This document shows positions 1 through 64,000 of a stretch of 64,000 bases of DNA, one piece after another. The position numbers and the translations under genes are program-made. This stretch comes from Syntrophales bacterium (GTDB lineage: Bacteria; Desulfobacterota; Syntrophia; Syntrophales; UBA5619), in NCBI GenBank assembly GCA_023229765.1, contig JALNYO010000001.1, positions 66,569 through 130,568 on the forward strand. Reading direction: 5' to 3'. The notes under the pieces are model-generated. The model was not told the DNA's origin. It saw only the letters and a program-made list of their open reading frames with translations, and searched no databases. How positions within the stretch are numbered: the first letter of the stretch is position 1; the number at the start of each line of letters is the position of its first letter.

Positions 1-1206
1 GTTCTGCAGAAAAAGGATAAAGGTCGGCGGTTTTACCGAGACCTGGGTTATGTATTTGAAGAGGCGCGGCTGGTCGCCCATCCCCGGGGGGGGGTGCATT
101 TCGATAATCTGACGCATTTTTCTGTTTAACTCGCCCGTTTCAACTCTCTGGGAATACTGGGCGTAAATTTTCTCGACAAGGGGAAAAATTTTTTCAACCC
201 TTTGGCCGGAGGTAGCCGAGACGAAAATAATGGGGGCAAAATCCAGAAACTTGGCCTTGTAACGGATGTCTTCGGTATATTCGGGAACGCTGCTGTTGTC
301 CTTTTTTATCGTGTCCCATTTGTTGACGACGATAATGCAGGCGGTCCCTCGCTCGAGCACAAGGCCGGCTATTTTCAGTTCCTGATCGCTGATTCCATCT
401 ACGGCATCGATCATCAGCAGGGCGATGTCGGCCCGTTCGATTGCCTTGATGGCCTGAACGATCGAATATTTTTCCAGATTCAGGCTGATCCGGCTTTTGC
501 GGCGGATGCCGGCCGTGTCGATCAGCAGAAATTTTCTGCCGTTTCTGGTAAACTCGGTGTCGATGGCGTCCCGGGTCGTTCCAGGCAGCGGATTGACTAT
601 CGTTCGTTCATAGCCGAGTATCCGGTTGACCAGCGACGACTTGCCGGCATTGGGCTTGCCGATTACGGCGATCCGGATGACATCTTCATCACTCGGCGGC
701 GGCTCAGTTCCTTTGGGAATGAACTTGACGACGTCGTCCATCAATTCGTCAATGCCAACGCCATGTTGCGCGGAGACAGCGTAAAGCTGCTCGATTCCGA
801 GACGGTAGAAGTCGGCGATCAGGGTTTCGTACCGGGGGCCGTCGATTTTATTGACAGCGTAAAAGACCAGCTTGTCCGTTGTTCTCAGCAGTTTTGCGAT
901 CTCCTGATCTGCGGGCGCAAGGCCGTCCCGGCTGTCCATCAAAAAGATGATGATGTCGGCTTCCTCAATGGCAAGCATGGTCTGCTCGCGCATCTGGGTC
1001 AGAATCTCCGTAGTCGAGGCGGGTTCAAAACCGCCGGTGTCGATCAGGATGAAAGGGTGGTCCAGCCAGTTGCAATCGGCATAGTTTCTGTCGCGAGTGG
1101 CCCCCGGTTCGTCGATAACGATGGCCTTCCCCCGGCGATGCAGGCGGTTGAACAGGGTTGATTTGCCGACGTTGGGTCGGCCAATGATCGCGATTACTGG
1201 TTTCAT
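1..1206 (-). CDS. der: GTPase Der/EngA; the C-terminus runs off the window start
   Basis: Reverse translation from ATG at 1206 reads MKPVIAIIGRPNVGKSTLFNRLHRRGKAIVIDEPGATRDRNY (P-loop and TRDR motif). The frame stays open to base 1, where it reads FKYITQVSVKPPTFILF (KH-domain motif). It is absent from the ORF track because there is no stop in the window. ORF 202..1161 + is its antisense shadow. Confidence 0.93.
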   Translation of the reverse strand, partial: MKPVIAIIGRPNVGKSTLFNRLHRRGKAIVIDEPGATRDRNYADCNWLDHPFILIDTGGFEPASTTEILTQMREQTMLAIEEADIIIFLMDSRDGLAPADQEIAKLLRTTDKLVFYAVNKIDGPRYETLIADFYRLGIEQLYAVSAQHGVGIDELMDDVVKFIPKGTEPPPSDEDVIRIAVIGKPNAGKSSLVNRILGYERTIVNPLPGTTRDAIDTEFTRNGRKFLLIDTAGIRRKSRISLNLEKYSIVQAIKAIERADIALLMIDAVDGISDQELKIAGLVLERGTACIIVVNKWDTIKKDNSSVPEYTEDIRYKAKFLDFAPIIFVSATSGQRVEKIFPLVEKIYAQYSQRVETGELNRKMRQIIEMHPPPGMGDQPRLFKYITQVSVKPPTFILFLQN

Positions 1207-1208
1207 AG

Positions 1209-1299
1209 TACGGTTCACAGCTCACAGCTCATAGTTTACGGTTGCCGGTTGCCGGTTTACGGTTGCCGGTTGCCGGTTGACGGTTTACGGTTCAGAGTT
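1209..1299. repeat. Tandem heptamer array, 13 units of NNCGGTT type (TACGGTT/GCCGGTT/GACGGTT, degenerate CACAGCT units at the left end)
   Basis: Counted unit by unit in the sequence. It fills the whole spacer between the der start codon (1206) and the stop of the four-helix-bundle gene (1292-1294). It is the reverse-complement family of the array at 1668-1821. Confidence 0.9.
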
Positions 1300-1642
1300 T
1301 TTTCAACGAACCATGCAATGATTGAAGCATTTTCGATATTGATTTCAACTCTTGAATTAATTCTTCAGCATCTGAATCAGAAAATATATGAACCTCACGT
1401 GAAATATAAATCTGTGTTCTCAGTTCCGCAGCCGATCCTTGTGCAATATTTACAAACCTTTGGAAATCCGGGATGCTCTTTCTTTCGCTTCCTTCCGCTA
1501 TATTTGATGGAATAGATATGGATGAGCGCAGCATTTGATCTCTTATTCCATAATCGCGGCAATCTCTTAATAATTTATAAAGACGTACTGATAATCTGCA
1601 AGACATTTTCCAAACTTCTAAATCTTCAAAAGAGGATCCCAC
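1292..1642 (-). CDS. Four-helix-bundle protein of the 23S rRNA intervening-sequence protein / Avd-like family
   Basis: 116 aa: FEDLEVWKMSCRLSVRLYKLL...IPSNIAEGSER...FVNIAQGSAAELRTQIYISRE. The DL.VW start and the NIAEG and GS..EL motifs are typical of this family (PF05635-type). The apparent start is GTG. Confidence 0.8.
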   Translation of the reverse strand: MGSSFEDLEVWKMSCRLSVRLYKLLRDCRDYGIRDQMLRSSISIPSNIAEGSERKSIPDFQRFVNIAQGSAAELRTQIYISREVHIFSDSDAEELIQELKSISKMLQSLHGSLKKL

Positions 1643-1667
1643 AAGCTTCCGCTCCCTCGCGCTTTTT

Positions 1668-1821
1668 CAACCGTCAACCGTCAACCGTCAACCGTTAACC
1701 GTCAACCGTCAACCGTCAACCGTCAACCGTTAACCGTCAACCGTCAACCATCAACCGTCAACCGTCAACCGTTAACCGTTAACCGTCAACCGTCAACCGT
1801 TAACCGTCAACCGTCAACCGT
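1668..1821. repeat. Tandem heptamer array, 22 units of CAACCGT/TAACCGT (one CAACCAT)
   Basis: 154 bp is exactly 22 x 7, counted in the sequence. It lies between the rdgC-like stop (1825) and the four-helix-bundle gene start. It is the reverse complement of the ACGGTTN units at 1209-1299. Confidence 0.95.
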
Positions 1822-1824
1822 TTT

Positions 1825-2940
1825 TCACGGTTGGGAAATCCATTTTTCCAGCCGTTCCTGCTCCTTTGCCCAGTCTGCTGTTTGCCGCAGATTCAAAAAC
1901 GAGTGGAAAAGGTTGTCCATTGTTGCCGCGGCCTTTTCAATCAGATAAATCCTCTCCAGGATTTGTCCCTCCCGGTCTTCCTCATCGTCCTCGGAAAGGG
2001 CGGGGAGCTTCATCGACTGAAAATGAAAACGGTCGGCCTTGAAGGTAAATTCCCACTCATCCTGGTCATGGGAGACCCGGAGCCGGGCCGTGGTGATCTT
2101 CTTTCCCTGCCGAAGCGCCTCTTTTCCCTCTTTAAGGTCGGCGTGCAGTCCCTGACAGATAATCGTTTCGGCGTACTCGCCCTCTCCTGATTCCAGAACC
2201 AGCCGCCGCAGAAAAATTATCTCGTCTTCCCCGCCGGCCGCGTTGCCGATAATGCCGTTTCGCTCCTCGCTTTTAAACCAGAGCCAGGTGAGAAACTCTC
2301 TGCCGATGGTCAGTGGATCGATGCCCGCCGGAAGCGATGGCGACGGCGCATCAAGGGTTTGAGACAGTGCGGGCGTTTCTTTTTGGGTAAGGCTTTTTTC
2401 TTCGCTGTTCCAGGGCGCATGGGGAAACAGCGACAATCCAAATGATTCCCGAAACATTTCCTGTAGTTCGCTGCCGATTTTGTCGGAGAGGGTGCAGAAA
2501 GTCAGCAGCCGGTCGGAGACCGACCAGCAGATTTCATAAAAGGCTGGGACAGGCAGGGTTTTTGCAAGCAATTCAAGTCTGACCGACTCACGGATCGCCT
2601 CGCGCTGTTCCCGGTAAAGCTTTTGCTGCCCACTTTCGGCAAGCGCTTTTCGCTCGGCCTCCATTACCCGGATTCGGAAGAGCGAGGGGGGAACAGACTT
2701 GCGGTCTATCCGGAGTGAAAAGAGCATGTATTTGCCCTGTGCATAAGCTGCGTAGGGGAAATCGGTGTCAAGACAGTTTTCAATCGCAATCCAGCCGGCT
2801 ATCTTTTCGTCCGCCGTGCGCCAACTGTCCTGAAAGGCAAAGCGTTTTATCCGTTCGTCAAAGAAATCATTAAAGCCGTCCGGCAGCGGACCGGTGATAC
2901 GATACCGTGAAAAAGTTACTGTTCCCTTCAAAAAACCCAT
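1825..2940 (-). CDS. rdgC: Recombination-associated protein RdgC-like
   Basis: MGFLKGTVTFSRYRITG...GW...RIDRKSVPPS...LYREQREAIRESVRLELLAKTLP...FRESFG follows the RdgC family layout. ATG at 2940 is preceded by GAGGAG, so the track start at 2961 (TTG) is less likely. Confidence 0.6.
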   Translation of the reverse strand: MGFLKGTVTFSRYRITGPLPDGFNDFFDERIKRFAFQDSWRTADEKIAGWIAIENCLDTDFPYAAYAQGKYMLFSLRIDRKSVPPSLFRIRVMEAERKALAESGQQKLYREQREAIRESVRLELLAKTLPVPAFYEICWSVSDRLLTFCTLSDKIGSELQEMFRESFGLSLFPHAPWNSEEKSLTQKETPALSQTLDAPSPSLPAGIDPLTIGREFLTWLWFKSEERNGIIGNAAGGEDEIIFLRRLVLESGEGEYAETIICQGLHADLKEGKEALRQGKKITTARLRVSHDQDEWEFTFKADRFHFQSMKLPALSEDDEEDREGQILERIYLIEKAAATMDNLFHSFLNLRQTADWAKEQERLEKWISQP

Positions 2941-3083
2941 AAACGTCTCCTCTATTTGCAAGGGACACTAACCTACTTGTCGGGATGATGTCAAGGTCTG
3001 TCTGGCGGAATTTCGATAATGCGGTTGGACAAAAGCGTTGTATTATGGTAGGAAAGCGCCCGAAATTATTTTATGGGAATCCG

Positions 3084-3977
3084 ATGACTATAAATAAGGT
3101 GGGAATAATCGCGAATACTGCCAAGGAAGGGTCAAGCGGTTATACGGTCGATCTGCGGAAATGGCTGCTCAAACGCGGTCTGGAGGTTTATCTCGAAGAG
3201 GGAATTGCCGCGGAAATAGGCCTTCTGGAACCTGAGAAAAGCAGGCTTTGGCTGCAGGCGGATCTGATCGTCGTGTTTGGCGGCGATGGAACGATACTGC
3301 GGACGGCCCGTTTGCTGTCGGAACACGATATCCCCATTGTCGGCGTCAACCTCGGCGTTTTTGGGTACCTCACCGAGGTGAACCTCGACGAGATGTACAG
3401 CGCGCTGGAGGAGATTCTTTCCGGAAGATTTCAGATCGAAACGCGGATGATGCTGCATGCGGAGATTCTGAAAGGCGATGCGCTTTTGCACGGGGGCTCG
3501 GTGCTCAATGACGTTGTCATCAATCGGGGCAATCTTTCCCGACTGGTGGAGCTGGAGACGTCGGTTGACGGCAGTTATCTGACGACCTTCAAGGCGGACG
3601 GCCTGATTGTGGCAACCCCGACCGGCTCCACTGCCTACTCTCTTGCCGCGGGGGGACCAATTGTTTTTCCGGAGCTGGGGTCCATCATCATAAATCCCAT
3701 CTGTCCCCACACGCTGACAAACAGGCCGGTGATCCTGCCGGAAGATGCTGTCGTGGAGGTGATCCTCAATACCCAGGAATCGGGGGCGACGGTCACCATG
3801 GACGGGCAGATATCTTTTCCGATAAATTATAAGGACAGGGTTTTAATTAAAAGATCAGAACAGGTAACGAAACTGGTTTCCTCTCCCCAGCGAGGCTATC
3901 TGGAAATTTTGAGGACTAAATTGGGATGGGGCGGCTCCCAGACAGGACTCTCCCGCAAAGAAACCGATGCTATCTGA
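3084..3977 (+). CDS. nadK: NAD+ kinase
   Basis: GGDGTILRTARLL, NLGVFGYLTE and DGLIVATPTGSTAYSLAAGGPIV motifs. Start chosen at ATG 3084 (MTINKVGIIAN). The ORF is open from 2985. Confidence 0.9.
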   Translation: MTINKVGIIANTAKEGSSGYTVDLRKWLLKRGLEVYLEEGIAAEIGLLEPEKSRLWLQADLIVVFGGDGTILRTARLLSEHDIPIVGVNLGVFGYLTEVNLDEMYSALEEILSGRFQIETRMMLHAEILKGDALLHGGSVLNDVVINRGNLSRLVELETSVDGSYLTTFKADGLIVATPTGSTAYSLAAGGPIVFPELGSIIINPICPHTLTNRPVILPEDAVVEVILNTQESGATVTMDGQISFPINYKDRVLIKRSEQVTKLVSSPQRGYLEILRTKLGWGGSQTGLSRKETDAI

Positions 3978-5646
3978 GTTGAATATCCGCGATTTCGCCA
4001 TTATCGACGAACTGCAGGTGAGATTCACCGAAGGTCTGACCGTTATTTCCGGGGAGACGGGGGCGGGGAAGTCGATTCTTATCGGTGCGGTGGGGCTCCT
4101 TCTGGGGGAGAGGGCGAGCGCCGACATGATCCGTTCCCTGAAGGACGAGGCGGTTGTCGAGGCTCTTTTTGATATTCGCGGGCAAAAGACCCTGCAGGCA
4201 AGGATTAGCGAAATGGGGTTTGGAGAAGCAGACGAGATAATTATTCGTCGGGTGGTTTCCCGTTCCGGAAAGAACCGTGTTTATATCAACGGCCGGATCG
4301 GGGCGCTGTCTTCGCTGGCCGAAATCGGGGAATCGCTGATCAATATCTGCTCTCAGAATGCCCATCAAACGATCCTGCAGACGGATAACCAGATAGATAT
4401 ACTTGATGAATTTGGCAGCCTTTTGCCGCTACGCGAGGAATATCGAAAAATCTACGACTATTATCGCCTGCTGGGAGGCGAATTGCGTCTCCTTGAGGAG
4501 AAACAGGGCAAGCGGGCCGAGCGGGAGGAACTGCTGCGCTATCAAATTGAGGAGATCGGCCGCGCCGAGATCCTGGCCGGCGAAGATGCGGCCCTCTCCG
4601 AGGAAAAGAATATCCTCATCAATATTCAGAAGCTTTCGAATCTGTCGCAGTCAGCTTATGAATCACTTTATTCTAAAGAGGAATCAGTGCTTGCCGGGCT
4701 GCACGAGGTAGTTGCCGCGGTTAAGGAAATAAGAAAGATCGATCCTTCCCTGGGATTGTCAGGGCAGGAAATGGATGAATTTTATTACCGGATTGAGGAG
4801 GCGGCCCTGACGCTTCGCGATTACGCCAATCATCTTGCGTTCGATCCACTCCGGCTGGAGGCGATTGAAGAGCGACTGGAGCTTTTGGGGAACTTGAAAA
4901 GGAAATACGGGGGAACCCTCTTGGCTGTTTTGGAAAAATTTGGTGATGCGAAGAAGGAGATAGAAGCGATTTCGACGGTGGAGGATGAGATAACAGTACT
5001 GGCGGGCCGCATCGCTGAGGAAAAGAAACGGTTATGGGCGGCGGCGGCGGAGCTTTCCGCGCAGAGACGACAGGCCGCGTCGGTATTGATGAGTTCAGTC
5101 GAGGATGAGATCAGATCCTTGAGAATGGACAATGCCAGATTTGCGGTTGTTTTTCATGAACGCGAAAAAAGTAACGGTGAGGACGCTCCCCATGAGAAGG
5201 GGAACGATTTCCCGGAATTTTACCTGGCGGCGAATGTCGGCGAAGAGCTGAAACCACTGCGGAATGTGGCATCCGGCGGAGAGCTTTCCCGGATCATGCT
5301 CGCCTTTAAAAAGGTTTTGGCGACGACCGGTTCAGTAGGAACGATCGTTTTCGATGAGGTGGACAGCGGAATCGGCGGGGCGACAGCGGAGATCGTCGGC
5401 AAAAGACTTCAGGAAGTTGCCCGTAGTCATCAGGTCATCTGTATAACGCATCTCCCCCAGATTGCCTGCCGCGGGGAGCGTCATTATCTGGCAGCCAAAC
5501 ATGTTATTGAAAACCGAACGAGTACCAGTGTCTCCATTCTTTCTGATGATGAACGCGTCGAAGAGATAGCCCGAATGTTGGGCGGGGTGGAGTTGACTAA
5601 AAAAACGAGAGAGCACGCCCGGGAGATGCTTTTTACCGCCCGGTAA
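3967..5646 (+). CDS. recN: DNA repair protein RecN
   Basis: MLSELNIRDFAIIDEL...ISGETGAGKSILIGAVGLLLGERA, a long coiled-coil middle and a C-terminal ASGGELSRIMLA...FDEVDSGIGG. The nadK-recN synteny is conserved. Confidence 0.95.
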   Translation: MLSELNIRDFAIIDELQVRFTEGLTVISGETGAGKSILIGAVGLLLGERASADMIRSLKDEAVVEALFDIRGQKTLQARISEMGFGEADEIIIRRVVSRSGKNRVYINGRIGALSSLAEIGESLINICSQNAHQTILQTDNQIDILDEFGSLLPLREEYRKIYDYYRLLGGELRLLEEKQGKRAEREELLRYQIEEIGRAEILAGEDAALSEEKNILINIQKLSNLSQSAYESLYSKEESVLAGLHEVVAAVKEIRKIDPSLGLSGQEMDEFYYRIEEAALTLRDYANHLAFDPLRLEAIEERLELLGNLKRKYGGTLLAVLEKFGDAKKEIEAISTVEDEITVLAGRIAEEKKRLWAAAAELSAQRRQAASVLMSSVEDEIRSLRMDNARFAVVFHEREKSNGEDAPHEKGNDFPEFYLAANVGEELKPLRNVASGGELSRIMLAFKKVLATTGSVGTIVFDEVDSGIGGATAEIVGKRLQEVARSHQVICITHLPQIACRGERHYLAAKHVIENRTSTSVSILSDDERVEEIARMLGGVELTKKTREHAREMLFTAR

Positions 5647-5675
5647 ATTATTGAAAAGATGACAAGGGATGAAAA

Positions 5676-6134
5676 ATGCTTAGAAAAGCGCGCATAGGCG
5701 ACGTAAAGACCATTCACAGGCTGATCAATATCTCCGCCGGCAAGGGGGAGATGCTGCCCCGTTCGCTAATGGACATATACGGAAGCCTGAGGGATTTTTT
5801 TGTCTATTACAACGAAAGAGACGGTGAGATTGTCGGCACCTGCGCAATGAACATAACCTGGGAAAACCTCGCCGAAATTAGATCCCTTAACGTTGCAGAA
5901 GAGCGGAGACGAGAGGGGATTGGACGCAAACTGGTCGAAGCCTGCATATCCGAGGCGGTTACGCTGGAACTCTATCGGATATTCGCGCTTACATACCAGC
6001 GGGAGTTCTTTCTGAAGCTGGGTTTTCAGTATGTAGATCGCGATACCCTGCCGCAAAAGGTATGGTCGGACTGTTTGCGTTGTCCCAAATATCCCGATTT
6101 CTGCGATGAAATATCAATGATATTGGAGCTTTGA
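5676..6134 (+). CDS. GNAT family N-acetyltransferase (short ArgA-like)
   Basis: 152 aa with RREGIGRKLVEAC (acetyl-CoA binding Q/RxxGxG/A motif) and the typical GNAT length. Confidence 0.75.
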   Translation: MLRKARIGDVKTIHRLINISAGKGEMLPRSLMDIYGSLRDFFVYYNERDGEIVGTCAMNITWENLAEIRSLNVAEERRREGIGRKLVEACISEAVTLELYRIFALTYQREFFLKLGFQYVDRDTLPQKVWSDCLRCPKYPDFCDEISMILEL

Positions 6135-6251
6135 CATGTTTGAACGGCTGTATCGAACTGTGCTGCGGCAGCGTTGGGGAGGTAGAAAGGGTCTCTTCAA
6201 AAGGGGAAATCTATTTTTTCCTTGCCGAAATTTCATCGACCTTGCGGTTTG

Positions 6252-6430
6252 GGGCCTGTCCACAAATAACCTGAACATCTTGCATCTCATCTTTGGGCCA
6301 TCTTTGGCTGTGGCTCAATCACAAAATCCTCAACGTAGCGCTGCTACGTCTGCGGTTTTGTTCACTCGCCGCAACCAAATCCAACCCAAATCTGAGCGCA
6401 ATTTTGCCCAGGTTATTTGTGGACAGGCCC
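6252..6430. mobile_element. 179 bp MITE-like element with perfect 22 bp terminal inverted repeats (copy 1)
   Basis: It starts GGGCCTGTCCACAAATAACCTG and ends CAGGTTATTTGTGGACAGGCCC. Its reverse complement matches 9571-9749 with 4 mismatches by manual alignment. There is an internal 7 bp hairpin, ACGTAGC-gct-GCTACGT. Confidence 0.8.
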
Positions 6431-6756
6431 TTATTGACTAAGTTGCAGGGAGATATTTGGCGCAACCGACGAAATATTTATTAAAAAATTCATTTTTTTC
6501 TTGATTCCTGTATCTCTTTGTGTTAGCAGGCAGGCAAACTATCAGCATTCTTTCGTTCCTTTTTTTATTGAGATAATAAGAGTTTGAAATTTGGGCTTGT
6601 TACAGCACAGCATTTGAAACGTTTCCCTGCTTATTTTAGCAGGCAAGGATGGTTCAGGGCGTTAGTCTTACAAGCGCTTCGCGGCAGTTATTAACCCACC
6701 AGAGGGGTGGTGACATTGTAATCCATCAAACCATTATTGAAAGGGGGAAAACAGGG

Positions 6757-7029
6757 ATGACAAAAGCGGAATTGATTGCGGTAATAGCGGAAGAGGCTGA
6801 AATCACCAAAGCTGCGGCGGCAAAGGCTCTTGAGGCCTACGTGGGAACGGTAGCAAAGGAACTCAAGAAAAACGGCAAGATCGGACTGGTCGGATTTGGC
6901 GCTTTTTCGGTTGTCAAGAGGAAGGCGCGCGAAGGCAGAAACCCGCAGACCGGCAAGAAGATCAAGATCCCGGCCAAGAAGGTGGTTAAGTTCAAGGTTG
7001 GCAAGGATCTGGCCAGCAAAGTAAAGTAG
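6757..7029 (+). CDS. hup: DNA-binding protein HU
   Basis: MTKAELIAVIAEE...GFGAFSVVKRKAREGRNPQTGKKIKIPA. ATG 6757 is preceded by AAGGGGGA. The track ORF start at 6649 is an upstream extension. Confidence 0.93.
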   Translation: MTKAELIAVIAEEAEITKAAAAKALEAYVGTVAKELKKNGKIGLVGFGAFSVVKRKAREGRNPQTGKKIKIPAKKVVKFKVGKDLASKVK

Positions 7030-7056
7030 TTTTCGTAACTAAAAAAAATTAAAAGA

Positions 7057-7090
7057 GGCTCCCATCGCGGCAAGGGGGCCTTTTTTATTT
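7057..7090 (+). terminator. Rho-independent terminator after hup
   Basis: GGCTCCC-10 nt loop-GGGGGCC (7 bp including one G-U) followed by TTTTTTATTT. It is followed at once by a second perfect 10 bp hairpin, GGGGACAGAT-ttgca-ATCTGTCCCC (7091-7115). Confidence 0.6.
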
Positions 7091-7120
7091 GGGGACAGAT
7101 TTGCAATCTGTCCCCATTCA

Positions 7121-7150
7121 TTGACACGACCGGACATTTCTGCTATGAAC
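7121..7150 (+). promoter_or_regulatory. Candidate sigma70 promoter for trpS
   Basis: TTGACA (7121-7126), an 18 nt spacer, then TATGAA (7145-7150). Confidence 0.3.
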
Positions 7151-7241
7151 CCCACGGTTTTTAATCATTTTGATAGTATTTCCCCAGTGTTCATCGGCGA
7201 TTATCAGCGAAAGGGAAACAGCTAACACAAAGGAGGTTTTT

Positions 7242-8243
7242 TTGTCTCGGAAAAGAATATTGAGCGGCATGCGGCCTACAGGGAAACTTCATCTCGGCAA
7301 TCTTCACGGGGCGCTTGCTAACTGGGTAAATTTGCAGAATCATGGCGATTACGAATGTTTTTATTTTGTTGCCGATTGGCACGCGCTTACCAGCGACTAC
7401 GCGACGACCGAAAATATAAGGGCCAATACAATTGATATGGTTATCGATTGGCTGGCCGCCGGCCTTGACCCGCGCCTAAGCACGCTGTTCATCCAGTCCT
7501 CGGTCAAGGAACATGCGGAACTCTTCCTCCTTTTATCCATGATCACCCCGCTGGCCTGGTTAGAGAGGAATCCCACCTACAAGGAGGTCAAGGAAGAGCT
7601 TGCCCAAAAGGATCTTTCGACATTCGGCTTTCTTGGATACCCGGTCCTGCAGGCAGCGGATATCATCATGTACAAGGCTTTCGGCGTTCCGGTCGGCATC
7701 GATCAGCTTCCCCACGTCGAGCTGACCCGCGAGATCGCCCGCCGTTTTAACTTTCTCTATGGCGAGATATTCCCGATTCCGGAGCCGCTCATGGCAGAGG
7801 TGCCGAAGCTTTTGGGTACGGACGGGCGAAAGATGAGCAAGTCTTACGACAACTCGATATTCATGAGTGACAAGGGCGCGGAGCTGAAAAAGAAGGTTGC
7901 GTCCATGTTCACCGATCCGCAGCGGCAGCGCAAAAGCGATCCCGGGCGCCCTGAACTCTGCAATGTTTATACCTTGCACGGGTTATATTCAGCGCCAGCA
8001 GAGGTGCTGGAGATAGCTGCCGCCTGCCGAAGTGCCGCCATTGGCTGCATCGAATGCAAAAGGCGGCTGGCTGAGGCTATCGCCGATGGCATGGGGCCCA
8101 TTCACGAAAGACGGGAACACTATCTTGCCCACCCCCAAGAGGTGCGGGAAATTATTGAGGACGGCAACATTCGGGCAGGTTGCATCGCCGCTTCGACCTT
8201 GGCCGAGGTGCGCGAAGCCATGAAGATAAAACATGAGTTATGA
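7242..8243 (+). CDS. trpS: Tryptophan--tRNA ligase
   Basis: ILSGMRPTGKLHLGNLHGAL (HIGH-type) and KMSKS motifs. TTG at 7242 is in frame and lies 7 nt after AAGGAGG. The track start at 7170 lacks an RBS. Confidence 0.93.
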   Translation: MSRKRILSGMRPTGKLHLGNLHGALANWVNLQNHGDYECFYFVADWHALTSDYATTENIRANTIDMVIDWLAAGLDPRLSTLFIQSSVKEHAELFLLLSMITPLAWLERNPTYKEVKEELAQKDLSTFGFLGYPVLQAADIIMYKAFGVPVGIDQLPHVELTREIARRFNFLYGEIFPIPEPLMAEVPKLLGTDGRKMSKSYDNSIFMSDKGAELKKKVASMFTDPQRQRKSDPGRPELCNVYTLHGLYSAPAEVLEIAAACRSAAIGCIECKRRLAEAIADGMGPIHERREHYLAHPQEVREIIEDGNIRAGCIAASTLAEVREAMKIKHEL

Positions 8244-9000
8244 GATCAAACTCGATGTCTTTGAAGGTCCGCTCGATCTTTTGCTTTATTTGATCCGGAA
8301 GAACGAGATTGACATCTACAATATCCCGGTAGCCCTCATTACCAGTCAGTATCTCGGATATCTTGGCGAAATGCGTTCCCTGAATCTCGATCTGGCCGGA
8401 GAATATCTGGTAATGGCGGCGACGCTTGCCCATATCAAATCACGGATGCTGCTGCCTGTGACAGATGAGGGCGGCGATGAGGAGGAAGGGGGGGAGGACC
8501 CCCGCGCGGAACTGGTCAAACAGCTTCTGGAGTATCAGGTTTACAAGGAAGCTGCCGGGCTTCTTTCCGCCCGGCCTCTTCTCGAAAGGGATGTGTTTAA
8601 ACTGGGCGCTTATCCGGAGATGCTTCCCGCTCCGGAAAAAATGGAGATGGGCGTGCTGGAGGTCGATCTTTTTGAACTTGTGGAGGCTTTCCGCCGGATT
8701 GTTGCCGGTCTCGAAGTCGGGGAAGGGCTCGAGTTCAGCACCGAAAAACTTTCTCTGGCCGAGCGGATCAACGAAATTATGGAGATTCTGGCTAGGGAGG
8801 GGCAGATTTCCTTTTCTGAACTGGTCATAGACAAAACCCATAGAAAAATGGTAGTTTATACATTCCTTGCCATTCTGGAGCTTATAAAATTACGGATGGC
8901 AAAGGTGCGCCAGGCAGCGCCGTTTGGCGAGATAAGGCTTTTTCTGGCTGTCAAAGAGGAACTGGAAGCACCGAAGATGTTGGAAAATGCCGAGGTGTGA
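8233..9000 (+). CDS. scpA: Segregation and condensation protein A
   Basis: YEIKLDVFEGPLDLLLYLIRKNEIDIYNIPVALITSQYL is the canonical ScpA N-terminus. Confidence 0.93.
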   Translation: MSYEIKLDVFEGPLDLLLYLIRKNEIDIYNIPVALITSQYLGYLGEMRSLNLDLAGEYLVMAATLAHIKSRMLLPVTDEGGDEEEGGEDPRAELVKQLLEYQVYKEAAGLLSARPLLERDVFKLGAYPEMLPAPEKMEMGVLEVDLFELVEAFRRIVAGLEVGEGLEFSTEKLSLAERINEIMEILAREGQISFSELVIDKTHRKMVVYTFLAILELIKLRMAKVRQAAPFGEIRLFLAVKEELEAPKMLENAEV

Positions 9001-9539
9001 TGGAAGAGAAAATCGCTATCCTGGAGGCGTTGATTTTTGCCTCGGAAACACCCCTTGCCGTCGAGAGGGTCGTCGAGATTTTCCCCGCTCTCAAGAAGCC
9101 TGAAATACTCAGTCTTTTTCAGGAACTGGCGGGGGAATATGAGAGGCGGGAAGGGGGCATCTCGCTTCAGGAGGTGGCAGGGGGTTTTCGTTTTCAGACA
9201 AGAATAGAAATGGCGCCCTGGGTCGGTAAATTGAAGGTGGTTCGTCCCACTTCCCTTTCTCCTTCCGCTCTGGAGACCCTGGCGATTATCGCCTATCGGC
9301 AGCCGGTTATGAAAGTGGAAATAGACCGGATCAGGGGCGTTGATACGGGCGGTGCACTGAAGGGGCTTTTAGAAAAAAAACTGGCAAGGATAGTAGGGAG
9401 AAAGGACGTTCCCGGAAAACCAATTATTTACGGAACATCGAAGAAATTCCTTGAGGTATTCAATTTGAAGGACCTTGCCGAATTGCCGACGCTTCGGGAA
9501 ATGAAGGATTTTCGCCCTGCCGGGGAAACCGAAGGTTAG
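9000..9539 (+). CDS. scpB: Segregation and condensation protein B
   Basis: ILEALIFASETPL...LAIIAYRQPV...IRGVD motifs. ATG 9000 overlaps the scpA TGA (TGATG). Confidence 0.92.
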   Translation: MEEKIAILEALIFASETPLAVERVVEIFPALKKPEILSLFQELAGEYERREGGISLQEVAGGFRFQTRIEMAPWVGKLKVVRPTSLSPSALETLAIIAYRQPVMKVEIDRIRGVDTGGALKGLLEKKLARIVGRKDVPGKPIIYGTSKKFLEVFNLKDLAELPTLREMKDFRPAGETEG

Positions 9540-9570
9540 GGGTAAAAGCTCAGGCGGAAGACGGAACAAA

Positions 9571-9749
9571 GGGCCTGTCCACAAATAACCTGGGCAAGAT
9601 TGCGCTCAGATTTGGGTTGGATTTGGTTGTGGCGATTGAACAAAACCGCAGACGTAGCAGCGCTACGTTGAGGATTTTGTAATTGAGCCACAGCCAAAGA
9701 TGGCCCAAAGATGAGATGCAAGATGTTCAGGTTATTTGTGGACAGGCCC
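9571..9749. mobile_element. 179 bp MITE-like element (copy 2, inverted relative to copy 1)
   Basis: It has the same 22 bp TIRs and matches the reverse complement of 6252-6430 with 4 mismatches. It is inserted between the scpB stop and the rluB start. Confidence 0.8.
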
Positions 9750-9790
9750 AAAGGTAGCGGTAGCGGGTTTTTGAGGGAAGGGTGTTCATC

Positions 9791-10537
9791 ATGGAAGAAC
9801 GATTGCAGAAGATTCTTGCCGGCGCCGGTGTCTCATCGCGACGCGCGGCGGAAAGAATGATCTCCGATGGCAGAATATCGGTAAACGGCGTAGTTGTACG
9901 CCAACAGGGAACGAAGGCTGATGCCGATCGTGATGAAATACGGGTGGACGGCAAGCTTATCTCCTGCGAAACGGAAAAGGTGTATATCGTTCTGAATAAA
10001 CCGAGCGGGTATGTCACCACCCTGAGCGATCCGGAGGGAAGGCCGATCGTGACGGATCTGCTCAGTGGGGTTGCCGAGCGGGTGTTCCCGGTGGGACGTC
10101 TCGACTATGACTCAGAGGGGCTGCTCCTTTTGACCAATGATGGCGATTTTGCCCAGTGCCTTCAGCATCCCCGCTTCAAGGTTCCCAAAACCTACCGCGT
10201 CAAGATCGAAGGGCGTCTGAACAGGCTTGAACTGCAAAGCCTGGAAAAGGGAATGGAGCTTCCCGATGGGAAGTTTGCCCCGTCATCAGTCATTATGGAA
10301 AAGGTCAATCCGAAAAGCACCTGGCTGCTGCTTACCATCCATGATGGAAGAAATCGTGTAATAAGACGGGCCTTTGATTCGCTTGGCCATTCCGTTACCC
10401 GTCTGATCCGCGTCTCTTTTGGCGATCTTACCCTCGATTCTCTCGGCGAAGGCGAGTGGCGAGCCCTGCGTCATGGAGAAGTAGGACAGTTGATGGCCCA
10501 GTCCCAAGCGCAAAAAAACAGCAAAAAATTAGCTTGA
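9791..10537 (+). CDS. rluB: 23S rRNA pseudouridine synthase RluB family
   Basis: S4 domain (RLQKILAGAGVSSRRAAERMISDGRISVNG) and catalytic VGRLDYDSEGLLLLTNDG. Confidence 0.9.
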   Translation: MEERLQKILAGAGVSSRRAAERMISDGRISVNGVVVRQQGTKADADRDEIRVDGKLISCETEKVYIVLNKPSGYVTTLSDPEGRPIVTDLLSGVAERVFPVGRLDYDSEGLLLLTNDGDFAQCLQHPRFKVPKTYRVKIEGRLNRLELQSLEKGMELPDGKFAPSSVIMEKVNPKSTWLLLTIHDGRNRVIRRAFDSLGHSVTRLIRVSFGDLTLDSLGEGEWRALRHGEVGQLMAQSQAQKNSKKLA

Positions 10538-10665
10538 CATTAACTGTAAAATAAATATAGTCCCCGAAAAACAAAGGTGTTTTACCAATTTTGTTTCAGC
10601 CCGTCGCAAATCGGGTTTATTATCAGGGCGGGTGCCGCCGGCAGCAATAATTTAAGGAGGAATTA

Positions 10666-10947
10666 ATGAACAAATCAGAGCTTATCGAGGCGCTGAGCCA
10701 AAAGGAAGAATTAACTGAGAAACTGGCAATGGACGTGGTTAATCTCGTTTTCGACGGTTTTTCCGAGGAATTGGCGAAGGGCGGAAGAATTGAGATCCGG
10801 GGTTTCGGCAGTTTCGTTGTCCGAGAGTACGACGCTTACACCGGCAGAAATCCCAAGACAGGGAAAAGCATAAAGGTTTCCCCCAAGAAGCTGCCTTTCT
10901 TTAAAGTCGGCAAGGAACTCAAGGAAAGGGTTGACGGCAGACGTTAA
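10666..10947 (+). CDS. ihfB: Integration host factor subunit beta
   Basis: MNKSELIEAL...GGRIEIRGFGSFVVRE...GRNPKTGKSIKV. RIEIRGFGSF is the IHF-beta signature. Confidence 0.8.
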   Translation: MNKSELIEALSQKEELTEKLAMDVVNLVFDGFSEELAKGGRIEIRGFGSFVVREYDAYTGRNPKTGKSIKVSPKKLPFFKVGKELKERVDGRR

Positions 10948-10991
10948 TTCTTTCGCAGGTTATTCATAATTTTTACAGATAGCTTAATGCA

Positions 10992-11034
10992 GGCAAGCCG
11001 TGATTGTTACTGGTCACCGGCTTGCCTTTGTGTT
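10992..11034 (+). terminator. Rho-independent terminator after ihfB
   Basis: GGCAAGCCG-17 nt-CGGCTTGCC (9 bp perfect) followed by TTTGTGTT. Confidence 0.6.
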
Positions 11035-11074
11035 GCAGCTTAGGCGTGTCTTTTGCTTGACGTCTGTAACCGGT

Positions 11075-11770
11075 TCAGGTCAGCATTCCCTCTTCGCGAA
11101 AACTGAAGAAGCGGTCTTCGCCGACTATGATATGGTCGTGAACGTTGATGTCGAGCAGCCGCGCTGTTTCACTGATTGTTTTGGTGATGCGCAGGTCTGC
11201 CTCCGAGGGGCGCACATGTCCTGACGGGTGGTTATGTACCAGGATGATAGCCGAGGCCTTTTTCCGGAGGGCATTTTCCAGCACCTGTCGGGGATATACC
11301 GTTGCCTGATTAACCGTTCCTTTCTGCAGCGTTTCAAATTCTATTATCTGGTTTTGCACATCGAGATAGATAACGCAGAACTCTTCGTCTCTTTTGCCTC
11401 CCAAGATCGTCCGGCAGAAGTTGATAAGCTCGGAGGTGCAGGAAATCTGCGGCTTCTCTTTGGCCTTCTGCTGCAAATACAAGGCGGAACCCTCCTTAAG
11501 CAGTTTAAAAAGGATTGCCGTATGGTCGCTTATGCCGTCAATCTTCTTCAATTCCGCTGGCTCCGCATCAATAATCCCTTTCAGGGAGCCGAACCGCGAC
11601 AAAAGCTCCTTGGCGAGCGGTTTTATGTCACGGCGGGAAATCGCATAGGTGAGAAGCAGCTCCACGACCTCGTAATCGTGGAGTGCCTCTATCCCCGCCT
11701 TTATATATTTCATTTTGAGCCGCTGGCGATGGCCGCTGTTGTAATCTTTTTCATCCACGGTATTTGTCAT
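11075..11770 (-). CDS. radC: RadC-family JAB/MPN domain protein
   Basis: GHRQRLKMKY..., an HhH region (LLSRFGSLKGIIDAEPAELKKIDGI) and the JAMM motif LVHNHPSGHVRPSEADLRITK. Confidence 0.9.
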   Translation of the reverse strand: MTNTVDEKDYNSGHRQRLKMKYIKAGIEALHDYEVVELLLTYAISRRDIKPLAKELLSRFGSLKGIIDAEPAELKKIDGISDHTAILFKLLKEGSALYLQQKAKEKPQISCTSELINFCRTILGGKRDEEFCVIYLDVQNQIIEFETLQKGTVNQATVYPRQVLENALRKKASAIILVHNHPSGHVRPSEADLRITKTISETARLLDINVHDHIIVGEDRFFSFREEGMLT

Positions 11771-11814
11771 TGTCCTGTATCGTCACCTCTTGAAAAATGG
11801 GTCAACCCTGCATA

Positions 11815-13446
11815 CTATTCCGGCGGAAGCATGATCCGGCCTGTAGCAACCATTTCCCGAAGCTCTTTTTTGCTGAATTTTCCGACGCTTGTTTTAGGGA
11901 TAACGTCGAGGAAGGCAAAATGGTCGGGGATCCACCAGGATGCCTTGACCTTATCCCGCAAGAATTCCCTGAGCTCCTCTGCGGTTGCGGATTGCCCCGC
12001 ATTCAGGACAACGCAGCCCAAAGGGCGTTCAACCCATTTGCTGTGGGGGATGCCGATTACGGCGGCCTCGGCTACCGCCGGGTGGGCCATTATGAGATTT
12101 TCCAGGTCAACAGAGGATATCCACTCGCCCCCGCTCTTCACAAGGTCTTTTGTCCGATCAACGAGGTAAACGTAGCCATCTTCGTCTATCGTTCCAATGT
12201 CGCCGGTGTGGAACCAGCCTCCCTCAAAAACTTTCTTCGATATCTCCGGCGCCTTGTAGTATTGGTCAGCTATCCATGGCCCCCGCAGGAGGATTTCTCC
12301 CCACTGCTTTCCATCATTTTTTACCTCCTGACCGGTTTCGTTGACTATTTTCATCTCCAGACCGGTTGCCAGCAGACCGGCGCTTGATTTAACGCTGTAG
12401 AGTTTATCCATAGGAAGGTTGGTCATCGTGCTTTTCGGTGCGGCCACCATTGCCAACGGTGAGGCCTCGGTCATGCCGTAGGCCTGCATGATCGGAAAGC
12501 CGTACTTTTCATTCAGCGTTTCCATGAGAAAGCGGGGACACGCAGAGCCACCGGAAACAATGGTCTTGAGTGACGAGAAATCGTATTTCCCGCCATTTTC
12601 AAGATAGTTGTAAAGCATAAGCCAGATGGTCGGGACCCCAGCCGTGAAGGTTACCTTTTCATCGGCGATGGCTTTGCAGATTGCCTCCATGTTGATCGTT
12701 TCCCGCCCCGGGAGAATCTGCTTGCAGCCGAAACCGACACAGGCAAAGGGGCCTCCCCAGGCGTTGGCGTGGAACATGGGAACTATATGCAGAGCGCAGT
12801 CGCCTTCTGAAACGCGAAGCGTTACCGCTGCGGCGTAGCTGTGCAGCACGAGAGCCCTGTGGGAATAGACAACTCCTTTGGGATCTCCGGTAGTTGCCGA
12901 TGTGTAACAGATCAGCGCCGGGTCATGTTCGCTCAAATTATCGGGGAAATCATAGCTGTCCGGAAAAGGGGCGATGAGATCGTCGTATAGATGGACCGGC
13001 GAGAGGCTGGTTTGAGGCAGCTTGCCTGTCTGTGAAAGGATGACGTAATGTTTGACAGTTGTCAGCTGATCCTTGATGGCGTCAATGATAAATACCAGGT
13101 CCTCGTCGATGAAGAGCACCTTGTCTTCAGCGTGGTTGATAATGTAAACAAGATGCGGAAGGGGAAGGCGAAAGTTTGTTGTATGCAGAACAGCCCCACT
13201 GCAAGGGACGCCGAAATACAATTCGAGGTGACGATGGGTGTTGAGCGCAAGACTTGCCACATGGTCGCCGCGTTTCACCCCGAGCTGCTGAAGGGCGTGC
13301 GCCAGGCGGCAGGTGCGTTTAAAGAAATCCGCATAGGTATAACGGAATATTTTATTGCCGGGATAAATGGACACCACTTCCTTTTTGGGAAAAAATTTTG
13401 CCGCATGTAAAAGAAAGGTCCTCAGTAACAACTGATAATCCATCAT
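11815..13446 (-). CDS. AMP-dependent acyl-CoA synthetase (long/medium-chain fatty-acid--CoA ligase type)
   Basis: YTSATTGDPKGVVYSHRAL (AMP-binding motif I), GMTE, and GWFHTGDIGTIDEDGYVYLVDRTKD. ATG at 13446 is preceded by GGAGGAGGA. The GTG at 13482 is less likely. Confidence 0.88.
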   Translation of the reverse strand: MMDYQLLLRTFLLHAAKFFPKKEVVSIYPGNKIFRYTYADFFKRTCRLAHALQQLGVKRGDHVASLALNTHRHLELYFGVPCSGAVLHTTNFRLPLPHLVYIINHAEDKVLFIDEDLVFIIDAIKDQLTTVKHYVILSQTGKLPQTSLSPVHLYDDLIAPFPDSYDFPDNLSEHDPALICYTSATTGDPKGVVYSHRALVLHSYAAAVTLRVSEGDCALHIVPMFHANAWGGPFACVGFGCKQILPGRETINMEAICKAIADEKVTFTAGVPTIWLMLYNYLENGGKYDFSSLKTIVSGGSACPRFLMETLNEKYGFPIMQAYGMTEASPLAMVAAPKSTMTNLPMDKLYSVKSSAGLLATGLEMKIVNETGQEVKNDGKQWGEILLRGPWIADQYYKAPEISKKVFEGGWFHTGDIGTIDEDGYVYLVDRTKDLVKSGGEWISSVDLENLIMAHPAVAEAAVIGIPHSKWVERPLGCVVLNAGQSATAEELREFLRDKVKASWWIPDHFAFLDVIPKTSVGKFSKKELREMVATGRIMLPPE

Positions 13447-13486
13447 GGCTTTCTCCTCCTCCCTACAGAAAATTTTCGTCACTGTT

Positions 13487-14461
13487 TCATCTGTTCGCCT
13501 TTTTGAAATTAGCCCTTTTCAGCAGATCCAGCCAGATAATATATACTATCATTGACGCAGTGCAGACGGCCGCAGGAATGGCGGCCTCCTTCCCAAACAG
13601 TGTCAGGGCAAGGCCGCCCGCCATGCCCTGATTTTTCAGGGACCCGAGCAAGACGAGGCTCGTGCGCGTTGGAGCGGAAATTTTTAAAAACCCGCCAATC
13701 CTTTCTATCAGAAAGCCGAGGATAAAGTTTGTTGAGAAGGGGATGACTGCTACGGCCAGTAAAACGGGCTGGAGGCTGAGGAAAACGGCGCTGTTTAATC
13801 CCACCAGCGTGTACATGACCAGGAAGAAACTCCAGTTCGTTATTCCGCCTGCCCAGGGGGATATTTTTTTGCTCCAGCCCCTCCAGATCAGAAGGCGCGA
13901 GATGATGAGCGGCAGGATTATCAGTTCAAGTACGACCACCAGCAGTTTGAGCGGCGCAAAAGCCTCCGGACTGAGCAGCGTAAAGGCAATCAGCGGCATG
14001 ACAACCAGCCCCCCAAGGTAGGCGCCGGCTGTCCCTATTAAAGATAAATCGCTGTTTCCCTTGAGAAAACCAGAAAAAGGTATAACCGCCACGGCGGGGG
14101 GGACTGCTGCGAGCAGGACAGTGCCGGCCCAGAGTTTTTCATCCTTCAGCAAAATGGCGCCGAGCCCGATAATAATGCCGCTCAAGAGGATGTAGTTCAT
14201 GAGGATGCCGATAAAGGCGGGTAAAAGGAGCGTGCGGGGCCGGCGGAAGAGGTCATTGCCGATTTCCATGGTCGATAGGATCATTGTCAGGGCGAGCGCC
14301 GGCAGGATCAGTTGACTCGTTGTCTCGGAGGCACCGGGCAAAAACAGCCCCAGAACCAAAGCTGCAATAAAGATGAAATTTCTATTTCGTAACAACCCGT
14401 TCAGGGTGATCATGGGCGCGCCTTTATCGACGATGTCTTTGGCAACTGTGGTTATCTGCAA
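13487..14461 (-). CDS. Polytopic membrane transporter, bile acid:Na+ symporter (BASS/SBF)-like
   Basis: About 9-10 hydrophobic helices, and LLGSLKNQGMAGGLAL resembles the BASS KN..A motif. The start may be the internal ATG at 14413 (MITLNGLL). Confidence 0.45.
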   Translation of the reverse strand: MQITTVAKDIVDKGAPMITLNGLLRNRNFIFIAALVLGLFLPGASETTSQLILPALALTMILSTMEIGNDLFRRPRTLLLPAFIGILMNYILLSGIIIGLGAILLKDEKLWAGTVLLAAVPPAVAVIPFSGFLKGNSDLSLIGTAGAYLGGLVVMPLIAFTLLSPEAFAPLKLLVVVLELIILPLIISRLLIWRGWSKKISPWAGGITNWSFFLVMYTLVGLNSAVFLSLQPVLLAVAVIPFSTNFILGFLIERIGGFLKISAPTRTSLVLLGSLKNQGMAGGLALTLFGKEAAIPAAVCTASMIVYIIWLDLLKRANFKKANR

Positions 14462-14552
14462 AGGGCTGATTATTAATTACAAACAGATATTTGAATTAAA
14501 GTCAAGAAATCCCCGCTTAGCCTCAGTGGGACCGAGGGGGATTCCCGATTTC

Positions 14553-15380
14553 TTATTGAACATAAGCTGATTTGCTTCGTTTCGCTATCCCTTTCACACT
14601 CTTGACGATGGCCAGCAATATCCCGCTGGTGAGGATAATCGAGGCGCCGGAGGGAAACTCAAGGGAGTATGAGATAAAAAGGCCGAGCAGACAGCTTGCG
14701 ATTCCGAAGAAAATGGCAAGGACAATAATTTTGCGGAAGTTCATGGACAGCTCGGAGGCAATCGCAACGGGGATGGTCAAGAGAGCGATGACGAGAAGAA
14801 TGCCGACGACCTGGATCAAGGTCACGATAGTGAGGGCGGCAAGGACGGTAAGGCCGGTTTTCAGTCCTTGAACAGGCAGATGTCTGGCCTGGGCGAATTC
14901 CTCATCGAGGGCGATGGCGACAAAACCTTTGTAGAAGATCGCGACGGTTATAACGACGATAAAAACGATGATGAGCATGATAGCTACATCCGTTCGGGGA
15001 ACGGTCAGGATGTTTCCGAAAAGGAAGCTCAGCAGATCGGGGGCGTAGCCGGGGGTCAGATGGACAAAAACAATGCCGATGGCGACGCCTACGGCCCAAA
15101 ATATCCCGATGAAAAGGTCGTTTTGACTGAGTTTCTTCTCTTCGAGCGAGCTCAGAAAGAGAGCTGCCGCAAGTACGAAGACAGTTGCCCCGTAAATGGG
15201 CCTTATCCCCAGCCAGTAAGCGATGCCGAGTCCGCCGAAGGCGGTGTGACTGAGCCCGCCGCTGATGAAAACCATCCTCCGGGCAACGATAAAAGGGCCG
15301 ATCAGGCCGCAGGCGATGCTGGCCAGGATGGCGGCGAAAAGCGCGTTTTGCATGAACTCGTAGGATAAGATGTCGGTCAC
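14553..15380 (-). CDS. znuB: Metal (Zn/Mn) ABC transporter permease
   Basis: YEFMQNALFAAILASIACGLIGPFIVARRM...GGLSHTAFGG is the ABC-3 family pattern. Confidence 0.88.
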   Translation of the reverse strand: MTDILSYEFMQNALFAAILASIACGLIGPFIVARRMVFISGGLSHTAFGGLGIAYWLGIRPIYGATVFVLAAALFLSSLEEKKLSQNDLFIGIFWAVGVAIGIVFVHLTPGYAPDLLSFLFGNILTVPRTDVAIMLIIVFIVVITVAIFYKGFVAIALDEEFAQARHLPVQGLKTGLTVLAALTIVTLIQVVGILLVIALLTIPVAIASELSMNFRKIIVLAIFFGIASCLLGLFISYSLEFPSGASIILTSGILLAIVKSVKGIAKRSKSAYVQ

Positions 15381-16132
15381 GTTTTTTTCACCTCCTGATG
15401 AGAGGGCAGGAGCGTATGGGGGATTCCGTGTCCCAGCAGTTCCACCGGGCAGCCGTAAACCTTCTCCAGAGTCGTTTCGCTCAACTCCCCCCGTTCATGG
15501 CAGTAGATGTTTGTGTTGAGACAGGCTATGTGTTGATAGATATTTGCATACGGGGTCGGGTCGTGGGTAACGACGACGATGCTCATTTCCTGCTGCAATT
15601 TTCCAAGGATGTCGATCAGGTCTGTCTGCGAGGCTATGTCCAGGGCGGTTGTCGGTTCGTCGAGGAACAGGGCGATCGGGGCGGCGACGAGGGCGCGGGC
15701 GATCAGAACCCGCTGCAACTGGCCGCCGGAAAGGTCGGTGATGTTGTCGTTCAGTTTATCATCAAGAGAAAGTTTCTGCAAAATGCTTCTGCTTTTTTCA
15801 ATGCTTTCCCGGGAGCTTTGCTTCAGATAGTTGTCCCCGTGGATACAGCCGGTGCGGACCATGTCCAGAACGGAAATAGGAAAGCTTCGGTTGAATCCCG
15901 TCGTCTGAGGGACATAGCCGAGGCGATTTTTGGCATCGCCGCGGAAACTTATTTTTCCCGACCAGGGGGTGAGAATGCCGAGGATCAATTTCAGCAGGGT
16001 TGACTTCCCCCCCCCATTCGGGCCGATGATGAGGATAAAATCTCGTTCCCATATCTGTAACGACACATCCTCCAGTACGGCTCTTTTCCCGTAGCCATAG
16101 GCGACGTTCTCAACCTTAATGATGCTTTCCAT
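15377..16132 (-). CDS. znuC: Metal ABC transporter ATP-binding protein
   Basis: Walker A GPNGGGKSTLLK, signature LSGGQLQRVLIARAL and Walker B LFLDEP. Confidence 0.9.
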   Translation of the reverse strand: MESIIKVENVAYGYGKRAVLEDVSLQIWERDFILIIGPNGGGKSTLLKLILGILTPWSGKISFRGDAKNRLGYVPQTTGFNRSFPISVLDMVRTGCIHGDNYLKQSSRESIEKSRSILQKLSLDDKLNDNITDLSGGQLQRVLIARALVAAPIALFLDEPTTALDIASQTDLIDILGKLQQEMSIVVVTHDPTPYANIYQHIACLNTNIYCHERGELSETTLEKVYGCPVELLGHGIPHTLLPSHQEVKKT

Positions 16133-16145
16133 TACAATTGCGCCC

Positions 16146-16988
16146 CTATTTTGTCAGAACGTGCGTCAGCGCGCCGGTGAATGTTCTCAACTCGCTTGGC
16201 CAGTTGCGCCCGAGCGGATTCACCTCGAAAATCCTCCCCCCCAGCTCACGGGCAATAGTTCGGGCGTTCCTGGCGTCAAAACCTTTTTGAACCAGCACGT
16301 CGCGCATGCCCTTTTTTCGCGCGAGATCGATAATGCCGCGGATGCGGGCGGCATTGCCCGGTTTTCCCTCTTCTTCAATCGGAATCTGAACGAGGTTGTA
16401 TTCGTCGGCAAAGTATCCCCAGGCCGGGTGGTAAACCATAAAGCTGTAGCCGCCCTTGCCTTGCAGCGACTTTCTGATCCCTTGATCCAGACGGTCGATC
16501 TCCGCAAGAAACTCCGCCAAATTTCTTTCATACTCATCCTTGTGGGAAGGGTCATAGATTACAAGGGCTTTGGCAATATTAGCGGCGGCGATTCGCACCG
16601 ACGCCGGCGAGGTCCAGGTATGCGGGTCGCCCGTGCGCAATTTCAACCCTGCGGAGGAGTCAATTATGGTCAGGTGGGGATTGCGATCAAGGAAGGTCAA
16701 GAGGAATTTCTTCTCGAAGGGGAAAGTCGGCGCTCCGACCTTTACATACATTCGTGAGTGGGAAAGGTTGATGAGCTGCCGGGGGGTTGGTTCGTAGGTG
16801 TCCGGATTCGCGCCGCCGGGGATCATGATATGAGTAGAGACGTGATTTTTCCCAATCCGTTCCGCGAAATAGGCCTGCGGCGGGACGCTGACGGCGATGT
16901 CGATCTTTTCGGAGGCGGCGAAGGCGGGGAATGTTACAAAAAACATCAAAAATGCCGTAATAATGATGGGAAATTGTTTTTTCATCAT
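16146..16988 (-). CDS. znuA: Metal ABC transporter substrate-binding protein (TroA/ZnuA family)
   Basis: Signal peptide MMKKQFPIIITAFLMFFVTFPAFA, then ...NPDTYEPTPRQ...DPHTW. ATG 16988 was chosen. The track start at 17042 would overlap zur. Confidence 0.85.
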   Translation of the reverse strand: MMKKQFPIIITAFLMFFVTFPAFAASEKIDIAVSVPPQAYFAERIGKNHVSTHIMIPGGANPDTYEPTPRQLINLSHSRMYVKVGAPTFPFEKKFLLTFLDRNPHLTIIDSSAGLKLRTGDPHTWTSPASVRIAAANIAKALVIYDPSHKDEYERNLAEFLAEIDRLDQGIRKSLQGKGGYSFMVYHPAWGYFADEYNLVQIPIEEEGKPGNAARIRGIIDLARKKGMRDVLVQKGFDARNARTIARELGGRIFEVNPLGRNWPSELRTFTGALTHVLTK

Positions 16989-17001
16989 AGCCTTTCCGTT
17001 G

Positions 17002-17487
17002 TTACATTTGACGCTCAGTATGGTCAGCAGGAATGGATGCAAGCGTGTTGCTATTTTCTGCCTGTTGGCAGGGCGCGCAAATCCCCGTCAGTTGCACGTC
17101 GATTTTCTCGATAGAAAAATCGGCGGGCTGGGCCAGCCAATCCCAAGCTTGAGAAAGGGTTAACGAAGGCAGGCAGATGATGCGCCCGCAGCTCCGGCAG
17201 CGGAAATGGGGGTGAACCGGATTATGGGCGCAGGCCATTTCATAAGAGCTGATTCCATGTCCGTTTTCTATTTCCCTGATGATGCCGCTGTCACGAAGGG
17301 ATGAAAGGATGCGGTAAACGGTAACCCGGTTGATCCTGATTTCCCCGGTCGTTTGCTGGAGGATTTCATTTGCGTTGAGCGGGTGGTCAGTGCCGAGCAG
17401 CGATTCCAGAACGGCCATTCTCTGCGCTGTCTTCGCAAGTCCCGAATTTTTTAGGGTTTCAGAAGCGTCGCACTGTTCTGTTCTCAT
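17002..17487 (-). CDS. zur: Fur-family metalloregulator, probable Zur
   Basis: Winged helix (RINRVTVYRILSSLRDSGII), HPHFRCRSCGRI and ...CAPC metal sites. It is the first gene of the znuABC operon. Confidence 0.8.
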   Translation of the reverse strand: MRTEQCDASETLKNSGLAKTAQRMAVLESLLGTDHPLNANEILQQTTGEIRINRVTVYRILSSLRDSGIIREIENGHGISSYEMACAHNPVHPHFRCRSCGRIICLPSLTLSQAWDWLAQPADFSIEKIDVQLTGICAPCQQAENSNTLASIPADHTERQM

Positions 17488-17547
17488 CGCATTTTCCCCT
17501 TCCAGTTTAATCTTTCACAACCATTTATCATGAATGCAACCTATTTG

Positions 17548-17568
17548 CAAACAATAGAATTTTGTTTG
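17548..17568. promoter_or_regulatory. Inverted repeat CAAACAA-N7-TTGTTTG in the zur / activase divergent region (candidate Fur/Zur-type operator)
   Basis: The perfect 7 bp arms were read directly. It abuts TTGACA (17569-17574), a 17 nt spacer and TATATC (17592-17597), which faces the + strand gene at 17655. Confidence 0.3.
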
Positions 17569-17654
17569 TTGACAATGTCGGAAACGGGGATTATATCCAC
17601 TTTCCAATAAGCGGATTGCGAACGGGGTCGGGCGGGTAAAAAAGGCGAAACGGT

Positions 17655-20600
17655 ATGGCGGAAATATACAAAGCAGGAATAGATGCCGGTTCTACAACGG
17701 TAAAGCTGGTCGTCTGCGCTCAAAACGGGAGCATCTTATTCTCCCGTTATCGCCGCCACCATTCGTTGACGCTGGGGACGATAGCGGAAATGCTGATTGA
17801 GGCAAGGCAGGAGCTGGGAAATATCGTCCTCGATGTTGTTCTTACCGGTTCCGCCGGGATGGGGGTTGCCGAGTCTTTTCAGCTTCCCTTTATACAGGAA
17901 GTTGTCGCCTCGACAAAAATTGTCCAGCGCCGCTGGCCGGATGTCCGAACGCTGATAGAGATAGGGGGCGAGGATTCGAAAATCGCCTTTTTTGACAATC
18001 GTTTTCAGCCGGACATCCGCATGAACGGAAACTGCGCGGGCGGAACGGGCGCCTTTATCGAGCAGATGGCTGTGCTGCTGAATGAGCCTCTGAACAAACT
18101 GGACGAACTGGCCCAAAAAAGCGGCGCACTCTATCCGATAGCTTCCCGCTGCGGGGTTTTTGCCAAGACCGATGTTCAGGCCCTCTTGAGCAATCGCGTT
18201 TCCCGGGAGGATATTGCCGCATCGGTGTTTCATGCGATGGCGATTCAGGTGATCTCCTCCCTTTCCCGGGGGCATGACATTGAAAGCAAAGTGCTTTTTG
18301 CCGGAGGACCGCTGACCTTCTTTCCTTCTCTGCGGGCGGCCTTTATCCGCCTGCTTCAGCTTGATCCCGAAAAGGATATCGCCGCGGGTGAACATCCGGA
18401 ACTGATGGCGGCAGTGGGGGCGGCTCTTTGCCATGCGGGAGAGGGTCTTGTGATCGAAATTGAAAAATGCCTTCAGCTTATCCAAAACGGGACAATGAAG
18501 GGGTGCAAGGAGGATCAGAAAAGGCTCCCGCCCCTTTTTTCCGATCAGCGGGAGGTGGAAATCTGGGAGGAGGAGCATCATCAAAAACGCGTTTGCCGGG
18601 TAGATGTTTCGGAGCTGAAAGGGGTTGCCTGTTTTCTGGGGATCGATTCCGGATCAACGACAACGAAGCTTGTCCTGATTGACGATAAAAGGCGGGTCGC
18701 CCTCACCTGGTATCAGTTGAATGGGGGCGATGCCATCGGCGCCGCCCGCCGGGGGCTCTTATTTTTCCGGGATGCCTGTCGCGAGGCGGGCGTTGCCCCT
18801 TTTGTCGCCAGGACCGCCGTTACCGGGTACGGAGAGGATTTGATCAGGGCGGCGTTTGCCATCGATGACGGCGTGGTGGAGACGGTTGCCCACTATCGCG
18901 CGGCCCGCCATTTTCTGCCCGAGGTCTCATTCATCCTTGACATCGGCGGTCAGGACATGAAGGCGATTTATGTGCGCGACGGGGGAATAGCCGATATTCA
19001 GATAAACGAGGCGTGCTCATCGGGCTGCGGTTCTTTCATAGAAACGCTCGCCAATTCCCTGAAGATCAGCGTCTCCGATTTTGCCGGAGTTGCCTGCAGG
19101 GCAGAGGCGCCCTTTGATCTGGGGACGCGCTGCACGGTTTTTATGAACTCGCGGGTAAAACAGGCCCTGCGCGAAGGAGCCACCGTTGGGGATATTTCCG
19201 CGGGACTCGCAAGTTCGGTGATCGGCAATACCCTCTACAAGGTTCTCAAGCTGCACGATCCCTCGGCGCTGGGCGATAAAATAGTCGTACAGGGAGGGAC
19301 ATTCCGCAATCCGGCGGTGCTGCGAGCGTTTGAGCTGGAGATCGGCCGGCAGGTGATCCGCCCGGATATCTCCGAGGCGATGGGGGCCTATGGCGCCGCC
19401 TTGACGGCCTTGCAGGACCGTCTTGCGGAACCGACGCGGGCTTCCACATTTCCGGGGCTGGACGCCGAGACACAGGAAAACATCATCGGGAAAAAGGAGT
19501 TACGGTGCAGCGGCTGCGAAAATAACTGCAAGGTTGCCCGGATAACTTTCAGCGGCGGGCGGAACTATTTTACCGGCAATCGCTGCGAACGCCACTTCAG
19601 CAACAAGGGCGCCGGGGGAAGGCAGGGAGAGAATCTCTTTATCGACCGCCTGAAGCTGATTTTCGACCAGCCCCTCCTGCCGGAACAGAAGCCGCTTCTG
19701 ACCTTTGGCATTCCCCGCGCCTTGAACATGTTTGAAAACTTCCCCTTCTGGGCTAATTTCCTGACCGCCTGCGGCTTTAAGGTTGTCCTTTCCGCCCCGT
19801 CCGATACGAAGCTGTTTGAACGGGGGATACGAACGGTCATGTCCGACAATATCTGTTTTCCGGGGAAGCTTGCCAATGGGCATATCCTCGATCTGATAGA
19901 AAAAAAGGTTGAGCGAATTTTCTACCCGATCGTTGTCTTCGAGGCGAAGGAGGATGCGGACACGCTGAACAGTTTTAATTGTCCCGTTGTTACCGGATAT
20001 CCGGATGTTATCCGCAGCGCGATCGACCCGGAGGGGCGATATGGACTCCCGCTCGACTGTCCTGTGGTCAGTTTCAGGTCGCGGGAGCTTCTCGAAAAGC
20101 AGCTTTACTCGTTTTTCAAGGGTTACGGGATCGCCAGAAAAACAATCTCCGCGGCGGTAACGAAGGGCAGAGAGGCGCAGCAACGGGTGCGGGAGGAAAT
20201 GTCCCGGCGGGCGGTCGCCTTGATCGAGAAGGCCCGCGCGGAAAAGCGTTTTGCCGTGGTCGTTGCCGGCCGACCCTACCATGCCGATCCGCTGGTAAAC
20301 CACGGCCTTCCCGAAATGCTCGCGGGGATGGGGGTGGATGTTATCCCCGAGAGTGCGGTTCCAGTTACTAAAGACGGTCATATACTTAAGGATATTAGCG
20401 TCTTGAGCCAGTGGGAATACACCAATCGTATCCTTGCCGTCTCCCGGTTTGTCGCCGCCAATCCCCATCTCGAACTGCTTCAGATCACCTCGTTCGGCTG
20501 CGGCCTTGATGCTATTTCCACCGACGAGGCGAGGGATATCATTACTGAAAAGGGGAAGGTTTATACGCTTATCAAAATGGACGAGATCTCTAATCTCGGG

Positions 20601-21944
20601 GCGGTAAGGATTCGTCTGCGCTCCATGCTCGATATAGCCAAAGAGAGGTCGCAAAGCTCAACGCCGCATGCATTGCCGCCCCTTTCCGCCGAGCGGGTTG
20701 AAGGAAAGGAAGCGGAAAGGACGATTATTGTCCCCTGGTTTTCTCCCTTTTATTCGCCGGCAATTCCGGCTATCTTTGCCTCGCTGGGCTATAAGGTGGA
20801 GCTTCTCGCCCCCCAGGAGCGTTCCTCGGTGGATGTAGGGCTCCGGTATGTCAACAACGACGTCTGCTACCCGGCGCTGATCGTTATCGGGGATATTGTC
20901 AAGGCCCTGCAATCAGGCAAATGGGACCCCACGAAAACTACCATATTGCTTACCCAGACCTTTGGGCAGTGCCGAGCGTCAAGCTATGTGCCGCTTGCCC
21001 GGAAGGCCCTTATCGCGGCAGGTTTTGGCGAGGTGCCGGTTATTTCCCTTTCCGAGAGCGATGCGCTTATTCATGCGGGCATCCCGATCGATCAGAAAAG
21101 ACTGGTAAAACGACTGGCGCTGGGGCTGATGTTTGCCGATCCCCTGTCGAAAATGGCCCTGGCAACAGCGCCGCGCGAGCTCCATCCCGGCTCGGCCATG
21201 GTCCTTCAAAAGAAGTATCTTGACGAGTTGGGCATCCTTGTAAGCCGGGAAGACTTCGGACTTCTCCTCGCCATGCTGAAGGCGGCCATCCGCGATTTCA
21301 ATATGATTCCGGTTCATGATGATCCGATTCCCGTAATTGGGCTGCTCGGAGAGATATTCGTCAAACACAATGAATTTTCCAATAACAACATCGTGGACTG
21401 GTTCAGAACAAAGGGGGTCGAGGTGGTCGTCCCCCCGCTGCTGAGTTTTTTCGAGCAGCGTTTCGTAAACGAGGAGTTCGATCAGCAGGCTTTTATGAAA
21501 AGCTCTCTTCGGGACCGAGTCGTTCTGGGTCTGCTGGGTAGGTATATAAGCGTTTACCTTCACCGCGTGGAGCGGGCCATGAAAGGATTCCGTTATTACC
21601 GGAGAACTTATGACCTCAAGGAACTGGCGGCTGATGCGGGCAAGGTGACAAGCCTTGCCAACCAGGCCGGCGAGGGGTGGCTGCTGCCGGCTGAGATCAT
21701 CGCGATGGTGCGGCAGGGGATTGATCATATCGTCTGCCTGCAGCCGTTCGGCTGCCTGGCCAATCACATCATCGGCAAGGGAGTGGAAAAAAGGCTGAAG
21801 AAGCTGTATCCGCAGCTCAATCTGCTGTATATCGACATGGACCCGGGGACAACCGAGGTGAATATTCTGAATCGCCTCCACCTGATGGTGATGTCCGTTC
21901 AGGCGGAAATGAAGTGGCCGCGGCTCAAGGCCGAGGGGGAATAA
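17655..21944 (+). CDS. Giant fusion protein: two BcrAD/BadFG-type (2-hydroxyacyl-CoA dehydratase activator-like) ATPase domains plus two DUF2229/dehydratase-like domains
   Basis: GIDAGSTTVKLVV (aa ~9) and GIDSGSTTTKLVLI (aa ~330) are acetate/sugar-kinase fold phosphate-1 motifs. They are followed by the Cys motif CSGCENNCKVARITFSGGRNYFTGNRCERH and about 800 aa of CoA-enzyme-activase-associated region. Confidence 0.8.
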   Translation: MAEIYKAGIDAGSTTVKLVVCAQNGSILFSRYRRHHSLTLGTIAEMLIEARQELGNIVLDVVLTGSAGMGVAESFQLPFIQEVVASTKIVQRRWPDVRTLIEIGGEDSKIAFFDNRFQPDIRMNGNCAGGTGAFIEQMAVLLNEPLNKLDELAQKSGALYPIASRCGVFAKTDVQALLSNRVSREDIAASVFHAMAIQVISSLSRGHDIESKVLFAGGPLTFFPSLRAAFIRLLQLDPEKDIAAGEHPELMAAVGAALCHAGEGLVIEIEKCLQLIQNGTMKGCKEDQKRLPPLFSDQREVEIWEEEHHQKRVCRVDVSELKGVACFLGIDSGSTTTKLVLIDDKRRVALTWYQLNGGDAIGAARRGLLFFRDACREAGVAPFVARTAVTGYGEDLIRAAFAIDDGVVETVAHYRAARHFLPEVSFILDIGGQDMKAIYVRDGGIADIQINEACSSGCGSFIETLANSLKISVSDFAGVACRAEAPFDLGTRCTVFMNSRVKQALREGATVGDISAGLASSVIGNTLYKVLKLHDPSALGDKIVVQGGTFRNPAVLRAFELEIGRQVIRPDISEAMGAYGAALTALQDRLAEPTRASTFPGLDAETQENIIGKKELRCSGCENNCKVARITFSGGRNYFTGNRCERHFSNKGAGGRQGENLFIDRLKLIFDQPLLPEQKPLLTFGIPRALNMFENFPFWANFLTACGFKVVLSAPSDTKLFERGIRTVMSDNICFPGKLANGHILDLIEKKVERIFYPIVVFEAKEDADTLNSFNCPVVTGYPDVIRSAIDPEGRYGLPLDCPVVSFRSRELLEKQLYSFFKGYGIARKTISAAVTKGREAQQRVREEMSRRAVALIEKARAEKRFAVVVAGRPYHADPLVNHGLPEMLAGMGVDVIPESAVPVTKDGHILKDISVLSQWEYTNRILAVSRFVAANPHLELLQITSFGCGLDAISTDEARDIITEKGKVYTLIKMDEISNLGAVRIRLRSMLDIAKERSQSSTPHALPPLSAERVEGKEAERTIIVPWFSPFYSPAIPAIFASLGYKVELLAPQERSSVDVGLRYVNNDVCYPALIVIGDIVKALQSGKWDPTKTTILLTQTFGQCRASSYVPLARKALIAAGFGEVPVISLSESDALIHAGIPIDQKRLVKRLALGLMFADPLSKMALATAPRELHPGSAMVLQKKYLDELGILVSREDFGLLLAMLKAAIRDFNMIPVHDDPIPVIGLLGEIFVKHNEFSNNNIVDWFRTKGVEVVVPPLLSFFEQRFVNEEFDQQAFMKSSLRDRVVLGLLGRYISVYLHRVERAMKGFRYYRRTYDLKELAADAGKVTSLANQAGEGWLLPAEIIAMVRQGIDHIVCLQPFGCLANHIIGKGVEKRLKKLYPQLNLLYIDMDPGTTEVNILNRLHLMVMSVQAEMKWPRLKAEGE

Positions 21945-22016
21945 TTGACGGCAGAAATTATTACTTTCGCTGTTTGCCATGATGTTTATTGATCGCACGA
22001 TTCTTTTCTGGATAAT

Positions 22017-22952
22017 ATGACAAAAAAAATCGGCATAGCCCTGGGAAGCGGTTCCGCCCGGGGGTGGTCGCATATCGGCGTATTGCAGAGCATCGTCGAA
22101 GCGGGAATTGCGGTCGATTTTGTCTGTGGTACGTCGGTCGGCGCCCTTGTTGCCGGTTCGTTTGCCGCCGGCTTTCTCGAACCTCTCGACCGCTGGGCAA
22201 GGCGGCTTTCGTGGTCGCATATTGTTGGTTTCATGGACATGAAGATTCCCCGTTCGGGGCTGATCGAGGGAGAAAAAATATCCGGATATTTACGTGAAAT
22301 GATTACCGATCCCCTGATCGAGAATCTTCCTGTACCCTTTGCCGCAGTGGCGACCGATCTGAAAACCGGCAGGGAGGTGTGGCTCCGGGAAGGATCTTTG
22401 ATAGAGGTTGTCCGGGCCAGCATCTCGCTTCCGGGAATTTTTACCCCCTGCGGGCGCAACGGACAGTGGCTTGTTGACGGCGGATTGGTGAATCCGGTCC
22501 CGACTTCGCTTTGCCGGGCGATGGGGGCCGATATTGTCGTAGCCGTTGATCTTAATTCCGATATCATGGGGAAAAAGAGGATACAGCGGATGGCTGCTCC
22601 CCCGGAAGGAGAAGGAAAGGGTGTTTCTCTTTCCGAACAGGGGCGGTGGGCCGATTTTCTCAAACAGGTGCAACTGAACGGCAAGTTAAAGCTTTTCGGG
22701 CAGATGTTTCAGGAGCAGCCGGACCGGAGCCCGACGCTCTTCGACGTCTTGGCCACATCCGTTAATATCATGCAGGACAAGATAAATCAGCAGCGGCTCC
22801 TTGAGGATCCGCCGGACCTCGTCATCCGTCCCAAACTTTCCGACATCGGCCTGATGGAGTTCAATCGCGCTGCCGAGGCGATTGATGAAGGCAAAAGGGA
22901 GATGGACATGAATATTCCGGCTCTTCGTGAGCTGATGGTAAATGCTGAGTGA
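22017..22952 (+). CDS. Patatin-like phospholipase (RssA/NTE family)
   Basis: GIALGSGSARG (oxyanion), GTSVG (GxSxG nucleophile) and DGGLVNPVP (catalytic Asp). Confidence 0.88.
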   Translation: MTKKIGIALGSGSARGWSHIGVLQSIVEAGIAVDFVCGTSVGALVAGSFAAGFLEPLDRWARRLSWSHIVGFMDMKIPRSGLIEGEKISGYLREMITDPLIENLPVPFAAVATDLKTGREVWLREGSLIEVVRASISLPGIFTPCGRNGQWLVDGGLVNPVPTSLCRAMGADIVVAVDLNSDIMGKKRIQRMAAPPEGEGKGVSLSEQGRWADFLKQVQLNGKLKLFGQMFQEQPDRSPTLFDVLATSVNIMQDKINQQRLLEDPPDLVIRPKLSDIGLMEFNRAAEAIDEGKREMDMNIPALRELMVNAE

Positions 22953-23013
22953 CGGGAAGTTTTAAAAAACTGGACATCAACGGGGAAAAAACGGGGCGAA
23001 AATGCTCCGACGG

Positions 23014-23757
23014 TCAAATCGTTATCTCCAGTCCGTCCGTTGCGGCGATTGTTTGCGGAAATATTGCGGCGGCGGTTCGCCTTGCATCGTCTCGTTCTTC
23101 AAGGGTCTGATACAAAAAAGCGTCGAAGTGGGTGAGGGCGAGGCGTTTCGCCTTGGCCTCGGCGGCGATTCGGGCCGCCGTCTCCGGGTTCAGGTGCGGC
23201 CAGGCCTCATTCGCCTGTCCCCTTTTAAAGGCGCATTCGGTGATCAGCATATCGGCGTCAGTCCCTATCCGGACCGCATTTTCGCAATAACCGGTGTCGG
23301 AGCAATGGCCGATTGTTACCCCCTCAACTTCCAATCGGTAGCCAAGCGTCAGGGATGCGTGCCGGAGCGGCAGCGCCTGGACAAAGAAGGGAAGGGAGGA
23401 TGACTCTTCCGGCATTTCCAATATGTCCGAGGGATAGGGCAGTTGCGCAAGCGGCATGGTGAAAGGGGCATTGAGCAGGGTGTCGAGAATCCGGTTTGTG
23501 TTTTTTGGCCCGCAGATGGTGAGTTTTTCCCGGAAATTAAATTTCCCCAGGATGTGCAGCCCCGCCAGATGATCGAGGTGAAAGTGGCTTATGAAGATAA
23601 AAACAGGTTTTCTGCCGCTGATGTAGCGGTCAACTCGCTGAATGCCGTTCCCGGCGTCGAAGATGATATCAAAGTTTTTGGTCTGGACAAGGGTTGAAAG
23701 TGTGTTCCCCGTCTTTGTATCGTACCAGCCGTTTGTCCCTAAAAAGACGATCTTCAT
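23014..23757 (-). CDS. MBL-fold metallo-hydrolase (RNase Z-like short form)
   Basis: MKIVFLGTNG...ISHFHLDHLAGL...HCSDTG...LTHF. ATG 23757 lies 6 nt after GGAGA. The ORF is open to 23772. Confidence 0.8.
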   Translation of the reverse strand: MKIVFLGTNGWYDTKTGNTLSTLVQTKNFDIIFDAGNGIQRVDRYISGRKPVFIFISHFHLDHLAGLHILGKFNFREKLTICGPKNTNRILDTLLNAPFTMPLAQLPYPSDILEMPEESSSLPFFVQALPLRHASLTLGYRLEVEGVTIGHCSDTGYCENAVRIGTDADMLITECAFKRGQANEAWPHLNPETAARIAAEAKAKRLALTHFDAFLYQTLEERDDARRTAAAIFPQTIAATDGLEITI

Positions 23758-23956
23758 TTTCATTCTCCGCATCTTTGTCTATGAGCGCCGGGGGAAGTCC
23801 GCCATTAAATTGATCTGCCGGCAACGATAATTTATCCTGCCGGCGAATGAACGGACGAAGGAGCGAACTGCTTTCTCTGGCGGCGGGTGGGACATAGCAC
23901 AATTTAGGGAAGGATGTCTATTTCAACGCAAAAATTATAACCGCCAGATCATATAT

Positions 23957-23985
23957 TTTAACAGACGTTAAATAAATATTGACAG
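23957..23985 (+). promoter_or_regulatory. Operator/promoter module A: palindrome TTTAAC-N4-GTTAAA fused to TAAATATTGACAG (-35 TTGACA)
   Basis: The 19 nt GTTAAATAAATATTGACAG is identical to 27868-27886. TTGACA-N15-GATACA follows, with the same spacing as module B. It lies upstream of the DJ-1/MBL operon. Confidence 0.55.
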
Positions 23986-24105
23986 GGGATAGCGGGTAGG
24001 ATACAAAAAATCAAACAGTCGTAAAATAGCCCTCTCCAAGTTATCAGTCTTAGTTACAAGCTTGTTTAGACGGCATTATAAAATGAATGAAGGGAAAGGC
24101 AGCCT

Positions 24106-24939
24106 ATGAAAAAAATATTGGTTATAATCTTGATAGTATTGGTCGTTTTGGGACTGAGCATATGGCTATTTCTGCCCGCAGGGTTGCGCGCCCTGGGACT
24201 GCATCCGGATTACCTCGGTGAAAAATACCAACTTCCCGGCGGCAGGGCCCTGATCATCACAACCAGTCAAGATCAGCTTGGACCAAACGGGGCGAAAACC
24301 GGCGTCTTCGGGTCGGAGATGACTGTTCCTTATTATGAGTTCACTGAAGGCGGGATGAAGGTTGAAATAGCCAGTGTCAAGGGGGGGGAAATCCCCATTG
24401 ATCCCCTGTCTTTTAAATGGCCTATCAAAACAGCCGCTGATGCCCGCTTCCTGAATGATCCAGAGTTTCAGCGGAGGGTCAAACAGTCCCTTCCGCTCGC
24501 CACAGTTGATTTCACCGGTTACGATATCATCTATCTTGCCGGCGGGTGGGGAGCGGCTTATGACCTGGGCGCTTCCGCAGCGCTGGGCCGAAAAATCAGC
24601 CAGGCCTATTCAGCCGGCAAGGTTATAGGAGGGGTTTGTCACGGTCCGCTTGGTCTGCTTTTGGCGACGGATCAAAACAATTTTCCCCTGGTAAAGGGAC
24701 GTCATCTTACCGGAGTGACGGACAAGCAGGTCAGGGAACTGGGGATTACCATGACGCCCCAGCATCCGGAGCGGGAACTGCGGGCGGCCGGAGCGCTCTT
24801 TGAGGGCCGGACGGCCTTCCGGGATATGTTTGCCAATCACTCGGTGGTGGACGGCCAACTGGTAACCGGTCAAAACCAGAATGCCAGCGCGGAAGTGGCC
24901 AATAAAATGATGATGACCGCCAAAGGAAAAATTCGATGA
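24106..24939 (+). CDS. DJ-1/PfpI (type 1 glutamine amidotransferase-like) protein with an N-terminal membrane anchor or signal
   Basis: N-terminal MKKILVIILIVLVVLGLSIWLF and a nucleophile-elbow GGVCHGPLGLL. Confidence 0.75.
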   Translation: MKKILVIILIVLVVLGLSIWLFLPAGLRALGLHPDYLGEKYQLPGGRALIITTSQDQLGPNGAKTGVFGSEMTVPYYEFTEGGMKVEIASVKGGEIPIDPLSFKWPIKTAADARFLNDPEFQRRVKQSLPLATVDFTGYDIIYLAGGWGAAYDLGASAALGRKISQAYSAGKVIGGVCHGPLGLLLATDQNNFPLVKGRHLTGVTDKQVRELGITMTPQHPERELRAAGALFEGRTAFRDMFANHSVVDGQLVTGQNQNASAEVANKMMMTAKGKIR

Positions 24940-26480
24940 ACGAACCACTACCCATCTCTTCAGGAGAAAAAGTTTCTCGCTTTATCATCGGTCTGATCGG
25001 ACTGTTCTTTTTGTTTCTCGGCATCGGGTTTTATACGTTTCCGGAGCTGCTGGCCGCGGCATTTTTTATTCAGCCGCTTTCCCTGCAGGGATTAAACTCG
25101 CTAAGAGGAGATTTCGGCGGTGTTTTTCTGGGAATGAGTTTTTTTTGTTTTTTTGGGGCTGCAACCGGCCGACGCCGCTGGCTTGTTGTTACGATCATTT
25201 TTCTGCTGCTGATAGTTTCCGGACGTCTGCTCAGTTTCGCTCTGGACGGCTTTTCGGCAGCAGGGCTTCAGTCGGTGATAATTGAGATCGTTTTGCTGAT
25301 TGTTTTGACGGCCTCGACCGTCATGATTCCCCCCAAAAATGAATCTGATAAAAGCCATCAGGAAGAGATAAAACTTCGCAACAGCAGATACACCCGACGT
25401 CAGACCCTTAAAATAATTGAAGTTTCCCTGGCAGCTCTCATTGCCGCGATCGTAACCGGCCTGATTTTCTCCCGGAGAAAGATCGGATTGTCCCTGGTAA
25501 ACGAGATTGCCGCCAAATTTATCACCAAAGATCCCCTGCGCGACCTGCCTGACGGTCTTCATGTCATTCTTTGCGGATCCGGATCCCCAATGCCCGATGC
25601 AAGACGGGCATCAGCCGGCACGGCCGTTATCGCCGGGAAAAATCTTTACGTGGTCGATGCCGGCCCGGGCAGTGAGAGAAAACTGGAGCTCATGAGAATA
25701 AATCCCGGGGGAGTCAAGGCCGTTTTACTTACCCATTTTCATTCCGATCACATCGGCGACCTGGGAGAACTGATGCTGAAGAGATGGTCATCCGGTTCAG
25801 CGAAAAATCCTCTTGATGTGTTCGGTCCGACCGGCGTCGAGACAGTGGTTAATGGGTTCAATCTGGCCTACGCGCTGGACTCCGGATACCGGATCGCCCA
25901 TCACGGTGCGGCAATCTGTCCGCCCGCTGGCGCCGGAGGCACGGCCAGAACATTTAATTTCCCGGCGGGGAAAAATGAAACCGTCATTATTGAAGAAAAC
26001 GGCGTCAGGATAACCGCCTTCGCGGTTGATCATCGTCCGGTAACGCCGGCAGTCGGCTATCGTTTTGATTACAAGGGCCGCTCCGTCGTGATCAGCGGCG
26101 ATACGGTTCCGTGTCAATCGCTTCTCAACCAGGCCAGGGGGGTTGACGTGCTGGTGCATGAGGCCCTCCAGCCGGCCATAAACAATATCCTGAGGGACGT
26201 GAACAGAAAATTCGGCAGGTTCAACCTGGCAAAAATAATGAGTGATATAAATGGCTACCACACATCGACAGAGGATGCGGCCAAAATCGCCGGAGAGGCG
26301 GGAGTTAAACATCTGCTTTTGACCCACATCCTGCCGCCTCTTCCTGTTTCCGATCTGGAGGAGGCGTTTCTGGGTGACGCCGAAAAATTTTATAAAGGCC
26401 CGATTACCATCGGTGAGGACGGCATTTCTTTGAGCCTGCCTGCCGGAACCAAGGATATTATCAAACGGGCGCTCTTGTAA
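24936..26480 (+). CDS. Membrane-anchored MBL-fold metallo-hydrolase
   Basis: The N-terminal ~190 aa hold 4-5 TM helices. They are followed by LCGSGSPMPD...DAGPGS...LLTHFHSDHIGDLGEL...HEA...LTH. The start overlaps the upstream stop (ATGA). Confidence 0.78.
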   Translation: MNEPLPISSGEKVSRFIIGLIGLFFLFLGIGFYTFPELLAAAFFIQPLSLQGLNSLRGDFGGVFLGMSFFCFFGAATGRRRWLVVTIIFLLLIVSGRLLSFALDGFSAAGLQSVIIEIVLLIVLTASTVMIPPKNESDKSHQEEIKLRNSRYTRRQTLKIIEVSLAALIAAIVTGLIFSRRKIGLSLVNEIAAKFITKDPLRDLPDGLHVILCGSGSPMPDARRASAGTAVIAGKNLYVVDAGPGSERKLELMRINPGGVKAVLLTHFHSDHIGDLGELMLKRWSSGSAKNPLDVFGPTGVETVVNGFNLAYALDSGYRIAHHGAAICPPAGAGGTARTFNFPAGKNETVIIEENGVRITAFAVDHRPVTPAVGYRFDYKGRSVVISGDTVPCQSLLNQARGVDVLVHEALQPAINNILRDVNRKFGRFNLAKIMSDINGYHTSTEDAAKIAGEAGVKHLLLTHILPPLPVSDLEEAFLGDAEKFYKGPITIGEDGISLSLPAGTKDIIKRALL

Positions 26481-26539
26481 GCATTGTCCATTTTTGCCCT
26501 TCGTTGCGTCCGATACGGGCATGGTGGTTAATTGGCCCA

Positions 26540-26966
26540 GTAGGTATATTCCCCTTTCCCGCTTTTCGGAAGGCCCAGGGGCGCATCGATGTAGATGCGT
26601 CCTTCTATTATAATTTGCGCCGCCATTGTCGCTTGTGAACATCACGATGGTGTTTCCGTTGAGTCCTTGCGCCGTTAATTCCGCAAGCACCCTGCCGATT
26701 CCCCGGTCGAGGGACTTGAGCATCGCGGCATAGACCAGTAAACGATGATCCCTGATGTCCGCAAGCGAGTAGTAATCAGCTTTCAAGGCCTGAAGCGGCG
26801 TGTGCGGAGTGTTATAGGCCGGGTACAGGAAAAACGGCCGCTCCTTGTTGGCCGCAATGACCTTGACTGCTTCGTTCGACAGATAGTCCGTCATATATTC
26901 GGGGGGGGGTGAAGCGCTTCGAGCCGTTGCGAGTAATTGCAAAGGGAAGATTGATGAACTCGTCAA
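26540..26966 (-). pseudogene. Sulfatase gene remnant (internal fragment only)
   Basis: PPEYMTDYLSNEAVKVIAANKERPFFLYPAYNTPHTPLQA...LDRGIGRVLAELTAQGLNGNTIVMFTSDNGG matches the middle of type I sulfatases. The N-terminal CxPxR/metal-site region is absent. After DNGG the frame decays and then runs antisense through the neighbouring MBL gene. Confidence 0.55.
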
Positions 26967-27081
26967 AAGTCAGAATTTTCCGGAAACAGCTTTCTAACAT
27001 ACTTATATTATTAAGTTCCAAATTTAAAAATTGGCAATTTTATGGTTTTTTACGAGGCCATTAAACTTCGTTTTGTGAACA

Positions 27082-27765
27082 TTAAGCTTCGCTTTCATCA
27101 TTTACTTGAGCGCCGCCGCGGATTAATTGTTTCAGGAGTGGCAAAAACAGGGCGGTCAGATTTTCTTTCACCCATTTTTTGTACTCGGGGCTGGAAGGGG
27201 CAACCCCGAGCACGCCGGCATGGAAGCTGCCGGCACCCAGGTAATTTATCGCCAGTACGTTAAAATTGTGGGCGAAGTTTTCGATATTCCGATCTGCGGC
27301 ACGTGCTGAAGATGTTTCTTTAAAGAGTGGAATCCATTGCACAAAGAATTCCTGTAGCACTCGGTAACAGGGAACAATTTGAGATTCCCCGACCTGAACC
27401 TGGTTGAGCAGAAGAATCCTCTGGGCCTCGGGGTGCGCCAGGTTAAATTCTATCAAACGGTCAATGTAAACGGACAGTCCCCGGTCCGCGCCCATTCCGG
27501 CGGTTTCCTTAAGCCACTTCGCATTTTCTTCGTAATATTCTTCAGAGATATCGACAAGAACCGCCTCAAAGAGCGCGGCCTTTGTCGAAAAATAGTACGC
27601 AATGAGCGGGTAATTAAGACCGGCGTCGTTGCCGATCATTCTTATGCTCGCCGTGTGGTAAGGATGCTCCGAGAATATCTTCCTTGCGGAACGAAGTACT
27701 CTCTCGACGGTATCATTTTTTTTCGTTTTGTCCGGCGTCTTATTGCCGGATTTGTCCTTTTTCAA
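27082..27765 (-). CDS. TetR/AcrR family transcriptional regulator
   Basis: N-terminal HTH: RVLRSARKIFSEHPYHTASIRMIGNDAGLNYPLIAYYFSTKAALFEAVL. Confidence 0.88.
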   Translation of the reverse strand: MKKDKSGNKTPDKTKKNDTVERVLRSARKIFSEHPYHTASIRMIGNDAGLNYPLIAYYFSTKAALFEAVLVDISEEYYEENAKWLKETAGMGADRGLSVYIDRLIEFNLAHPEAQRILLLNQVQVGESQIVPCYRVLQEFFVQWIPLFKETSSARAADRNIENFAHNFNVLAINYLGAGSFHAGVLGVAPSSPEYKKWVKENLTALFLPLLKQLIRGGAQVNDESEA

Positions 27766-27857
27766 TGAATTTCTCCTGTTCTGATGGGCATTCGCAATTA
27801 TTTATGGCTTTTCGAAAGGCTATGTTTATCAATTAAAATAAACGCATGTCAAGTAAA

Positions 27858-27886
27858 TTTAACGATTGTTAAATAAATATTGACAG
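27858..27886 (+). promoter_or_regulatory. Operator/promoter module B: TTTAAC-N4-GTTAAA plus TAAATATTGACAG
   Basis: It has the same architecture as 23957-23985. It lies in the divergent tetR / dehalogenase intergenic region and is followed by TTGACA-N15-GATAGG. Confidence 0.55.
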
Positions 27887-27996
27887 CGGACAGGGGATTG
27901 GATAGGAGAAAAAACCAGCAGCCGTCAAATATCCCTGCCCTGCCAGCATCCTTAATGTTGAGCGGCAGGAAAGGCATTTAATCAGGAGGTGTACAG

Positions 27997-28941
27997 ATGA
28001 AAATTCTACGAACGCCCGAGGAACGATTCAAGAATCTCCCCGCTTATCCTTTCGAACCCCAATATGTCGAGGTTCCTGACGGGGAGGGTGCAACCCTGAG
28101 AATACATTATGTAGATGAGGGGCCCCGGGATGCCGGGATTGTTTTGATGATGCATGGGGAGCCCTCCTGGTCTTTTCTCTATCGGAAGATGATTCCCGTC
28201 CTTGTGAGAGCAGGCCAGCGGGTGATTGCCCCCGACCTGGTCGGTTTTGGCAGGTCGGATAAGCCGGCCAGCCGCAATGATTATACGTATGAGCGCCATG
28301 TGAACTGGATGCTTTCGTTGCTTTCGGGCCTCCGACTCAACAGGATAACGCTGGTCTGCCAGGATTGGGGGGGGCTTGTCGGGCTTCGTCTGGTTGCGGC
28401 GAACCCGGATCTCTTCGAGCGGGTTGTCGCCGCCAATACGGGCATGCCCACGGGAGACAATCAAATATCCGCCGCCTTTCTGGAATGGCAGAAATATTCA
28501 CTGAAAGTTCCCCAGTTCGATGTGGGAGGCATCATGAAAATGGCCAATTTGACGGCAGGCCCGGACAACCCTCTGCCTATCCTTTCCGACGAGGTTGTTG
28601 CCGCCTACAATGCGCCTTTCCCCGATGAGTCGTACAAGGAAGGCGCGCGCATCTTCCCGTCGCTGGTCCCGACAAGACCGGACGATCCTTCGTCGTTGGC
28701 CAACCGCAAGGCATGGGAAGTCCTGGCCACTTTCAACAGGCCTTTCCTGACGGCATTCAGCGATGGCGATCCCATCACCCGCGGTGGCGAGCACATTCTG
28801 CAACAGAGGATTTCTGGGGCTCAGGGGCAGCCCCATACGACAATTAAAGGGGCTGGGCACTTTCTTCAGGAAGACAAGGGAGAGGAGTTTGCCGGGGTCA
28901 TTGTGGATTTCATCGCCAAAACCCCGACGCGGGTTCATTAA
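27997..28941 (+). CDS. dhmA: Haloalkane dehalogenase (alpha/beta hydrolase, HLD-I type)
   Basis: MHGEPSWSFLYRKMIP...APDLVGFGRSDKP...LVCQDWGG (nucleophile Asp)...GAGHFLQED (catalytic His). Confidence 0.85.
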   Translation: MKILRTPEERFKNLPAYPFEPQYVEVPDGEGATLRIHYVDEGPRDAGIVLMMHGEPSWSFLYRKMIPVLVRAGQRVIAPDLVGFGRSDKPASRNDYTYERHVNWMLSLLSGLRLNRITLVCQDWGGLVGLRLVAANPDLFERVVAANTGMPTGDNQISAAFLEWQKYSLKVPQFDVGGIMKMANLTAGPDNPLPILSDEVVAAYNAPFPDESYKEGARIFPSLVPTRPDDPSSLANRKAWEVLATFNRPFLTAFSDGDPITRGGEHILQQRISGAQGQPHTTIKGAGHFLQEDKGEEFAGVIVDFIAKTPTRVH

Positions 28942-29043
28942 CCTAAAAAAGAGAAGCTGCTGGAACTGGAACTTGCTCAGGCGGCTAAGGATCTCTGGGG
29001 CGATTATGAATAAAAGGGCAATTAGTTGGTGGATTCTGGATCT

Positions 29044-29093
29044 GCATCCCCCTTGCCTCTCCCGCTAAGGAAAGGCAAGGGATGCGATTTTTA
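29044..29093 (+). terminator. Hairpin terminator between the convergent dehalogenase and GcvH-like genes
   Basis: GCATCCC(cc)TTGCC-16 nt-GGCAAGGGATGC (12 bp with a 2 nt bulge) followed by GATTTTTA. Confidence 0.5.
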
Positions 29094-29909
29094 TGAGGCT
29101 TTATGCCGGGAAACAACTGAATCCAGAATCTGGACAAGCTGTTTTGAATTGATCGAACGGAGCAGGTCTATCAGGTTGGTTACCCGGGCGCCTCCATCCT
29201 GCATGGTGGGGCCGACTTGGGACGAGCTCATTTTCATAAGCGAGCATACCCTGTTGGAGATATCGTTTTCCTCCCGGTGTTTCCAGAAGAGCGCTTTTCT
29301 CCCGAAAAAGAGTTTTTTAAAATCGTTTTCGAGATTGTCCGGTTTGATCGTAACGAGCCAGCCATTTCCCTGCGGATCGGAGGTGAGCAGCCCCGGGTTG
29401 TTTTTAAGACGGTAATTGGTCGCGATAATGATCCCCGAAACGGGAGAAATCACCGGCAATACGTAATCTCCCTGAATAATGTGGGCAAAACATTCTCCAG
29501 CGCCGGTGAAAGAGCCCTCCGCGGGCAGGATTACCAACTGCACGTTGGAGATAAGCATCGTGATAAGTGAATCCAAACCGATCCGCACCTTTTCCTGGGT
29601 TTCCACCTTTACCCAGCAGTGATCAGGATGAAAGAGGAAGGAGCCGTTGTCGAGCTGGTATGACGGATCGTCGAAAAACGACCCCTCCTCTTCTATTTCC
29701 GATGATTCGGAAAAATTGCTGTCCCCCCCGTTTTTCATTGCGCGGTCGAAAGGGCAGGTCTCGCAGTGGTCGTTTCTGTCGCACAGCTTGTAGGATACGA
29801 GCCCTGTTTTCATCCAGACGCATTTGTTTTCTTCTGCTGGAATTAGGGGATAACTTTTGCACTTTGAGCTCATTGAATCCATCTCTGCACCTTTTATTCC
29901 TTCAAGCAT
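29091..29909 (-). CDS. GcvH-like (lipoyl-domain fold) protein with an N-terminal Cys4 motif and no lipoyl lysine
   Basis: C-x12-C-x5-C-x2-C (CVWMKTGLVSYKLCDRNDHCETCPFD), then an H-protein-like core HCWVKVE..VRIGLDSL...LP..G...SPVSGIIIATNYRLKNNPGLLTSDPQGNGWLVTIKP. The position aligned to the GcvH lipoyl-Lys is Asp. The C-terminal region carries VGPTMQDGG. Confidence 0.7.
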   Translation of the reverse strand: MLEGIKGAEMDSMSSKCKSYPLIPAEENKCVWMKTGLVSYKLCDRNDHCETCPFDRAMKNGGDSNFSESSEIEEEGSFFDDPSYQLDNGSFLFHPDHCWVKVETQEKVRIGLDSLITMLISNVQLVILPAEGSFTGAGECFAHIIQGDYVLPVISPVSGIIIATNYRLKNNPGLLTSDPQGNGWLVTIKPDNLENDFKKLFFGRKALFWKHREENDISNRVCSLMKMSSSQVGPTMQDGGARVTNLIDLLRSINSKQLVQILDSVVSRHKAS

Positions 29910-29915
29910 CTCTAT

Positions 29916-30611
29916 TTAAGAAACCAGGAAGAAATCTTTTACCAGCTTATCCCAGTTCTCCGGATCCATGTTTCTGGCAATGCCGTCCACCGGCACACCA
30001 CCATCCTGAGAAAGTGCTCCCAGGTTGTAATTTCCCCGGGCCAGAAGGCTGTCTCTGACGCCATCCATCCATTTTATGGCCAGATCTCCGGTCAGAAGAT
30101 TTTTCAGGTTGGATGAAACCCTCGGGGATTGAACCTTGATCAGCCAGGACTGCCCATAAGGATCGCTGTTTACCCCGGCGGGAGATTTCAGCAGGGCTTC
30201 GTTTACGGCAACTATTTTACCGTCAACGGGGGAGAGCATATCAATCAGTTTTGAGCCTACCTGCACGCTCCACCCCTTTTCTCCCTGGGCGACTTCGGCG
30301 CCAACCTGCGGAAGATTGATTGAATCTATTTTGCCGAGCATTTTCTGTGCGAAGTCATCCATTCCCACCTTCATGATGTTTCCTTCCTCGGGCGTCGCCC
30401 AGCTATGCCCCTGGTGGAAAAACATCCCCTGAGCCGGCATGCTGAACCAGTTGCCGATTGCCGAAACGGCGTTGGCAACTCCTTGGTAAACCGCCTCAAC
30501 GGGTCCTTTCAAAAAATTCCAGAACACAACAAAGGTAGCCAGCACCGCGATTATCACCAGATATTCAATGCCCTTGGTGGCGAATATGTCAACGTAGGTG
30601 AACCCTTCCAT
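29916..30611 (-). CDS. Membrane-anchored GcvH-like protein
   Basis: N-terminal TM helix IEYLVIIAVLATFVVFWNFL. The core is HQGHSWATPEEGNIMKVGMDDFAQKMLGKIDSINLPQVGAEV...SPVDGKIVAVNEALLKSPAGVNSDPYGQSWLIKV. The Lys is displaced by one residue from the lipoyl position (GSKL versus SVKA). The C-terminal region carries LGALSQDGG. Confidence 0.7.
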   Translation of the reverse strand: MEGFTYVDIFATKGIEYLVIIAVLATFVVFWNFLKGPVEAVYQGVANAVSAIGNWFSMPAQGMFFHQGHSWATPEEGNIMKVGMDDFAQKMLGKIDSINLPQVGAEVAQGEKGWSVQVGSKLIDMLSPVDGKIVAVNEALLKSPAGVNSDPYGQSWLIKVQSPRVSSNLKNLLTGDLAIKWMDGVRDSLLARGNYNLGALSQDGGVPVDGIARNMDPENWDKLVKDFFLVS

Positions 30612-30632
30612 TATATAATCCCCCTTTCTTTA

Positions 30633-31976
30633 TCAGGAACGTTTAGTGTTTTTGTCTTGTTCAAGCAGCACACCGCCGTCGGCCATCGTGACACCCAGGC
30701 CCGGGGCAAGCGCGGGAGCATTGGCTTCAGCTTCCATTTCCCTATCCTGTTCCACCGCCCATTGCGGGGAGTGCTTCAATATCGGCAGCCGATTTACGAG
30801 CCATCGGAAAACCCAGACCATCAAAAGGACGATCGACGCGGTAATGGTTACCTCCATCCAGGTCGGGATATACCGTTCACTAAAAGGCAGGTACCATTTG
30901 AAGGCAAGTATCGAATAGTCGATCCGGTTGAAGATCACCCCCGCCATGGTAATGTAGGCGGCAACCCGGATAGGCGTTCGGTTGACCTTTTTTACGCCCC
31001 AGGTGAACAGGGCAATCGGGAGAAGCAGGAAGCCGAACATTTCCGTCAGATACCAGTAGCCCATTCCGGTATTCAGAAGATTCCAGTGCTGGCCGTGAAC
31101 CAGCAGAATCACCTGCAGGAAAAAGTAAACGAACATGCCGACCGCGCAGGCCTTGCCCAGGTCGATCTCGATATTTTTCCATGATTCGCGATACTCCTCG
31201 TCAACCCGATCCTTGCCGAAGACGCGGAAGCTCAAATTGCCGATGAAGATGACTACGGAAAGCCCGGCGTAAATACTCGATACAAAAAACAGCAGTGGGA
31301 TGAATTCATTGTACCACAAAGGATGGACCTTCCATTTGGCCATCAGAAACAGCGCGCCTAAGCCGGACTGATGCAGCGTGGAGAGCGTAACCCCGAAGAT
31401 GACTGCGCCGAGGCTTACCGACATGAAGAACTTGCGCATCTTTCTCAACCCCAGCCATTCAGCGAAAGCCGGAGCCAGCTCAAAGAACTGCGCGATCATG
31501 TAGAGCAGGAAATGCCAGGCGATCAGAAACAGGACGGAATTGACGCCGAACTTGTTGCCAATGATCGGATTATAGATTTGCCACCAGCGTCCGCAATCGA
31601 GCAGAATTGCCCCAGCGTAGAACATATACGCCAGAAACCCATTCAGAACAGCCAGCCTGACTATGGCGTGATACTTTTCGCCTCCCAGCACGTAAACGAC
31701 AAAGGCGCTTACATACGCCCCTCCGGCGAAGGCAACCCCGACCATCACGATGAACCCGATCCAGATTCCCCAAGGGTATTCAGGGACTTCATGCACTACC
31801 GAGCCTAGCCCCATCGCGAGCCGGTAAATAACCAAAATGATGCCGGCAAAAATTATGGCGCCGGAAATGATATTAAACGGGGTGAGAACCTTCCCTTTCG
31901 GTTTGAATTCACCCTTCAAAAAAGTCAGAAGTTCCTTGAAGCTCTTTGTTTCCCGGTTAGTCGCTAAGCTGTTCAT
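30633..31976 (-). CDS. NrfD/PsrC/HybB-family integral membrane quinone-interacting subunit with a C-terminal tail
   Basis: 447 aa with about 10 TM helices, and translationally coupled to the upstream FeS gene (ATGA overlap). The hydrophilic C-terminal tail ends ...APGLGVTMADGGVLLEQDKNTKRS. Confidence 0.75.
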   Translation of the reverse strand: MNSLATNRETKSFKELLTFLKGEFKPKGKVLTPFNIISGAIIFAGIILVIYRLAMGLGSVVHEVPEYPWGIWIGFIVMVGVAFAGGAYVSAFVVYVLGGEKYHAIVRLAVLNGFLAYMFYAGAILLDCGRWWQIYNPIIGNKFGVNSVLFLIAWHFLLYMIAQFFELAPAFAEWLGLRKMRKFFMSVSLGAVIFGVTLSTLHQSGLGALFLMAKWKVHPLWYNEFIPLLFFVSSIYAGLSVVIFIGNLSFRVFGKDRVDEEYRESWKNIEIDLGKACAVGMFVYFFLQVILLVHGQHWNLLNTGMGYWYLTEMFGFLLLPIALFTWGVKKVNRTPIRVAAYITMAGVIFNRIDYSILAFKWYLPFSERYIPTWMEVTITASIVLLMVWVFRWLVNRLPILKHSPQWAVEQDREMEAEANAPALAPGLGVTMADGGVLLEQDKNTKRS

Positions 31977-32860
31977 CTCATCCCTCCCTCTTCAACTTTT
32001 ACTTTTGCCTTGCGTTTAGTTATCGTAGCTATCGCGCTCATAAAGGCGGGCCACAAAAGAAGTATGACAGGCACACTGTACAGGAAGCCTTTTGTATATT
32101 CGGGATAAGCTGTTGTTCCAATGTCGTTTCTGAATCCGATCTGCTCGAAAGGCACCGACGAGATGTACATATAACCGGTGCCGCCGGCCTCGTTTTCGCC
32201 GTAGATGTGGTGGTAGTAATTCTTTTCGTCGCCGTAAATGCGTCGGTTGGCTTCGTCGATCATCTCTCTTCTCGTGCCGAAGGTAAGTGCGTAGGCGGGG
32301 CACGCTTCCACGCAGGCAGGCTCCAGACCTTTCTGCGTCCGGCTGTAGCACATGTCGCATTTGTGCAGTTCCGGGAAGGCCGAATGTTCAAATTTCGGAA
32401 TGTCGAAGGGGCAGGACGTCATGCAGTAACGGCAGCCGATACAGTTGTCATTCCAGGTGACGGCGCCTTCATCATGCTTTTCCATCGCCTTGACGGGACA
32501 TGCCGAAACGCAGGCGGGCTGGTTGCAGTGCATGCACTGCTTCTTGACAAAAACCTCTCCTTTATCTGTTTGAAAATGGTTTACTGCCTCAAGCTGGTGC
32601 GCATTGGTGGTCCTTCTTTTGTCGAAAACGGAAGAATCGTCGATATTGGGAACTTGCAGGCCATGCGCCTCGGCGCACGCCTTTTCACAGCTCCTGCAAC
32701 CTACGCAGCGCGTCGTATCGACGAGCACTCCTACAAATTCTTTATCCGATACCGGGGCGCTTGCCTCCGCCTTTACCGGCAACAATGTGCCGGCCGCGCT
32801 TACGCCGATGCCCGCACCCACGCCTTTTAGAAAAGTCCTCCTGTCGATTCCCATAATCAC
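31973..32860 (-). CDS. Tat-exported 4x[4Fe-4S] ferredoxin-like subunit (NrfC/HybA/DsrO type) with a C-terminal TM anchor
   Basis: Twin-arginine signal IDRRTFLKGVGAG...AEA. Four cluster motifs: CVGCRSCEKAC, CMHCNQPACVSACP, CIGCRYCMTSCP, CDMC...ACVEACP. C-terminal helix LYSVPVILLLWPAFMSAIATI. Confidence 0.85.
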   Translation of the reverse strand: MIMGIDRRTFLKGVGAGIGVSAAGTLLPVKAEASAPVSDKEFVGVLVDTTRCVGCRSCEKACAEAHGLQVPNIDDSSVFDKRRTTNAHQLEAVNHFQTDKGEVFVKKQCMHCNQPACVSACPVKAMEKHDEGAVTWNDNCIGCRYCMTSCPFDIPKFEHSAFPELHKCDMCYSRTQKGLEPACVEACPAYALTFGTRREMIDEANRRIYGDEKNYYHHIYGENEAGGTGYMYISSVPFEQIGFRNDIGTTAYPEYTKGFLYSVPVILLLWPAFMSAIATITKRKAKVKVEEGGMR

Positions 32861-32998
32861 TAGCTCCTTTTCTTCTCAATTTTTTCTGTCGCCCCGTTTA
32901 TGCCGGAACGCTTCAAGATTCTTTCCTCGCCTTTTCCGCCGTCTGCCTCTCCTTTTCTTGTCGAATCCGACAGGCGGCATCCTGTAAATGAACACATT

Positions 32999-33232
32999 TT
33001 ATTTTTTCTCTTTCTCTTTCTCAATTGCAGCGCCGCCGTCGGCCATTGTTACGCCGAGCTGCCCTTTGAAAGCCACGGCATTAACCTCGCCGTTCCTTTC
33101 CCTGGTCCTCGTTAAGATGTCCATCCCCCTGGATATCGCAACATATCCTACAGACGTCATGGCGCCTATAATCCAAAACAGGGGCATGATTAAACCTAAC
33201 GCTAAAAGAATGATGATGACTGCTGTACTCAT
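32999..33232 (-). CDS. Small (77 aa) membrane protein carrying the LGVTMADGG tail motif
   Basis: One or two N-terminal TM helices (AVIIILLALGLIMPLFWIIGAMTSVGYVAI) and a tail ...KGQLGVTMADGGAAIEKEKEKK. The 9-aa motif is identical to the NrfD-like tail but is encoded with 5 synonymous codon differences. An RBS AGGAGGA lies upstream of the ATG. Confidence 0.65.
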   Translation of the reverse strand: MSTAVIIILLALGLIMPLFWIIGAMTSVGYVAISRGMDILTRTRERNGEVNAVAFKGQLGVTMADGGAAIEKEKEKK

Positions 33233-33364
33233 GGTGTCCTCCTTTTCTATGATTTCTCATTTTTGAGTGTCAATGTGCGTCCGCCGCTATTGAATTTTCC
33301 GTTCGACCCTTTTAGGCTTTGCTCAATCTCTATTCACCGTTACTTTTACCCTTTGCTTTCTGTT

Positions 33365-33381
33365 AAACAACATTCATGCCA
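33365..33381 (-). promoter_or_regulatory. Weak sigma54-like -24/-12 candidate for the redox operon
   Basis: The minus strand reads TGGCATGAATGTTGTTT against the consensus TGGCACG-N4-TTGCW, so the -12 GC is GT. It lies about 135 nt upstream of the small-protein ATG. No EBP gene is in the window. Confidence 0.2.
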
Positions 33382-33487
33382 GAAAATATAAACTTCTGAT
33401 AATAATTAAATTATAATGTCTAAACAGCAACTTATATTAATGCATAACTACTGGTAGAAGAACGCCGGGGAAGAGACATGCCAGATA

Positions 33488-33529
33488 CTGTTAATTATAT
33501 TTACATGCCCATGTATAAAATATTAACAG
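33488..33529. promoter_or_regulatory. 42 bp imperfect palindrome CTGTTAAT...TACATG-CC-CATGTA...ATTAACAG
   Basis: The outer 8 bp arms and the inner 6 bp arms are perfect inverted repeats, read directly. It lies in the AT-rich intergenic region upstream of the redox operon. Confidence 0.4.
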
Positions 33530-33706
33530 TATTTGTAAGCATCAGGGATAACAGGGTAATTATAAATATTATTAATTTCCCTTAAATATCAATGTATTAA
33601 ATAAATAATTTATTGTATCAAAATAAAATGTTGTTTTATGTCGTGTGGTTGGTAAGAAGAAGCCGTAGTTTCTGGAGGGGGCCAGCTGCTGCGTTACCGT
33701 AAAAAT

Positions 33707-33725
33707 GTGTTAAATATATTAACAC
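33707..33725. promoter_or_regulatory. Perfect palindrome GTGTTAA-ATATA-TTAACAC
   Basis: Read directly. It shares the TGTTAA/TTAACA half-site with the palindrome at 33488-33529. Confidence 0.4.
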
Positions 33726-33926
33726 TCGCTTCTCAGGCGCACCGGGCAGAGATGTTCAATCTCTCCAAGCTTTCTGGCTGATGGTGCGATCCCAGCGGTA
33801 TAATAAGCTGTTATAATAATTATTAACATCAACATCATACGGCTATTTTTTTCATATTGCCAGCCGGAAGGAACGGGAACTGCCGGTCGTTTAGAGCCAT
33901 CTGCAAATTACAGATGTCATTTACGA

Positions 33927-33954
33927 TTGACATTTCCTGCGCGACTGATAATAT
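33927..33954 (+). promoter_or_regulatory. Candidate sigma70 promoter of the mla operon
   Basis: TTGACA (33927-33932), a 16 nt spacer, then TAATAT (33949-33954). This implies a leader of about 190 nt before mlaE. Confidence 0.45.
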
Positions 33955-34148
33955 ACCGCCAGGCGAAATCGGCGACGGATTTTTGATATTAGCCTCAAAG
34001 CCCAAAGCAGGGCACAAAATAAGGGTGAAATTGCCACCCGGCAAAATGATTGGCAGGGAATATTGGGGTGTTACTTTAGGCAAACCTTTTATTAAATCGG
34101 CTCTGTACATGTATTTAAAAACAGATTGCCAATGATGGATTGCAAGTT

Positions 34149-35003
34149 ATGCTGAATAGAGAAGACATTCTAACGCCTGATAATTACGATGACCGTCCGG
34201 CGATCGTTAAACTGCTGACGTCCCCTTTTACCGCGCTTGGCAGGAAGGCAATTCACCTGGTGAATAGTCTGGGCGCATCGGGAATCTTTCTCTTTTTGGC
34301 TTTTACCGGCATTTTCCGCCCGAAGCAACTGAGCAAAATCCTCCATCAGATTTACTATATAGGCGCAAGATCCTTTGGCATTATCGCCCTTGTCAGCCTT
34401 TTTACCGGGATGGTGCTGGGACTTCAGTCCTACCACGCGCTTGTTCAATTTGGCGCCGAGGGGGCGCTGGGCACCCTGGTTTCGCTGACGCTGATCAGGG
34501 AATTGGGGCCGGTGCTTACGGCGATCATGATAACCGCCCGGGCCGGTTCGGCCATCACCGCGGAAATAGGGATTCAACGTATTTCCGAACAAATTGACGC
34601 CCTTTATACCATGCGGATCGATCCGCTGCGCTTTCTGGTCAGCCCCCGCATCGCCGCCGCCATTATCAGCTTTCCCCTCCTTACCGCGATATTTGATGTA
34701 GTCGGAATCTTTGGCGGCTATATCTCCGGGGTTCTGCTGATGGGAGCAAATTCAGCTTCTTATATTTATCGAATTCAGTCCAATACGGATATTGGCGATG
34801 TTGCCGACGGATTCATAAAGGCGATCGTCTTTGCCATCATCGTCTCCACGGTAAGCTGTTACCAGGGCTATTTCGCCCACATGCGCACTGATGGTCATGG
34901 CGCCAAGGCTGTTGGCCTTTCCACTACGGCGGCGGTCGTTCTGTCCTGCGTCTTGATCCTGGTTTCCGATTATGTAGTTACCTCCATTCTGATGGCTGGT
35001 TAG
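34149..35003 (+). CDS. mlaE: Phospholipid ABC transporter permease MlaE
   Basis: LGPVLTAIMITARAGSAITAEIGIQRISEQIDALYTMRIDPLRFLVSPR is the MlaE signature region. The ATG is at 34149; the ORF is open from TTG 34140. Confidence 0.9.
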   Translation: MLNREDILTPDNYDDRPAIVKLLTSPFTALGRKAIHLVNSLGASGIFLFLAFTGIFRPKQLSKILHQIYYIGARSFGIIALVSLFTGMVLGLQSYHALVQFGAEGALGTLVSLTLIRELGPVLTAIMITARAGSAITAEIGIQRISEQIDALYTMRIDPLRFLVSPRIAAAIISFPLLTAIFDVVGIFGGYISGVLLMGANSASYIYRIQSNTDIGDVADGFIKAIVFAIIVSTVSCYQGYFAHMRTDGHGAKAVGLSTTAAVVLSCVLILVSDYVVTSILMAG

Positions 35004-35007
35004 GATA

Positions 35008-36243
35008 ATGGCTGCCCCTTTCATAGAATTCAGGAATATAACCAAGAGATTCGGTTCGCTGGCCGTTCTGGAAGACGTCAATTTCCAGATTTACGAAGGC
35101 GAGGTAACAACAATCATCGGACTCAGTGGCTCGGGGAAAAGCGTCTTGCTGAAACATATAATTGGGTTGCTCAAGCCCGATAGCGGCATTATCTTGTTTG
35201 AGGGCAAACCCCTCAACGAGATGAGCAAGGGTGAACTGAAGAAGACCCTTTCCCAGGTAAGCTATATGTTTCAGGGGAACGCCCTTTTTGATTCAATGAC
35301 TGTTTACGAAAACATCGCCCTTCCCCTCCGGGAAACAACGAATATGACAAAGGCCGAAATAGACAAAAAGGTCTCGGTCCGAATAGAGCAGACGGAGCTT
35401 ACGGAAGCTGCTCAACGTTATCCTTCCGAGCTTTCCGGGGGGATGCAGAAGCGCGCCGCCTTGGCGAGGGTTCTGGTGACAGATCCGAAGGTCGTTCTTT
35501 TTGATGAACCTACAACCGGCCAGGACCCGGTGCGGAAAAACGCCATTTTGAGCATGATCGCCCAGTATCAGAGAAAATTTGGCTTTACCGCGATCCTTGT
35601 CAGCCACGAGATTCCGGATGTCTATTTTATCTCCAACCGCATTCTTGCCCTTTATCAAAAGAAGATCGTCTTTCAGGGTTCCCCCGAGGAGTTTGAGGAT
35701 TTCGACCATCCCTTCCAGACGGAGGTTATTCGAAGCCTGGAGGGGCTTCAACATGAACTGACGGGCATGTATTCAAAAAGGCAGTTCAAGATGCAGAATC
35801 ATGCGCGGATGAAGCGAACCGGGGAAGGGGACATATACGCCGTTCTTGTGCATACGTTGAGGGAAGATGATTCGACTGGCGGGAAAGAATCTCATGAGGA
35901 GGTTCTGAAGGGGATCGAACACTGTGTAGCTGAATACTTCACCGCCGCGGGAGGTTTTTCCACCCGTCTTAAAACGGACGAATTTGTTACGGTTCTTCCC
36001 TATTCCAATATAGCGGAGGCGGAAGACCTTGCCCGTGATTTTGTTGACTCCCTGAAGGTAAAAACGGGCGGGCGGGGGGGTGTAAGCGGCGCCGGACATG
36101 AACATGACGGCAAGGGCGGGAATTTTGCGCTGCTTACAGGCATAGCGGAGGGATTCCCTGCTGATGAGATAGAAACCGTTATAGCGTCTGCCCGGTCTCA
36201 ACAAAAAGAAACAACGCGTCTTCACTGTGATGCGAGGAGGTAG
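35008..36243 (+). CDS. mlaF: MlaF-type ABC ATPase fused to a C-terminal degenerate GGDEF-like domain
   Basis: The N-terminal ~250 aa carry Walker A GLSGSGKSVLLK, LSGGMQKRAALAR and LFDEPTTGQDP. The C-terminal ~150 aa read HELTGMYSKRQF...AVLVHTLRED...HEEVLKGIEHCVAEYF...STRLKTDEFVTVLPYSNIAEAEDLA...LLTGIAE. That follows the GGDEF-domain layout, with KTDEF in place of GGDEF. Confidence 0.8.
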   Translation: MAAPFIEFRNITKRFGSLAVLEDVNFQIYEGEVTTIIGLSGSGKSVLLKHIIGLLKPDSGIILFEGKPLNEMSKGELKKTLSQVSYMFQGNALFDSMTVYENIALPLRETTNMTKAEIDKKVSVRIEQTELTEAAQRYPSELSGGMQKRAALARVLVTDPKVVLFDEPTTGQDPVRKNAILSMIAQYQRKFGFTAILVSHEIPDVYFISNRILALYQKKIVFQGSPEEFEDFDHPFQTEVIRSLEGLQHELTGMYSKRQFKMQNHARMKRTGEGDIYAVLVHTLREDDSTGGKESHEEVLKGIEHCVAEYFTAAGGFSTRLKTDEFVTVLPYSNIAEAEDLARDFVDSLKVKTGGRGGVSGAGHEHDGKGGNFALLTGIAEGFPADEIETVIASARSQQKETTRLHCDARR

Positions 36244-36247
36244 TTTT

Positions 36248-36703
36248 ATGAAGAAATACACAATGGAAACGACGGTCGGCATTTTTATTGTTCTGGGCTT
36301 GATCATGATCGCCTATATGACAGTAACTCTTGGACATGTATCATTTTTTGCCGATGAGACATATCCCCTTTCGGCCCGTTTTGCATCCGTTACCGGGTTG
36401 AGAAAAGGCAGCCCTGTCTATATGCTGGGGCTCAAGGTCGGCCAGACGGAGGATCTTTCCATCGATCAGAAAAATCAGAAGGCGATTGTAAAGATTCAGA
36501 TTAATAAAGAGATACAGGTATATGACGATGCGATTGCCTCAATCAAAACAGAGGGTCTTATCGGCGACAGTTATTTGAGTATCGATCCGGGAGGTTCAGG
36601 GGAGCTGCTCAAGAGCGGCGGGGTGATCATTGAAACGCATCCGCCATTGGATATCGCCGATTTGATCGGGAAGTACGCCTTTGGCGATGTCAAGAAAAAA
36701 TAG
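36248..36703 (+). CDS. mlaD: MCE-domain protein MlaD
   Basis: N-terminal TM helix TTVGIFIVLGLIMIAYM. MCE core: SARFASVTGLRKGSPVYMLGLKVGQ...IKTEGLIGDSYLSIDPG. ATG 36248 lies 7 nt after GAGGAGG. Confidence 0.88.
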   Translation: MKKYTMETTVGIFIVLGLIMIAYMTVTLGHVSFFADETYPLSARFASVTGLRKGSPVYMLGLKVGQTEDLSIDQKNQKAIVKIQINKEIQVYDDAIASIKTEGLIGDSYLSIDPGGSGELLKSGGVIIETHPPLDIADLIGKYAFGDVKKK

Positions 36704-36733
36704 CGATAATAGGCAGATAAGGGAGAGAAGGCG

Positions 36734-37330
36734 ATGAAAAGATTTGCTTTGATATTGTTTGGCATAATTGTCATCCTGTTTTTTTCATTTGCGGCGTATG
36801 CCGGGGCGCCGTTGGAAAAGCTCCGGAAGGATGTAACCGATGTACTCAATGTTTTAAAGGATCCAGCGAGAAAAGCGGAGTTTGCCAAAGATATAAAGAG
36901 TGACAAAATATTGCCTATTTACGCAACGATGTTCGATGATGTTGAACTTTCCAAAAGGGCGCTGGCAAGAAACTGGAATAATCTCAGCGTCCCCCAGCGT
37001 CAGGAATTTGTAAAGCTTTTCCGGCAGGTGCTGGAGCGGGCCTATGGCGATAAAATTGTCTCCTATAATGACGAAAAGGTTCTTTTCGACCGGGAGACGA
37101 TGCTCTCCGCAAATATTGCCGAGATTCAATCAAGGGTTGTTACCGCCTCCAAAGAAATCCCCGTTAACTATATGATGATCCAGAAAAACGGCGTCTGGAA
37201 GGTTTATGACGTGATTGTCGAGAATGTAAGTCTGGTGCAGAACTATCGAACCCAGTTCAACGAGATTCTCGCCAAAAACACGACCGACCAGCTTCTGGAA
37301 ATTCTCAGAAAAAAGATTAAGGAAAAATAG
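36734..37330 (+). CDS. mlaC: Periplasmic phospholipid-binding protein MlaC (Ttg2D family)
   Basis: Signal peptide, then ...FDDVELSKRALARNWNNLSVPQRQEFVKLFRQVLERAYGDKI, which is typical of Tol/Ttg2. Confidence 0.85.
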   Translation: MKRFALILFGIIVILFFSFAAYAGAPLEKLRKDVTDVLNVLKDPARKAEFAKDIKSDKILPIYATMFDDVELSKRALARNWNNLSVPQRQEFVKLFRQVLERAYGDKIVSYNDEKVLFDRETMLSANIAEIQSRVVTASKEIPVNYMMIQKNGVWKVYDVIVENVSLVQNYRTQFNEILAKNTTDQLLEILRKKIKEK

Positions 37331-37395
37331 CAGAAGAAGAACGTAATTTTTATTTATACTATAAATTCCAATGTCTTCAGAGGATCATTAAGCTT

Positions 37396-38421
37396 ATGAA
37401 AATAACTGCATTTCCTCTATTACTGCTTGTTTTTCTCGCCATCGGCTGTGCCCACAGCCCAGTGCCCACTGCTTATCCAAACCAATCGCCTGCTCAACCA
37501 AAGATAGAGCAATCGCCGACTCCTGCCGCCAATTCAGAGGCCCCCTTTCAGGAATCAACCGGAGCAGCGGTTCTGTCGGCGCAAAAACGAGAGAGCGCTG
37601 AGACCGTTTCTTCAAACAGTGTCGGAGGCGGTTTCCCAAGTAATTCCAGCAGCGCCGATGCGGAGCTTGAGGGGGACTATCAGGAGCCGGAGGAGTTGCG
37701 CAAGCCGGGTGATTATCAGAATACAGATAATTCCGAAAAGAACGGCCAAGGGGAAAACGGCGAAAGATTAACCATTGCCGATCCGCTCGAACCTTTTAAC
37801 CGGGCGATGTTTCAGTTCAACGACAAGCTTTACTTCTGGGTGCTCAAACCGGTAGCCCAGGCTTACAAAAAGGTGGTTCACGAGGATGTCCGGGTGGTTG
37901 TCAAAAACTTTTTCTCGAATGCGGCCTTTCCGGCGCGTTTTGTAAATTGTCTGCTGCAGGCGAACCTTACGGGAGCCGCAAGCGAGGTCGGCCGCTTTGC
38001 CCTGAACACCCTGGTTGGATTTGGGGGCATGTTTGATCCCGCTTCCGACAAGGGGATAAATCTGGCGAAACACGGCGAGGATTTTGGGCAGACGCTGGGG
38101 TTATATGGAATCGGACACGGTTTTTACATCCATTGGCCCATATTCGGACCCTCGAGCCCCCGCGACACGATTGGGATGGCCGGGGACGGATTTCTCAATC
38201 CCTTTTCCTATCTCGATCAGTGGTACGAGTCGGCAGGAGTGGGCGCTTATGACAGGATTAATGACACCTCTTTCAGCATCGGCGATTACGAGACGCTCAA
38301 GCAGGCGGCTATCGATCCTTATGTGGCGGTGCGCGACGCCTATGTCCAGTACCGTTTCAACAAGGTGAAGCGCCGAGATGGATTCTACGCCCCTGCAAGC
38401 GGCGGAGAGCCCGAGCGTTAG
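37396..38421 (+). CDS. mlaA: Outer-membrane lipoprotein MlaA/VacJ with a long disordered linker
   Basis: Lipobox LAIGC, then about 115 aa of low-complexity S/P/E/N-rich linker, then the VacJ core DPLEPFNRAMFQFNDKLYFWVLKPVAQAYKKVV...GFGGMFDPA. Confidence 0.88.
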   Translation: MKITAFPLLLLVFLAIGCAHSPVPTAYPNQSPAQPKIEQSPTPAANSEAPFQESTGAAVLSAQKRESAETVSSNSVGGGFPSNSSSADAELEGDYQEPEELRKPGDYQNTDNSEKNGQGENGERLTIADPLEPFNRAMFQFNDKLYFWVLKPVAQAYKKVVHEDVRVVVKNFFSNAAFPARFVNCLLQANLTGAASEVGRFALNTLVGFGGMFDPASDKGINLAKHGEDFGQTLGLYGIGHGFYIHWPIFGPSSPRDTIGMAGDGFLNPFSYLDQWYESAGVGAYDRINDTSFSIGDYETLKQAAIDPYVAVRDAYVQYRFNKVKRRDGFYAPASGGEPER

Positions 38422-38744
38422 CTGAAATTGACATTATTCAGATAAGTGCCGAGCAATGAATTTCTCCCTGAACGTGATTTTTGCGCAATGACTTTTTCGC
38501 GGCCGCCCGCGCTGAGTATCCAATAAGGGGAGGCTTGTCAATGAATTTCAGTATTGCAAATGCTCAGGGGGCCCGCCTTCCGAAGGGCAGCCTCCGCCCT
38601 TCGGAAGGAATGGTTCGGTTAATGACAAAATAATAATCTGCCGCCTTGAACAGAGGTCGCGAATCTGATAGGGAAGCAAACCATGGAGGAATATTTTTAC
38701 CTGAAAAAAGCTTCTGTAAATCCTGCCTGGCCGGGTGGAAACCA

Positions 38745-39515
38745 ATGAAGGCGATTTTTTTGGCCGACGCGCATCTGAAGAGCGCCGCGGATGAAGGATA
38801 TAAAAAATGCCTGCATTTTTTCGATGGTTTGCATGGGCGGGGAGCGTCGCCTGGGGCGGAACGCGCAAACGGCAATAATGTTGATATAATTGTTATTGCT
38901 GGTGATTTTTTTGACTTCTGGTTCGAGCGCAAGGGCCGCATTTATCAGGAATTCCAGCCGATTGTGACAAGCATTAAACGGTTGAAGGAAGAAGGGGTAA
39001 GAATCTGCATCTGCGAGGGCAACCACGATTTTTTTCTCGCTGATTTTTTTGCCAGAAGACTCGACATTGAGGTTTATCCCGATGCCCTGGAACTTGCAAT
39101 CGACGGTCTGCGGGTCTTTGTTGCTCATGGCGATACCGTCGATCGGGAAAACCGCCGATATCTCGCCTTGCGGGGATTTTTCCGCAGTGCCTTCACCTAT
39201 CGCCTGCAGCAAATAGTCCCGCTGTCGCTGCTCTTTGCCATCGCAAGGTTAAGCTCCGGCCTGAGTCGGGGAATTACAGTCAGCGCCCAGGAACAGATAG
39301 TCGGAAAAATGCGCCTTTTTGCCGAAGAAAGATTCAGGGAGGGATTCGACGCCGTTATTATTGGTCACTCCCATGCCGAGACATTGGGGCAGGAAAAAGA
39401 AAACGGAAAGCAACGAATTTTTGCAACCCTTGGCGACTGGATAACGCTTTCCACATACCTGATCTGCGAGGACGGCCGTTTTTCCCTGGAGCGTTTCGAC
39501 CGGCGGGAAGAATGA
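38745..39515 (+). CDS. lpxH: Calcineurin-like metallophosphoesterase, LpxH-like (UDP-2,3-diacylglucosamine diphosphatase candidate)
   Basis: MKAIFLADAHL, IAGDFFDFWF, CEGNHDFFL, AHGD and GHSH are the metallophosphoesterase motifs in LpxH order. The ORF is open from 38646, but ATG 38745 gives the canonical N-terminus. Confidence 0.7.
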   Translation: MKAIFLADAHLKSAADEGYKKCLHFFDGLHGRGASPGAERANGNNVDIIVIAGDFFDFWFERKGRIYQEFQPIVTSIKRLKEEGVRICICEGNHDFFLADFFARRLDIEVYPDALELAIDGLRVFVAHGDTVDRENRRYLALRGFFRSAFTYRLQQIVPLSLLFAIARLSSGLSRGITVSAQEQIVGKMRLFAEERFREGFDAVIIGHSHAETLGQEKENGKQRIFATLGDWITLSTYLICEDGRFSLERFDRREE

Positions 39516-39579
39516 TGGGTTTACAACAAAGTTTTTTTGATTACGTCGTTATTTGCGTCTGTCGCAAAGGGGAAGAAGA

Positions 39580-40476
39580 ATGGCTTTAGTTTCCAAAGAA
39601 GAGGGCATGCACTACGAGGGGTATTGCATTCGGCCGCCCAGCGAGGCCGACAGCATCCTGCTGCAAGTCACGCTGGGGTGTTCCCACAATCGCTGCACCT
39701 TTTGCGGCTCCTATGGCGACAAATGCTTCGCGATCAAGGACGACAAGATCATCCAAAGCGATATCCGCTATGCTGCCCGGTACATGCAGGGCCAGGAGCG
39801 GCTCTTTCTGATGGACGGCGACGCCCTGATCATCCCCCAGAAAAAGCTGCTGGGAATCCTGGAGAAGATCGCGATGGATCTGCCCTGGGTGAAACGGGTC
39901 GGCGCCTATGCAAACACCAAGGGAATCAAACGGAAATCTGTCGAAGAGCTGAAAGAACTGCGGCAGTTGAAACTCGGCATCCTCTATTACGGCGTTGAAA
40001 CGGGCGACGACGAAATCAGGTCGGCCATCGATAAAGGCTCAACCGCCGCCCAGTGCATAGAGATGGGGCAACGGGTGAAGGAGGCGGGCATCCTGCTTTC
40101 GGTTACCGTTCTGCTCGGGATCGGCGGCGCTCGCCTCTCACTGCGCCATGCGCGGGCCACAGGCGAGCTTTTGAGCGCCATTGATCCAGATTATGTCGGG
40201 GCCCTGACATTGATGCTTACACCCGGAACGCCCCTGTACGAGGATTTTCAGCGCGGAACCTTCACGCTCCCCGATGAGGCCGGAATGTTGCGGGAATTGC
40301 GCGAAATGATTGCCCATACCAACTTGACGAACGGATATTTTTTCTCCAACCATGCCTCGAATTACCTGCCCGTGAAGGCCCGGCTTCCCGAAGGCAAAAA
40401 ACAGGCCCTGGCGCTGATCGATGCGGCTCTGCGCGGCGAGATCGGCCTGAAGCCCGAGTGGATGCGGGCGCTGTAA
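39580..40476 (+). CDS. Radical SAM protein (function unknown)
   Basis: CSHNRCTFCGS (CxxxCxxC), then FLMDGDAL and YYGVETGDDEI. ATG 39580 was chosen. Confidence 0.8.
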   Translation: MALVSKEEGMHYEGYCIRPPSEADSILLQVTLGCSHNRCTFCGSYGDKCFAIKDDKIIQSDIRYAARYMQGQERLFLMDGDALIIPQKKLLGILEKIAMDLPWVKRVGAYANTKGIKRKSVEELKELRQLKLGILYYGVETGDDEIRSAIDKGSTAAQCIEMGQRVKEAGILLSVTVLLGIGGARLSLRHARATGELLSAIDPDYVGALTLMLTPGTPLYEDFQRGTFTLPDEAGMLRELREMIAHTNLTNGYFFSNHASNYLPVKARLPEGKKQALALIDAALRGEIGLKPEWMRAL

Positions 40477-40482
40477 CAACAC

Positions 40483-40983
40483 TCACGTCGCGCAGTCGCG
40501 GGTGTCGCCTTGAATCTTTTCAATCGCATGATTCAGGGCCGGCAGTACGACGTTGAGATTTTCGCGGGCGCCGCGCGGGCTGCCGGGAAGGTTGATGATC
40601 AGCGTCTGGTTGAGGATGCCGGCGATGGCGCGCGAAATCATTGCGTGGGGGGTGACAAGACCGCTTTGCCGGCGCATCTCTTCCGCCATGCCGGGGATCT
40701 CCCGTTCGATAACTTCGCGGGTGGCATCGGGGGTTACGTCCCGGGGACTGACGCCGGTGCCGCCGGTCGTCAGGAGCAGATCGATTTTATTGCCTGCGCA
40801 GAACTCCACAAGCGTCCGGCGGATAATCTCCTTTTCGTCGGGGATTATCCGCCGGACGACTATTTCTATCCCGATTGACTCGAGGATGCGGGCAATCTCC
40901 GGGCCGCTTGCGTCTTCTCTTTCACCGCGGGAGCCCCGGTCGCTGACCGTTACCACCGCGGCGCGGTATCTAATCTCGGGCAT
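40483..40983 (-). CDS. mogA: Molybdenum cofactor biosynthesis protein MogA/MoaB family
   Basis: AAVVTVSDRGSRGEREDASGP...LLLTTGGTGVSPRDVTPDAT...PGSPRGA. Confidence 0.85.
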   Translation of the reverse strand: MPEIRYRAAVVTVSDRGSRGEREDASGPEIARILESIGIEIVVRRIIPDEKEIIRRTLVEFCAGNKIDLLLTTGGTGVSPRDVTPDATREVIEREIPGMAEEMRRQSGLVTPHAMISRAIAGILNQTLIINLPGSPRGARENLNVVLPALNHAIEKIQGDTRDCAT

Positions 40984-43054
40984 CGTTTTTCTTAGCTTCC
41001 GCAATGATCTTTTCGGCTATGAACGAGGGAACCTCCTCGTAGTGTGAATGGGTATAGGTGAAGTTGCCGCGGCCGCTTGTCATTGAGCGGAGATCGGGGG
41101 CGTAGCGGAGAATCTCCGCCAGCGGCGCCTGCCCCTTGATGATCTGGTTATGGCCGAGGGAATCCATCCCGAGCACCTTGCCGCGCCGCGAGTTCAGATC
41201 GCCGATCACGTCGCCCATGTATTCATCGGGAATCTCGATTACAATATTGACGATGGGTTCCAGGAGAATCGGCTGGCAATCGAGCACCCCCTTCTTGAAA
41301 CCGAGCGAGCCCGCAATCTTAAAGGCCATTTCCGAGGAGTCAACCGTGTGATACGACCCGTCCACCAGCGCCACCCGGAGGTCAACTACCGGGTAGCCGG
41401 CGAGGATGCCCTCTTCCATCGCCTCCACGATCCCCTTTTCCACAGCGGGACGGTACTGCTGGGGCACCACGCCGCCGAAGATCTTGTCGGCAAACTCAAA
41501 ACCCGCCCCCCGGGGCAGAGGTTCGATCTCCAACCAGGTGTCGCCGAACTGGCCGCGACCGCCGGACTGCTTTTTGTAACGGCCCTGTATCCTTGTCTTG
41601 CCCTTGATGGTTTCCCGGTAAGGAACTTTGGGCGTCTTCAGGGTGACCTCGAGACCGAATTTGCGCTTCATCTTCTCGACGGCGACCTCGATATGGATCT
41701 GCCCCATGCCGGAGAGGATCATCTCGTTGGTCTGATCGTTTCTGTTGAATGATAAAGTCATATCCTCGTCGATCAGACGGTTTATCGAGGTGCTGAGCTT
41801 GTCTTCGTCGCCGCGTGATTTTGCCTCTACTGCAAAAGAGATAATCGGGACAGGCGGGATCATGCGGGGATAAACAATCGGCGCTTTTTCAGCGCACAGC
41901 GTGTCCCCCGTTGCCGTTTCCTTCAATTTCGCAACTGCGGCGATGTCTCCCGGGACCAGGCTTTCGGCCGGCTTCTGGGTTTTTCCCTCCAGAAAGAAGA
42001 TGTTGCTGATCCTTTCCGTCAGATTGCGGGAAACATTATAGAGCCCCTGATCGGCGCTGAGGGTCCCGGAATAGACGCGAAAGAGGGTAAGGCGGCCGGC
42101 AAAGGGGTCGGCAATCGTCTTGAAAACGAAGGCCGAGAAAGGGGCGCTTTCTTCTGGCGCACGGACTTCCTGCTCTTCGCTTCCCGGTTTTGTGCCGTAA
42201 ATGTTGCCCCGATCGACGGGAGAGGGGAAATAATGGACGATTGCATCGAGGAAGGGGTGGATGCCGATATGCTTCAGCGCCGAACCGCAGTAAACAGGGA
42301 TCAGCGAGCCTTTCAGGATTCCTTTTTTGAGACCCTCTTCCATGTCCTCGGGGCTCAGTTCTCCGCTTTCCAGATATTTGTTCATGAGGCTGTCGTCGGT
42401 CTCGGCGATGTCTTCAGTGAGTATTTCCCGGTACTTCTGCACTGTGTCGGCCATATCGGCAGGGATATCGACTGCCTTTACTCCCTTTTTCTGCTCGTCG
42501 TACTGCAGTGCCTTCATTATCGTCAGGTCAACCACACCGGTAAAGGAGTCTTCTTTGCCGATCGGCAGCGCGCAGATCGTGATCTTGGCGCCGAGACGGT
42601 TTTTGACGCTTTCAACCGCCTTGAAGAAATCAGACCGTTCCCGATCCAGACGGTTGACGAAGACTACTCGGGGAAGGTGAAACTCGTTTGCATATTCCCA
42701 CACCTTTTCCGTCTGAAATTCGACGCCGCCCACGGCATCAATAAGCACCACCGCCCCGTCTGCCACCCGGAGGCAGCTTTTCGTGTCGAAGGCGAAATTG
42801 GAATCACCCGGCGTGTCAATGATGTTTATCCGGCTTTTGTTCCAGTCGATACTGTTGGTTGCGGAGTTGATGGAGACATGCTTTTTCTGTTCTTCCGGTT
42901 CATAATCCATAACGGATGATCCGTCATCAACACGGCCGGGTCGGTCGGTTTTCCCGGACAGGTAAAGGAATGACTCGCATAATGTTGTTTTGCCTGTTCC
43001 GCCATGGCCGACGATGGTCATGTTTCTTATAGATTTTGATTCGTATTTTGACAT
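40970..43054 (-). CDS. fusA: Elongation factor G paralog (EF-G2 type)
   Basis: 694 aa with G1 GHGGTGKTTL, DTPGDSNF and NRLD, and full EF-G domains II-V. It is not in an rpsL-rpsG-tuf context. Confidence 0.85.
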   Translation of the reverse strand: MSKYESKSIRNMTIVGHGGTGKTTLCESFLYLSGKTDRPGRVDDGSSVMDYEPEEQKKHVSINSATNSIDWNKSRINIIDTPGDSNFAFDTKSCLRVADGAVVLIDAVGGVEFQTEKVWEYANEFHLPRVVFVNRLDRERSDFFKAVESVKNRLGAKITICALPIGKEDSFTGVVDLTIMKALQYDEQKKGVKAVDIPADMADTVQKYREILTEDIAETDDSLMNKYLESGELSPEDMEEGLKKGILKGSLIPVYCGSALKHIGIHPFLDAIVHYFPSPVDRGNIYGTKPGSEEQEVRAPEESAPFSAFVFKTIADPFAGRLTLFRVYSGTLSADQGLYNVSRNLTERISNIFFLEGKTQKPAESLVPGDIAAVAKLKETATGDTLCAEKAPIVYPRMIPPVPIISFAVEAKSRGDEDKLSTSINRLIDEDMTLSFNRNDQTNEMILSGMGQIHIEVAVEKMKRKFGLEVTLKTPKVPYRETIKGKTRIQGRYKKQSGGRGQFGDTWLEIEPLPRGAGFEFADKIFGGVVPQQYRPAVEKGIVEAMEEGILAGYPVVDLRVALVDGSYHTVDSSEMAFKIAGSLGFKKGVLDCQPILLEPIVNIVIEIPDEYMGDVIGDLNSRRGKVLGMDSLGHNQIIKGQAPLAEILRYAPDLRSMTSGRGNFTYTHSHYEEVPSFIAEKIIAEAKKNDARD

Positions 43055-43304
43055 GGACGCTCCTTTCAGATTATCTTTGATGCGACTGATATGCGGATGC
43101 GTTTATTAGCGTAACCGTAATTGCAAAGTCAAGATAAATCTGGAATAAAATAGTCGCTTGACTTTGAGGGGCAGTATGGTATCTTCAGCCGGCAGTTAAC
43201 TGATGATATTCTGGCTGATTATCGGGAATATGGAGCTTTATAAAGAAATGAATTTAATAGTCAACTGACCGGGGCTGGGGTCGGTTTTTTTTTGAAAGGA
43301 TGTT

Positions 43305-45830
43305 ATGCTTGGTCTGGTTCTGAAAAAAATTTTCGGCAGCAAGAATGAAAGGGAGATAAAGCGGCTTTCGCTTATCCTGGATGAGGTAAACCGCCTCGAA
43401 CCGTCGATCAAGGCCTTGAGCGATGAGGAGCTGAAAGCCAAGACTCCCTATTTTAAACAAAAGCTGGAAAGCGGGACGGAGCTCGAAGACATTATGGTCG
43501 AGGCTTTTGCCGTCGCGCGCGAGGCTTCCTGGCGGACGCTCGGCATGCGGCCCTTTGATGTCCAGATTATCGGGGGCCTGACGCTGCACGAGGGGAAGAT
43601 TGCCGAGATGAAAACCGGCGAGGGAAAGACGCTGGCGGCGACTCTGCCCATTTACCTGAACGCCTTGACGGGCAAGGGGGTTCACCTGGTTACGGTCAAC
43701 GACTACCTTGCCCAGCGGGATGCGGCCTGGATGGGGCCGATCTACAACTTTCTGGGAATGAACGTGGGCGTAATCGTCCACGGAATGGACGACGCTGAGC
43801 GGCGCGCTGCTTATCATGCCGATATCACGTACGGAACAAACAATGAGTTCGGCTTCGACTATCTGCGCGACAACATGAAGTTCAACATCGAGGAATTTGT
43901 GCAGAGGGATTTTAACTACGCCATTGTTGACGAGGTGGACAGCATCCTGATCGATGAGGCGAGAACGCCGCTGATCATCTCCGGGCCCTCGGAGGAATCT
44001 ACCGATAAATATGCGCGGGTAAACGGGATAATCCCCAGCCTGCGCAAGGAAAAGGATTATGTCGTTGACGAAAAGAGCCGCACGGTCGTGCTCACGGAAG
44101 AGGGGGTGGCCAGCGTCGAGAAGAGTCTCAAGGTGGAGAATCTCTACGAACCCGGGAATATAGACCTGCTGCACCATGTCAACCAGGCGCTCCGCGCCCA
44201 CACCCTTTTCAAACGGGATGTTGATTATCTGGTAAAGGACGGAAAGGTTGTCATAGTCGATGAGTTCACCGGCCGGGTAATGCCGGGCAGGAGATACAGC
44301 GATGGACTCCATCAAGCGCTCGAGGCCAAGGAACATGTAACTATCGAGCAGGAAAACCAGACCATGGCGTCTATTACCTTTCAGAATTATTTCCGCATGT
44401 ATGAAAAATTGGCGGGCATGACCGGAACGGCGGACACCGAGGCGGAAGAGTTCAGCAAGATTTATAATCTGGAGGTTCTTGTCATCCCGACCAATATGCC
44501 GATGATCCGCGAGGATTTCTCCGATGTTATATACAAGACGGAAAAAGAGAAGTTTAATGCTGTTATAGAAGAAATAAAGAATCTGCATGAAGCAAAAAGG
44601 CCCGTTCTGGTCGGGACAATTTCCATTGAAAAATCGGAATTGCTCAGCAAGTACCTCACCCGTACCGGCATCAAGCACCATGTTCTCAACGCGAAGAACC
44701 ATGAGCGGGAGGCGGAAATCGTCGCTCAGGCCGGGCAGCCGGGGCAGGTAACCATCTCGACCAATATGGCGGGCAGAGGCACCGACATCAAGCTGGGCGA
44801 GGGAGTCGCCGACTTGGGCGGCCTTCACATCCTGGGGACGGAAAGACACGAAAGCCGCCGGATAGACAATCAGCTCCGGGGACGTTCCGGACGGCAGGGC
44901 GACATGGGTTCTTCGCGTTTCTATTTGTCTCTGGAGGATGATCTGCTCCGGATTTTCGGCGCCGAGAGGATCTCCGGCGTTATGGAGAGGATAGGGATGG
45001 AAGAGGGGGAGCCTATCGAACACAAGCTCATTTCCAGGGCGATCGAAAACGCCCAGAAACGTGTCGAGGGACAGAATTTTGATATCCGTAAGCATTTGCT
45101 GGAATATGATGACGTGATGAACCGACAGCGCCAGGTGATCTACGAGCAGCGCAAAAGGGTGCTCAAGGGCGGGACGCTCCGGGAAGACATCAAGCAGATG
45201 ATCCGGGAGATCGCCGATGAGATGGCCCCGGTTTACATCGATGAAAAGCGTCATCCGGAAGAGTGGAATCTGGGAGGATTCGACGACGAAATCTTCCACC
45301 GTTTCGGGCTGAAGCTTAATTTGGCGGAAACCGGCAGAGAAGCGGGGCCGGAGGCGCTGCAGGGGATGCTCGTTACGGCTCTCGAAGAACATCTGAAAAA
45401 AAAGGAGAACGATTTCGGTGAGTCCCTGATGGATTATCTGATGCGGGTGATCATGCTGCAGGCGATTGATTCCCAGTGGAAGGATCATCTGCTGGCGATG
45501 GACCACCTGAAAGAGGGGATAGGGCTCAGGGGCTACGGCCAGAAGGATCCGGTGCGGGAGTATCAGAAAGAGGGATACGACATGTTCATGGAGATGATCG
45601 GCCGGATCAAGTATGAAAGTGTCGAGAAGCTCTGCCTGGTGCAGGTCCGTCGCGAGGAAGAGGTAGAGCGGATTGAGGAAAAACAGCGCCGGACCTACAG
45701 GCTTTCCCGGGGCGAGGATGAAGCGCAGGCCGCCACTCCCATCAAAAGAAGCAAGCCGAAAATCGGGCGCAATGACCCGTGTCCATGTGGAAGCGGCAAA
45801 AAATACAAGAATTGCTGTGGCAGGGGCTGA
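43305..45830 (+). CDS. secA: Preprotein translocase ATPase SecA
   Basis: [21 protein letters not shown]..., [28 protein letters not shown] and a C-terminal zinc motif [14 protein letters not shown]. Confidence 0.97.
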
Positions 45831-45882
45831 AGAGGCTCTGGCGCCGGCAGCGTTACGGCAGATGGTTGGTGACGAGGTTGTT

Positions 45883-47079
45883 ATGAAAAAGGTGCAAGAA
45901 TGCAAGGTTCCGGGATTTCTTGCCAATGGAATCCCGGTTGGCATCAAGGAAAACGGCGAGCGGGATTTGTCGCTGATTTTTTCGCGGCAACCGGCAACGA
46001 CGTCCGCGGTTTTTACGACGAACTGTTTCAAGGCTGCCCCGGTGCAAGTCGATATGGAGAGAATCCGCTCCGGGAAGATTCAGGCGATCGTCATCAACAG
46101 CGGTGTCGCCAATGCCGCAACGGGCAAAGAGGGCATAGACGATGCGCTGGCCGTTTCCCGGGCTCTCGCCGCAGAACTTGCCATTGATGAAGAAAAGATT
46201 TTTGTTGCCTCCACCGGCGTCATTGGACGCCGCTTGCCCGTAGGGAAGATCGTGGGCGGAATTAAGGACTTGGTGGCCGGTCTTAATGAAAATGGCATTG
46301 CGGACGCGGAGGCGGGAATCATGACGACAGACCGGTTTCCCAAAATTGCCTTTCGCCGCGGCACGATAGGAGGGTGTGAGATTTCCCTCTGCGGGATAGC
46401 CAAAGGGGCCGGGATGATCCAGCCCAATATGGCGACGATGCTGGCCTTTGTCATGACCGATGCGGCAATAGAAAAGGACGCACTTGATGCCCTGTTTCAC
46501 CGCGCAGCAGCAGGCACTTTTAACGCTGTGACGGTTGACGGCTGTATGAGCACCAATGACACCGCCGTCATTATGGCCAATGGAGTGGCGGGCAACAGGC
46601 CCTTCAAAAAGGGGTTGCACTCGGCCGCGCTCTTCGGGGAGATGCTTGCGGATTTGATGCTGGAGCTTGCCAAAGGTTTGGTACGGGATGGCGAGGGCGC
46701 CACAAAGATGATTGAGATAAAAGTAACCGAGGCGCTTACGCAGAAAGATGCCGAGAAGGTCGCCTACGCCATTGCCAATTCCAATCTGGTGAAGACGGCA
46801 TTTTTTGGAGAGGACCCAAACTGGGGGCGGATTATCTCCGCGGCGGGAGCGGTTGGCGTAGATTTGCCCGTTGAGCAGGTGAAGTTGTTCCTGGAGGATG
46901 TCCCACTTTTTGCAGAAGGCACAGGAGTGTCAGGAAGGGAAGATGAAATAGCGGAAATCATGAAAAGGCCGGAAATAAAAATCGGTATCTCGCTGGGGAT
47001 GGGCAAAAAATCGTGGCGGGTTTGCACATCCGATCTTTCCTTCGACTACGTAAAAATCAACGCGCATTACCATACTTAA
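45883..47079 (+). CDS. argJ: Bifunctional ornithine acetyltransferase / N-acetylglutamate synthase ArgJ
   Basis: PGFLANGIPVGIK...KGAGMIQPNMATMLAFVMTDA (autocleavage ATML site). ATG 45883. The track ORF start at 45673 overlaps secA. Confidence 0.92.
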   Translation: MKKVQECKVPGFLANGIPVGIKENGERDLSLIFSRQPATTSAVFTTNCFKAAPVQVDMERIRSGKIQAIVINSGVANAATGKEGIDDALAVSRALAAELAIDEEKIFVASTGVIGRRLPVGKIVGGIKDLVAGLNENGIADAEAGIMTTDRFPKIAFRRGTIGGCEISLCGIAKGAGMIQPNMATMLAFVMTDAAIEKDALDALFHRAAAGTFNAVTVDGCMSTNDTAVIMANGVAGNRPFKKGLHSAALFGEMLADLMLELAKGLVRDGEGATKMIEIKVTEALTQKDAEKVAYAIANSNLVKTAFFGEDPNWGRIISAAGAVGVDLPVEQVKLFLEDVPLFAEGTGVSGREDEIAEIMKRPEIKIGISLGMGKKSWRVCTSDLSFDYVKINAHYHT

Positions 47080-47265
47080 CTGCAAGCGGTCATCTGTCAG
47101 ACGAAAGCCGACAGCTTATTTCACCTTGCTTATTTTTAATCTTTATGTTATCAGCCGCGCAAATTCGCACACCCCCGGATTGTCGGGCGTTGCCTTTATT
47201 AAAGTAAAGGTTCCCGCCAAGATGATGGTGGTGGAGGGAAAAAACAAATTGAGGAGGATTTTACA

Positions 47266-48108
47266 GTGGCGAGTATTTCAATGAAGTTGTTGCTTGAGGC
47301 GGGGGTTCATTTCGGTCATCAGACCAACAAATGGAATCCCAAAATGAAAACGTACATTTTCGGCGCGAGAAACGGGATCTACATCATTGATCTGCAGCAG
47401 ACGGTCGGGCTTTTTCAGACGGCGTACAAGTTTGTTGTGGAGACTGTTGCCGAAGGTGGGGAGCTGCTCTTTGTCGGCACCAAAAAGCAGGCGCAGGAAT
47501 CGATCCAGGATGAAGCCGCGAGGTGCGAGATGCCATGCGTCAATCAGCGCTGGCTGGGCGGCATGCTGACCAATTTTGTAACGATCAAAAAGAGCATTGA
47601 TCGTTTGAACGAACTTGATCAGATGTTCGAGGATGACAGCATCAAGGCTTTTCCAAAAAAGGAAATCCTCGGCATGCAAAAGGACAGGGATAAGCTGATC
47701 AAGGTTTTAGGCGGGATCAGGAAGCTGAAAAAATTGCCCAAATGCCTGTTTATTGTTGATCCCAAGCGGGAGGATATCGCCGTGACCGAGGCGAGAAAAC
47801 TGAAGATACCGATTGTGGCGATGGTCGATACCAACTGCGATCCTGATCTGATCGATTACATAATCCCCGGGAACGACGATGCGATAAGGGCGATTAAACT
47901 GTTTTCCGCCAAGATGGCCGATGCCGTCATAGAAGGCAAAAAACGTTTTGAGGAGCGGCTGCAGGCCCAAAGCGACAAGGAAAGGGTCGCGGCGGATGGA
48001 CCTATAGTCACTTACATAAAAGATGAGAACGATGTTCCTGAAACAGTGGAAAGCAAGGGTTTGGAGGCGCAGGAAAAGGGCGCCGGGGACCTGGAAGCCG
48101 CCCGGTAA
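47266..48108 (+). CDS. rpsB: 30S ribosomal protein S2
   Basis: [38 protein letters not shown]. Confidence 0.96.
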
Positions 48109-48227
48109 ATAGTTAACGGTTGACGGTTAACAGTTGACGGTTAACCGCCGGCAAATATTGAGGTCTTCAATTCAATGCAAACCGGAACCCGGAAACCGTC
48201 AACCGGAAACCGTAAACCGTCAACCGT
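48108..48227. repeat. Inverted heptamer arrays (NACGGTT x5, ~35 nt spacer, NAACCGN x~7) in the rpsB-tsf spacer
   Basis: The left arm 48108-48142 reads AATAGTT AACGGTT GACGGTT AACAGTT GACGGTT. The right arm 48178-48227 reads ...GAAACCG TCAACCG GAAACCG TAAACCG TCAACCGT. This is the same family as 1209-1299 and 1668-1821. Confidence 0.85.
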
Positions 48228-48243
48228 AAGCAAGGAGGATAAA

Positions 48244-48843
48244 GTGGAAATAACATCAGCGATGGTGAAGGAACTCCGGGTAAAGACAGGCGCCGGGATG
48301 ATGGATTGCAAACAGGCGTTGACTGCGGAGAATGGAGATTTTGAAAAGGCCATTGATTTTCTTCGTAAAAAAGGGATGTCTGCCGCAACGAAGCGTTCTT
48401 CCAAGGCGGCGAAGGATGGAATGGTAGCCTCGTACATCCACATGGGGGGCAAGATAGGGGTTATGGTGGAACTTAACTGCGAGACAGACTTTGTCGCGAA
48501 GACCGATGACTTCCAAACCTTGGCGAGGGACATTGCAATGCACATCGCGGCTTCCAATCCCCGCTACATACGCTCGGAGGAGATACCCGCGGAGGCATTG
48601 GAACGGGAAAAGGATATTTACCGCAGCCAGCTTGCCGCAGAGAAAAAGCCCGAGAAAATGTGGGAAAAAATCATGGAGGGCAAACTGAAAAAGTACTATG
48701 AAGAGGTTTGCCTGCTCAATCAGAAGTTCATAAAGAATACCGATGTTTCGGTTGAAACCCTGGTCAACAACATGATTGCCAAGACCGGAGAAAATATTGT
48801 GATCCGAAGATTTTCAAGGTTCCAGTTAGGTGAAGAACTGTAA
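48244..48843 (+). CDS. tsf: Elongation factor Ts
   Basis: GTG 48244 lies 4 nt after AAGGAGGA and gives [26 protein letters not shown]. The track start at 48175 would translate the heptamer array. Confidence 0.93.
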
Positions 48844-48853
48844 TAGGAAGACT

Positions 48854-49570
48854 ATGGAACAGGCTGTTTACAAAAGGGTTTTGCTTAAACTGAGCGGCGA
48901 GACCTTCATGGGTAAGCTTTCCGCCGGCATAGACCCTGGTGTTGTTGACGCCCTGGCCGCTGAAATACGAGATGTTGTGGCCCTTGGCGTGCAGTTGGGC
49001 ATTGTCATTGGGGGCGGCAACATTTTTCGCGGCATGTCGGAAAGCGCCAAGGGGCTGGACAGAACCACGGCGGACTATATGGGGATGCTTGCCACCGTTA
49101 TCAACGGCCTCGCCCTGCAAAGCGCCCTCGAACATGCGGACGTCATTACCCGCGTGCAGACGGCCATTGAGATGAGGGCCGTCGCCGAACCGTTCATCCA
49201 GAGACGCGCCATGCGTCATCTCGAAAAGGGGCGGGTGGTCATTTTTGCCGCCGGGACCGGAAACCCCTATTTCACGACCGACACGGCGGCGGTGCTGCGG
49301 GCGGTGGAAATAAAGGCTGATATCATCATGAAGGCCACGAAGGTAGATGGCATTTATGACTGCGATCCGGTAAAAAACCCGGACGCGGTCATGTATAAGA
49401 AAATAAGCTATACCGATGTGTTGACAAAAGATCTTAAAGTAATGGATGCAACCGCCATCTCCCTTTGCCGGGCCAACAAATTGCCGCTGAATGTTTTCAA
49501 CCTGCAGAAACCAGGCAACATCAAAAAAGTGATCTGTGGTCAGACGGTGGGCACAATTGTCGGAGGTTAG
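48854..49570 (+). CDS. pyrH: UMP kinase
   Basis: [15 protein letters not shown]...GGGNIFRG...TTDTAA. Confidence 0.95.
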
Positions 49571-49574
49571 GGCT

Positions 49575-50132
49575 ATGAAAGAAGAAATTTTTGGGGAACT
49601 TCACGAAAATATGGGCAAGATGATCCAGTCTTTGGAGAAGTCCTTCAGCAAGGTAAGGACGGGCAGGGCGTCATTGTCGCTGCTGGATGGAATTCGCGTT
49701 GAATACTACGGCACGGTGACGCCTCTTAATCAGTTGGCTTCTCTTTCCACGCCGGAAAGCCGGATGATCCTTATTTCTCCCTGGGACAGTTCCGTTCTGG
49801 GAGCCATAGAAAAGGCGATTCAAAAATCGGATTTGGGGCTGATGCCGAGCAATGACGGCAAGCTTATCCGTCTGGCGATTCCTGTCCTGACCGAGGAGAG
49901 ACGCAAGGAGCTGGTCAAGGTTGTCCGCAAGGCGGCAGAGGAGTGCAAGATCAAGCAGCGCAACTTGCGGCGGGATGCCAATGAGGAGATTAAAAAGCTG
50001 AAAAAAGACAGCGCCATCTCAGAAGACGAGCAATTTGCCATCCAGGAGGAAGTGCAGAAGATTACCGATGGCTACATAGCGCAAACAGACAAGCTCCTGG
50101 CCGTAAAAGAAAAAGAGATCATGGAGATATAG
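49575..50132 (+). CDS. frr: Ribosome recycling factor
   Basis: FSKVRTGRASLSLLDGIRVEYYG...IPVLTEERRKELVK. Confidence 0.95.
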   Translation: MKEEIFGELHENMGKMIQSLEKSFSKVRTGRASLSLLDGIRVEYYGTVTPLNQLASLSTPESRMILISPWDSSVLGAIEKAIQKSDLGLMPSNDGKLIRLAIPVLTEERRKELVKVVRKAAEECKIKQRNLRRDANEEIKKLKKDSAISEDEQFAIQEEVQKITDGYIAQTDKLLAVKEKEIMEI

Positions 50133-50158
50133 GCTGATTCTTCAGTAAAACCTTTACT

Positions 50159-50187
50159 GGGGAGCCTGCCGGCTCCCCGTTTTATTT
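50159..50187 (+). terminator. Rho-independent terminator after frr
   Basis: GGGGAGCC-tgcc-GGCTCCCC (8 bp perfect) followed by GTTTTATTT. Confidence 0.8.
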
Positions 50188-50258
50188 GGCGACATATAGA
50201 CAAACAGGGTTGAATTAAAAAGTTCAATTCTGTTTTGACAATTAGCATCAGGTGGATA

Positions 50259-50996
50259 ATGAGCAGTATTGATTCGGGGAAGCTGCCGCAGCATATCGCG
50301 ATTATCATGGACGGAAATGGTCGCTGGGCGAAAAGCCACGCGCTGGGAAGGGTTCTGGGGCACCGAAAAGGGGCCGAGTCCGTCCGTGTCGCGGTGAAGA
50401 CCTGCCGCCGGATTGGGATCAAATTCCTGACGCTGTACGCATTTTCCATGGAAAACTGGTTTCGTCCGCAAGAGGAGGTTAGTGCCCTGATGAAGCTCCT
50501 TGAGGAGTATCTGGAGGGCGAAGCCGAGGAGATGATGGAGCAGGATATTCGTCTCATGGCGATTGGCCGCATCGATTCCCTCGATAAAGGGGTTCTCGAA
50601 AAACTCCGGGAGACAATGGAGAAAACCGCCGGAAACGGCGGGATGGTCCTTAATCTGGCGTTGAGTTACGGCGGCCGTGAAGAAATTGCAATGGCGGCAA
50701 GAAGAATGCTTAATGAAGGTCTGGCGGGGAAGTTCAGGCCGGAGGAGGTAACCGAGCAGCTCTTCCAACGTTATCTCTATACAAGTGAGCTTCCTGATCC
50801 TGACCTGCTGATTCGCACCGGGGGAGAGCATCGCATCAGCAACTTTCTGCTGTTTCAGGCGGCATACACGGAGTTCTATTTTTCCAATGTTCTGTGGCCC
50901 GATTTTCGCGAGCCGGAACTGCTGGAGGCCATTGCCGAATTCCAGAAAAGGGAACGGCGTTTTGGCCGTATAAGCGAGCAGTTAGAGAAACGGTGA
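50259..50996 (+). CDS. uppS: Isoprenyl transferase / undecaprenyl-diphosphate synthase
   Basis: LPQHIAIIMDGNGRWA...LTLYAFSMENW...IRTGGEHRISNFLL. Confidence 0.94.
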   Translation: MSSIDSGKLPQHIAIIMDGNGRWAKSHALGRVLGHRKGAESVRVAVKTCRRIGIKFLTLYAFSMENWFRPQEEVSALMKLLEEYLEGEAEEMMEQDIRLMAIGRIDSLDKGVLEKLRETMEKTAGNGGMVLNLALSYGGREEIAMAARRMLNEGLAGKFRPEEVTEQLFQRYLYTSELPDPDLLIRTGGEHRISNFLLFQAAYTEFYFSNVLWPDFREPELLEAIAEFQKRERRFGRISEQLEKR

Positions 50997-51844
50997 TGGC
51001 GGAAAAACTGCCGCTGATAACCGATAAAAAGGGAAATATGTTGTCACACGCCAAAAGATGGATAACCGCCCTGATTGCCGTTCCGGTTCTGTTCTGGACG
51101 ATTGCCTGGGGCGGGATGACTGCCTTTGCCGTTTTAATTATAGCCGCCGCGCTTGCGGGGATGTTTGAATACAACCGGATGGCTTTCAGTCGCGGGTTTT
51201 CTGTCGAAAAGATCGTTACAACCGCCTGTGCCCTGTTATTTCCGCTGGCAGCCTGGGGGGGGGACAGGGAACTGCTTTTGGCTCTTGCCGCCCTTTCGGT
51301 CATAGCTGTGTTTGTTTTAAACCTGCTTCAGACTAAAAAGGGCAGGCTGGAGATGAATTGCCCCGCCCGCGCCGTTCTGGGAATAATGTACATTCCCCTG
51401 TTGCTTTCGCACTTGCTTTTGATCCGCGCGCTGCCTGCCGGCGAATTATGGGTTTTTTATGTCCTCGTTGTTGCCTTTGCCGGTGACGTTGCCGCCTATT
51501 ATGTCGGGCGATCGCTCGGAAAACGAAAGCTCCTTATCGAGGTTAGCCCCGGCAAGACCGTTGCCGGTACCGTTGGCCTGATTGTCGGCAGCACTATCGG
51601 CAGCATTGTTTTTATGAAATATTTTTTCCCCTCTCTGTCGCTCTGGCATGCGGTCTTTCTTGGTTTGACCGGTGGAGTGATCGGCCAACTGGGGGATCTT
51701 ACCGAATCAGCCTTGAAACGCGAGGCCGGGATCAAGGATTCGAGCGCCCTGCTTCCCGGGCACGGAGGGATTCTCGATCGTCTGGATTGCCTGCTGTTCA
51801 TTGCCCCGTTCGTATTTTATTACAAGGAGTTCATTATAAAGTGA
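50996..51844 (+). CDS. cdsA: Phosphatidate cytidylyltransferase
   Basis: ATG overlaps the uppS TGA. It is a multi-TM protein with C-terminal GDLTESALKREAGIKDSSALLPGHGGILDRLD. Confidence 0.92.
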   Translation: MAEKLPLITDKKGNMLSHAKRWITALIAVPVLFWTIAWGGMTAFAVLIIAAALAGMFEYNRMAFSRGFSVEKIVTTACALLFPLAAWGGDRELLLALAALSVIAVFVLNLLQTKKGRLEMNCPARAVLGIMYIPLLLSHLLLIRALPAGELWVFYVLVVAFAGDVAAYYVGRSLGKRKLLIEVSPGKTVAGTVGLIVGSTIGSIVFMKYFFPSLSLWHAVFLGLTGGVIGQLGDLTESALKREAGIKDSSALLPGHGGILDRLDCLLFIAPFVFYYKEFIIK

Positions 51845-53001
51845 AGAATATTTCGCTTCTCGGCGCTACGGGCTCGATCGGGGTGAGCACGCTGGATGTG
51901 GTCGCTTCCCATCCGGCGGAGTTTGCAGTTTCGGCCTTGGCGGGGGGGCGCAATATCAATTTGCTGAAGGAGCAGATCGAACGCTTCCGGCCGCGGTTGG
52001 CGGTAGTTATTGACGAAGAACATGCGGTGGAATTAAAAAACATTTTAAATAATTCCCGCACTGCCATTTTATCAGGGGTGGAAGGCTACCGTGAGGCAGC
52101 GTCTTTTTCGGAGGCAGATATCGTTGTCTCCGCGATTGTCGGCGCTGCCGGTCTAATCCCCACGCTGGACGCAATTGACGCCGGTAAGGATGTCGCTTTG
52201 GCCAACAAGGAAACGCTGGTTATGGCGGGGGGGCTTGTACTGGGCAAGGCTGCTGTCAAGGGGGTCAGAATTATCCCGGTTGACAGCGAACACAGCGCCA
52301 TTTTTCAGTGTCTGCAGGGAAACGATCCCCGCTCGGTGCGGCGGATAATCCTGACGGCGTCGGGGGGGCCATTCCTCCACGCAACCCGGAAAGAGCTGGA
52401 AGCCGTCACCCCATGGCAGGCGCTGAAGCATCCCAACTGGAAGATGGGGAGGAAGATCTCCATCGATTCGGCGACGATGATGAACAAGGGGCTCGAGGTC
52501 ATCGAGGCAAGCTGGCTCTTCGGGCTTGCGGCAACGAAAATCGACGTGCTGGTTCACCCGCAAAGCATCGTCCATTCGCTGGTTGAATATTGCGATGGAA
52601 GCGTGATTGCCCAGTTGGGGATTCCGGATATGAGGATCCCGATTGCGTACGCCCTGTCCTATCCGCAGCGTCTGAACCGGTACGGAGGCCGTCTTGACCT
52701 TGCCGCGGCCGGCGGGCTCACCTTTTTAAAGCCCGATTTCGAGCGATTCCCGGCGCTTGGGCTTTCTTTCCGGGCGGCAGAAGCCGGAGGGACGCTGCCG
52801 GCCGTTCTCAACGCGGCCAATGAGATTGCGGTAACGGCTTTTCTGGAAGAGCAGGTCGGCTTTTATGGTATAAGTCGTGTTGTGGAAATGGTTCTTGCCA
52901 GGCATGAGCGGAAGGAGGAACCGTCCTTGGCGGAGATTCTGGAAGCTGACCGGTGGGCCAGAGTTGAGGCCTTAAATATTATTAAAGGAATGACAAAGTG
53001 A
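51841..53001 (+). CDS. dxr: 1-deoxy-D-xylulose 5-phosphate reductoisomerase
   Basis: GTG 51841 gives VKNISLLGATGSIGVSTLDVV. ...LANKETLV and ...DSEHSAIFQCL also match. Confidence 0.94.
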   Translation: MKNISLLGATGSIGVSTLDVVASHPAEFAVSALAGGRNINLLKEQIERFRPRLAVVIDEEHAVELKNILNNSRTAILSGVEGYREAASFSEADIVVSAIVGAAGLIPTLDAIDAGKDVALANKETLVMAGGLVLGKAAVKGVRIIPVDSEHSAIFQCLQGNDPRSVRRIILTASGGPFLHATRKELEAVTPWQALKHPNWKMGRKISIDSATMMNKGLEVIEASWLFGLAATKIDVLVHPQSIVHSLVEYCDGSVIAQLGIPDMRIPIAYALSYPQRLNRYGGRLDLAAAGGLTFLKPDFERFPALGLSFRAAEAGGTLPAVLNAANEIAVTAFLEEQVGFYGISRVVEMVLARHERKEEPSLAEILEADRWARVEALNIIKGMTK

Positions 53002-54098
53002 TTGGAACAAGTATTGTATCGGTAGTAGTTCTGTTGGGTGCGCTGATCTTCATCCACGAATTTGGCCACTTTTTAGTTGCAAAATGGTCGGGGGTTGGGG
53101 TGTTGAAATTTTCCCTGGGCTTTGGCCCTCGCCTGATCGGCAGGAAAGTTGGGGAGACCGAATATATGCTCTCCCTTATTCCGCTCGGCGGCTATGTAAA
53201 ACTTCTCGGGGAGGAGCAGGGCGAGGAATTGTCGCCCGAGGAAGAAAAAAGATCCTTTGCAGTGCAGAAAGTCTGGAAGCGAATTGCTATTGTGGCGGCG
53301 GGGCCGATTTTCAACCTGCTTCTGGCCGTTTTGATCTTCACCGTCGTCAACATATATGGCATGCCGGCGCTGACGTCGGAAGTGGGGACCATCCAGCCTG
53401 ATTCCGCCGCATTTGAAGCAGGGATGCAGGTAGGCGATAAGATAACCGCAATTGATCAGAGGGCTGTGAAAAAATGGGATGATATTGCTGTCATTGTTAC
53501 CAAAAGCAACGGGAAGACCCTGCTTGTGGCCGTCCAGAGAGGCTCAGCCCTGCTGAAGATTCCCATTACTCCGAAACGGATGAAGGCCAGCAATATCTTT
53601 GGGGAAGCAGTTGAATCCTACAAAATAGGGATATCGCCGGCAGCGAGCACCCAAATTGAGAGACTGAACCCAGCCCTGGCCTTTGTCGAAGGCCTGAAGC
53701 AGACTGGACGAATCAGCAAGCTGACTGTTTTGAGCATTGTCAAGATGTTTGAAGGGGTAGTTTCTCCCAAGACCATGGGCGGGCCGATCTTCATTGCGCA
53801 GATTGCCGGAGCTCAGGCAAAACAGGGGGTTGCCGCATTTCTGCTTTTTATGGCCCTGCTGAGCATCAATCTGGGGATATTGAATCTGCTGCCGATTCCG
53901 GTGCTGGATGGAGGTCATCTCTTTTTTATGACAATCGAACTTATAACCGGCAAAGAGGTAAAGCAGCGCTGGCGGGAAATGGCCCAGCAGGTCGGTTTTA
54001 CGCTGCTTATTCTGCTGATGATTTTTGTCTTTCTGATGGATATAGAGAGGCTTGACATCAGATTCATAAGCGATTTCATCAGAAAAATTACCGGTTAA
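52998..54098 (+). CDS. rseP: RIP zinc metalloprotease RseP
   Basis: HEFGHFLVAKW (HExxH), a PDZ region and NLLPIPVLDGGH. Confidence 0.93.
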   Translation: MIGTSIVSVVVLLGALIFIHEFGHFLVAKWSGVGVLKFSLGFGPRLIGRKVGETEYMLSLIPLGGYVKLLGEEQGEELSPEEEKRSFAVQKVWKRIAIVAAGPIFNLLLAVLIFTVVNIYGMPALTSEVGTIQPDSAAFEAGMQVGDKITAIDQRAVKKWDDIAVIVTKSNGKTLLVAVQRGSALLKIPITPKRMKASNIFGEAVESYKIGISPAASTQIERLNPALAFVEGLKQTGRISKLTVLSIVKMFEGVVSPKTMGGPIFIAQIAGAQAKQGVAAFLLFMALLSINLGILNLLPIPVLDGGHLFFMTIELITGKEVKQRWREMAQQVGFTLLILLMIFVFLMDIERLDIRFISDFIRKITG

Positions 54099-54099
54099 G

Positions 54100-54792
54100 A
54101 TGATTACTCTGGCAATCGAGTGCGCGACAAAAGCGGCAAGCGCGGCCCTCTTGGCGGATGAAGAGGTGACAGGCGAGGTATATCTGGATGCAAGGAGTCA
54201 TCATTCCGAGGTTGTGCTTCCGGCCTTAGAGAGCCTTTTGGCGCTAGCAGGGTTGACAATCAAAAATGTCGATCTTTTCGCCTGCACCACAGGGCCGGGT
54301 TCCTTTACCGGCGTGCGCATCGGGATCGCCACTGTCAAGGGGCTGGCTCTTGCCACCGGACGACCGATAGTTGGCGTTTCCACCCTCGAAGCGCTGGCCA
54401 TGAACATCAACTTTTCTAAACGACTGATATGCCCCTTGCTGGATGCCCGGAAAAACCAGGTTTATGCCGGTCTTTACCGCATCGGCGAGGACGGGTTGCT
54501 CCAATCCGTAGTTGCCGATTACCTCGGCGATCTGGAAACAGTTCTGAAGAATCTGCCCCGGGAAGATATAGATTTTATTGGCGAGGGGGCCCTCCGGTAT
54601 CGGGACAATATCCGCGCAGAGTTCCCCGCGGCAAACATCAGCAAGTTTGCGAAGATTAACAACCCCAATGCCGCGTCATTGGGGATTGCCGCAATTGGCC
54701 GCTATAAGCGCGATGGCGTGGTGGAGGATGCGCTGTCGCTGCTGCCGACTTATCTGCGCTTATCCGAAGCTGAACAAAAAAAAGGCCTCTGA
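54100..54792 (+). CDS. tsaB: tRNA t6A37 biosynthesis protein TsaB
   Basis: LAIECATKAASAALL...TGPGSFTGVRIGIATVKGLALA. Confidence 0.9.
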   Translation: MITLAIECATKAASAALLADEEVTGEVYLDARSHHSEVVLPALESLLALAGLTIKNVDLFACTTGPGSFTGVRIGIATVKGLALATGRPIVGVSTLEALAMNINFSKRLICPLLDARKNQVYAGLYRIGEDGLLQSVVADYLGDLETVLKNLPREDIDFIGEGALRYRDNIRAEFPAANISKFAKINNPNAASLGIAAIGRYKRDGVVEDALSLLPTYLRLSEAEQKKGL

Positions 54793-55058
54793 AAAATTTT
54801 GCATGGAAAACTGCGCGCCTTCCCTTAAATCCGGGATTGACATAGCTTCAAAACTGATATAGTTTAACGCCTCGATGGGTTATTCTTCCTGCGGGGCTGT
54901 TTTTGGTGGGGGGAGGCTTTTCAAAGGCCTTTATTCCGTTATCTTTTATTTAAAAATGTCCTGCCGCTGTCCCTTCCTCTCAGCGGGAGAGGATAGGGAG
55001 GAGTTACATCCTTCCATATTCCCGTTGCGGGTATGGGGTTTATAAAGGGAGGCAGTAA

Positions 55059-55712
55059 TTGTCTAAAGAGGATCAGCACAGCAGTTACATAATCGGGGAA
55101 GGGCTCCCCTTTGTCTTTGCTTCATTTCTTGCTGCCATTCTGATCTATTGGGCCGGTTTCCGGTTTGTTTCCCTGTTTTTCTTCTGTCTTGCCTTTTTCA
55201 TAACCTGGTTTTTTCGTAATCCGGAGAGGGAAACCCCTGAAAAAGAGGGGTTGATCATTTCTCCGGCCGATGGCCTGGTAATAAAGATTGAGGAGGTCCA
55301 AAGCGGGGAGATCCCGGGGCAAATCATGCGTAAAGTAAGCATCTTCATGAACGTTTTCAATGTCCATGTCAACAGGTTCCCCTGTTCGGGAGAAATCCGG
55401 ACGATAAGTTACAGGCCGGGGAAGTTCCTTTCCGCCAACCTGGATAAGGCATCGGAAGCAAATGAAAGAAATACAGTTGTCATCAGAATGGCCGACGGCC
55501 GCGAGATCGTAACGATCCAGATTGCCGGTCTTATTGCCAGACGAATCGTCTGGTGGATCAGGGAACATGATACTGCTCAAAAGGGGAAACGGTTCGGAAT
55601 GATCCGTTTCGGTTCACGGCTCGAGGTTTTCATGCCTTTGAGTTCTGCCGTTCTCGTCAATATTGGCGACAAGGTCAGGGCCGGGGAAACGCCCATAGGA
55701 GAATTGACATGA
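55059..55712 (+). CDS. psd: Phosphatidylserine decarboxylase proenzyme (short, membrane-anchored type)
   Basis: ISPADGLV...VSIFMNVFNVHVNR...FGSRLEVF (the GS cleavage site is at the GSR). The TTG start lies 6 nt after AAGGGAGG. Confidence 0.88.
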   Translation: MSKEDQHSSYIIGEGLPFVFASFLAAILIYWAGFRFVSLFFFCLAFFITWFFRNPERETPEKEGLIISPADGLVIKIEEVQSGEIPGQIMRKVSIFMNVFNVHVNRFPCSGEIRTISYRPGKFLSANLDKASEANERNTVVIRMADGREIVTIQIAGLIARRIVWWIREHDTAQKGKRFGMIRFGSRLEVFMPLSSAVLVNIGDKVRAGETPIGELT

Positions 55713-56494
55713 AAAATAACAGACAACACGAGGAGAATAGAAGGAATCTGGTCGTTTATGTGCTTCCCAACCTCTTCACGACGGCCAACCTGTTTTGCGG
55801 TTTTTATTCAGTAATTGCTGCCATGAAGGGTATGTATGAAGTTGCGGCTATTGCTATTCTGGTTGCCGTAGTTCTGGACAGCCTGGATGGCCGGATCGCG
55901 CGCATGACCCATACGACCAGCCGGTTCGGCGGCGAATATGACTCTTTATGCGACCTTGTGAGTTTCGGCGTGGCGCCGGCGCTCATGATTTACAACTGGT
56001 CCTTGTTTTCTTTCGGAAAATGGGGCTGGCTGGTGGCTTTTCTGTTCGTTGTCTGCGGCGCTCTGCGGCTGGCCAGGTTCAATGTGCAGGTGGGGATTAT
56101 CAACAGTCGGGTCTTCAATGGCTTGCCGATTCCCGGCGGCGCGGCGGTGTTGGCTACGTTCATACTGCTTTTTTATTATCTGGGAGGAGAAGGGCGCTAC
56201 CCGAGTTTACCGATCATGATTGGTGTGGCCGCGACATCGATTTTTATGGTAAGCAGCATAAAATATTACAGTTTCAAGGACCTTAATTATTTTTCCCGCA
56301 AGCCTTTTATGTGTTTTGTGTTGATTGTCTTAATCCTCGTTATCATTGCCGCGGAGCCGCAGATTATGCTCTTTACGTTCGCCTTTGGTTACAGTCTAAC
56401 CGGCCCGGTATGGGCTTTGCTGAAACTTCTCAGGCGAAAGCAGGAGAATGTTGAGGTGGAGAAGCAGGCTCAATCTCACGACCTCCCCGTTTAA
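55709..56494 (+). CDS. pssA: CDP-diacylglycerol--serine O-phosphatidyltransferase
   Basis: CDP-alcohol phosphotransferase motif DSLDGRIAR...GGEYDSLCDLVSFGVAPA. Confidence 0.9.
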   Translation: MKNNRQHEENRRNLVVYVLPNLFTTANLFCGFYSVIAAMKGMYEVAAIAILVAVVLDSLDGRIARMTHTTSRFGGEYDSLCDLVSFGVAPALMIYNWSLFSFGKWGWLVAFLFVVCGALRLARFNVQVGIINSRVFNGLPIPGGAAVLATFILLFYYLGGEGRYPSLPIMIGVAATSIFMVSSIKYYSFKDLNYFSRKPFMCFVLIVLILVIIAAEPQIMLFTFAFGYSLTGPVWALLKLLRRKQENVEVEKQAQSHDLPV

Positions 56495-56610
56495 TATGAA
56501 AAAGATGGATAAAGATATAAGTTTTCGGGTTTGAGTTCTTGTATGTCGTTTAGCGGTGCTGCGGGGCGTGCTTAAAAAAATTACAAAATTACAAATCAAG
56601 GAGCGTTTAA

Positions 56611-57627
56611 ATGAGAAGCTACAATGTGGCGGTTGTCGGGGCAACGGGAGCAGTCGGCAACGAGATGATCAAGGTTTTGGAACAGCGCAACTTTCCTGTT
56701 AAGGAATTGACGCTTCTTGCCTCGGACCGATCGCTGGGCAAGGAACTCACCTTTCATGGCAAATCCATACCGGTTGAGGTGCTGACGGAAAACTCCTTCA
56801 GGGGAATTGAGATAGGGCTTTTTTCCGCCGGGGGGAGTATCAGCGAAAAGTTTGCCCCGCTTGCCGCTGCCGCCGGTTGTGTGGTTATCGACAATACAAG
56901 CGCCTTCCGAATGGTCCCGGAGATTCCGCTGGTCGTCCCAGAGGTTAATCCCGAGGCGATCGCCCTGTACAAGAACCGCGGAATTATCGCCAACCCCAAC
57001 TGTTCCACGATACAGATGGTTGTAGCACTGAAACCGATTCACGACGCGGCGCGGATAAAAAGGATCGTGGTTTCGACCTACCAGGCTGTTTCGGGAACGG
57101 GCAAGAGGGCAATCGAGGAACTTTCTCTGCAGACGCAGGCGCTCTTGAGCTTCAATGACCCAGTTGTCAAGGTATATCCGCACCGGATAGCCTTCAACTG
57201 TCTGCCGCATATCGACGTCTTTCTGGAAAACGGCTACACGAAAGAAGAGATGAAAATGGTCAATGAGACCAAGAAGATATTTAACGATCAATCGATCAGG
57301 GTAACCGCCACAGCCGTGCGGGTTCCCGTTTTTTACAGCCATTCTGAGGCGGTAAATATTGAAACAGAAAAAAAGCTCACGGCCGAACAGGTCCGCGAAC
57401 TGCTTTCCGGGGCGCCGGGCGTTGTGGTTGTCGATAACCCGGGCTTCAACGAGTATCCGCTGGCAATTGACGCCGCCGGCAGGGATGAAACGTTTGTCGG
57501 CAGAATACGGGAAGACGAGTCCATTCCCAATGGAATAAATCTCTGGGTTGTGTCGGATAATATAAGAAAAGGCGCCGCCCTGAACGCCGTCCAGATCGCC
57601 GAGATTTTGAGCAGCAAGTATCTATGA
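56611..57627 (+). CDS. asd: Aspartate-semialdehyde dehydrogenase
   Basis: VAVVGATGAVGNEM...IANPNCSTIQMV...SGAPGV. Confidence 0.94.
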   Translation: MRSYNVAVVGATGAVGNEMIKVLEQRNFPVKELTLLASDRSLGKELTFHGKSIPVEVLTENSFRGIEIGLFSAGGSISEKFAPLAAAAGCVVIDNTSAFRMVPEIPLVVPEVNPEAIALYKNRGIIANPNCSTIQMVVALKPIHDAARIKRIVVSTYQAVSGTGKRAIEELSLQTQALLSFNDPVVKVYPHRIAFNCLPHIDVFLENGYTKEEMKMVNETKKIFNDQSIRVTATAVRVPVFYSHSEAVNIETEKKLTAEQVRELLSGAPGVVVVDNPGFNEYPLAIDAAGRDETFVGRIREDESIPNGINLWVVSDNIRKGAALNAVQIAEILSSKYL

Positions 57628-58217
57628 GAATAAGCGGAGGGGAGGCGAAGGGAAGGCTGATCCGCATTCCGGCGGGGGGGCATGTCCGGCCTACAACCGA
57701 TCGCGTCAGGGAATCGCTTTTTAATATACTCTCTACAGTAGCGGAAACATCATTCCTGGATTTATTTGCAGGCAGCGGGATTGTCGGCATAGAGGCGCTG
57801 AGCCGCGGCGCTGCTCATGCCGTCTTTGTGGAAAAGGATTTAAAGGTTGCCGACGCTCTGAAGGAAAGGATCAGCGGGTTCGGATTTACAGGCCGGGCCA
57901 ATGTGATTTCCGCCCCTGTGCATAAGGCGCTGGATATTCTCCGTCGCAGTGGGAAAAGATTTGACATAATTTTTGCAGATCCTCCCTATAACGAAGGTCA
58001 GGCTGTTGAAACCATGCATTTTCTGGAGAATGGGGAGTTGATGGCTCCCGCTGGCGTTTTGGTCCTGCAGCATTCCGCAAGAGAAAAAACCGGGGAGCTG
58101 AAGGCCGTCTCGCTGTTTTTGACCGACAAGAGACAATATGGGGAGACAGTTTTATCTTTTTTCCGAAAAGAAGATTCCGGCGGGGAGGGCGGACAAGGAG
58201 CGCAAGCAGGGGACTGA
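57624..58217 (+). CDS. rsmD: 16S rRNA (guanine966-N2)-methyltransferase RsmD
   Basis: RISGGEAKGR...RPTTDRVRESLFNIL...DLFAGSG...ADPPY. Confidence 0.88.
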   Translation: MRISGGEAKGRLIRIPAGGHVRPTTDRVRESLFNILSTVAETSFLDLFAGSGIVGIEALSRGAAHAVFVEKDLKVADALKERISGFGFTGRANVISAPVHKALDILRRSGKRFDIIFADPPYNEGQAVETMHFLENGELMAPAGVLVLQHSAREKTGELKAVSLFLTDKRQYGETVLSFFRKEDSGGEGGQGAQAGD

Positions 58218-58272
58218 TGGCGGCGCGGTTGGTTAATCCTTAATGGCATAAAAAACGCGAGGGGGAGTAGCT

Positions 58273-58764
58273 GTGAAAAAAATGGCTGTATATCCAGGCT
58301 CTTTTGATCCTATTACCAATGGCCATGTCGATATTATCAGGCGCAGCCTGCATATGTTTGATGAATTGACTGTTTTGATAGCGCATAATCCGACAAAGAA
58401 AACGCACTTTTCCCTGGAGGAGCGCCTGGAGATGATCCGGGAGGTCACCCAGGACTGCAAAAATATCCGTGTGGACAGTTTTGACGGACTGCTGGTCGAT
58501 TATCTAAAGGAAATGGGCGCGGACGTTATTATTCGTGGGCTCCGGGCTCTTTCCGATTTTGAATACGAGTTTCAGCTTGCCCTGATGAACCGTCGGCTGA
58601 ACCGCGATATCGAGACGTTATTTCTTATGACCGGGTACCAGTGGTTCTACACCAGCTCAACAATTATTAATGAGGCGGCCAGTATGGGCGGTTCCGTCGA
58701 GGGGCTGGTCCCGGATATAGTGAACAGGAAGCTGATAGAGAAATATTCAAACAAAGGAGTATAG
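58273..58764 (+). CDS. coaD: Phosphopantetheine adenylyltransferase
   Basis: AVYPGSFDPITNGHVDII. GTG 58273 lies 5 nt after GGGGGAG; an alternative ATG is at 58282. Confidence 0.94.
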   Translation: MKKMAVYPGSFDPITNGHVDIIRRSLHMFDELTVLIAHNPTKKTHFSLEERLEMIREVTQDCKNIRVDSFDGLLVDYLKEMGADVIIRGLRALSDFEYEFQLALMNRRLNRDIETLFLMTGYQWFYTSSTIINEAASMGGSVEGLVPDIVNRKLIEKYSNKGV

Positions 58765-58766
58765 GT

Positions 58767-59978
58767 ATGGAAAAGAACGTAGCTTTGCATAAACTGGCAA
58801 AAAGGATTGGGCTGATCAAGCCCTCGCCGACGTTGGAGATTCAGGCAAAGGCCAACGCCCTGAAAGCGGCAGGACGCGATATCATCAGTTTCGGGGCGGG
58901 GGAGCCCGATTTTGACACGCCGGATAACATCAAGGAAGCGGCCATTGCCTCGATAAAGGCGGGGTTTACCAAATACACGCCCGTCGGGGGAATCGATGAT
59001 CTCAAGGATGCGGTCATCGCCAAGCTGGAGCGGGACAGCCAGTTGCGATACGGGCGTTCCCAGATTGTCGTCTCCTGCGGCGCCAAGCACTCCCTTTTCA
59101 ACATTGCCCATGTGCTCTTCGAGGAGGGCGACGAGGTGCTTATTCCCTCGCCCTATTGGGTCTCCTACACCGACATCGTCTATCTGACCGGGGCCAAACC
59201 GGTGGTGATAAAAACCAGCATTGAAGATGGCTTCAAGCTTCAGCCGGCGCAACTGGAAGCGGCGATAACGCCGCGCACCCGGGCCATGATCATCAACTGC
59301 CCGTCAAACCCCGCCGGGGTCTGTTACAGCCGGCAGGAATTGGAGAAACTTGCCGAGATACTTCTTGCCAGGGGCGTCATGATCATATCGGATGACATCT
59401 ACGAAAAGATAATCTACGACGATAACAGATTTTATTCGCTGGCATCGTTCAGCGAAGAGCTTAAGAACAATACGCTTGTCGTCAATGGCGTATCCAAGAG
59501 CTATGCGATGACCGGCTGGCGCATTGGCTACACGGCCGGCCCCGAAGAGATAATTGCGGCGATTACGAAATACCAGAGTCAGAACACCTCCAATCCGACC
59601 TCGATAGCTCAGAAGGCGGCGGTGGCAGCGCTCAATGGTCCGCAGGAGGGGGTGCTGGCGATGAGTCGGGCATTCCAGCAGCGCCGGGACGTTATTGTCC
59701 GCAGGCTCAACGAGATACCGGGGATCGACTGCCTGAACCCGCAGGGCGCCTTTTATGTGTTTCCCCGTGTCTCGTCTTTCTACGGCAAATCTTTCGGGGG
59801 AAGGGTCATCGGCAATTCATCGGAAATGGCGGCTTATCTGCTGGAAGAGGCGAACGTGGCCCTGGTCCCAGGGGTGGATTTTGGCCATGACGACCATCTG
59901 CGCCTCTCCTATGCCACATCGCTTGCGAAGATTGAAATGGGGGTTGAGAGAATGCGGGCGGCCCTGCTGAAGAGTTAG
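58767..59978 (+). CDS. Pyridoxal-phosphate-dependent aminotransferase (aspartate aminotransferase class I)
   Basis: SPYWVSY...NPAG...VNGVSKSYAMTGWRIGY (PLP Lys). Confidence 0.9.
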   Translation: MEKNVALHKLAKRIGLIKPSPTLEIQAKANALKAAGRDIISFGAGEPDFDTPDNIKEAAIASIKAGFTKYTPVGGIDDLKDAVIAKLERDSQLRYGRSQIVVSCGAKHSLFNIAHVLFEEGDEVLIPSPYWVSYTDIVYLTGAKPVVIKTSIEDGFKLQPAQLEAAITPRTRAMIINCPSNPAGVCYSRQELEKLAEILLARGVMIISDDIYEKIIYDDNRFYSLASFSEELKNNTLVVNGVSKSYAMTGWRIGYTAGPEEIIAAITKYQSQNTSNPTSIAQKAAVAALNGPQEGVLAMSRAFQQRRDVIVRRLNEIPGIDCLNPQGAFYVFPRVSSFYGKSFGGRVIGNSSEMAAYLLEEANVALVPGVDFGHDDHLRLSYATSLAKIEMGVERMRAALLKS

Positions 59979-60022
59979 CTTAACCTTCAGCAACCTCGCT
60001 GATTTTAACTGTTCATAATCAG

Positions 60023-61156
60023 ATGCTGGCAAAGAAGGTGAAGGCGCTCAGTCTGCCGCCGTCAGAAAATAGAGGTCTGAATTTGAGTTTGCCGAGAAAA
60101 AAAACAAAGGTTCTCGATGTGGGGGGGGTAAAGATCGGCGGGGACTTTCAGGTAGTTGTCCAGTCCATGACTTCCTGCGATACCCGCGATGTCGCCTCCA
60201 CGCTGAAACAGATCAAGATTCTGGCAGATGCCGGTTGTGAAATCGTCCGGGTGGCGGTACCGGATGAAACAGCCGCCGCAGCGATCAGAGAAATACGTTC
60301 GCAAATAACCATTCCGCTGATTGCCGACATCCATTTCCGCGCCGACCTTGCGGTTATGGCGCTGAATAATGGCGCCGACGCGATCCGTATCAACCCGGGC
60401 AATATTCCGGTTGAGGACATTCGCCGGATTGTCAAGGAGGCGAAAAAGAACAAAAAGGTCATCCGGATCGGAGTGAATTCAGGTTCTCTGGAGAAGGACA
60501 TAGCCTTCCGTCATCGCGGAGCGACGGCCCCCGCCCTCGTGGAAAGCGCCCTGCGGAATATCCGCCTCTTGGAAGAGATGGACTTTACCGACATGAAGCT
60601 TTCGCTTAAGTCGTCGGATGTGGCAACCACCATTGAGGCCTATCGTTCGATCTCCGCCTTGACCGACTACCCACTGCATCTCGGCGTTACGGAGGCGGGT
60701 ACCCTTCTGCAGTCGGCTATAAAATCGGCGCTGGGCATCGGCGCCCTGCTTTATGATGGGATTGGCGATACGATAAGGGTTTCCATCACCGGCGACCCGT
60801 TGCAGGAAATCGGGGTTGCCTTCGGCATTCTGCGGGCGCTGAAGTTGCGCAATGTCGGCCCGGAAATCATCTCCTGCCCTACCTGCGGTCGTTGCGAAAT
60901 AGACCTCGTATCGCTGACTTCGCAGGTGGAAGAGAAACTCAAAGGGATGAAGGCCCCGCTCAAGATAGCGTTGATGGGTTGTGTCGTGAACGGGCCGGGC
61001 GAGGCCGGCGAGGCCGATATCGGGATTGCCGGGGGAAAGGGCGCTGGCATGCTGTTTAAAAAGGGAGAGGTGGTTCGAAAACTGCGTGAAGATGAATTCG
61101 TCTCGGTGCTGCTGGAAGAGATTCGCCTGATGACCGGGGATTGCGCCGGAAGTTAA
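60023..61156 (+). CDS. ispG: 4-hydroxy-3-methylbut-2-en-1-yl diphosphate synthase
   Basis: VGGVKIGGDFQVVVQSMT...RINPGN...SCPTCGRC...GCVVNGPGE. The start is uncertain; an in-frame TTG at 60089 is an alternative. Confidence 0.92.
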   Translation: MLAKKVKALSLPPSENRGLNLSLPRKKTKVLDVGGVKIGGDFQVVVQSMTSCDTRDVASTLKQIKILADAGCEIVRVAVPDETAAAAIREIRSQITIPLIADIHFRADLAVMALNNGADAIRINPGNIPVEDIRRIVKEAKKNKKVIRIGVNSGSLEKDIAFRHRGATAPALVESALRNIRLLEEMDFTDMKLSLKSSDVATTIEAYRSISALTDYPLHLGVTEAGTLLQSAIKSALGIGALLYDGIGDTIRVSITGDPLQEIGVAFGILRALKLRNVGPEIISCPTCGRCEIDLVSLTSQVEEKLKGMKAPLKIALMGCVVNGPGEAGEADIGIAGGKGAGMLFKKGEVVRKLREDEFVSVLLEEIRLMTGDCAGS

Positions 61157-61171
61157 AAGTGAGGAGATTTA

Positions 61172-62887
61172 ATGCGTTATTCTGAAATGTTTCTGCCTAC
61201 GGCGCGGGAGATTCCGTCCGATGCGGAGTTGATCAGCCATCAGTTGATGGTGCGGGCCGGGATGATAAGAAAACTGACCAGCGGGGTCTATTCCTGGCTG
61301 CCGCTCGGTTACCGGGTTCTTCGCAAGTTTGAAGAGATAGTTAGAGAGGAGATGAACCGGGCGGGCGCCCAGGAGGTGTTTTTGCCGATGGTGCAGCCGG
61401 CGGAGTTATGGCAGGAGTCGGGCCGTTGGGTTCATTATGGCAAGGAGCTCCTGCGTTTTCGGGACCGGCATGACCGTGAGTGTTGCCTCGGCCCGACCCA
61501 TGAAGAGGTCATCACCGACCTGGTCAGGAACGAAATAAAGACCTACCGGCAGCTTCCGAAAAATCTCTACCAGATCCAGACAAAATTCCGTGACGAAATC
61601 AGGCCGCGGTTTGGGGTTATGCGCTCCCGGGAATTTGGGATGAAGGACGCGTACAGCTTTGACGCGGATGAAGCGGGAAGCGAGATCAGCTACAGAAAAA
61701 TGTTTGAGGCGTATAAACGGATATTTTCCCGCTGCGGATTGAATTTCCGGCCGGTCGAGGCGGATTCTGGCAGTATCGGAGGACATTATTCCCATGAATT
61801 CATGGTGATGGCTGATTCAGGGGAGGATGCCGTCTGCTATTGCAGCACCTGCGACTATGCGGCCAATCTGGAAAAGGCGGAGGTTGCGCGTCCTGAAGTT
61901 AATGCCCCGGCGACAGAGGTTGCCCCGATTGCCGAGGTTCATACCCCCTCAGTGAGAACTATCGAAGATGTTTGTGTTTTTCTTGAAGTCAAGCCGTCTG
62001 ATGTTGTAAAAACGCTGATTTTTTCCGCCGATGATATCCCGGTGGCGGTGCTGGTTAGAGGAGACCATGAGGTAAACGAGATCAAGGTTAAGAATTACCT
62101 CCACTGCAATTCAATAGCTTTGGCCGATGAGGCGACGATCAGGATGGTTACTGGAGCGGCAAGAGGGTTTGCCGGCGCCGTCGGAATCAAATGCCGGATA
62201 ATCGCCGATTATTCGCTTTTGGGAAGGAACGACCTGGTTATGGGCGCCAATCGTGATGATTTTCACCTGCGTCACGTCAAGCCCGGCAGGGATTTTCCAC
62301 TGGAGGAATTTGCCGATCTGCGCCTGATCAGGGAAAATGATTCTTGTCCCCGCTGCGGCGGCGCCATCAACATCGCCCGGGGAATCGAGGTCGGTCATGT
62401 CTTCAAATTGGGATTAAAGTACAGCCAGGCGATGAAAGCGGTTTTTCTCGATCGGAACGGCAAGGAACAGTTTATGTTCATGGGGTGCTACGGCATCGGC
62501 ATCGGCAGGACCGTTGCTGCCGCAATCGAGCAGAATAATGACAAGGATGGGATTGTCTGGCCGCCGGCCCTTGCCCCCTATCAAGTCATTATTACCCCGG
62601 TCAACGTCAACGAAAGCGCCCTTGCTGAAGCCGCGGAAAAGCTCTATCAAGCGCTGCTCGCAAGGGGGGTTGAGACCATTCTCGACGATCGCGACGAGCG
62701 GGTCGGCGTCAAGTTTAAAGACGCTGATTTGATAGGCATTCCCTGGCGGGTGACAATCGGCCCGAAAAAGCTGGCGGAGGGGAATGTCGAAATCAAAGAC
62801 AGACGCACCGGTGAGATCAAAATCCTCCCCCTTGCCGAGGCGACGGCTTTTCTGGCTGAAAAAGTTCAGATTAATGTTAATAAATAG
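61172..62887 (+). CDS. proS: Proline--tRNA ligase (bacterial type with INS editing domain)
   Basis: [35 protein letters not shown]...[17 protein letters not shown]...GCYGIG. Confidence 0.96.
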
Positions 62888-63028
62888 TCAATAACAGTGA
62901 GGAATAAATTATAATCTTGCACTCCCGGAATCCCTTTTCAATCTTTACCCGGCTGCCATTCCCGCATGTTTCCTGCGGGAAGCAGGCCGGAAGGCCGATA
63001 AATTGTTGTGGATAAGGGATCAGTCCCC

Positions 63029-64000
63029 ATGCTTCGCATAAACGACATTCTGGATAAAGTCCAAACCTATCTTTCCGCTGAGCAGATGGGGATGATCGAA
63101 AAGGCATATATCTTTTCGGCCTCCGTTCATCAGGGGCAGATCCGTCTCTCCGGCGAGCCCTACCTGACTCACCCGATGGAAGTATGCGGTATTCTTGCCG
63201 ATATGAAACTCGATACGGCAACGCTTGTCACCGGACTTCTGCACGACACCGTCGAAGACACCCTCACCACGATCGAACAGATTGAAGAATACTTCGGCAA
63301 AGAGGTGGCGTTTCTGGTTGCCGGCATGACAAAGATCGGGAAGATCACCTTTGGCAGCAAAGAAAAACGCCAGGCGGAAAATTACCGGAAGATGATCTTG
63401 GCGATGTCAACCGATATTCGCATCCTGCTTGTCAAGCTGGCCGACCGGGTCCATAATATGCGGACAATGCAGTTTCAATCCCCCGAGAAGCAGTTGCAGA
63501 TCTCGCAGGAGACCCTCGATCTGTACGCGCCCCTGGCAAATCGCCTCGGGATAAACTGGATGAAGACGGAACTGGAAGACCTGTCATTCCGCTATATCGA
63601 TTTTGCCGCTTATAACGAGCTGGCGACAAGGATTGAAAAAAAGCAGGATAAAAGAAGCGAATACACCAATGAGATCAAGCAGGTAATTTCCCGGGAGATG
63701 GAGCGGTTCAACATCAAGGGCGAGCTTGAGGGGAGGGCCAAACACCTCTACAGCATCTATAAAAAAATGAAGGAACAGAAGATCGACTTCGACGAGGTGT
63801 ACGATCTGATCGCCTTCCGCATCATCCTCGATTCCGACGCCGTCAAGGACTGCTACGAGGCGCTCAGCATGGTTCACGCACTCTGGAAGCCGGTTCAGGG
63901 AAGGTTCAAGGATTATATCGCGATGCCGAAGGCCAATCATTATCAGTCGCTGCATACGACGGTGATCGGTCCTTACGGGGAGAGGGTGGAAATCCAGATC
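63029..64000 (+). CDS. spoT: Bifunctional (p)ppGpp synthetase/hydrolase RelA/SpoT; the 3' end runs off the window
   Basis: Translation from ATG 63029: MLRINDILDKVQTYLSAEQMGMIEKAYIFSASVHQGQIRLSGEPYLTHPMEVCGILADMKLD (HD domain), then ...KLADRVHNMRT and the start of the synthetase domain. The frame is open to base 64000 and is not in the ORF track. Confidence 0.92.
   Translation, partial: MLRINDILDKVQTYLSAEQMGMIEKAYIFSASVHQGQIRLSGEPYLTHPMEVCGILADMKLDTATLVTGLLHDTVEDTLTTIEQIEEYFGKEVAFLVAGMTKIGKITFGSKEKRQAENYRKMILAMSTDIRILLVKLADRVHNMRTMQFQSPEKQLQISQETLDLYAPLANRLGINWMKTELEDLSFRYIDFAAYNELATRIEKKQDKRSEYTNEIKQVISREMERFNIKGELEGRAKHLYSIYKKMKEQKIDFDEVYDLIAFRIILDSDAVKDCYEALSMVHALWKPVQGRFKDYIAMPKANHYQSLHTTVIGPYGERVEIQI

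Follow-up and report, generated by a model that had tools for sequence, protein, structure and literature searches.

Five co-directional minus-strand genes in the 64-kb stretch of a Syntrophales genome analysed here (the window) form a real, conserved operon, which encodes a pared-down membrane quinone module of the Hmc/HybAB type together with members of an accessory set. This set, made up of LGxTMADGG tails and lipoyl-less GcvH-fold proteins, is widespread and apparently undescribed; we found no description of the system in the searchable literature. Our preferred explanation, to which we assign a probability of about 40%, is that the operon encodes a periplasm-facing quinone module under sigma-54 control, the cytoplasmic tails of which would dock GcvH-fold, metal-binding sensor or adaptor proteins. 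The genes are as follows:

32999..33232, minus strand: p1, 77 aa, a single-pass membrane protein of the 'T' family; the ORF has a good AGGAGG ribosome-binding site
31973..32860, minus strand: p2, an HmcB/HybA-like 4x[4Fe-4S] protein, Tat-exported and anchored in the membrane at its C-terminus
30633..31976, minus strand: p3, 447 aa, an NrfD-family integral membrane subunit, HmcC/HybB-like
29916..30611, minus strand: p4, 231 aa, in which an HmcD-like N-terminal transmembrane (TM) helix precedes a GcvH-fold domain and a C-terminal extension
29091..29909, minus strand: p5, soluble, with a Cys4 module that is followed by a GcvH-fold domain and a helical C-terminal extension

All five open reading frames are present as originally predicted, and so is the spacing: the p2 and p3 genes share an ATGA overlap, 21 nt separate p3 from p4, and the p4–p5 gap is 6 nt, or 33 nt if the second ATG of p5 is used. 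The likely start of p2 is the ATG at 32854, which gives 293 aa and matches the gene call in locus L028. For p5, a start at 29882 (263 aa) is more likely than one at 29909, as its ribosome-binding site is better and gene callers choose it. This gene order is repeated in about 15 independent Syntrophales/Thermodesulfobacteriota genome loci, with protein identities of 52–95%, and in further metagenome contigs, so the operon is not a chance arrangement. The absence of a catalytic subunit, noted in the original prediction for the two flanks, extends to the whole window, and no molybdopterin, hydrogenase or cytochrome gene was attached in any Syntrophales-type locus examined. Nor is the locus a rearranged remnant, for in the neighbourhoods of relatives the five genes are a conserved unit that never comes with a catalytic subunit. 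The association of GcvH-like genes with NrfCD pairs is likewise real and spans phyla, including cases beside complete QrcABCD complexes.

The p2 protein contains four-cluster Fer4_11 domains (E 3e-22), a Tat motif with the twin arginine (DRRTFLK) and a TM helix at residues 263–281 followed by 6 K/R within 14 residues; the families it resembles most are HmcB (316 bits, cut-off 420) and HybA (226 bits, cut-off 263). p3 is recognized as NrfD (E 6e-11), best matching HmcC (359 bits, cut-off 550) and HybB (212 bits), and its hydropathy and positive-inside pattern predict about 10 TM helices with both termini in the cytoplasm. p1, which had no match in Pfam or NCBIfam, has one TM helix (residues 4–22) and then a K/R-rich tail, with the N-terminus predicted to be outside and the tail cytoplasmic; in most related loci its homologues precede the HmcB-like gene. 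NrfD subunits are cofactor-less. By homology, p2, p3 and the N-terminal helper helix of p4 make up a minimal module of the Hmc/Nhc/HybAB type that faces the periplasm and interacts with quinone. It would shuttle electrons between the menaquinone pool and a redox protein of the periplasm whose gene lies elsewhere; this could be a hydrogenase, a formate dehydrogenase or, for instance, a c-type cytochrome.

The module resembles Hmc (HmcABCDEF) and Nhc (NhcABCD) of sulfate reducers in its B-C-D gene order, in the pairing of a periplasmic FeS subunit with an NrfD subunit, in the best matches of p2 and p3 to HmcB and HmcC, and, weakly, in the likeness of the p4 helix to HmcD/DVU_0533. However, all the window proteins score below the equivalog cut-offs, the related loci lack the multihaem cytochrome (HmcA/NhcA), cytochrome b (HmcE) and the CCG protein (HmcF), and the D subunit is here fused to a GcvH-fold domain while the C subunit bears a TMADGG tail. 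HybA-HybB of E. coli hydrogenase 2 also combines a Tat-dependent four-cluster FeS protein, anchored at its C-terminus, with a haem-less NrfD-type subunit, but hydrogenase structural genes are absent from the window and related loci, p2 and p3 score below the cut-offs, and the cytoplasmic accessory proteins have no counterpart in that system. The menaquinone reductase QrcABCD has the same periplasm-facing FeS/NrfD architecture, and distant relatives of the operon pair complete Qrc with tail and GcvH-fold proteins; the window, in contrast, lacks QrcA and QrcB, and p3 scores only 37 bits against QrcD.

Four of the five proteins (p1, p3, p4 and p5) share the motif G-x-T-M-[AQ]-D-G-G, which occurs nowhere else in the window in any of the six frames. 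The original prediction was right about the gene set but overlooked this shared motif, as it did the sigma-54-type promoter and the archaemetzincin and two-component partners found in relatives (see below). The motif lies at these positions:

33032..33058, minus strand: LGVTMADGG in the p1 tail, 10 residues before the C-terminus
30672..30698, minus strand: LGVTMADGG in the C-terminal tail of p3, an appendix past the HmcC homology region
29997..30023, minus strand: LGALSQDGG, internal motif of p4, 26 residues before the C-terminus; D203, G204 and G205 are invariant in 56 homologues
29190..29216, minus strand: VGPTMQDGG, internal motif of p5; G, Q, D, G and G are invariant in 72 homologues

The NrfD tail is found on the proteins of about 442–450 aa of many related loci and is missing from versions of about 411–418 aa. 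A large family of small single-pass proteins is marked by P-x-LG-x-TMADGG-E as its C-terminal tail, with a GcvH-fold gene almost always next in line. The p1 tail is one of a group of at least 70 unique C-terminal tails, the consensus of which is D-x-H-[AST]-[FL]-x-[VLI]-P-x-LG-[LVI]-TMADGG-[ED]. A scan of metagenomes by exact pattern returned at least 80 loci. Among the matches listed, LGxTMADGG was in frame in 75 of 80 and, in 71 of these 75, no more than 50 residues from the C-terminus, mostly in single-pass proteins of 60–150 aa; positions that the scan pattern did not impose were His at −7 (74%), Pro at −2 (86%) and Glu/Asp at +9 (90%), again among the matches listed. The distance from motif to C-terminus was 5–20 aa in tails and 24–37 aa in GcvH-fold proteins. 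Despite their invariance, the motif regions of p4 and p5 were modelled with low confidence, as expected of segments that become ordered only upon binding. Topology prediction placed p4, p5 and every tail motif in the cytoplasm. The p1 and p3 tails may be pictured as docking peptides for the GcvH-fold proteins, with the look-alike internal motif of p4 and p5 possibly competing for the same docking site.

p4 matches GCV_H with E 8e-26, and its N-terminal helix weakly resembles HmcD/DVU_0533 (HmcD 25 bits, cut-off 34; PF28260 weak). The AF2 core of p4 (pLDDT 75–92) superposes on H-proteins of 28–37% identity, the target-normalised TM-score (TMt) being about 0.9, and the p4 family has more than 1,100 word-filtered homologues; outside the GcvH core the models of both p4 and p5 are poor. 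In p5 the GCV_H match (E 6e-18) follows a cysteine module:

29754..29822, minus strand: Cys4 module of p5, C-x12-C-x5-C-x2-C (KCVWMKTGLVSYKLCDRNDHCETC); all four Cys are invariant in two sets of homologues, one of 72 and one of 41

This module is present in 2–4 copies in relatives of p5, which has 168 close homologues and a wider family of at least 690 clusters at 50% identity with E<=1e-30 against the family profile. p4 and p5 share the fold, and the PF01597 match, with GcvH, LbpA of the sHdr system and GcvH-L. They differ from these in the lipoyl-lysine position, which is Asp in p5 and in p4 is shifted by one residue and unconserved across the wider family, in the absence of gcvT/P/L, lipoate ligase and sHdr genes, and in their extra TM helix, Cys4 modules and C-terminal xDGG extension.

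The original prediction singled out this GcvH-like pair as the electron- or substrate-carrying partner of the complex. In that case Fe-S clusters bound by the Cys4 modules would let electrons enter or leave NrfCD on the cytoplasmic side, and so take over the function of HmcEF or DsrMK. The conserved association with NrfCD-type modules, both Hmc-like and Qrc-like, is consistent with such redox subunits or carriers, as are the spacing of the four invariant Cys, reminiscent of Fe-S sensor motifs, and the position of p4 in the place of HmcD in the operon. Two fusions also hint at a redox role and count against a sensor or adaptor: P0505, where a Cys4-GcvH unit is joined to 2Fe-2S/4Fe-4S ferredoxin domains, and P0426, where GcvH domains are joined to an FAD-oxidase/Fer4/CCG protein. 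We nevertheless consider carriers improbable. Besides the lost or displaced lipoyl lysine and the lack of a Cys module in p4, both proteins are predicted to be cytoplasmic whereas p2 is exported to the periplasm, and the cofactor-less NrfD subunit could not pass electrons from one side to the other, a cytochrome b or other transmembrane cofactor carrier being absent. Moreover, members of the p5 family occur without any NrfCD pair, beside lactate-type MFS transporters or with a two-component system only, where electron transfer is not needed, and in some genomes p5 is joined to a full HisKA-HATPase and thereby forms the input domain of a histidine kinase. p4 and p5 thus look like cytoplasmic docking or sensor proteins and are poor candidates for redox or substrate carriers.

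Among the matches listed, 46 tails had 700 nt or more of sequence after them, and in 33 of these cases a GcvH-fold gene lay directly 3′ of the tail, often after a gap of 6–8 nt; most of the remaining 13 were Syntrophales-type loci with HmcBC in between, or ORF-call merges. This tight adjacency suggests translational coupling and a stoichiometric complex. The tail/GcvH pair accompanies three kinds of cargo, namely HmcBC-like modules, QrcABCD (on peat and soil contigs) and SfMCT-type lactate MFS transporters. In the Qrc-type loci, QrcA scored 209 bits (above the cut-off) and QrcD 564 bits (cut-off 570), with QrcB and QrcC below cut-off. The SfMCT-type transporters bear the tail on their own C-terminus, and MFS C-termini are cytoplasmic. 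Membrane-anchored GcvH-fold paralogues are represented by p4 and by the G2 proteins of Qrc-type loci. The LGxTMADGG tails (p1 and the p3 C-terminus) and the two lipoyl-less GcvH-fold proteins, p4 membrane-tethered and p5 soluble with a putative Cys4 metal site, would then constitute a separate, modular accessory system on the cytoplasmic face.

Upstream of the operon we read a promoter-like element from the sequence:

33366..33381, minus strand: putative sigma-54-type −24/−12 element, TGGCATGAATGTTGTT, about 130 nt upstream of p1

In 12 of 14 Syntrophales-type loci examined, TTGGCAY-N5-TTG[GT] stands at the same relative position, about 450–620 nt ahead of the HmcB-like gene; the −12 part of this element, TTGT or TTGG, is non-canonical compared with TTGC. 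In most of 61 metagenome loci (among the matches listed) a GG-N10-GC element is found at a constant spacing, about 250 nt, from the tail motif, and sigma-54-type elements occur at fixed positions upstream of tail-protein or MFS genes. Scores of at least 13 were reached by 23 forward regions versus 1 reverse-complement control.

Of the 20 genome loci in which the flanks reach far enough, about 16 have p5-type genes flanked by genes for a histidine kinase, a sigma-54 response regulator and an archaemetzincin, the last of which (NF033823, 163 bits, cut-off 145) has an intact HExxHxxGxxxC...CxM...CxxC motif. In Marinimicrobia and Aminicenantes these three genes and p5 make up a single co-directional cluster that has no tail-bearing membrane protein in its vicinity. 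The fusion of p5 to a complete HisKA-HATPase is seen in P0361 (505 aa) and, frameshifted, in L013 and L027, the HisKA domain coming after the internal-motif region. No kinase, regulator or protease gene lies near the operon in the window or in its closest relatives (L001, L002 and L030), so the regulatory link rests on relatives and on the non-canonical promoter match. By this link, p5 could act as a cytoplasmic sensor or adaptor: it would inform the kinase and sigma-54 regulator pair whether the membrane machine is present or in what state it is, or else what the redox or metal state of the cytoplasm is, and the pair would in turn drive the sigma-54-type promoter of the operon. The convergent synteny with the two-component system may also mean that the operon is a mere target and that p5 does not signal to the kinase.

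Alternatively, the GcvH-fold proteins may be purely local: post-translational regulators or structural caps tethered to the cargo by the tails, gating for example the cytoplasmic proton pathway of NrfD or the MFS transport cycle, while the two-component system only controls transcription of the operon. The tight adjacency of tail and GcvH genes, the membrane-anchored paralogues (p4 and G2) and the sigma-54-type promoters upstream of cargo operons would all fit, and the cargo, variable as it is, is always a membrane energy-converting or transport protein. The p5-kinase fusions and the Marinimicrobia and Aminicenantes clusters that lack a tail-bearing membrane protein argue otherwise, and we regard a purely local role as unlikely.

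The archaemetzincin raises the further possibility that the motif is a processing or degradation tag, cleaved at or near TMADGG in tails and GcvH-fold proteins to control how the membrane machines mature, their stoichiometry or their turnover, with the GcvH-fold proteins as substrates or substrate adaptors. The intact protease is co-conserved with p5-type genes in three phyla and embedded in the two-component-system operon, the distance from motif to C-terminus is stereotyped in tails and GcvH-fold proteins alike, and Gly-Gly followed by a short charged peptide resembles the sites trimmed in other systems. Such a tag nonetheless seems doubtful to us: the residues past the motif in p4 and p5 are strongly conserved, which one would not expect of a peptide that is cut off and lost, tails are present in the window and its closest relatives although no protease gene is nearby, and we know of no activity or substrate for bacterial archaemetzincins. 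Within the docking and sensing explanation that we prefer, the co-conserved protease would act on the TMADGG motif or on the same proteins.

Docking and sensing of this kind would have analogues, though no relatives by sequence or fold, in NreB-type Fe-S kinases, which sense a cofactor in the cytoplasm, and in the PspA/PspBC/PspF sigma-54 system, a membrane-tethered partner switch. The input domain here is of the GcvH fold rather than PAS, and the activator has a receiver domain. The likeness lies in the Cys4 input domain on HisKA-HATPase (P0361), in the sigma-54 activator and in small single-pass membrane proteins that could recruit a soluble regulator.

We found that the minus strand between positions 29091 and 33232 carries five co-directional open reading frames, arranged as originally predicted: the p2 and p3 genes overlap in an ATGA, and gaps of 21 and 6 nt separate the last three genes. 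The features of the operon are the following.

33366-33381, minus strand: sigma-54-type -24/-12 element, TGGCATGAATGTTGTT, upstream of p1
32999-33232, minus strand: p1, 77-aa single-pass membrane protein; motif LGVTMADGG, 10 residues from the C-terminus
31973-32860, minus strand: p2, FeS protein
30633-31976, minus strand: p3, NrfD-family subunit; motif LGVTMADGG, in a C-terminal appendix past the HmcC homology region
29916-30611, minus strand: p4, transmembrane-anchored GcvH-fold protein; motif LGALSQDGG, 26 aa from the end
29091-29909, minus strand: p5, soluble Cys4-GcvH-fold protein; motif VGPTMQDGG, 32 aa from the end

The p1 gene has a strong ribosome-binding site. The more likely start of p2 is the ATG at 32854, giving 293 aa, and that of p5 is 29882 (263 aa), which has the better ribosome-binding site and agrees with public gene calls. 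Domain and family searches bore out the earlier domain assignments for p2 to p5. Indeed, p2 is a four-cluster ferredoxin-like protein with a Tat motif, 16 cysteines and a C-terminal transmembrane helix, and p3 scored above the PF03916 threshold of the NrfD family in profile search. In p4, an N-terminal helix with weak likeness to HmcD/DVU_0533 precedes a GCV_H domain; in p5, GCV_H follows a C-x12-C-x5-C-x2-C module. We found no redox enzyme in the flanks, in agreement with the original prediction, and none in the rest of the 64-kb window; the genes there are mla genes, housekeeping genes and those for hydrolases and a TetR regulator.

The best match of p2 is HmcB (NF045715, 316 bits versus a cut-off of 420) and that of p3 is HmcC (NF045714, 359 bits versus 550), while residues 10-36 of p4 match HmcD (NF045712) at 25 bits (cut-off 34), with PF28260 weak. 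The multihaem cytochrome c HmcA, the cytochrome b HmcE and the CCG protein HmcF are absent from the operon and from about 15 syntenic loci. Towards hydrogenase-2 (HybOABC), p2 reached 226 bits against HybA (cut-off 263) and p3 212 bits against HybB (cut-off 450), but no genes for the small or large NiFe hydrogenase subunit were found in the window or the related loci. Since every family score fell below its equivalog cut-off, p2, p3 and p4 appear to be relatives of Hmc and Hyb rather than members. Likeness to QrcABCD amounts to 74 bits for p2 against QrcC and 37 bits for p3 against QrcD, and the window lacks the cytochrome c QrcA and the molybdopterin-like QrcB; true Qrc clusters, however, do house distant relatives of the accessory module described below. 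Homology points to a core FeS/NrfD quinone module of Hmc/Nhc/HybAB type that faces the periplasm, and the redox partner it would serve there would be encoded at another locus.

Scanning genomes with the p5 family yielded 24 loci, mostly from Syntrophales; in BLAST mapping, about 15 of these kept the order p1-p2-p3-p4-p5, with identities of 52-95%. In these 15 or so syntenic loci the five-gene unit is intact, and no cytochrome, molybdopterin or hydrogenase gene has been added to it. On these grounds we rejected the view that the locus is a rearranged remnant of a larger catalytic operon, a view that would have undone the original prediction. GcvH-fold genes do accompany NrfCD-type modules elsewhere, both in these five-gene loci and on Qrc-type contigs, and when the wider p5 family was searched exhaustively by profile, at least 690 clusters at 50% identity reached E≤1e-30. 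Extra accessory copies without NrfCD also occur, as a p1-p4 pair (L013:9227-10349, minus strand) and as a p1-p4-p5 set (L020:6503-8343).

The original prediction took p4 and p5 for the only candidates for the electron- or substrate-carrying partner, a claim that our alignments and topology predictions do not favour. Both proteins have the GCV_H fold (PF01597; E of 8e-26 for p4 and 6e-18 for p5), and the AlphaFold2 model of the p4 core (pLDDT 75-92) superposes on the H-proteins 1onl and 3ab9 with a target-normalised TM-score (TMt) of about 0.9 in Foldseek. The lipoyl lysine, however, aligns to a near-invariant Asp in p5 and to Ser in p4, where a Lys follows one residue later; the wider family has no conserved Lys, neither protein has the lipoyl lysine of the E-[ST]-x-K hairpin motif, and TIGR00527 and NF002270 both stayed below their cut-offs. 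On this alignment lipoylation of p4 and p5 is improbable, and we rejected them as lipoyl carriers. Neither the window nor the related loci contain gcvT, gcvP, lpd, sHdr or lipoate ligase genes. By hydropathy and charge, both termini of p3, the p1 tail and the soluble part of p4 are predicted to be cytoplasmic; p2 is predicted to be Tat-exported and p5 to have no signal peptide. Periplasmic GcvH domains were rejected on the positive-inside pattern, the signal-peptide-less p5 and the fusion of such a protein to a kinase (see below). NrfD subunits are established as cofactor-less, and no cytochrome b is present, so electrons from the periplasmic p2 would have no evident route to p4 and p5, which argues against these two as its redox partners.

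The five-gene reading of the original prediction thus stood, but it had overlooked a motif, G-x-T-M-[AQ]-D-G-G, that is common to four of the five proteins. Its core pattern occurs three times in the six frames of the 64-kb window, each time inside the operon. Across 56 homologues of p4 and 72 of p5 the motif does not vary, and it returns on p1 and on many homologues of p3. With AlphaFold2 input alignments that were shallow in diversity, the C-terminal motif region of p4 had a pLDDT below 50, and the model of p5, with a mean pLDDT of 47, could not be used; such low confidence in invariant regions would fit segments that become ordered only when a partner is bound. We define the accessory module by three components. 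The first is a membrane protein whose C-terminus faces the cytoplasm and ends in a P-x-LG-x-TMADGG-[ED] tail, as p1 and p3 have by predicted topology. The second is a GcvH-fold protein with x-[ML/S]-[AQ]-DGG 24-37 aa from the C-terminus and either an N-terminal transmembrane helix, as in p4, or a Cys4 module, as in p5. The third, a set of adjacent genes for a histidine kinase, a sigma-54 response regulator and an archaemetzincin, occurs in most other loci but not in the window (see below), which has nevertheless kept the sigma-54-type promoter element.

An exact DNA-pattern scan of metagenome contigs for LGxTMADGG returned at least 80 loci. Among the matches listed, the motif was in frame in 75 of 80 and, in 71 of these 75, lay at most 50 residues from the C-terminus, mostly in proteins 60-150 aa long whose one transmembrane helix is N-terminal. 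Positions outside the search pattern are conserved as well: in at least 70 unique sequences, 74% have His at -7, 86% have Pro at -2 and 90% have Glu/Asp at +9. Where at least 700 nt of downstream sequence was present, a GcvH-fold gene directly followed the tail gene in 33 of 46 of the matches listed, typically after 6-8 nt; tails without such a neighbour were mostly from Syntrophales-type operons, with HmcBC intervening, or from merged ORF calls. Many tail proteins (in L035-L112; 28 of 69 by strict pattern) also bear an N-terminal DPxxFWLN[IV]TN just ahead of the transmembrane helix, which the Syntrophales p1 proteins lack.

The membrane machine encoded with the tail and GcvH-fold genes, its cargo, varies. 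On many peat and soil contigs the gene for a tail protein comes first and is followed by that for a soluble GcvH-fold protein bearing two 'CPxL...C' modules; next come QrcA (209 bits, above cut-off), QrcB-like and QrcC-like proteins and QrcD (564 bits versus a cut-off of 570), and the last gene encodes a GcvH-fold protein that has both a Cys4 module and a transmembrane helix. In another group of Thermodesulfobacteriota, p5 follows an L-lactate MFS transporter of the SfMCT type (417 bits, above cut-off) whose own C-terminus ends in LG[AV]TMADGGEK; in the characterised SfMCT structure, 6g9x, the deposited chain stops soon after the last helix and is uninformative on the tail. Marinimicrobia and Aminicenantes have p5-type genes, some with two Cys4 modules, beside a two-component system, with no obvious tail bearer nearby. 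One related protein, P0361 (505 aa), is an intact Cys4-GcvH-xDGG-HisKA-HATPase_c fusion, suggesting from its sequence that p5 can serve as a kinase input domain. The same type of fusion is frameshifted at different positions in L013:3698-5320 and L027:885-2420, which could be assembly errors or decay.

Other relatives are built differently: P0505 has three Cys4 modules around a NuoG-like 2Fe-2S/4Fe-4S domain and then GcvH, P0371 has four Cys4 modules and then GcvH, P0426 has three GcvH domains fused to an FAD-oxidase/Fer4/CCG protein, and P0389 is a tandem duplication of p4. The fusions in P0505 and P0426, together with the invariance of the cysteines of the Cys4 module, speak for p4 and p5 as redox subunits, the carrier-protein redox system originally proposed. 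GcvH-fold proteins, however, also serve the lactate transporter, where no electron transfer is needed, and we regard the case for redox subunits as weak.

Genes for a histidine kinase, a response regulator and an archaemetzincin flank p5-type genes in about 16 of the 20 genome loci with enough flanking sequence, and in many metagenome loci. The kinase is of the HAMP type with Hmc or Qrc cargo and of the Cache type with MFS cargo; the regulator consists of receiver, sigma-54-activator and HTH domains; the archaemetzincin scored 163 bits (NF033823, cut-off 145) and has an intact HExxH...C...CxM...CxxC signature. All four genes point the same way in Marinimicrobia, in the order kinase, regulator, protease, p5. 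By tblastn, none of the three partner genes is present in the 64-kb window, and they are also missing nearby in its closest relatives (L001, L002 and L030). That the GcvH-fold proteins purely gate their cargo locally is a rival explanation, and another takes the tail motif for a proteolytic tag system.

The sigma-54-type element upstream of p1 has a non-canonical -12 part, TTGT or TTGG. Of the 14 Syntrophales-type loci examined, 11 more have such an element at the corresponding position. Among the matches listed, most of 61 metagenome loci have it about 250 nt from the tail motif, with little change in this distance, and 23 forward regions versus one reverse-complement control scored at least 13 there. 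The MFS genes, too, have the element, 67-70 nt upstream. Scans for sigma-70 promoters and terminators gave counts no better than those of shuffled sequence. The cbcBA operon of Geobacter sulfurreducens is sigma-54-dependent and encodes a quinone-linked cytochrome, with the hypothetical proteins GSU0597 and GSU3489 and sigma-54 regulators; judged by its description, it may be analogous to our locus in having a sigma-54 promoter and regulator and two hypothetical proteins.

We suggest that the TMADGG tails of p1 and p3 would be cytoplasmic docking peptides for the GcvH-fold proteins, whose internal look-alike motif may compete for the docking site. With its putative Cys4 metal site, p5 would be a sensor or adaptor linking the membrane machine to the kinase/sigma-54-regulator pair, which would drive the operon, and the archaemetzincin probably acts on this motif or these proteins. 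Of the explanations considered, this docking and sensing role is the most likely, though we put it somewhat short of an even chance. More broadly, and with a probability of roughly one in three, the tails, the lipoyl-less Cys4/GcvH-fold proteins, the archaemetzincin and the sigma-54 two-component system may form an unrecognised signalling/adaptor system across phyla, in which energy-converting membrane machines (Hmc-like, Qrc and lactate-MFS) show TMADGG as a short peptide in the cytoplasm, a repurposed H-protein fold reads it and the output goes to transcription, possibly via motif mimicry and proteolysis.

The core is a variant of an already known complex type, while the accessory system may represent a new type altogether. 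A full-text literature search, with subscription journals outside its scope, returned no account of the motif, of a GcvH-like/NrfD pairing or of an archaemetzincin/sigma-54 module. NrfD-type modules are central to anaerobic respiration and syntrophic reverse electron transport, and as far as we are aware their regulation and cytoplasmic-face partners are largely undescribed. The nine-residue tail with its putative GcvH-fold reader is a conserved signature that is easy to recognise; through it, Hmc-like complexes, Qrc complexes and lactate transporters can be tied to an archaemetzincin and a sigma-54 two-component system. We know of no bacterial role for the archaemetzincin protease family, and such a signalling system, if true, would provide the first functional context for its bacterial members. 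Proteins of the p4 and p5 type are now annotated as 'glycine cleavage system H protein', which misleads metabolic reconstruction in Syntrophales, soil and peat bacteria, Aminicenantes and Marinimicrobia.

Several neighbours of p5-type genes deserve mention. A gene for a Sir2-family deacylase lies just upstream of a tail-bearing MFS transporter and p5 (L018:7323-8078; also in the L019 and L021 clusters). A sirtuin/GcvH-L pairing is known in Firmicutes, which this arrangement may recall by analogy, or the resemblance may be a coincidence. An RseC/MucC-family membrane protein gene without the tail motif is convergent to p5-type genes in two Aminicenantes loci (L022:11026-11469 and L032:8955-9392) and in L155:9983-10405. 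In Marinimicrobia-type loci (L033:1-4154 and L155:1-4761), the genes for kinase, regulator, protease and p5 have, immediately upstream, a cluster for a soluble oxidoreductase with NuoG/FdhA-like, NuoE-like and NuoF-GltD-like proteins, which may be a soluble cargo.

Elsewhere in the window, the plus-strand gene at 35008-36243 encodes an MlaF-like ABC ATPase of 411 aa, some 160 aa above the usual length; the extension is a weak GGDEF match in the L030 orthologue, and the protein may be a regulated Mla ATPase. The 1429-aa open reading frame at 17655-21944 (plus strand) is, by the annotation of its L030 orthologue (BcrAD_BadFG and DUF2229), a giant activase-like protein of the 2-hydroxyacyl-CoA dehydratase/benzoyl-CoA reductase type.

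Follow-up and report, generated by a model that had tools for sequence, protein, structure and literature searches.

Two GcvH-fold proteins without the canonical lipoyl-lysine belong to a conserved gene module of Hmc-like and Qrc loci

The GcvH fold is known outside glycine cleavage from LbpA (sHdr), a GcvH-like protein that has moved into energy metabolism, has a strictly conserved lipoylated Lys and is encoded in or beside hdr-like clusters with specific lipoate-protein ligase genes (PMC6067878). The membrane complexes closest to the locus described here are Hmc (HmcABCDEF), Nhc (NhcABCD) and Qrc; the Qrc complex purified from Desulfovibrio has four subunits, and a GcvH-like partner was not described (PMC6303296, PMC13059093). 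In the analysed 64,000-nucleotide stretch of a Syntrophales bacterium genome, hereafter the window, two GcvH-fold proteins, A and B, are encoded by the final two genes of an operon with the order T-HmcB-HmcC-B-A, all on the minus strand. Like LbpA, they have apparently left glycine cleavage, but their hairpin Lys is absent or shifted and no hdr-like or ligase genes occur at any locus. The features of the operon, from its upstream end, are as follows.

33366..33381, minus strand, sigma-54-like element TGGCAT-N5-TTGT, a weak candidate, 149 nt ahead of the start codon of T
32999..33232, minus strand, T, first operon gene, 77 aa, one N-terminal TM helix followed by a basic stretch
33032-33058, motif in the C-terminal tail of T, ...KGQLGVTMADGGAAIEKEKEKK
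31973..32860, minus strand, HmcB/HybA-like periplasmic FeS subunit of the 4x[4Fe-4S] type, with a C-terminal TM anchor (residues 263-281)
30633..31976, minus strand, HmcC/NrfD-like membrane subunit, some 10 TM helices by hydropathy, K/R-rich N-terminus
30672-30698, LGVTMADGG in the putatively cytoplasmic C-terminal tail of the HmcC-like protein
29916..30611, minus strand, protein B, 231 aa, HmcD-like TM helix, GcvH-fold domain and C-terminal extension
30510-30569, HmcD-like TM helix of B
Residues 65-176 of B, GcvH-fold domain
30249-30257, hairpin G119-S120-K121 of B
29997-30023, LGALSQDGG in the C-terminal extension of B
29091..29882, minus strand, protein A, 263 aa, Cys4 motif, GcvH-fold domain and C-terminal extension
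29754-29822, C-x12-C-x5-C-x2-C of A
29613-29630, HPDHCW of A
29466-29474, hairpin QGD of A with Asp139
29190-29216, VGPTMQDGG in the C-terminal extension of A

The likeness of the operon to Hmc and Nhc lies in the two genes upstream of B, whose best NCBIfam matches are HmcB and HmcC. The HmcB-like protein scores 316 bits with HmcB (cut-off 420) and 226 bits with HybA, matches Pfam Fer4_11 and has a weak TAT_signal match of 15.8 bits, under the gathering score, while the HmcC-like protein scores 359 bits with HmcC (cut-off 550), 212 bits with HybB and 37 bits with QrcD and matches Pfam NrfD. The TM helix of B resembles HmcD (DVU_0533) weakly: residues 10-36 match NF045712 with 25.1 bits (cut-off 34, E 1.3e-5), and a weak precomputed match to PF28260 DVU_0533 is recorded for B. 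The gene order B-C-D is retained. The HmcB-like and HmcC-like genes overlap by 4 nt; B follows after a gap of 21 nt, and A after another gap of 33 nt. The same five-gene order is found in about 20 Syntrophales loci with 52-90% identity, where T too keeps its place ahead of the HmcB-like gene. The window operon differs from Hmc and Nhc in several ways: its scores stay under the equivalog cut-offs, the D-like helix is part of a GcvH-fold protein, T and A are extra, and no HmcA/NhcA-type multihaem cytochrome c, HmcE or HmcF is encoded in the operon or its flanks. The operon is also without a periplasmic catalytic or cytochrome subunit, QrcA and QrcB were not found in the window, T has no Pfam or NCBIfam match, and, in a scan, sigma-70 promoter and terminator patterns were no more numerous in the operon than in shuffled sequence. 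This Hmc-like context and the 77-aa upstream gene were not recognised in the earlier sequence-only reading of this DNA.

That reading had described two paralogous GcvH-fold proteins, and both statements stand. Pfam GCV_H PF01597 (gathering score 22.2 bits) matches A with 65.3 bits and B with 90.7 bits; the two proteins share 26% identity (tblastn, E ~1e-17) and align with an hhalign probability of 99.6% across 154 columns. The AlphaFold model of B has a mean pLDDT of 73, about 90 in the core, and its GcvH core superposes on solved GcvH structures (Foldseek, 1onl/3ab9/3klr) with a TM-score of ~0.9. The N-terminal TM helix ascribed earlier to B is seen both in this model and in the hydropathy profile, and A has no signal peptide. 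The core motifs HxW, VGID, SPVxG and DPYGxGW of GcvH are retained in A and B; unlike GcvH, however, the proteins carry extra modules (the TM helix in B, Cys4 in A) and a C-terminal extension of 55-70 aa bearing a DGG motif, and their genes are located in a respiratory operon without gcvT or gcvP nearby. In agreement with the earlier reading, which had noted no gcvT, gcvP or lipoate ligase genes in the vicinity, no domains of these proteins or of lipoyl synthase occurred among the ORFs scanned in the 64-kb window (most of those of at least 200 aa, together with the genes called in the 20 kb surrounding the operon), and glycine cleavage and lipoylation genes were likewise not found in the conserved neighbourhoods of related loci. 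With the NCBIfam GcvH equivalog TIGR00527, A scores 59.2 bits and B 81.3 bits, both under the cut-off of 115.85. The identity as an ordinary GcvH, given by the database label 'glycine cleavage system protein H', was rejected, as it fails on the lysine, on this cut-off and on gene context.

The hand alignment of the sequence-only reading had placed Asp at the lipoyl-lysine position of A, and Ser followed by Lys in B. The phmmer alignments to solved GcvH chains, with ESVKAASD/VESTKSVSD as the reference motif, give the same result: Asp139 occupies the position in A, and Ser120 occupies it in B with Lys121 at +1. In the AlphaFold model of B, G119-S120 form the hairpin turn and K121 opens the following strand. 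By these alignments the canonical lipoyl-lysine is lacking from A and B, and these features are typical of their relatives, as Asp replaces the Lys in 115/120 homologues of the Cys4 type (A) and Lys follows at +1 in 116/120 homologues of the B type. In lipoyl domains, moving the target Lys by a single residue abolishes its lipoylation. A and B probably cannot be lipoylated, as the earlier reading had proposed. The hairpin Lys is not conserved across the subfamilies of the wider family: relatives of the Qrc type have no Lys at the hairpin tip or beside it, the tip reading GG or D/G; of the 7 transporter-linked A homologues that were aligned, 6 have Lys precisely at the canonical position. This lack of conservation fits the earlier suggestion that the fold was recruited for another job. 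Because of the +1 Lys in most B homologues and the canonical Lys in the transporter-linked clade, a modified lysine is nevertheless possible in parts of the family.

The Cys4 module C-x12-C-x5-C-x2-C of A, also pointed out previously, is real and is kept in 119/120 homologues, and its spacing is retained in the Qrc-type A2 proteins, while the Qrc-type B2 proteins have two additional Cys-rich repeats. The earlier length of 272 aa needs correction, because a start at the first ATG of the ORF (29909) is unlikely; it lacks a ribosome-binding site such as the AAAGGTG that precedes the second ATG at 29882, and with this site and with the length of the homologues the protein most likely has 263 aa. 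The AlphaFold model of A, made from an 82-sequence alignment, is poor (pLDDT 51). The Cys4 region, the B2 Cys-rich repeats, T and the C-terminal extensions gave no Pfam, NCBIfam or PDB match beyond noise, and these profile searches found no CCG or ferredoxin motifs in A or B.

A peptide of the form LGxTM(A/Q)DGG connects the proteins of the operon. It is present in all of them except the HmcB-like protein, with the SQDGG form in B, and the T, HmcC-like, A and B proteins at all related loci likewise carry peptides of the TMADGG type. In A and B the motif lies inside the chain; T, the HmcC-like protein and a lactate transporter described below carry it at the C-terminus. The tail profile aligns to residues 218-235 of A (hhalign E 2.6e-5), and the monomer models leave the segments with the motif disordered (residues 196-209 of B, 220-234 of A). 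On its three unrelated kinds of membrane protein the tail is flexible, C-terminal and followed by a Lys/Glu-rich end. The tail-profile search of a 5.8-billion protein set yielded 154 homologous 90% clusters of T; the best 120 of these 154 are all 33-82 aa long and none has a Pfam family, and no other class of tail-bearing protein was present among the matches listed. The search of 1.84 billion representatives, in which the profile was of the Syntrophales type only and thus too narrow, gave 51 matches, nearly all of them small proteins.

The scan of metagenomes with a DNA pattern for the tail found 120 loci, the commonest order being T, GcvH-like, QrcA, QrcB, QrcC, QrcD, TM-Cys4-GcvH-like. In Acidobacteriota, small one-helix T proteins with the tail head QrcABCD clusters which are flanked by two GcvH-like genes, and all four QrcABCD genes are present in such related loci, e.g. 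L072. QrcD and the HmcC-like protein of the window are both NrfD proteins with 10 TM helices. A TM helix is found in 107/110 T proteins, and where the sequence extends 900 bp or more beyond T, 61/67 T genes are followed by a GcvH-like (56) or an HmcB-like (5) gene. A different setting is seen at eight loci with A homologues (36-45% identity), where HmcBC, B or T are not nearby and an MFS lactate transporter of the SfMCT type (NF049980, above cut-off) adjoins the gene; this transporter terminates in PQLGxTMADGGEK, whereas the solved SfMCT is without a tail of this type. A and B thus belong to a conserved module that also accompanies QrcABCD of Acidobacteriota, and the A type is also found beside a lactate transporter. 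This widespread accessory module, with a near-invariant TMADGG-type peptide common to its proteins and their membrane partners, is apparently undescribed, as we found no mention in the open-access literature of the motif or of Qrc, Hmc or NrfD complexes accompanied by GcvH-like genes. The sequence-only reading had missed the link of the peptide to the membrane partners, the Qrc clusters and the lactate transporter.

Many related loci adjoin genes for a sigma-54 response regulator, a Peptidase_M54 (archaemetzincin) and a histidine kinase, and in Syntrophales, Smithella-type and Acidobacteriota loci the M54 gene, with HExxHxxGxxH intact, lies between the regulator and the kinase. A GG-N10-GC element occurs at a fixed position upstream of T in 42/67 Qrc-type loci, with 37 matches in one 70-nt bin versus 2 on the opposite strand. 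The neighbouring two-component system and the sigma-54-like element upstream of T in these loci suggest that the module could be under the control of a sigma-54 two-component system. In the window and the Syntrophales loci the strict sigma-54 pattern gave weak or inconsistent sites only, the -12 GC of the window element is not intact, and kinase, regulator, M54 and MFS genes are all absent from the 64-kb window.

We hypothesize, with about an even chance of being right, that A and B carry no lipoate and serve, on the cytoplasmic side and held in place by peptide docking, as accessory subunits of an Hmc/Nhc-like membrane complex which interacts with quinones. The complex would consist of the periplasmic HmcB-like FeS subunit, the HmcC/NrfD-like membrane subunit, B, A and T, with B anchored through its HmcD-like helix and A soluble and carrying a putative Cys4 metal site. 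The GcvH-fold proteins would assemble with their membrane partners through LGxTM(A/Q)DGG on the cytoplasmic face, and protein-peptide recognition would replace the lipoyl swinging arm. The cytoplasmic location is consistent with the basic stretch after the TM helix of T, with the lack of a signal peptide in A and with the termini of NrfD proteins with 10 TM helices, both of which are on the N-side (PMC8076601). The association of A and B with the complex is proposed from gene neighbourhood and shared motifs. The role of A and B is probably regulatory, which is no more than the simplest function that NrfD complexes and an MFS transporter could have in common. In the most speculative version, the module could act as a regulatory cap or gate on proton-coupled membrane proteins with Cys4 as a redox or metal sensor, an idea that both the proton path of NrfD and the H+/lactate symporter would fit. 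The docking of a small soluble protein on a cytoplasmic segment is seen in transporter regulators such as EIIA-Glc on LacY/MalK and PII/GlnK on AmtB, but this is an analogy only, as these have no sequence or fold relationship to A and B.

The same tail could be read as a signal for proteolysis. A and B would then be adaptors, chaperones or protectors in the assembly or quality control of membrane proteins, and the TMADGG tail a processing site or degron for M54 that is bound or masked by the GcvH-fold proteins under two-component control. The intact-motif M54 gene between regulator and kinase and the flexible tail with its Lys/Glu-rich end on unrelated membrane proteins are in accord with this explanation, which we consider unlikely, because the M54 gene is absent from the window and because A and B hold the motif within the chain and their conserved genes occupy positions in the operon as expected of subunits; moreover, archaemetzincins have no known substrate. 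Less probable again is continued acylation, with lipoate or a different cofactor, on Lys121 of B and on the canonical Lys of the transporter-linked A homologues. These proteins would work with a swinging arm, as do LbpA and the biotin carrier of membrane decarboxylase pumps, and A would be their degenerate partner. The conserved lysines of these two groups and the well-preserved GcvH core speak for such carriers; against them stand the one-residue shift itself, the Qrc-type relatives with no Lys at or beside the hairpin tip, and the absence of ligase, LipA, LipB and hdr-like genes from all conserved neighbourhoods, whereas LbpA proteins all keep the lysine and are located in or beside hdr-like clusters (PMC6067878).

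The least probable of these alternatives, and in our view a poor candidate, assigns an FeS cluster to Cys4, so that A and B would form a cytoplasmic electron input/output module replacing HmcE/HmcF (HdrDE-like) and connecting the quinone site with a redox partner in the cytoplasm. It would account for the missing HmcE/HmcF, the cytoplasmic Cys-rich proteins at the operon end, the near-complete conservation of the four Cys and the further repeats in Qrc-type B2. However, NrfD subunits are cofactor-free (PMC8076601) and a haem-b subunit is not encoded, thus there is no evident transmembrane electron path; in addition, the A type is also paired with a protein that has no redox role, the MFS lactate transporter, and CCG or ferredoxin motifs are missing.

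Extending the favoured idea of accessory subunits that dock to a peptide, we tentatively propose a wider class of 'tail-reader' modules, which we believe in less firmly than in the subunit role itself. In this class, arm-less GcvH-fold proteins would recognise LGxTMADGG on proton-coupled membrane proteins and couple their activity or stability to the redox or metal state via Cys4, controlled by the sigma-54 system and the archaemetzincin, from Syntrophales to Acidobacteriota. The tag would be carried directly by Hmc-like NrfD subunits and the MCT-type transporter, and would be supplied via T for Qrc-like complexes.

The NrfD complexes of the Qrc, Hmc and Nhc types have a central part in how sulfate reducers and syntrophs conserve energy, and a conserved cytoplasmic accessory module, if true, would change the four-subunit picture of QrcABCD. 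That the lactate transporter has the tag too suggests a docking code of general use, and A and B represent a clear case of a lipoyl-carrier fold outliving its lipoylation site. If the proposed module is real, it would provide a handle on the control of electron flow or proton uptake in syntrophic degraders of fatty acids and aromatic acids, and the same handle for the sulfate-reducing Acidobacteriota of peatlands.

The GcvH-fold proteins A, with a C-x12-C-x5-C-x2-C (Cys4) module, and B, with a membrane anchor, are encoded head to tail on the minus strand (B, 29916-30611, 231 aa; ORF of A, 29091-29909) and close an operon of five genes.

Genes of the operon (window positions)
33232-32999, minus strand: T, small tail protein of 77 aa; one TM helix, then a basic stretch and the tail
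32860-31973, minus strand: HmcB-like protein; weak Tat-signal match, four ferredoxin-type Cys motifs, C-terminal TM anchor
31976-30633, minus strand: HmcC-like protein; NrfD family, about 10 TM helices
30611-29916, minus strand: B; HmcD-like TM helix and GcvH fold
29882-29091, minus strand: A; Cys4 motif and GcvH fold

The length of 272 aa first given for A needs correction: the second ATG (29882), with AAAGGTG in front of it, is the most probable start and yields 263 aa in agreement with homologues, while no ribosome-binding site was found before the first ATG. Both proteins exceed the Pfam GCV_H gathering score of 22.2 (A 65.3 bits, B 90.7 bits) and stay well under the NCBIfam GcvH equivalog cut-off of 115.85 (59 and 81 bits), and profile alignment makes them paralogues across the GcvH core and most of a C-terminal extension of 55-70 aa (hhalign 99.6%, E 3.5e-24, 154 columns). 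In phmmer alignments with solved GcvH chains, the lipoyl-lysine corresponds to Asp139 of A and to Ser120 of B, with Lys121 one residue on. The AlphaFold model of B (mean pLDDT 73, core about 90) has a TM helix followed by a GcvH core close to GcvH structures (target TM-score about 0.9, rmsd about 1.6 Å), in which G119-S120 form the hairpin turn and K121 starts the next strand. The sequence-only reading, which had proposed two paralogous GcvH-fold proteins with Asp in one and Ser followed by Lys in the other at the lipoyl-lysine position, and an N-terminal TM helix in B, is borne out: the GcvH fold is present without the canonical lysine.

For each family, 120 homologues among the matches listed were examined; those with a named source come largely from MAGs of Syntrophales, Syntrophobacterales or other Deltaproteobacteria. 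Among these, the Cys4 spacing is kept in 119/120 A homologues, Asp occupies the lysine position in 115/120, and 116/120 B homologues have Lys at +1. With the Cys residues conserved in orthologues and the Lys of B off the lipoylation turn under rigorous alignment, that reading is contradicted on neither point, and judged by these alignments the features are conserved and not accidents of one genome. The A/B locus is identical or nearly so to a contig of the Syntrophales MAG GCA_054635285.1. One A-family homologue of 412 aa (P0098) has a HisKA domain annotated at its C-terminus; the gene call has probably fused it with the neighbouring histidine kinase, which is a further instance of A-kinase adjacency.

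The HmcB-like (HmcB 316 bits, HybA 226 bits) and HmcC-like (HmcC 359 bits, HybB 212 bits) proteins are both under the NCBIfam equivalog cut-offs, and the N-terminal helix of B weakly matches the HmcD models NF045712 (25 bits, E 1.3e-5) and PF28260 DVU_0533; no HmcA, HmcE or HmcF is present with the operon. About 20 Syntrophales loci, with A 52-90% identical, show the order T-HmcB-HmcC-B-A again, so membership in an operon with an Hmc-like NrfD module is conserved. A Syntrophus MAG carries the T-B-A trio (L030:6490-8343) with no HmcB/HmcC nearby; its neighbours are DUF3783 and DUF6125 genes and one for an HI0933-like FAD protein. Another contig, with apparent frameshifts in several genes, has a second, divergent small tail gene and a B-like GcvH gene (L017:9227-10349, minus strand) a few kb from the main cluster. 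As had been noted for the neighbourhood, no gcvT, gcvP or lipoate ligase domains, and no lipoyl synthase domains, were found among the ORFs scanned across the window, which otherwise consists of housekeeping genes (Mla, EF-G, rpsB-tsf, dxr, ispG, proS and others). Two minus-strand ORFs match no Pfam family at E <= 1e-5, one of 925 aa beside the EF-G gene (43254-46031) and one of 324 aa (13487-14461) lying between a gene of the AMP-binding (acyl-CoA ligase-like) type and an operon for a Znu/ABC-3 metal transporter. On the plus strand, a 1429-aa fusion protein with BcrAD_BadFG and DUF2229 domains (17655-21944) is like the activator ATPases of benzoyl-CoA reductase / 2-hydroxyacyl-CoA dehydratase systems, as would suit a syntroph that degrades aromatic compounds or fatty acids.

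Four of the five operon proteins share a DGG-type motif, which is common to the GcvH-fold proteins and three kinds of membrane protein.

Motif copies in the operon
T: QLGVTMADGG, 10 residues short of the stop
HmcC-like protein: GLGVTMADGG, 12 residues short of the stop
A: QVGPTMQDGG, internal
B: NLGALSQDGG, internal

In A, G224 and Q228-D229-G230-G231 are invariant and P225-T226-M227 occur in at least 90% of 82 sequences; in B, D203-G204-G205 is invariant. The tail profile aligns with residues 218-235 of A (hhalign E 2.6e-5, probability 75%). Both monomer models are of low confidence in the motif segments, as is typical for peptides that fold on a partner. T, the first gene, lies upstream of the HmcB-like gene and ends QLGVTMADGGAAIEKEKEKK, with its motif at 33032-33058; its family comprises 154 clusters in the tail-profile search and at least 110 in a metagenome scan, and has no Pfam or NCBIfam model. 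Since K/R follow the TM helix of T, both termini of NrfD proteins with 10 TM helices are on the N-side (PMC8076601) and A has no signal peptide, all four motif copies would be cytoplasmic.

Outside the operon, eight loci of Smithella, Syntrophaceae and other deltaproteobacterial MAGs (L021, L024-L029, L031) encode A homologues 36-45% identical with no HmcBC, B or T nearby. Directly upstream of the Cys4-GcvH-like gene is an SfMCT-type MFS transporter (e.g. L024:6556-7893) above the cut-off of NF049980 (SfMCT L-lactate transporter), which is extended at its C-terminus by a tail of about 45 aa, absent from the solved SfMCT, ending PQLG(L/A/F)TMADGGEK..KK. By gene content, an A-type protein alone accompanies the tailed transporter.

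Metagenome contigs scanned by an exact DNA pattern for LGxTMADGG gave at least 120 loci. In 110 of those listed the motif lies close to the C-terminus of a small ORF (consensus (D/G)HxFxxPxLGxTMADGGE), and in 107 of the 110 a single TM helix precedes it by about 34 residues. The gene after T is GcvH-like in 56 and HmcB-like in 5 of the 67 T genes with at least 900 bp downstream, and the commonest order is T, GcvH-like B2, QrcA, QrcB, QrcC, QrcD (the Qrc menaquinone reductase), GcvH-like A2. Such loci (L072:2110-12129; L148, L127, L133, L100, L034, L104, L140, L093) have the small tail and GcvH-like genes upstream and a TM-Cys4-GcvH-like gene downstream; in L072, QrcA is above the NCBIfam cut-off, QrcD reaches 563.6 against 570, and QrcB and QrcC are best matches. 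A2 combines a TM helix, the Cys4 spacing of A and a ..(T/A)(M/L)ADGGVPV.. extension. B2 (L072:2494-3339 and 64 similar ORFs) carries CDGGxPVRGVA and two N-terminal copies of another Cys-rich repeat (CPFLxE...C; CPFLKEGRARYC...C.......C), which has no Pfam match and is distinct from the Cys4 module. By exact sequence match, these clusters fall in Candidatus Sulfotelmatobacter and Bryobacteraceae of the Acidobacteriota, so that the system is distributed over two phyla and the accessory trio goes with two NrfD lineages, Hmc-like and Qrc-like.

Of each of the three kinds, many loci encode a sigma-54 response regulator, an archaemetzincin (Peptidase_M54, NF033823) and a Cache/HAMP histidine kinase, usually convergent with the operon; these genes follow several Qrc loci, including L072 and L100, and are absent from the window. 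The archaemetzincin gene, with HExxHxxGxxH intact, lies between regulator and kinase (L024:8725-9288; L007:1026-1610; L072:9809-10360), an arrangement kept across phyla. A GG-N10-GC sigma-54-type element stands at a fixed position upstream of T in 42/67 metagenomic loci, about 250 nt before the tail motif (e.g. TGGCAC-N5-GTGCA, in loci such as L133, L151 and L087), a single 70-nt bin holding 37 matches versus 2 on the opposite strand; the window has only a weak TGGCAT-N5-TTGT upstream of T. Between the Mla operon and T, about 600 nt are unusually AT-rich and non-coding (33233-33860), with no more than a weak sigma-54-like site and a sigma-70 promoter signal no higher than the shuffled-sequence count.

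The residue at the hairpin tip differs between subfamilies.

Hairpin tip by subfamily
A, Hmc-type: Asp
B: Ser, with Lys at +1
A, transporter-linked: Lys at the canonical position in 6/7
A2, Qrc-type: Asp or Gly
B2, Qrc-type: Gly-Gly

As a whole, the superfamily compared here has no conserved hairpin Lys, which argues for a common function independent of lipoyl-lysine, and a residual acyl-lysine carrier is therefore rather improbable; a lineage-specific modification is possible in B and the transporter-linked A clade, where Lys is conserved. A, B and A2 share YHxxH(x)W at the domain start, a region that in the pea H-protein structure lines the cavity occupied by the lipoyl arm when loaded; VG(I/L)D, P..G, DPxGxGW, LLxG..A..W and the DGG extension are also common to subfamilies. 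LbpA proteins differ in their strictly conserved lysine and hdr-like gene context (PMC6067878).

We propose that A and B would assemble on the cytoplasmic face with T and the NrfD subunit via the DGG peptides. The Cys4 module could suggest an FeS electron module, which is very improbable: NrfD carries no cofactors (PMC8076601) and no haem-b subunit is encoded, making a cytoplasmic electron-input role unlikely. An adaptor for assembly or degradation working with the M54 protease, of which the TMADGG tail is a candidate substrate, would suit the recurrent archaemetzincin gene, which the window lacks; we consider it unlikely. As an H+-coupled lactate transporter has the same partner, the most economical reading, and the least secure, is that the module would regulate or gate proton-coupled membrane proteins, Cys4 serving as a sensor.

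T, the Cys4 module and the extension have no Pfam or NCBIfam models, in the source databases A and B go under 'glycine cleavage system protein H' or 'hypothetical protein', and the open-access literature found on NrfD, Qrc, Syntrophus and the sulfate-reducing acidobacterium mentions neither GcvH-like partners nor the motif. We file the operon with the Hmc/Nhc/Qrc-type complexes, and its GcvH-fold accessory subunits as novel. If GcvH-fold proteins without a lipoyl arm do recognise an LGxTMADGG tag on membrane proteins, they would represent a new kind of module.

Follow-up and report, generated by a model that had tools for sequence, protein, structure and literature searches.

The window, a stretch of 64,000 nucleotides from contig JALNYO010000001.1 of a Syntrophales bacterium, carries a tight mlaE-F-D-C-A operon on its forward (+) strand. 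The operon begins with the permease gene mlaE (34140–35003, 287 aa; Pfam MlaE PF02405, E = 6.2e-75). It is followed by an open reading frame at 35008–36243, the coordinates given by an earlier sequence-only reading, which encodes a 411-aa protein composed of a MlaF ABC nucleotide-binding domain (NBD; 35008–35706, residues 1–233), a linker helix (35707–35766, residues 234–253) and a degenerate GGDEF-fold domain (35767–36243 with the stop codon included, residues 254–411). Downstream lie mlaD, encoding a short E. coli-like MCE protein (36227–36703, 158 aa as listed; Pfam MlaD, E = 2.8e-19) for which an internal ATG, a few codons further in, may be the real start codon, the periplasmic lipid carrier gene mlaC (36734–37330; Pfam MlaC, E = 6.8e-43) and the outer-membrane lipoprotein gene mlaA (37396–38421; Pfam MlaA, E = 1.1e-69 on residues 128–320). 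The MlaA protein has a long low-complexity linker at its N-terminus. There is no room for a further gene between the members of the operon, and none of the 10 small open reading frames tested across the window encodes a STAS protein, in agreement with the sequence-only reading of an operon devoid of a STAS gene. An Rfam scan of the 870-bp gap 5' of mlaE returned no match.

The first 233 residues of the fusion protein form a complete ABC NBD (Pfam ABC_tran PF00005, E = 1.1e-35). Walker A (GLSGSGKS), the signature (LSGGM, residue 142), Walker B (VVLFDEP) and the H-loop (SHE) are intact. [quoted passage not shown] 2020, PMC7367683). The best NCBIfam match to the NBD is MlaF PRK11831 (6.9e-57), with a score of 192.8 bits that is below the equivalog cutoff of 441; the gene product is thus MlaF-type by best match and synteny and not a strict equivalog. 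The match covers model positions 7–236 of 270 and stops there, just short of the point where the E. coli extension begins. The short handshake extension of the E. coli protein is therefore absent, and the rest of the chain consists of the linker and the GGDEF-like domain. That the NBD continues into a C-terminal extension in the same reading frame had been recognised correctly, although the extension amounts to about 176 aa, roughly 160 aa of which belong to the GGDEF-fold part, rather than the ~150 aa first estimated.

The sequence-only reading had described this tail as a degenerate GGDEF domain. As a single sequence, the tail of the window does not reach the Pfam threshold for GGDEF (E = 0.0044, 17.2 bits versus a cutoff of 23.8), and GGDEF_2 (PF17853) matches only at E = 0.075. 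At the family level, however, the homology is solid. All 26 aligned homologous tails match PF00990 at E ≤ 0.01 (best 5e-10), many database relatives carry a precomputed PF00990 match, and the tail profile matches GGDEF domains in the PDB, with SadC at 5.6e-7. Further, a Foldseek search of the PDB with the AF2 model of the tail (pLDDT 80, pTM 0.78) returned GGDEF domains for all of the top 50 matches, with E-values down to 1.8e-7 and TM ~0.6. Every motif correspondence listed earlier was reproduced in HMMER alignments to solved GGDEF domains: ELTGMYSKRQF (250–260) aligns with D.LTGL.NRR.F, T283 occupies the first-Asp position of DxDxFK, R320-L-K-T-D-E-F326 aligns with R-Y-G-G-E-E-F, and LLTGIAE (375–381) aligns with SIGVA. 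The similarity is thus sub-threshold for the window sequence alone but far above chance with homologues included, and the family, PDB-profile and Foldseek searches together show that the tail shares both sequence homology and modelled fold with the domains of diguanylate cyclases. The best single-sequence PDB match of the tail is LapD (3pjw), but its profile scores better against the active cyclases SadC, DgcR and PleD than against LapD, which places the tail outside the known degenerate sub-families.

The residues required of a cyclase have been lost. They were tabulated for 79 family sequences, with positions mapped through the SadC alignment. GG(D/E)EF is replaced in the window by KTDEF (322–326); across the family the first position of the motif is variable, the second is T/S/I/A and the third is N in 72 of the 79 sequences, while E and F are kept. 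Family-wide, the position of the Mg2+-binding Asp is T/S/K and that of the guanine-binding Asn is I/R/V, and the guanine-binding Asp has become Q in 67/79 (D327, N335 and D344, respectively, in PleD numbering). The RxxD of the I-site, five residues ahead of the GGDEF position, is replaced by AAGG (313–316) in the window and by A-(I/A)-G-G in the family, with R changed to A in 72/79 and D to G in 78/79. The segment matching the phosphate-binding loop is poorly conserved among the same sequences. Because these residues are gone throughout the family, cyclase activity of the tail is unlikely, as had been proposed, and so is canonical binding of GTP or c-di-GMP. The family has gained an invariant signature of its own (F.AIGGFSTR...NEFVTVLPYS, AGIAQGQP and QQKEI.RLRC). 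Across the 79 species some 30 positions of the tail vary little or not at all, and the invariant polar residues of the hairpin are S318, T319, R320, N324, E325, T328 and S333. The Gly-rich, disordered loop at ~354–368 of the window tail is variable.

The fusion is a stable feature of a sizeable family. Eighty genome loci, drawn from 192 matches at one genome per species, were examined by comparison with the window's own Mla proteins only, and in all 80 the NBD and the tail share a single frame. The 78 full-length fusion proteins measure 413–425 aa and occur in a common E-F-D-C(-A) gene order. In each of the 78 loci that reach far enough, mlaE directly precedes the fusion gene, and mlaD follows the latter in 79/80, the exception (L003) stopping at the tail; the position of mlaC is conserved across related loci and that of mlaA in most. 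The best 120 full-length database matches range from 374 to 430 aa, with 119 of them at 411–430 aa, and a protein identical to that of the window is deposited as MCK9362063.1. Bearers of the fusion belong to Syntrophales, Smithella, Desulfatiglandales and related lineages and comprise at least 80 species-level genomes. Divergent fusions of 411–412 aa also exist; for two of them the neighbouring genes were checked, and both sit in mlaE-F-D(-C) operons. An exhaustive search with the tail profile yielded only 99 representatives at E ≤ 1e-10. No natural variant without the tail, or with a split gene, was found inside the family. Two apparent split genes, whose stand-alone tails would have been parallel to MlaB, were set aside: P0191 is cut by a contig edge, and P0222/L082 is a frameshifted fusion, because the frame of its tail carries the end of the NBD.

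Selection acts unevenly along the protein. The dN/dS is 0.08 (median) for the NBD and ~0.26 for the tail, the latter also within the clade of the window, which points to purifying selection. The GGDEF core evolves ~3x faster than the NBD, and the clade of the window is especially divergent, with a median core identity of 38 % to other family members. Constraint is strongest at the linker: over residues 234–263 its dN/dS in the window's clade is ~0.01, its helix (HPF.(D/T)EVI.SLEGLQ.ELTG) is nearly invariant on both the hydrophobic and the polar face among 79 sequences, and it is helical in both AF2 models.

The E. coli MlaFEDB complex (Kolich et al. 2020, PMC7367683) offers the closest comparison, as it shares the MlaF-type NBD with LSGGM, the adjoining mlaE and mlaD, a short MlaD, MlaC and MlaA. 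In both systems the NBD is prolonged from the same C-terminal point by an additional element. In E. coli this element is essential, and its deletion is largely rescued by GCN4 fused to the C-terminus of MlaF (Kolich et al. 2020, PMC7367683), so that, by experiment, a module that dimerises there largely suffices for function; a comparable importance of the element may be expected here. However, the E. coli extension has ~25 aa, is mostly extended chain with a short terminal helix and needs the STAS protein MlaB, whereas the element described here has ~176 aa, consists of a linker helix and a folded GGDEF-like domain, and belongs to an operon without a STAS partner. Of 379 ABC structures, 122 have a folded domain at the C-terminus (Kolich et al. 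2020, PMC7367683).

Compact domains attached in the same manner are found in MalK, MetN (C2), ModC and CysA, although these have TOBE, ACT-like or similar folds and not the GGDEF/palm fold. In the known examples among these ABC importers, the C-terminal domains pair beneath the NBDs and govern NBD closure. Degenerate GGDEF domains, for their part, are known from LapD, FimX and CsrD, in which the fold is kept, the catalytic motif is lost and the domain serves as a structural or regulatory module, as it probably does here; those domains reside in GGDEF-EAL signalling proteins, while this one is fused to the ATPase of an ABC transporter. Canonical cyclases are the best sequence and structure matches of the tail. 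As in PleD, WspR, DgcB, DgcR and SadC, the start motif ELTGLYS.RQF is preceded by a helix, the arrangement of the coiled-coil stalks that pair GGDEF domains. Unlike those enzymes, the tail lacks a GGDEF/GGEEF motif, the residues that bind Mg2+ and guanine, and an I-site of the RxxD type, and with them the functional hallmarks of the family. The absence of RxxD also separates it from I-site c-di-GMP receptors such as PelD and PopA.

Taken together, these comparisons suggest a dimerisation or regulatory role as the best reading of the tail. We consider it somewhat better than an even chance that the tail serves for dimerisation or regulation at the C-terminus, where it takes the place of the handshake extension. 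The gene product is the ATPase subunit of a phospholipid transporter of the MlaFEDCA type, and in it a linker helix under rigid conservation, together with a pseudo-enzyme domain of GGDEF fold, stands in for the short E. coli extension. The two tails of the MlaF2 dimer would probably associate beneath the NBDs, like the stalk-helix and GGDEF units of real cyclases. Such pairing would keep the ATPase dimer together and on MlaE, as the handshake extension does in E. coli. The tail may further act on the closure of the NBDs by way of the invariant linker, much like the C-terminal regulatory domains of MalK, MetN and ModC. Several observations count against the dimer reading. The full-length AF2 monomer is poor (pLDDT 57, pTM 0.36) and uninformative on domain packing, and the core evolves faster than the NBD to the extent given above. 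The invariant polar hairpin resembles a binding site more closely than it does a plain dimer interface, which makes a role in binding a ligand or partner protein a candidate function. Finally, other Desulfobacterota appear, as far as the accessible part of a published survey goes, to manage with neither MlaB nor the tail.

The hairpin is also the starting point for the strongest competing explanation, in which a remodelled pocket of the tail senses a second messenger or metabolite, be it c-di-GMP, GTP, (p)ppGpp or some other small molecule, and the tail gates the ATPase through the linker. Lipid homeostasis of the outer membrane would thereby depend on the cell's signalling state. The retained GGDEF fold agrees with this view, as do the precedent of degenerate GGDEF domains acting as receivers (LapD and CsrD being the best NCBIfam matches), the invariant and polar-rich hairpin GGFSTR...NEF.T.LP.S with the AG.A.G motif, and a constraint on the linker equal to that of a signalling helix. 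However, the canonical ligand contacts (I-site, guanine Asn and Asp, Mg2+ Asp and GG) are all gone in the 79 sequences and the counterpart of the phosphate-binding loop is poorly conserved. The suggestion that lipid transport is coupled to a nucleotide second messenger is disfavoured by the same replacements. Further, searches of the literature for MlaF with a GGDEF domain, for ABC NBDs with a degenerate GGDEF domain and for c-di-GMP in Syntrophus brought up no mention of such a protein and no account of the fusion. We therefore regard a sensory tail as unlikely, if worth keeping in mind. A more specific proposal, to which we give slightly less weight again, is that the conserved C-terminal Cys of the pseudo-GGDEF domain, the AG.A.G.P loop and the invariant GGFSTR...NEF.T.LP.S hairpin have evolved into a new candidate pocket, and that a cytoplasmic metabolite, nucleotide or redox signal switches the ATPase from there through the linker. 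If true, this would be the first Mla lipid transporter gated by a ligand, and the GGDEF fold would have a new role as a sensor.

It is more doubtful that the tail is a literal replacement for MlaB, either folded back or extended across to dock on the helical subdomain of MlaF, the site taken by the STAS protein in E. coli, and stabilising both MlaF and its association with MlaE. The idea gains from the absence of a STAS gene from the operon and the tested small reading frames, from the tight gene order in 80 related loci, and from the finding that stable association of MlaF with MlaED requires MlaB in E. coli (Kolich et al. 2020, PMC7367683). However, the fold of the tail is GGDEF and not STAS, and the full-length AF2 model shows no confident docking in cis. 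The sequence-only view of the tail as a substitute for MlaB is also at odds with its position, as it begins at the site of the handshake extension and not at that of MlaB binding. MlaABC is sparse and mostly confined to Proteobacteria, and MlaB is sparse outside Proteobacteria generally (Grasekamp et al. 2023). In the accessible part of the published table, MlaB is scored 0 for every deltaproteobacterial genome, and this holds also for Geobacter, Desulfovibrio, Pelobacter and Desulfococcus, all of them with MlaA, C, D, E and F (Grasekamp et al. 2023). With only 99 representatives found by the tail profile, we infer that these four genera have no tail. If so, the anti-correlation between tail and MlaB that had been anticipated is not supported by these entries. 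As far as they go, the absence of MlaB from the tail-bearing lineage is nothing special, and they give no indication that the tail was selected because MlaB had been lost. Since other Desulfobacterota appear to do without either, the tail does not seem to be needed for Mla function generally.

Less probable still is a functionless remnant, a decaying cyclase domain kept only since its removal would destabilise MlaF. The loss of all enzymatic motifs, a core that evolves faster than the NBD, the variable and disordered Gly-rich loop and the marked divergence of the window's clade are what decay would leave behind. However, a dN/dS clearly below 1 even within that clade, the ~30 (nearly) invariant positions across 79 species, a length kept at 411–425 aa across order-level divergence, divergent sub-families that retain the architecture, and the lack of tail-less or split variants in the family, where the apparent splits are explained by a frameshift in one case and a contig edge in the other, all argue against it. 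Finally, it is scarcely credible that mis-assembly or a frameshift produced the fusion, or that the tail is an active diguanylate cyclase, for which there is nothing beyond the caveat of the sequence-only reading itself, as the single frame in 80/80 independent genomes and the identical MCK9362063.1 rule out a chance joining of two reading frames and KTDEF (..NEF in the family) for GG(D/E)EF, with the Mg2+ Asp lost, speaks against a cyclase.

What is understood of MlaF assembly and regulation comes only from systems of the E. coli type, with MlaB and a short handshake extension. MlaB is missing from most bacteria, and the fusion family bears on the question of what stabilises or controls the MlaF dimers there. 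The family can be regarded as the natural counterpart of the GCN4-fusion experiment, with a folded domain fixed at the same position. It also extends the recruitment of dead GGDEF domains to an ABC transporter ATPase. For annotation, a PF00990 match alone should not class such proteins as diguanylate cyclases or components of c-di-GMP signalling. Conserved in hundreds of genomes of anaerobic syntrophs, the fusion offers a concrete, testable model of MlaB-independent regulation of lipid transport.

The 411-codon ORF at 35008-36243 (+) lies within a tightly packed operon, between mlaE (34140-35003) and mlaD (36227-36703), mlaC (36734-37330) and mlaA (37396-38421), each of which has a strong Pfam match to its own Mla family. 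Residues 1-233 of the encoded fusion protein form a complete ABC nucleotide-binding domain (NBD) with intact Walker A, Mla-typical LSGGM signature, Walker B and H-loop. Its best NCBIfam match is MlaF, with a score under the equivalog cutoff, and the match ends at position 236 of 270 of the model, just ahead of the E. coli MlaF C-terminal extension. Beyond the NBD the ORF runs on; the extension noticed in the sequence-only reading is thus present, at a length of ~176 rather than ~150 residues.

Several features of the surroundings deserve mention. The 870 bp upstream of mlaE (33267-34139) match nothing in Rfam and lack a convincing ORF; they include, at 33927-33954, a good sigma-70-like site (TTGACA-16-TAATAT with TG). 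MlaA (37396-38421 (+)) begins with a lipoprotein-type N-terminus (…LAIGC), followed by a ~100-residue low-complexity linker rich in Pro, Ser, Gln and Glu (residues ~20-125) and the MlaA domain proper (residues 128-320, Pfam); the start of the tblastn match differs widely among related loci. Directly 3' of mlaA, at 38646-40476 (+), are a UDP-2,3-diacylglucosamine diphosphatase (LpxH)-like gene (NCBIfam E=7e-25, under cutoff) and a radical SAM gene whose product is weakly similar to HpnJ. The same pair follows the Mla operon in the related locus L002, and these genes suggest a lipid A/outer-membrane gene neighbourhood. On the other strand, 29091-32860 (-) encodes HmcB-like (Fe-S, E=2e-94) and HmcC-like (membrane, E=3e-107) proteins, both under equivalog cutoffs, and behind them two GcvH-like proteins in tandem, each with a long N-terminal extension, an unusual pair to find beside a membrane redox module. 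The HmcC-like protein (30633-31976 (-), 447 aa, C-terminus ...LGVTMADGGVLLEQDKNTKRS) shares the nine-residue motif LGVTMADGG near its C-terminus with a predicted 77-aa membrane ORF two genes away (32999-33232 (-), C-terminus ...LGVTMADGGAAIEKEKEKK), which has no Pfam match. Further away, at 1292-1642 (-), is a gene of the 23S rRNA-intervening-sequence protein family (PF05635, E=4.6e-34), whose members are four-helix bundles and turn up frequently in mobile or defence settings.

The C-terminal tail is truly homologous to the GGDEF domain. Alone, the window's tail remains sub-threshold against Pfam GGDEF (E=0.0044, 17.2 bits, cutoff 23.8), and it matches LapD and CsrD weakly, in their degenerate GGDEF regions. 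With homologues the similarity is clear. A tail search returned 47 relatives at 40-75 % identity, all fragments of the same ABC-plus-tail protein. PF00990 was matched individually by 26 of 26 tails (best 5e-10), and in a PDB search with a 26-tail profile GGDEF domains made up 28 of the 30 matches at E<=1, led by SadC (E=5.6e-7) and followed by DgcR, PleD, LapD and DgcB. Further, the top 50 Foldseek PDB matches of an AF2 model of the tail (pLDDT 80, pTM 0.78) were all GGDEF domains (E down to 1.8e-7, TM ~0.6), and HMMER regained the motif-by-motif alignment, in GGDEF order, first drawn by eye. The weak stand-alone score is explained by the window's clade being a divergent branch of the tail family which, relative to the family consensus, lacks three residues after D288 and carries a Gly-rich insertion predicted to be disordered, GGRGGVSGAGHEHDGKGG, at residues ~350-371 (36055-36120), the disordered loop itself spanning ~354-368. 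This loop tolerates length changes, as the homologous protein P0023 carries an 11-residue insertion in the same region.

Canonical positions were mapped via the SadC alignment and tabulated over 79 sequences, with PleD numbering. The Mg2+-binding D327 is replaced by T, S or K and D329, the second Asp of the DxD motif, by E, S or D; the guanine-binding N335 and D344 become I, R or V and Q (67/79), respectively. At the I-site, R359 is A (72/79) and D362 is G (78/79). G368 and G369 of the GGDEF motif are variable, and E370 (catalysis/Mg2+) is N (72/79), or D in the window. Only R366, E371 and F372 are retained among the mapped positions. These replacements make cyclase activity, as anticipated from the lost GG, as well as canonical GTP binding and I-site c-di-GMP binding, unlikely. 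The proposed coupling to a nucleotide second messenger is accordingly disfavoured. Instead, the family has a signature of its own (F311, G315-G316-F317-S318-T319-R320, N324-E325, T328, L330-P331, S333), with further invariant positions at G378, A380, G382, P384, A395, Q399-K400-E401-I402, R404 and C407. The invariant polar hairpin resembles a binding surface and could mark a remodelled ligand sensor, but with the canonical contacts all gone we consider this rather unlikely.

The operon indeed lacks a STAS gene, and of 10 small ORFs tested from various parts of the window none is STAS. The ancestral core is MlaEFD, with MlaA, B and C sparse and mostly proteobacterial (Grasekamp et al. 2023, PMC10665443). 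In the part of its supplementary table considered here, MlaB is 0 for every Deltaproteobacterium, and this includes genera with MlaA, C, D, E and F (Geobacter, Desulfovibrio, Pelobacter, Desulfococcus, Desulfocapsa and Desulfomicrobium); in that part, an operon without MlaB is the normal state. These six genera probably lack the tail, since an exhaustive search of 1.84 billion representatives with the tail profile gave only 99 proteins at E<=1e-10, matches that carry no organism names. On that portion of the table, MlaB absence would therefore be older than the tail and would not track it, and the suggested anti-correlation with mlaB finds no support. A tail replacing or strictly mimicking MlaB is disfavoured by its fold, its position and, as far as the table portion extends, the clade-wide absence of MlaB.

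Selection maintains the tail, as shown by a dN/dS of 0.26 against a median of 0.08 for the NBD over the same 890 pairs with unsaturated dS. Between the window and the related locus L001, the values are 0.06 for the NBD, 0.26 for the GGDEF core and 0.008 for the linker (234-263). No segment of the whole protein is more constrained than this linker, HPF.DEVI.SLEGLQ.ELTG, in which hydrophobic and polar faces alike are invariant. A decaying remnant is disfavoured by the dN/dS of the tail and its invariant positions.

When one genome per species was scanned, 192 loci proved to encode a tail relative, and 80 of these were retrieved. By record title, 43 are Syntrophales, Syntrophaceae, Smithella or Syntrophus, 28 "Delta proteobacterium" MAGs, two Desulfatiglans/Desulfatiglandales, two Thermodesulfobacteriota and five carry other labels. 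The order mlaE-mlaF::tail-mlaD-mlaC(-mlaA) holds in every one as far as the contig allows, and 78 of the 80 gave full-length proteins of 413-425 aa. The best 120 full-length database matches span 374-430 aa (119 of them 411-430 aa). Ordinary multi-domain GGDEF proteins enter the tail-profile search only from ~E=1e-9; it also holds more divergent 411-412-aa fusions, two of which were examined for genomic context and both lie in mlaE-F-D(-C) operons. Apparent stand-alone tail genes were artefacts, one ending at a contig edge and the other being a frameshifted fused gene. A fusion artefact, the frameshift first feared, is refuted by the single frame of ABC part and tail in 80/80 loci and the identical deposited protein MCK9362063.1 from a Syntrophales MAG; an active cyclase is likewise refuted. 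In the divergent relative L082 (2131-3919), a cNMP-binding-domain gene takes the place of mlaE before a frameshifted MlaF::GGDEF-like gene, a possible sign that regulation in this lineage is linked to cyclic nucleotides, though the gene order may simply differ.

The tail starts exactly at the NBD point where the E. coli extension starts, and GGDEF domains behind a stalk helix pair as dimers. Based on this and on work in E. coli, we propose for the tail a role as C-terminal dimerisation or regulatory domain. The E. coli extension (~25 aa) reaches over to the other MlaF subunit and is essential, a GCN4 dimerisation domain on the MlaF C-terminus largely rescues its deletion, and 122 of 379 ABC structures have a compact domain at the C-terminus, which as a rule is regulatory and forms a dimer below the NBDs (Kolich et al. 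2020, PMC7367683). By analogy, the tail would hold the MlaF2 dimer together on MlaE, and the invariant linker may let it tune NBD closure. The full-length AF2 monomer (pLDDT 57, pTM 0.36) is too poor for domain packing.

ABC ATPases with C-terminal regulatory domains and degenerate GGDEF pseudo-enzymes are both already known; their combination in an Mla ATPase is new. No description of an MlaF-GGDEF fusion was found in the searchable literature, and public annotation is limited to a generic ABC ATPase or K02065, MCK9362063.1 being named only "ATP-binding cassette domain-containing protein". The fusion is a parallel in nature to the GCN4 experiment and offers a way into regulation that does not depend on MlaB.
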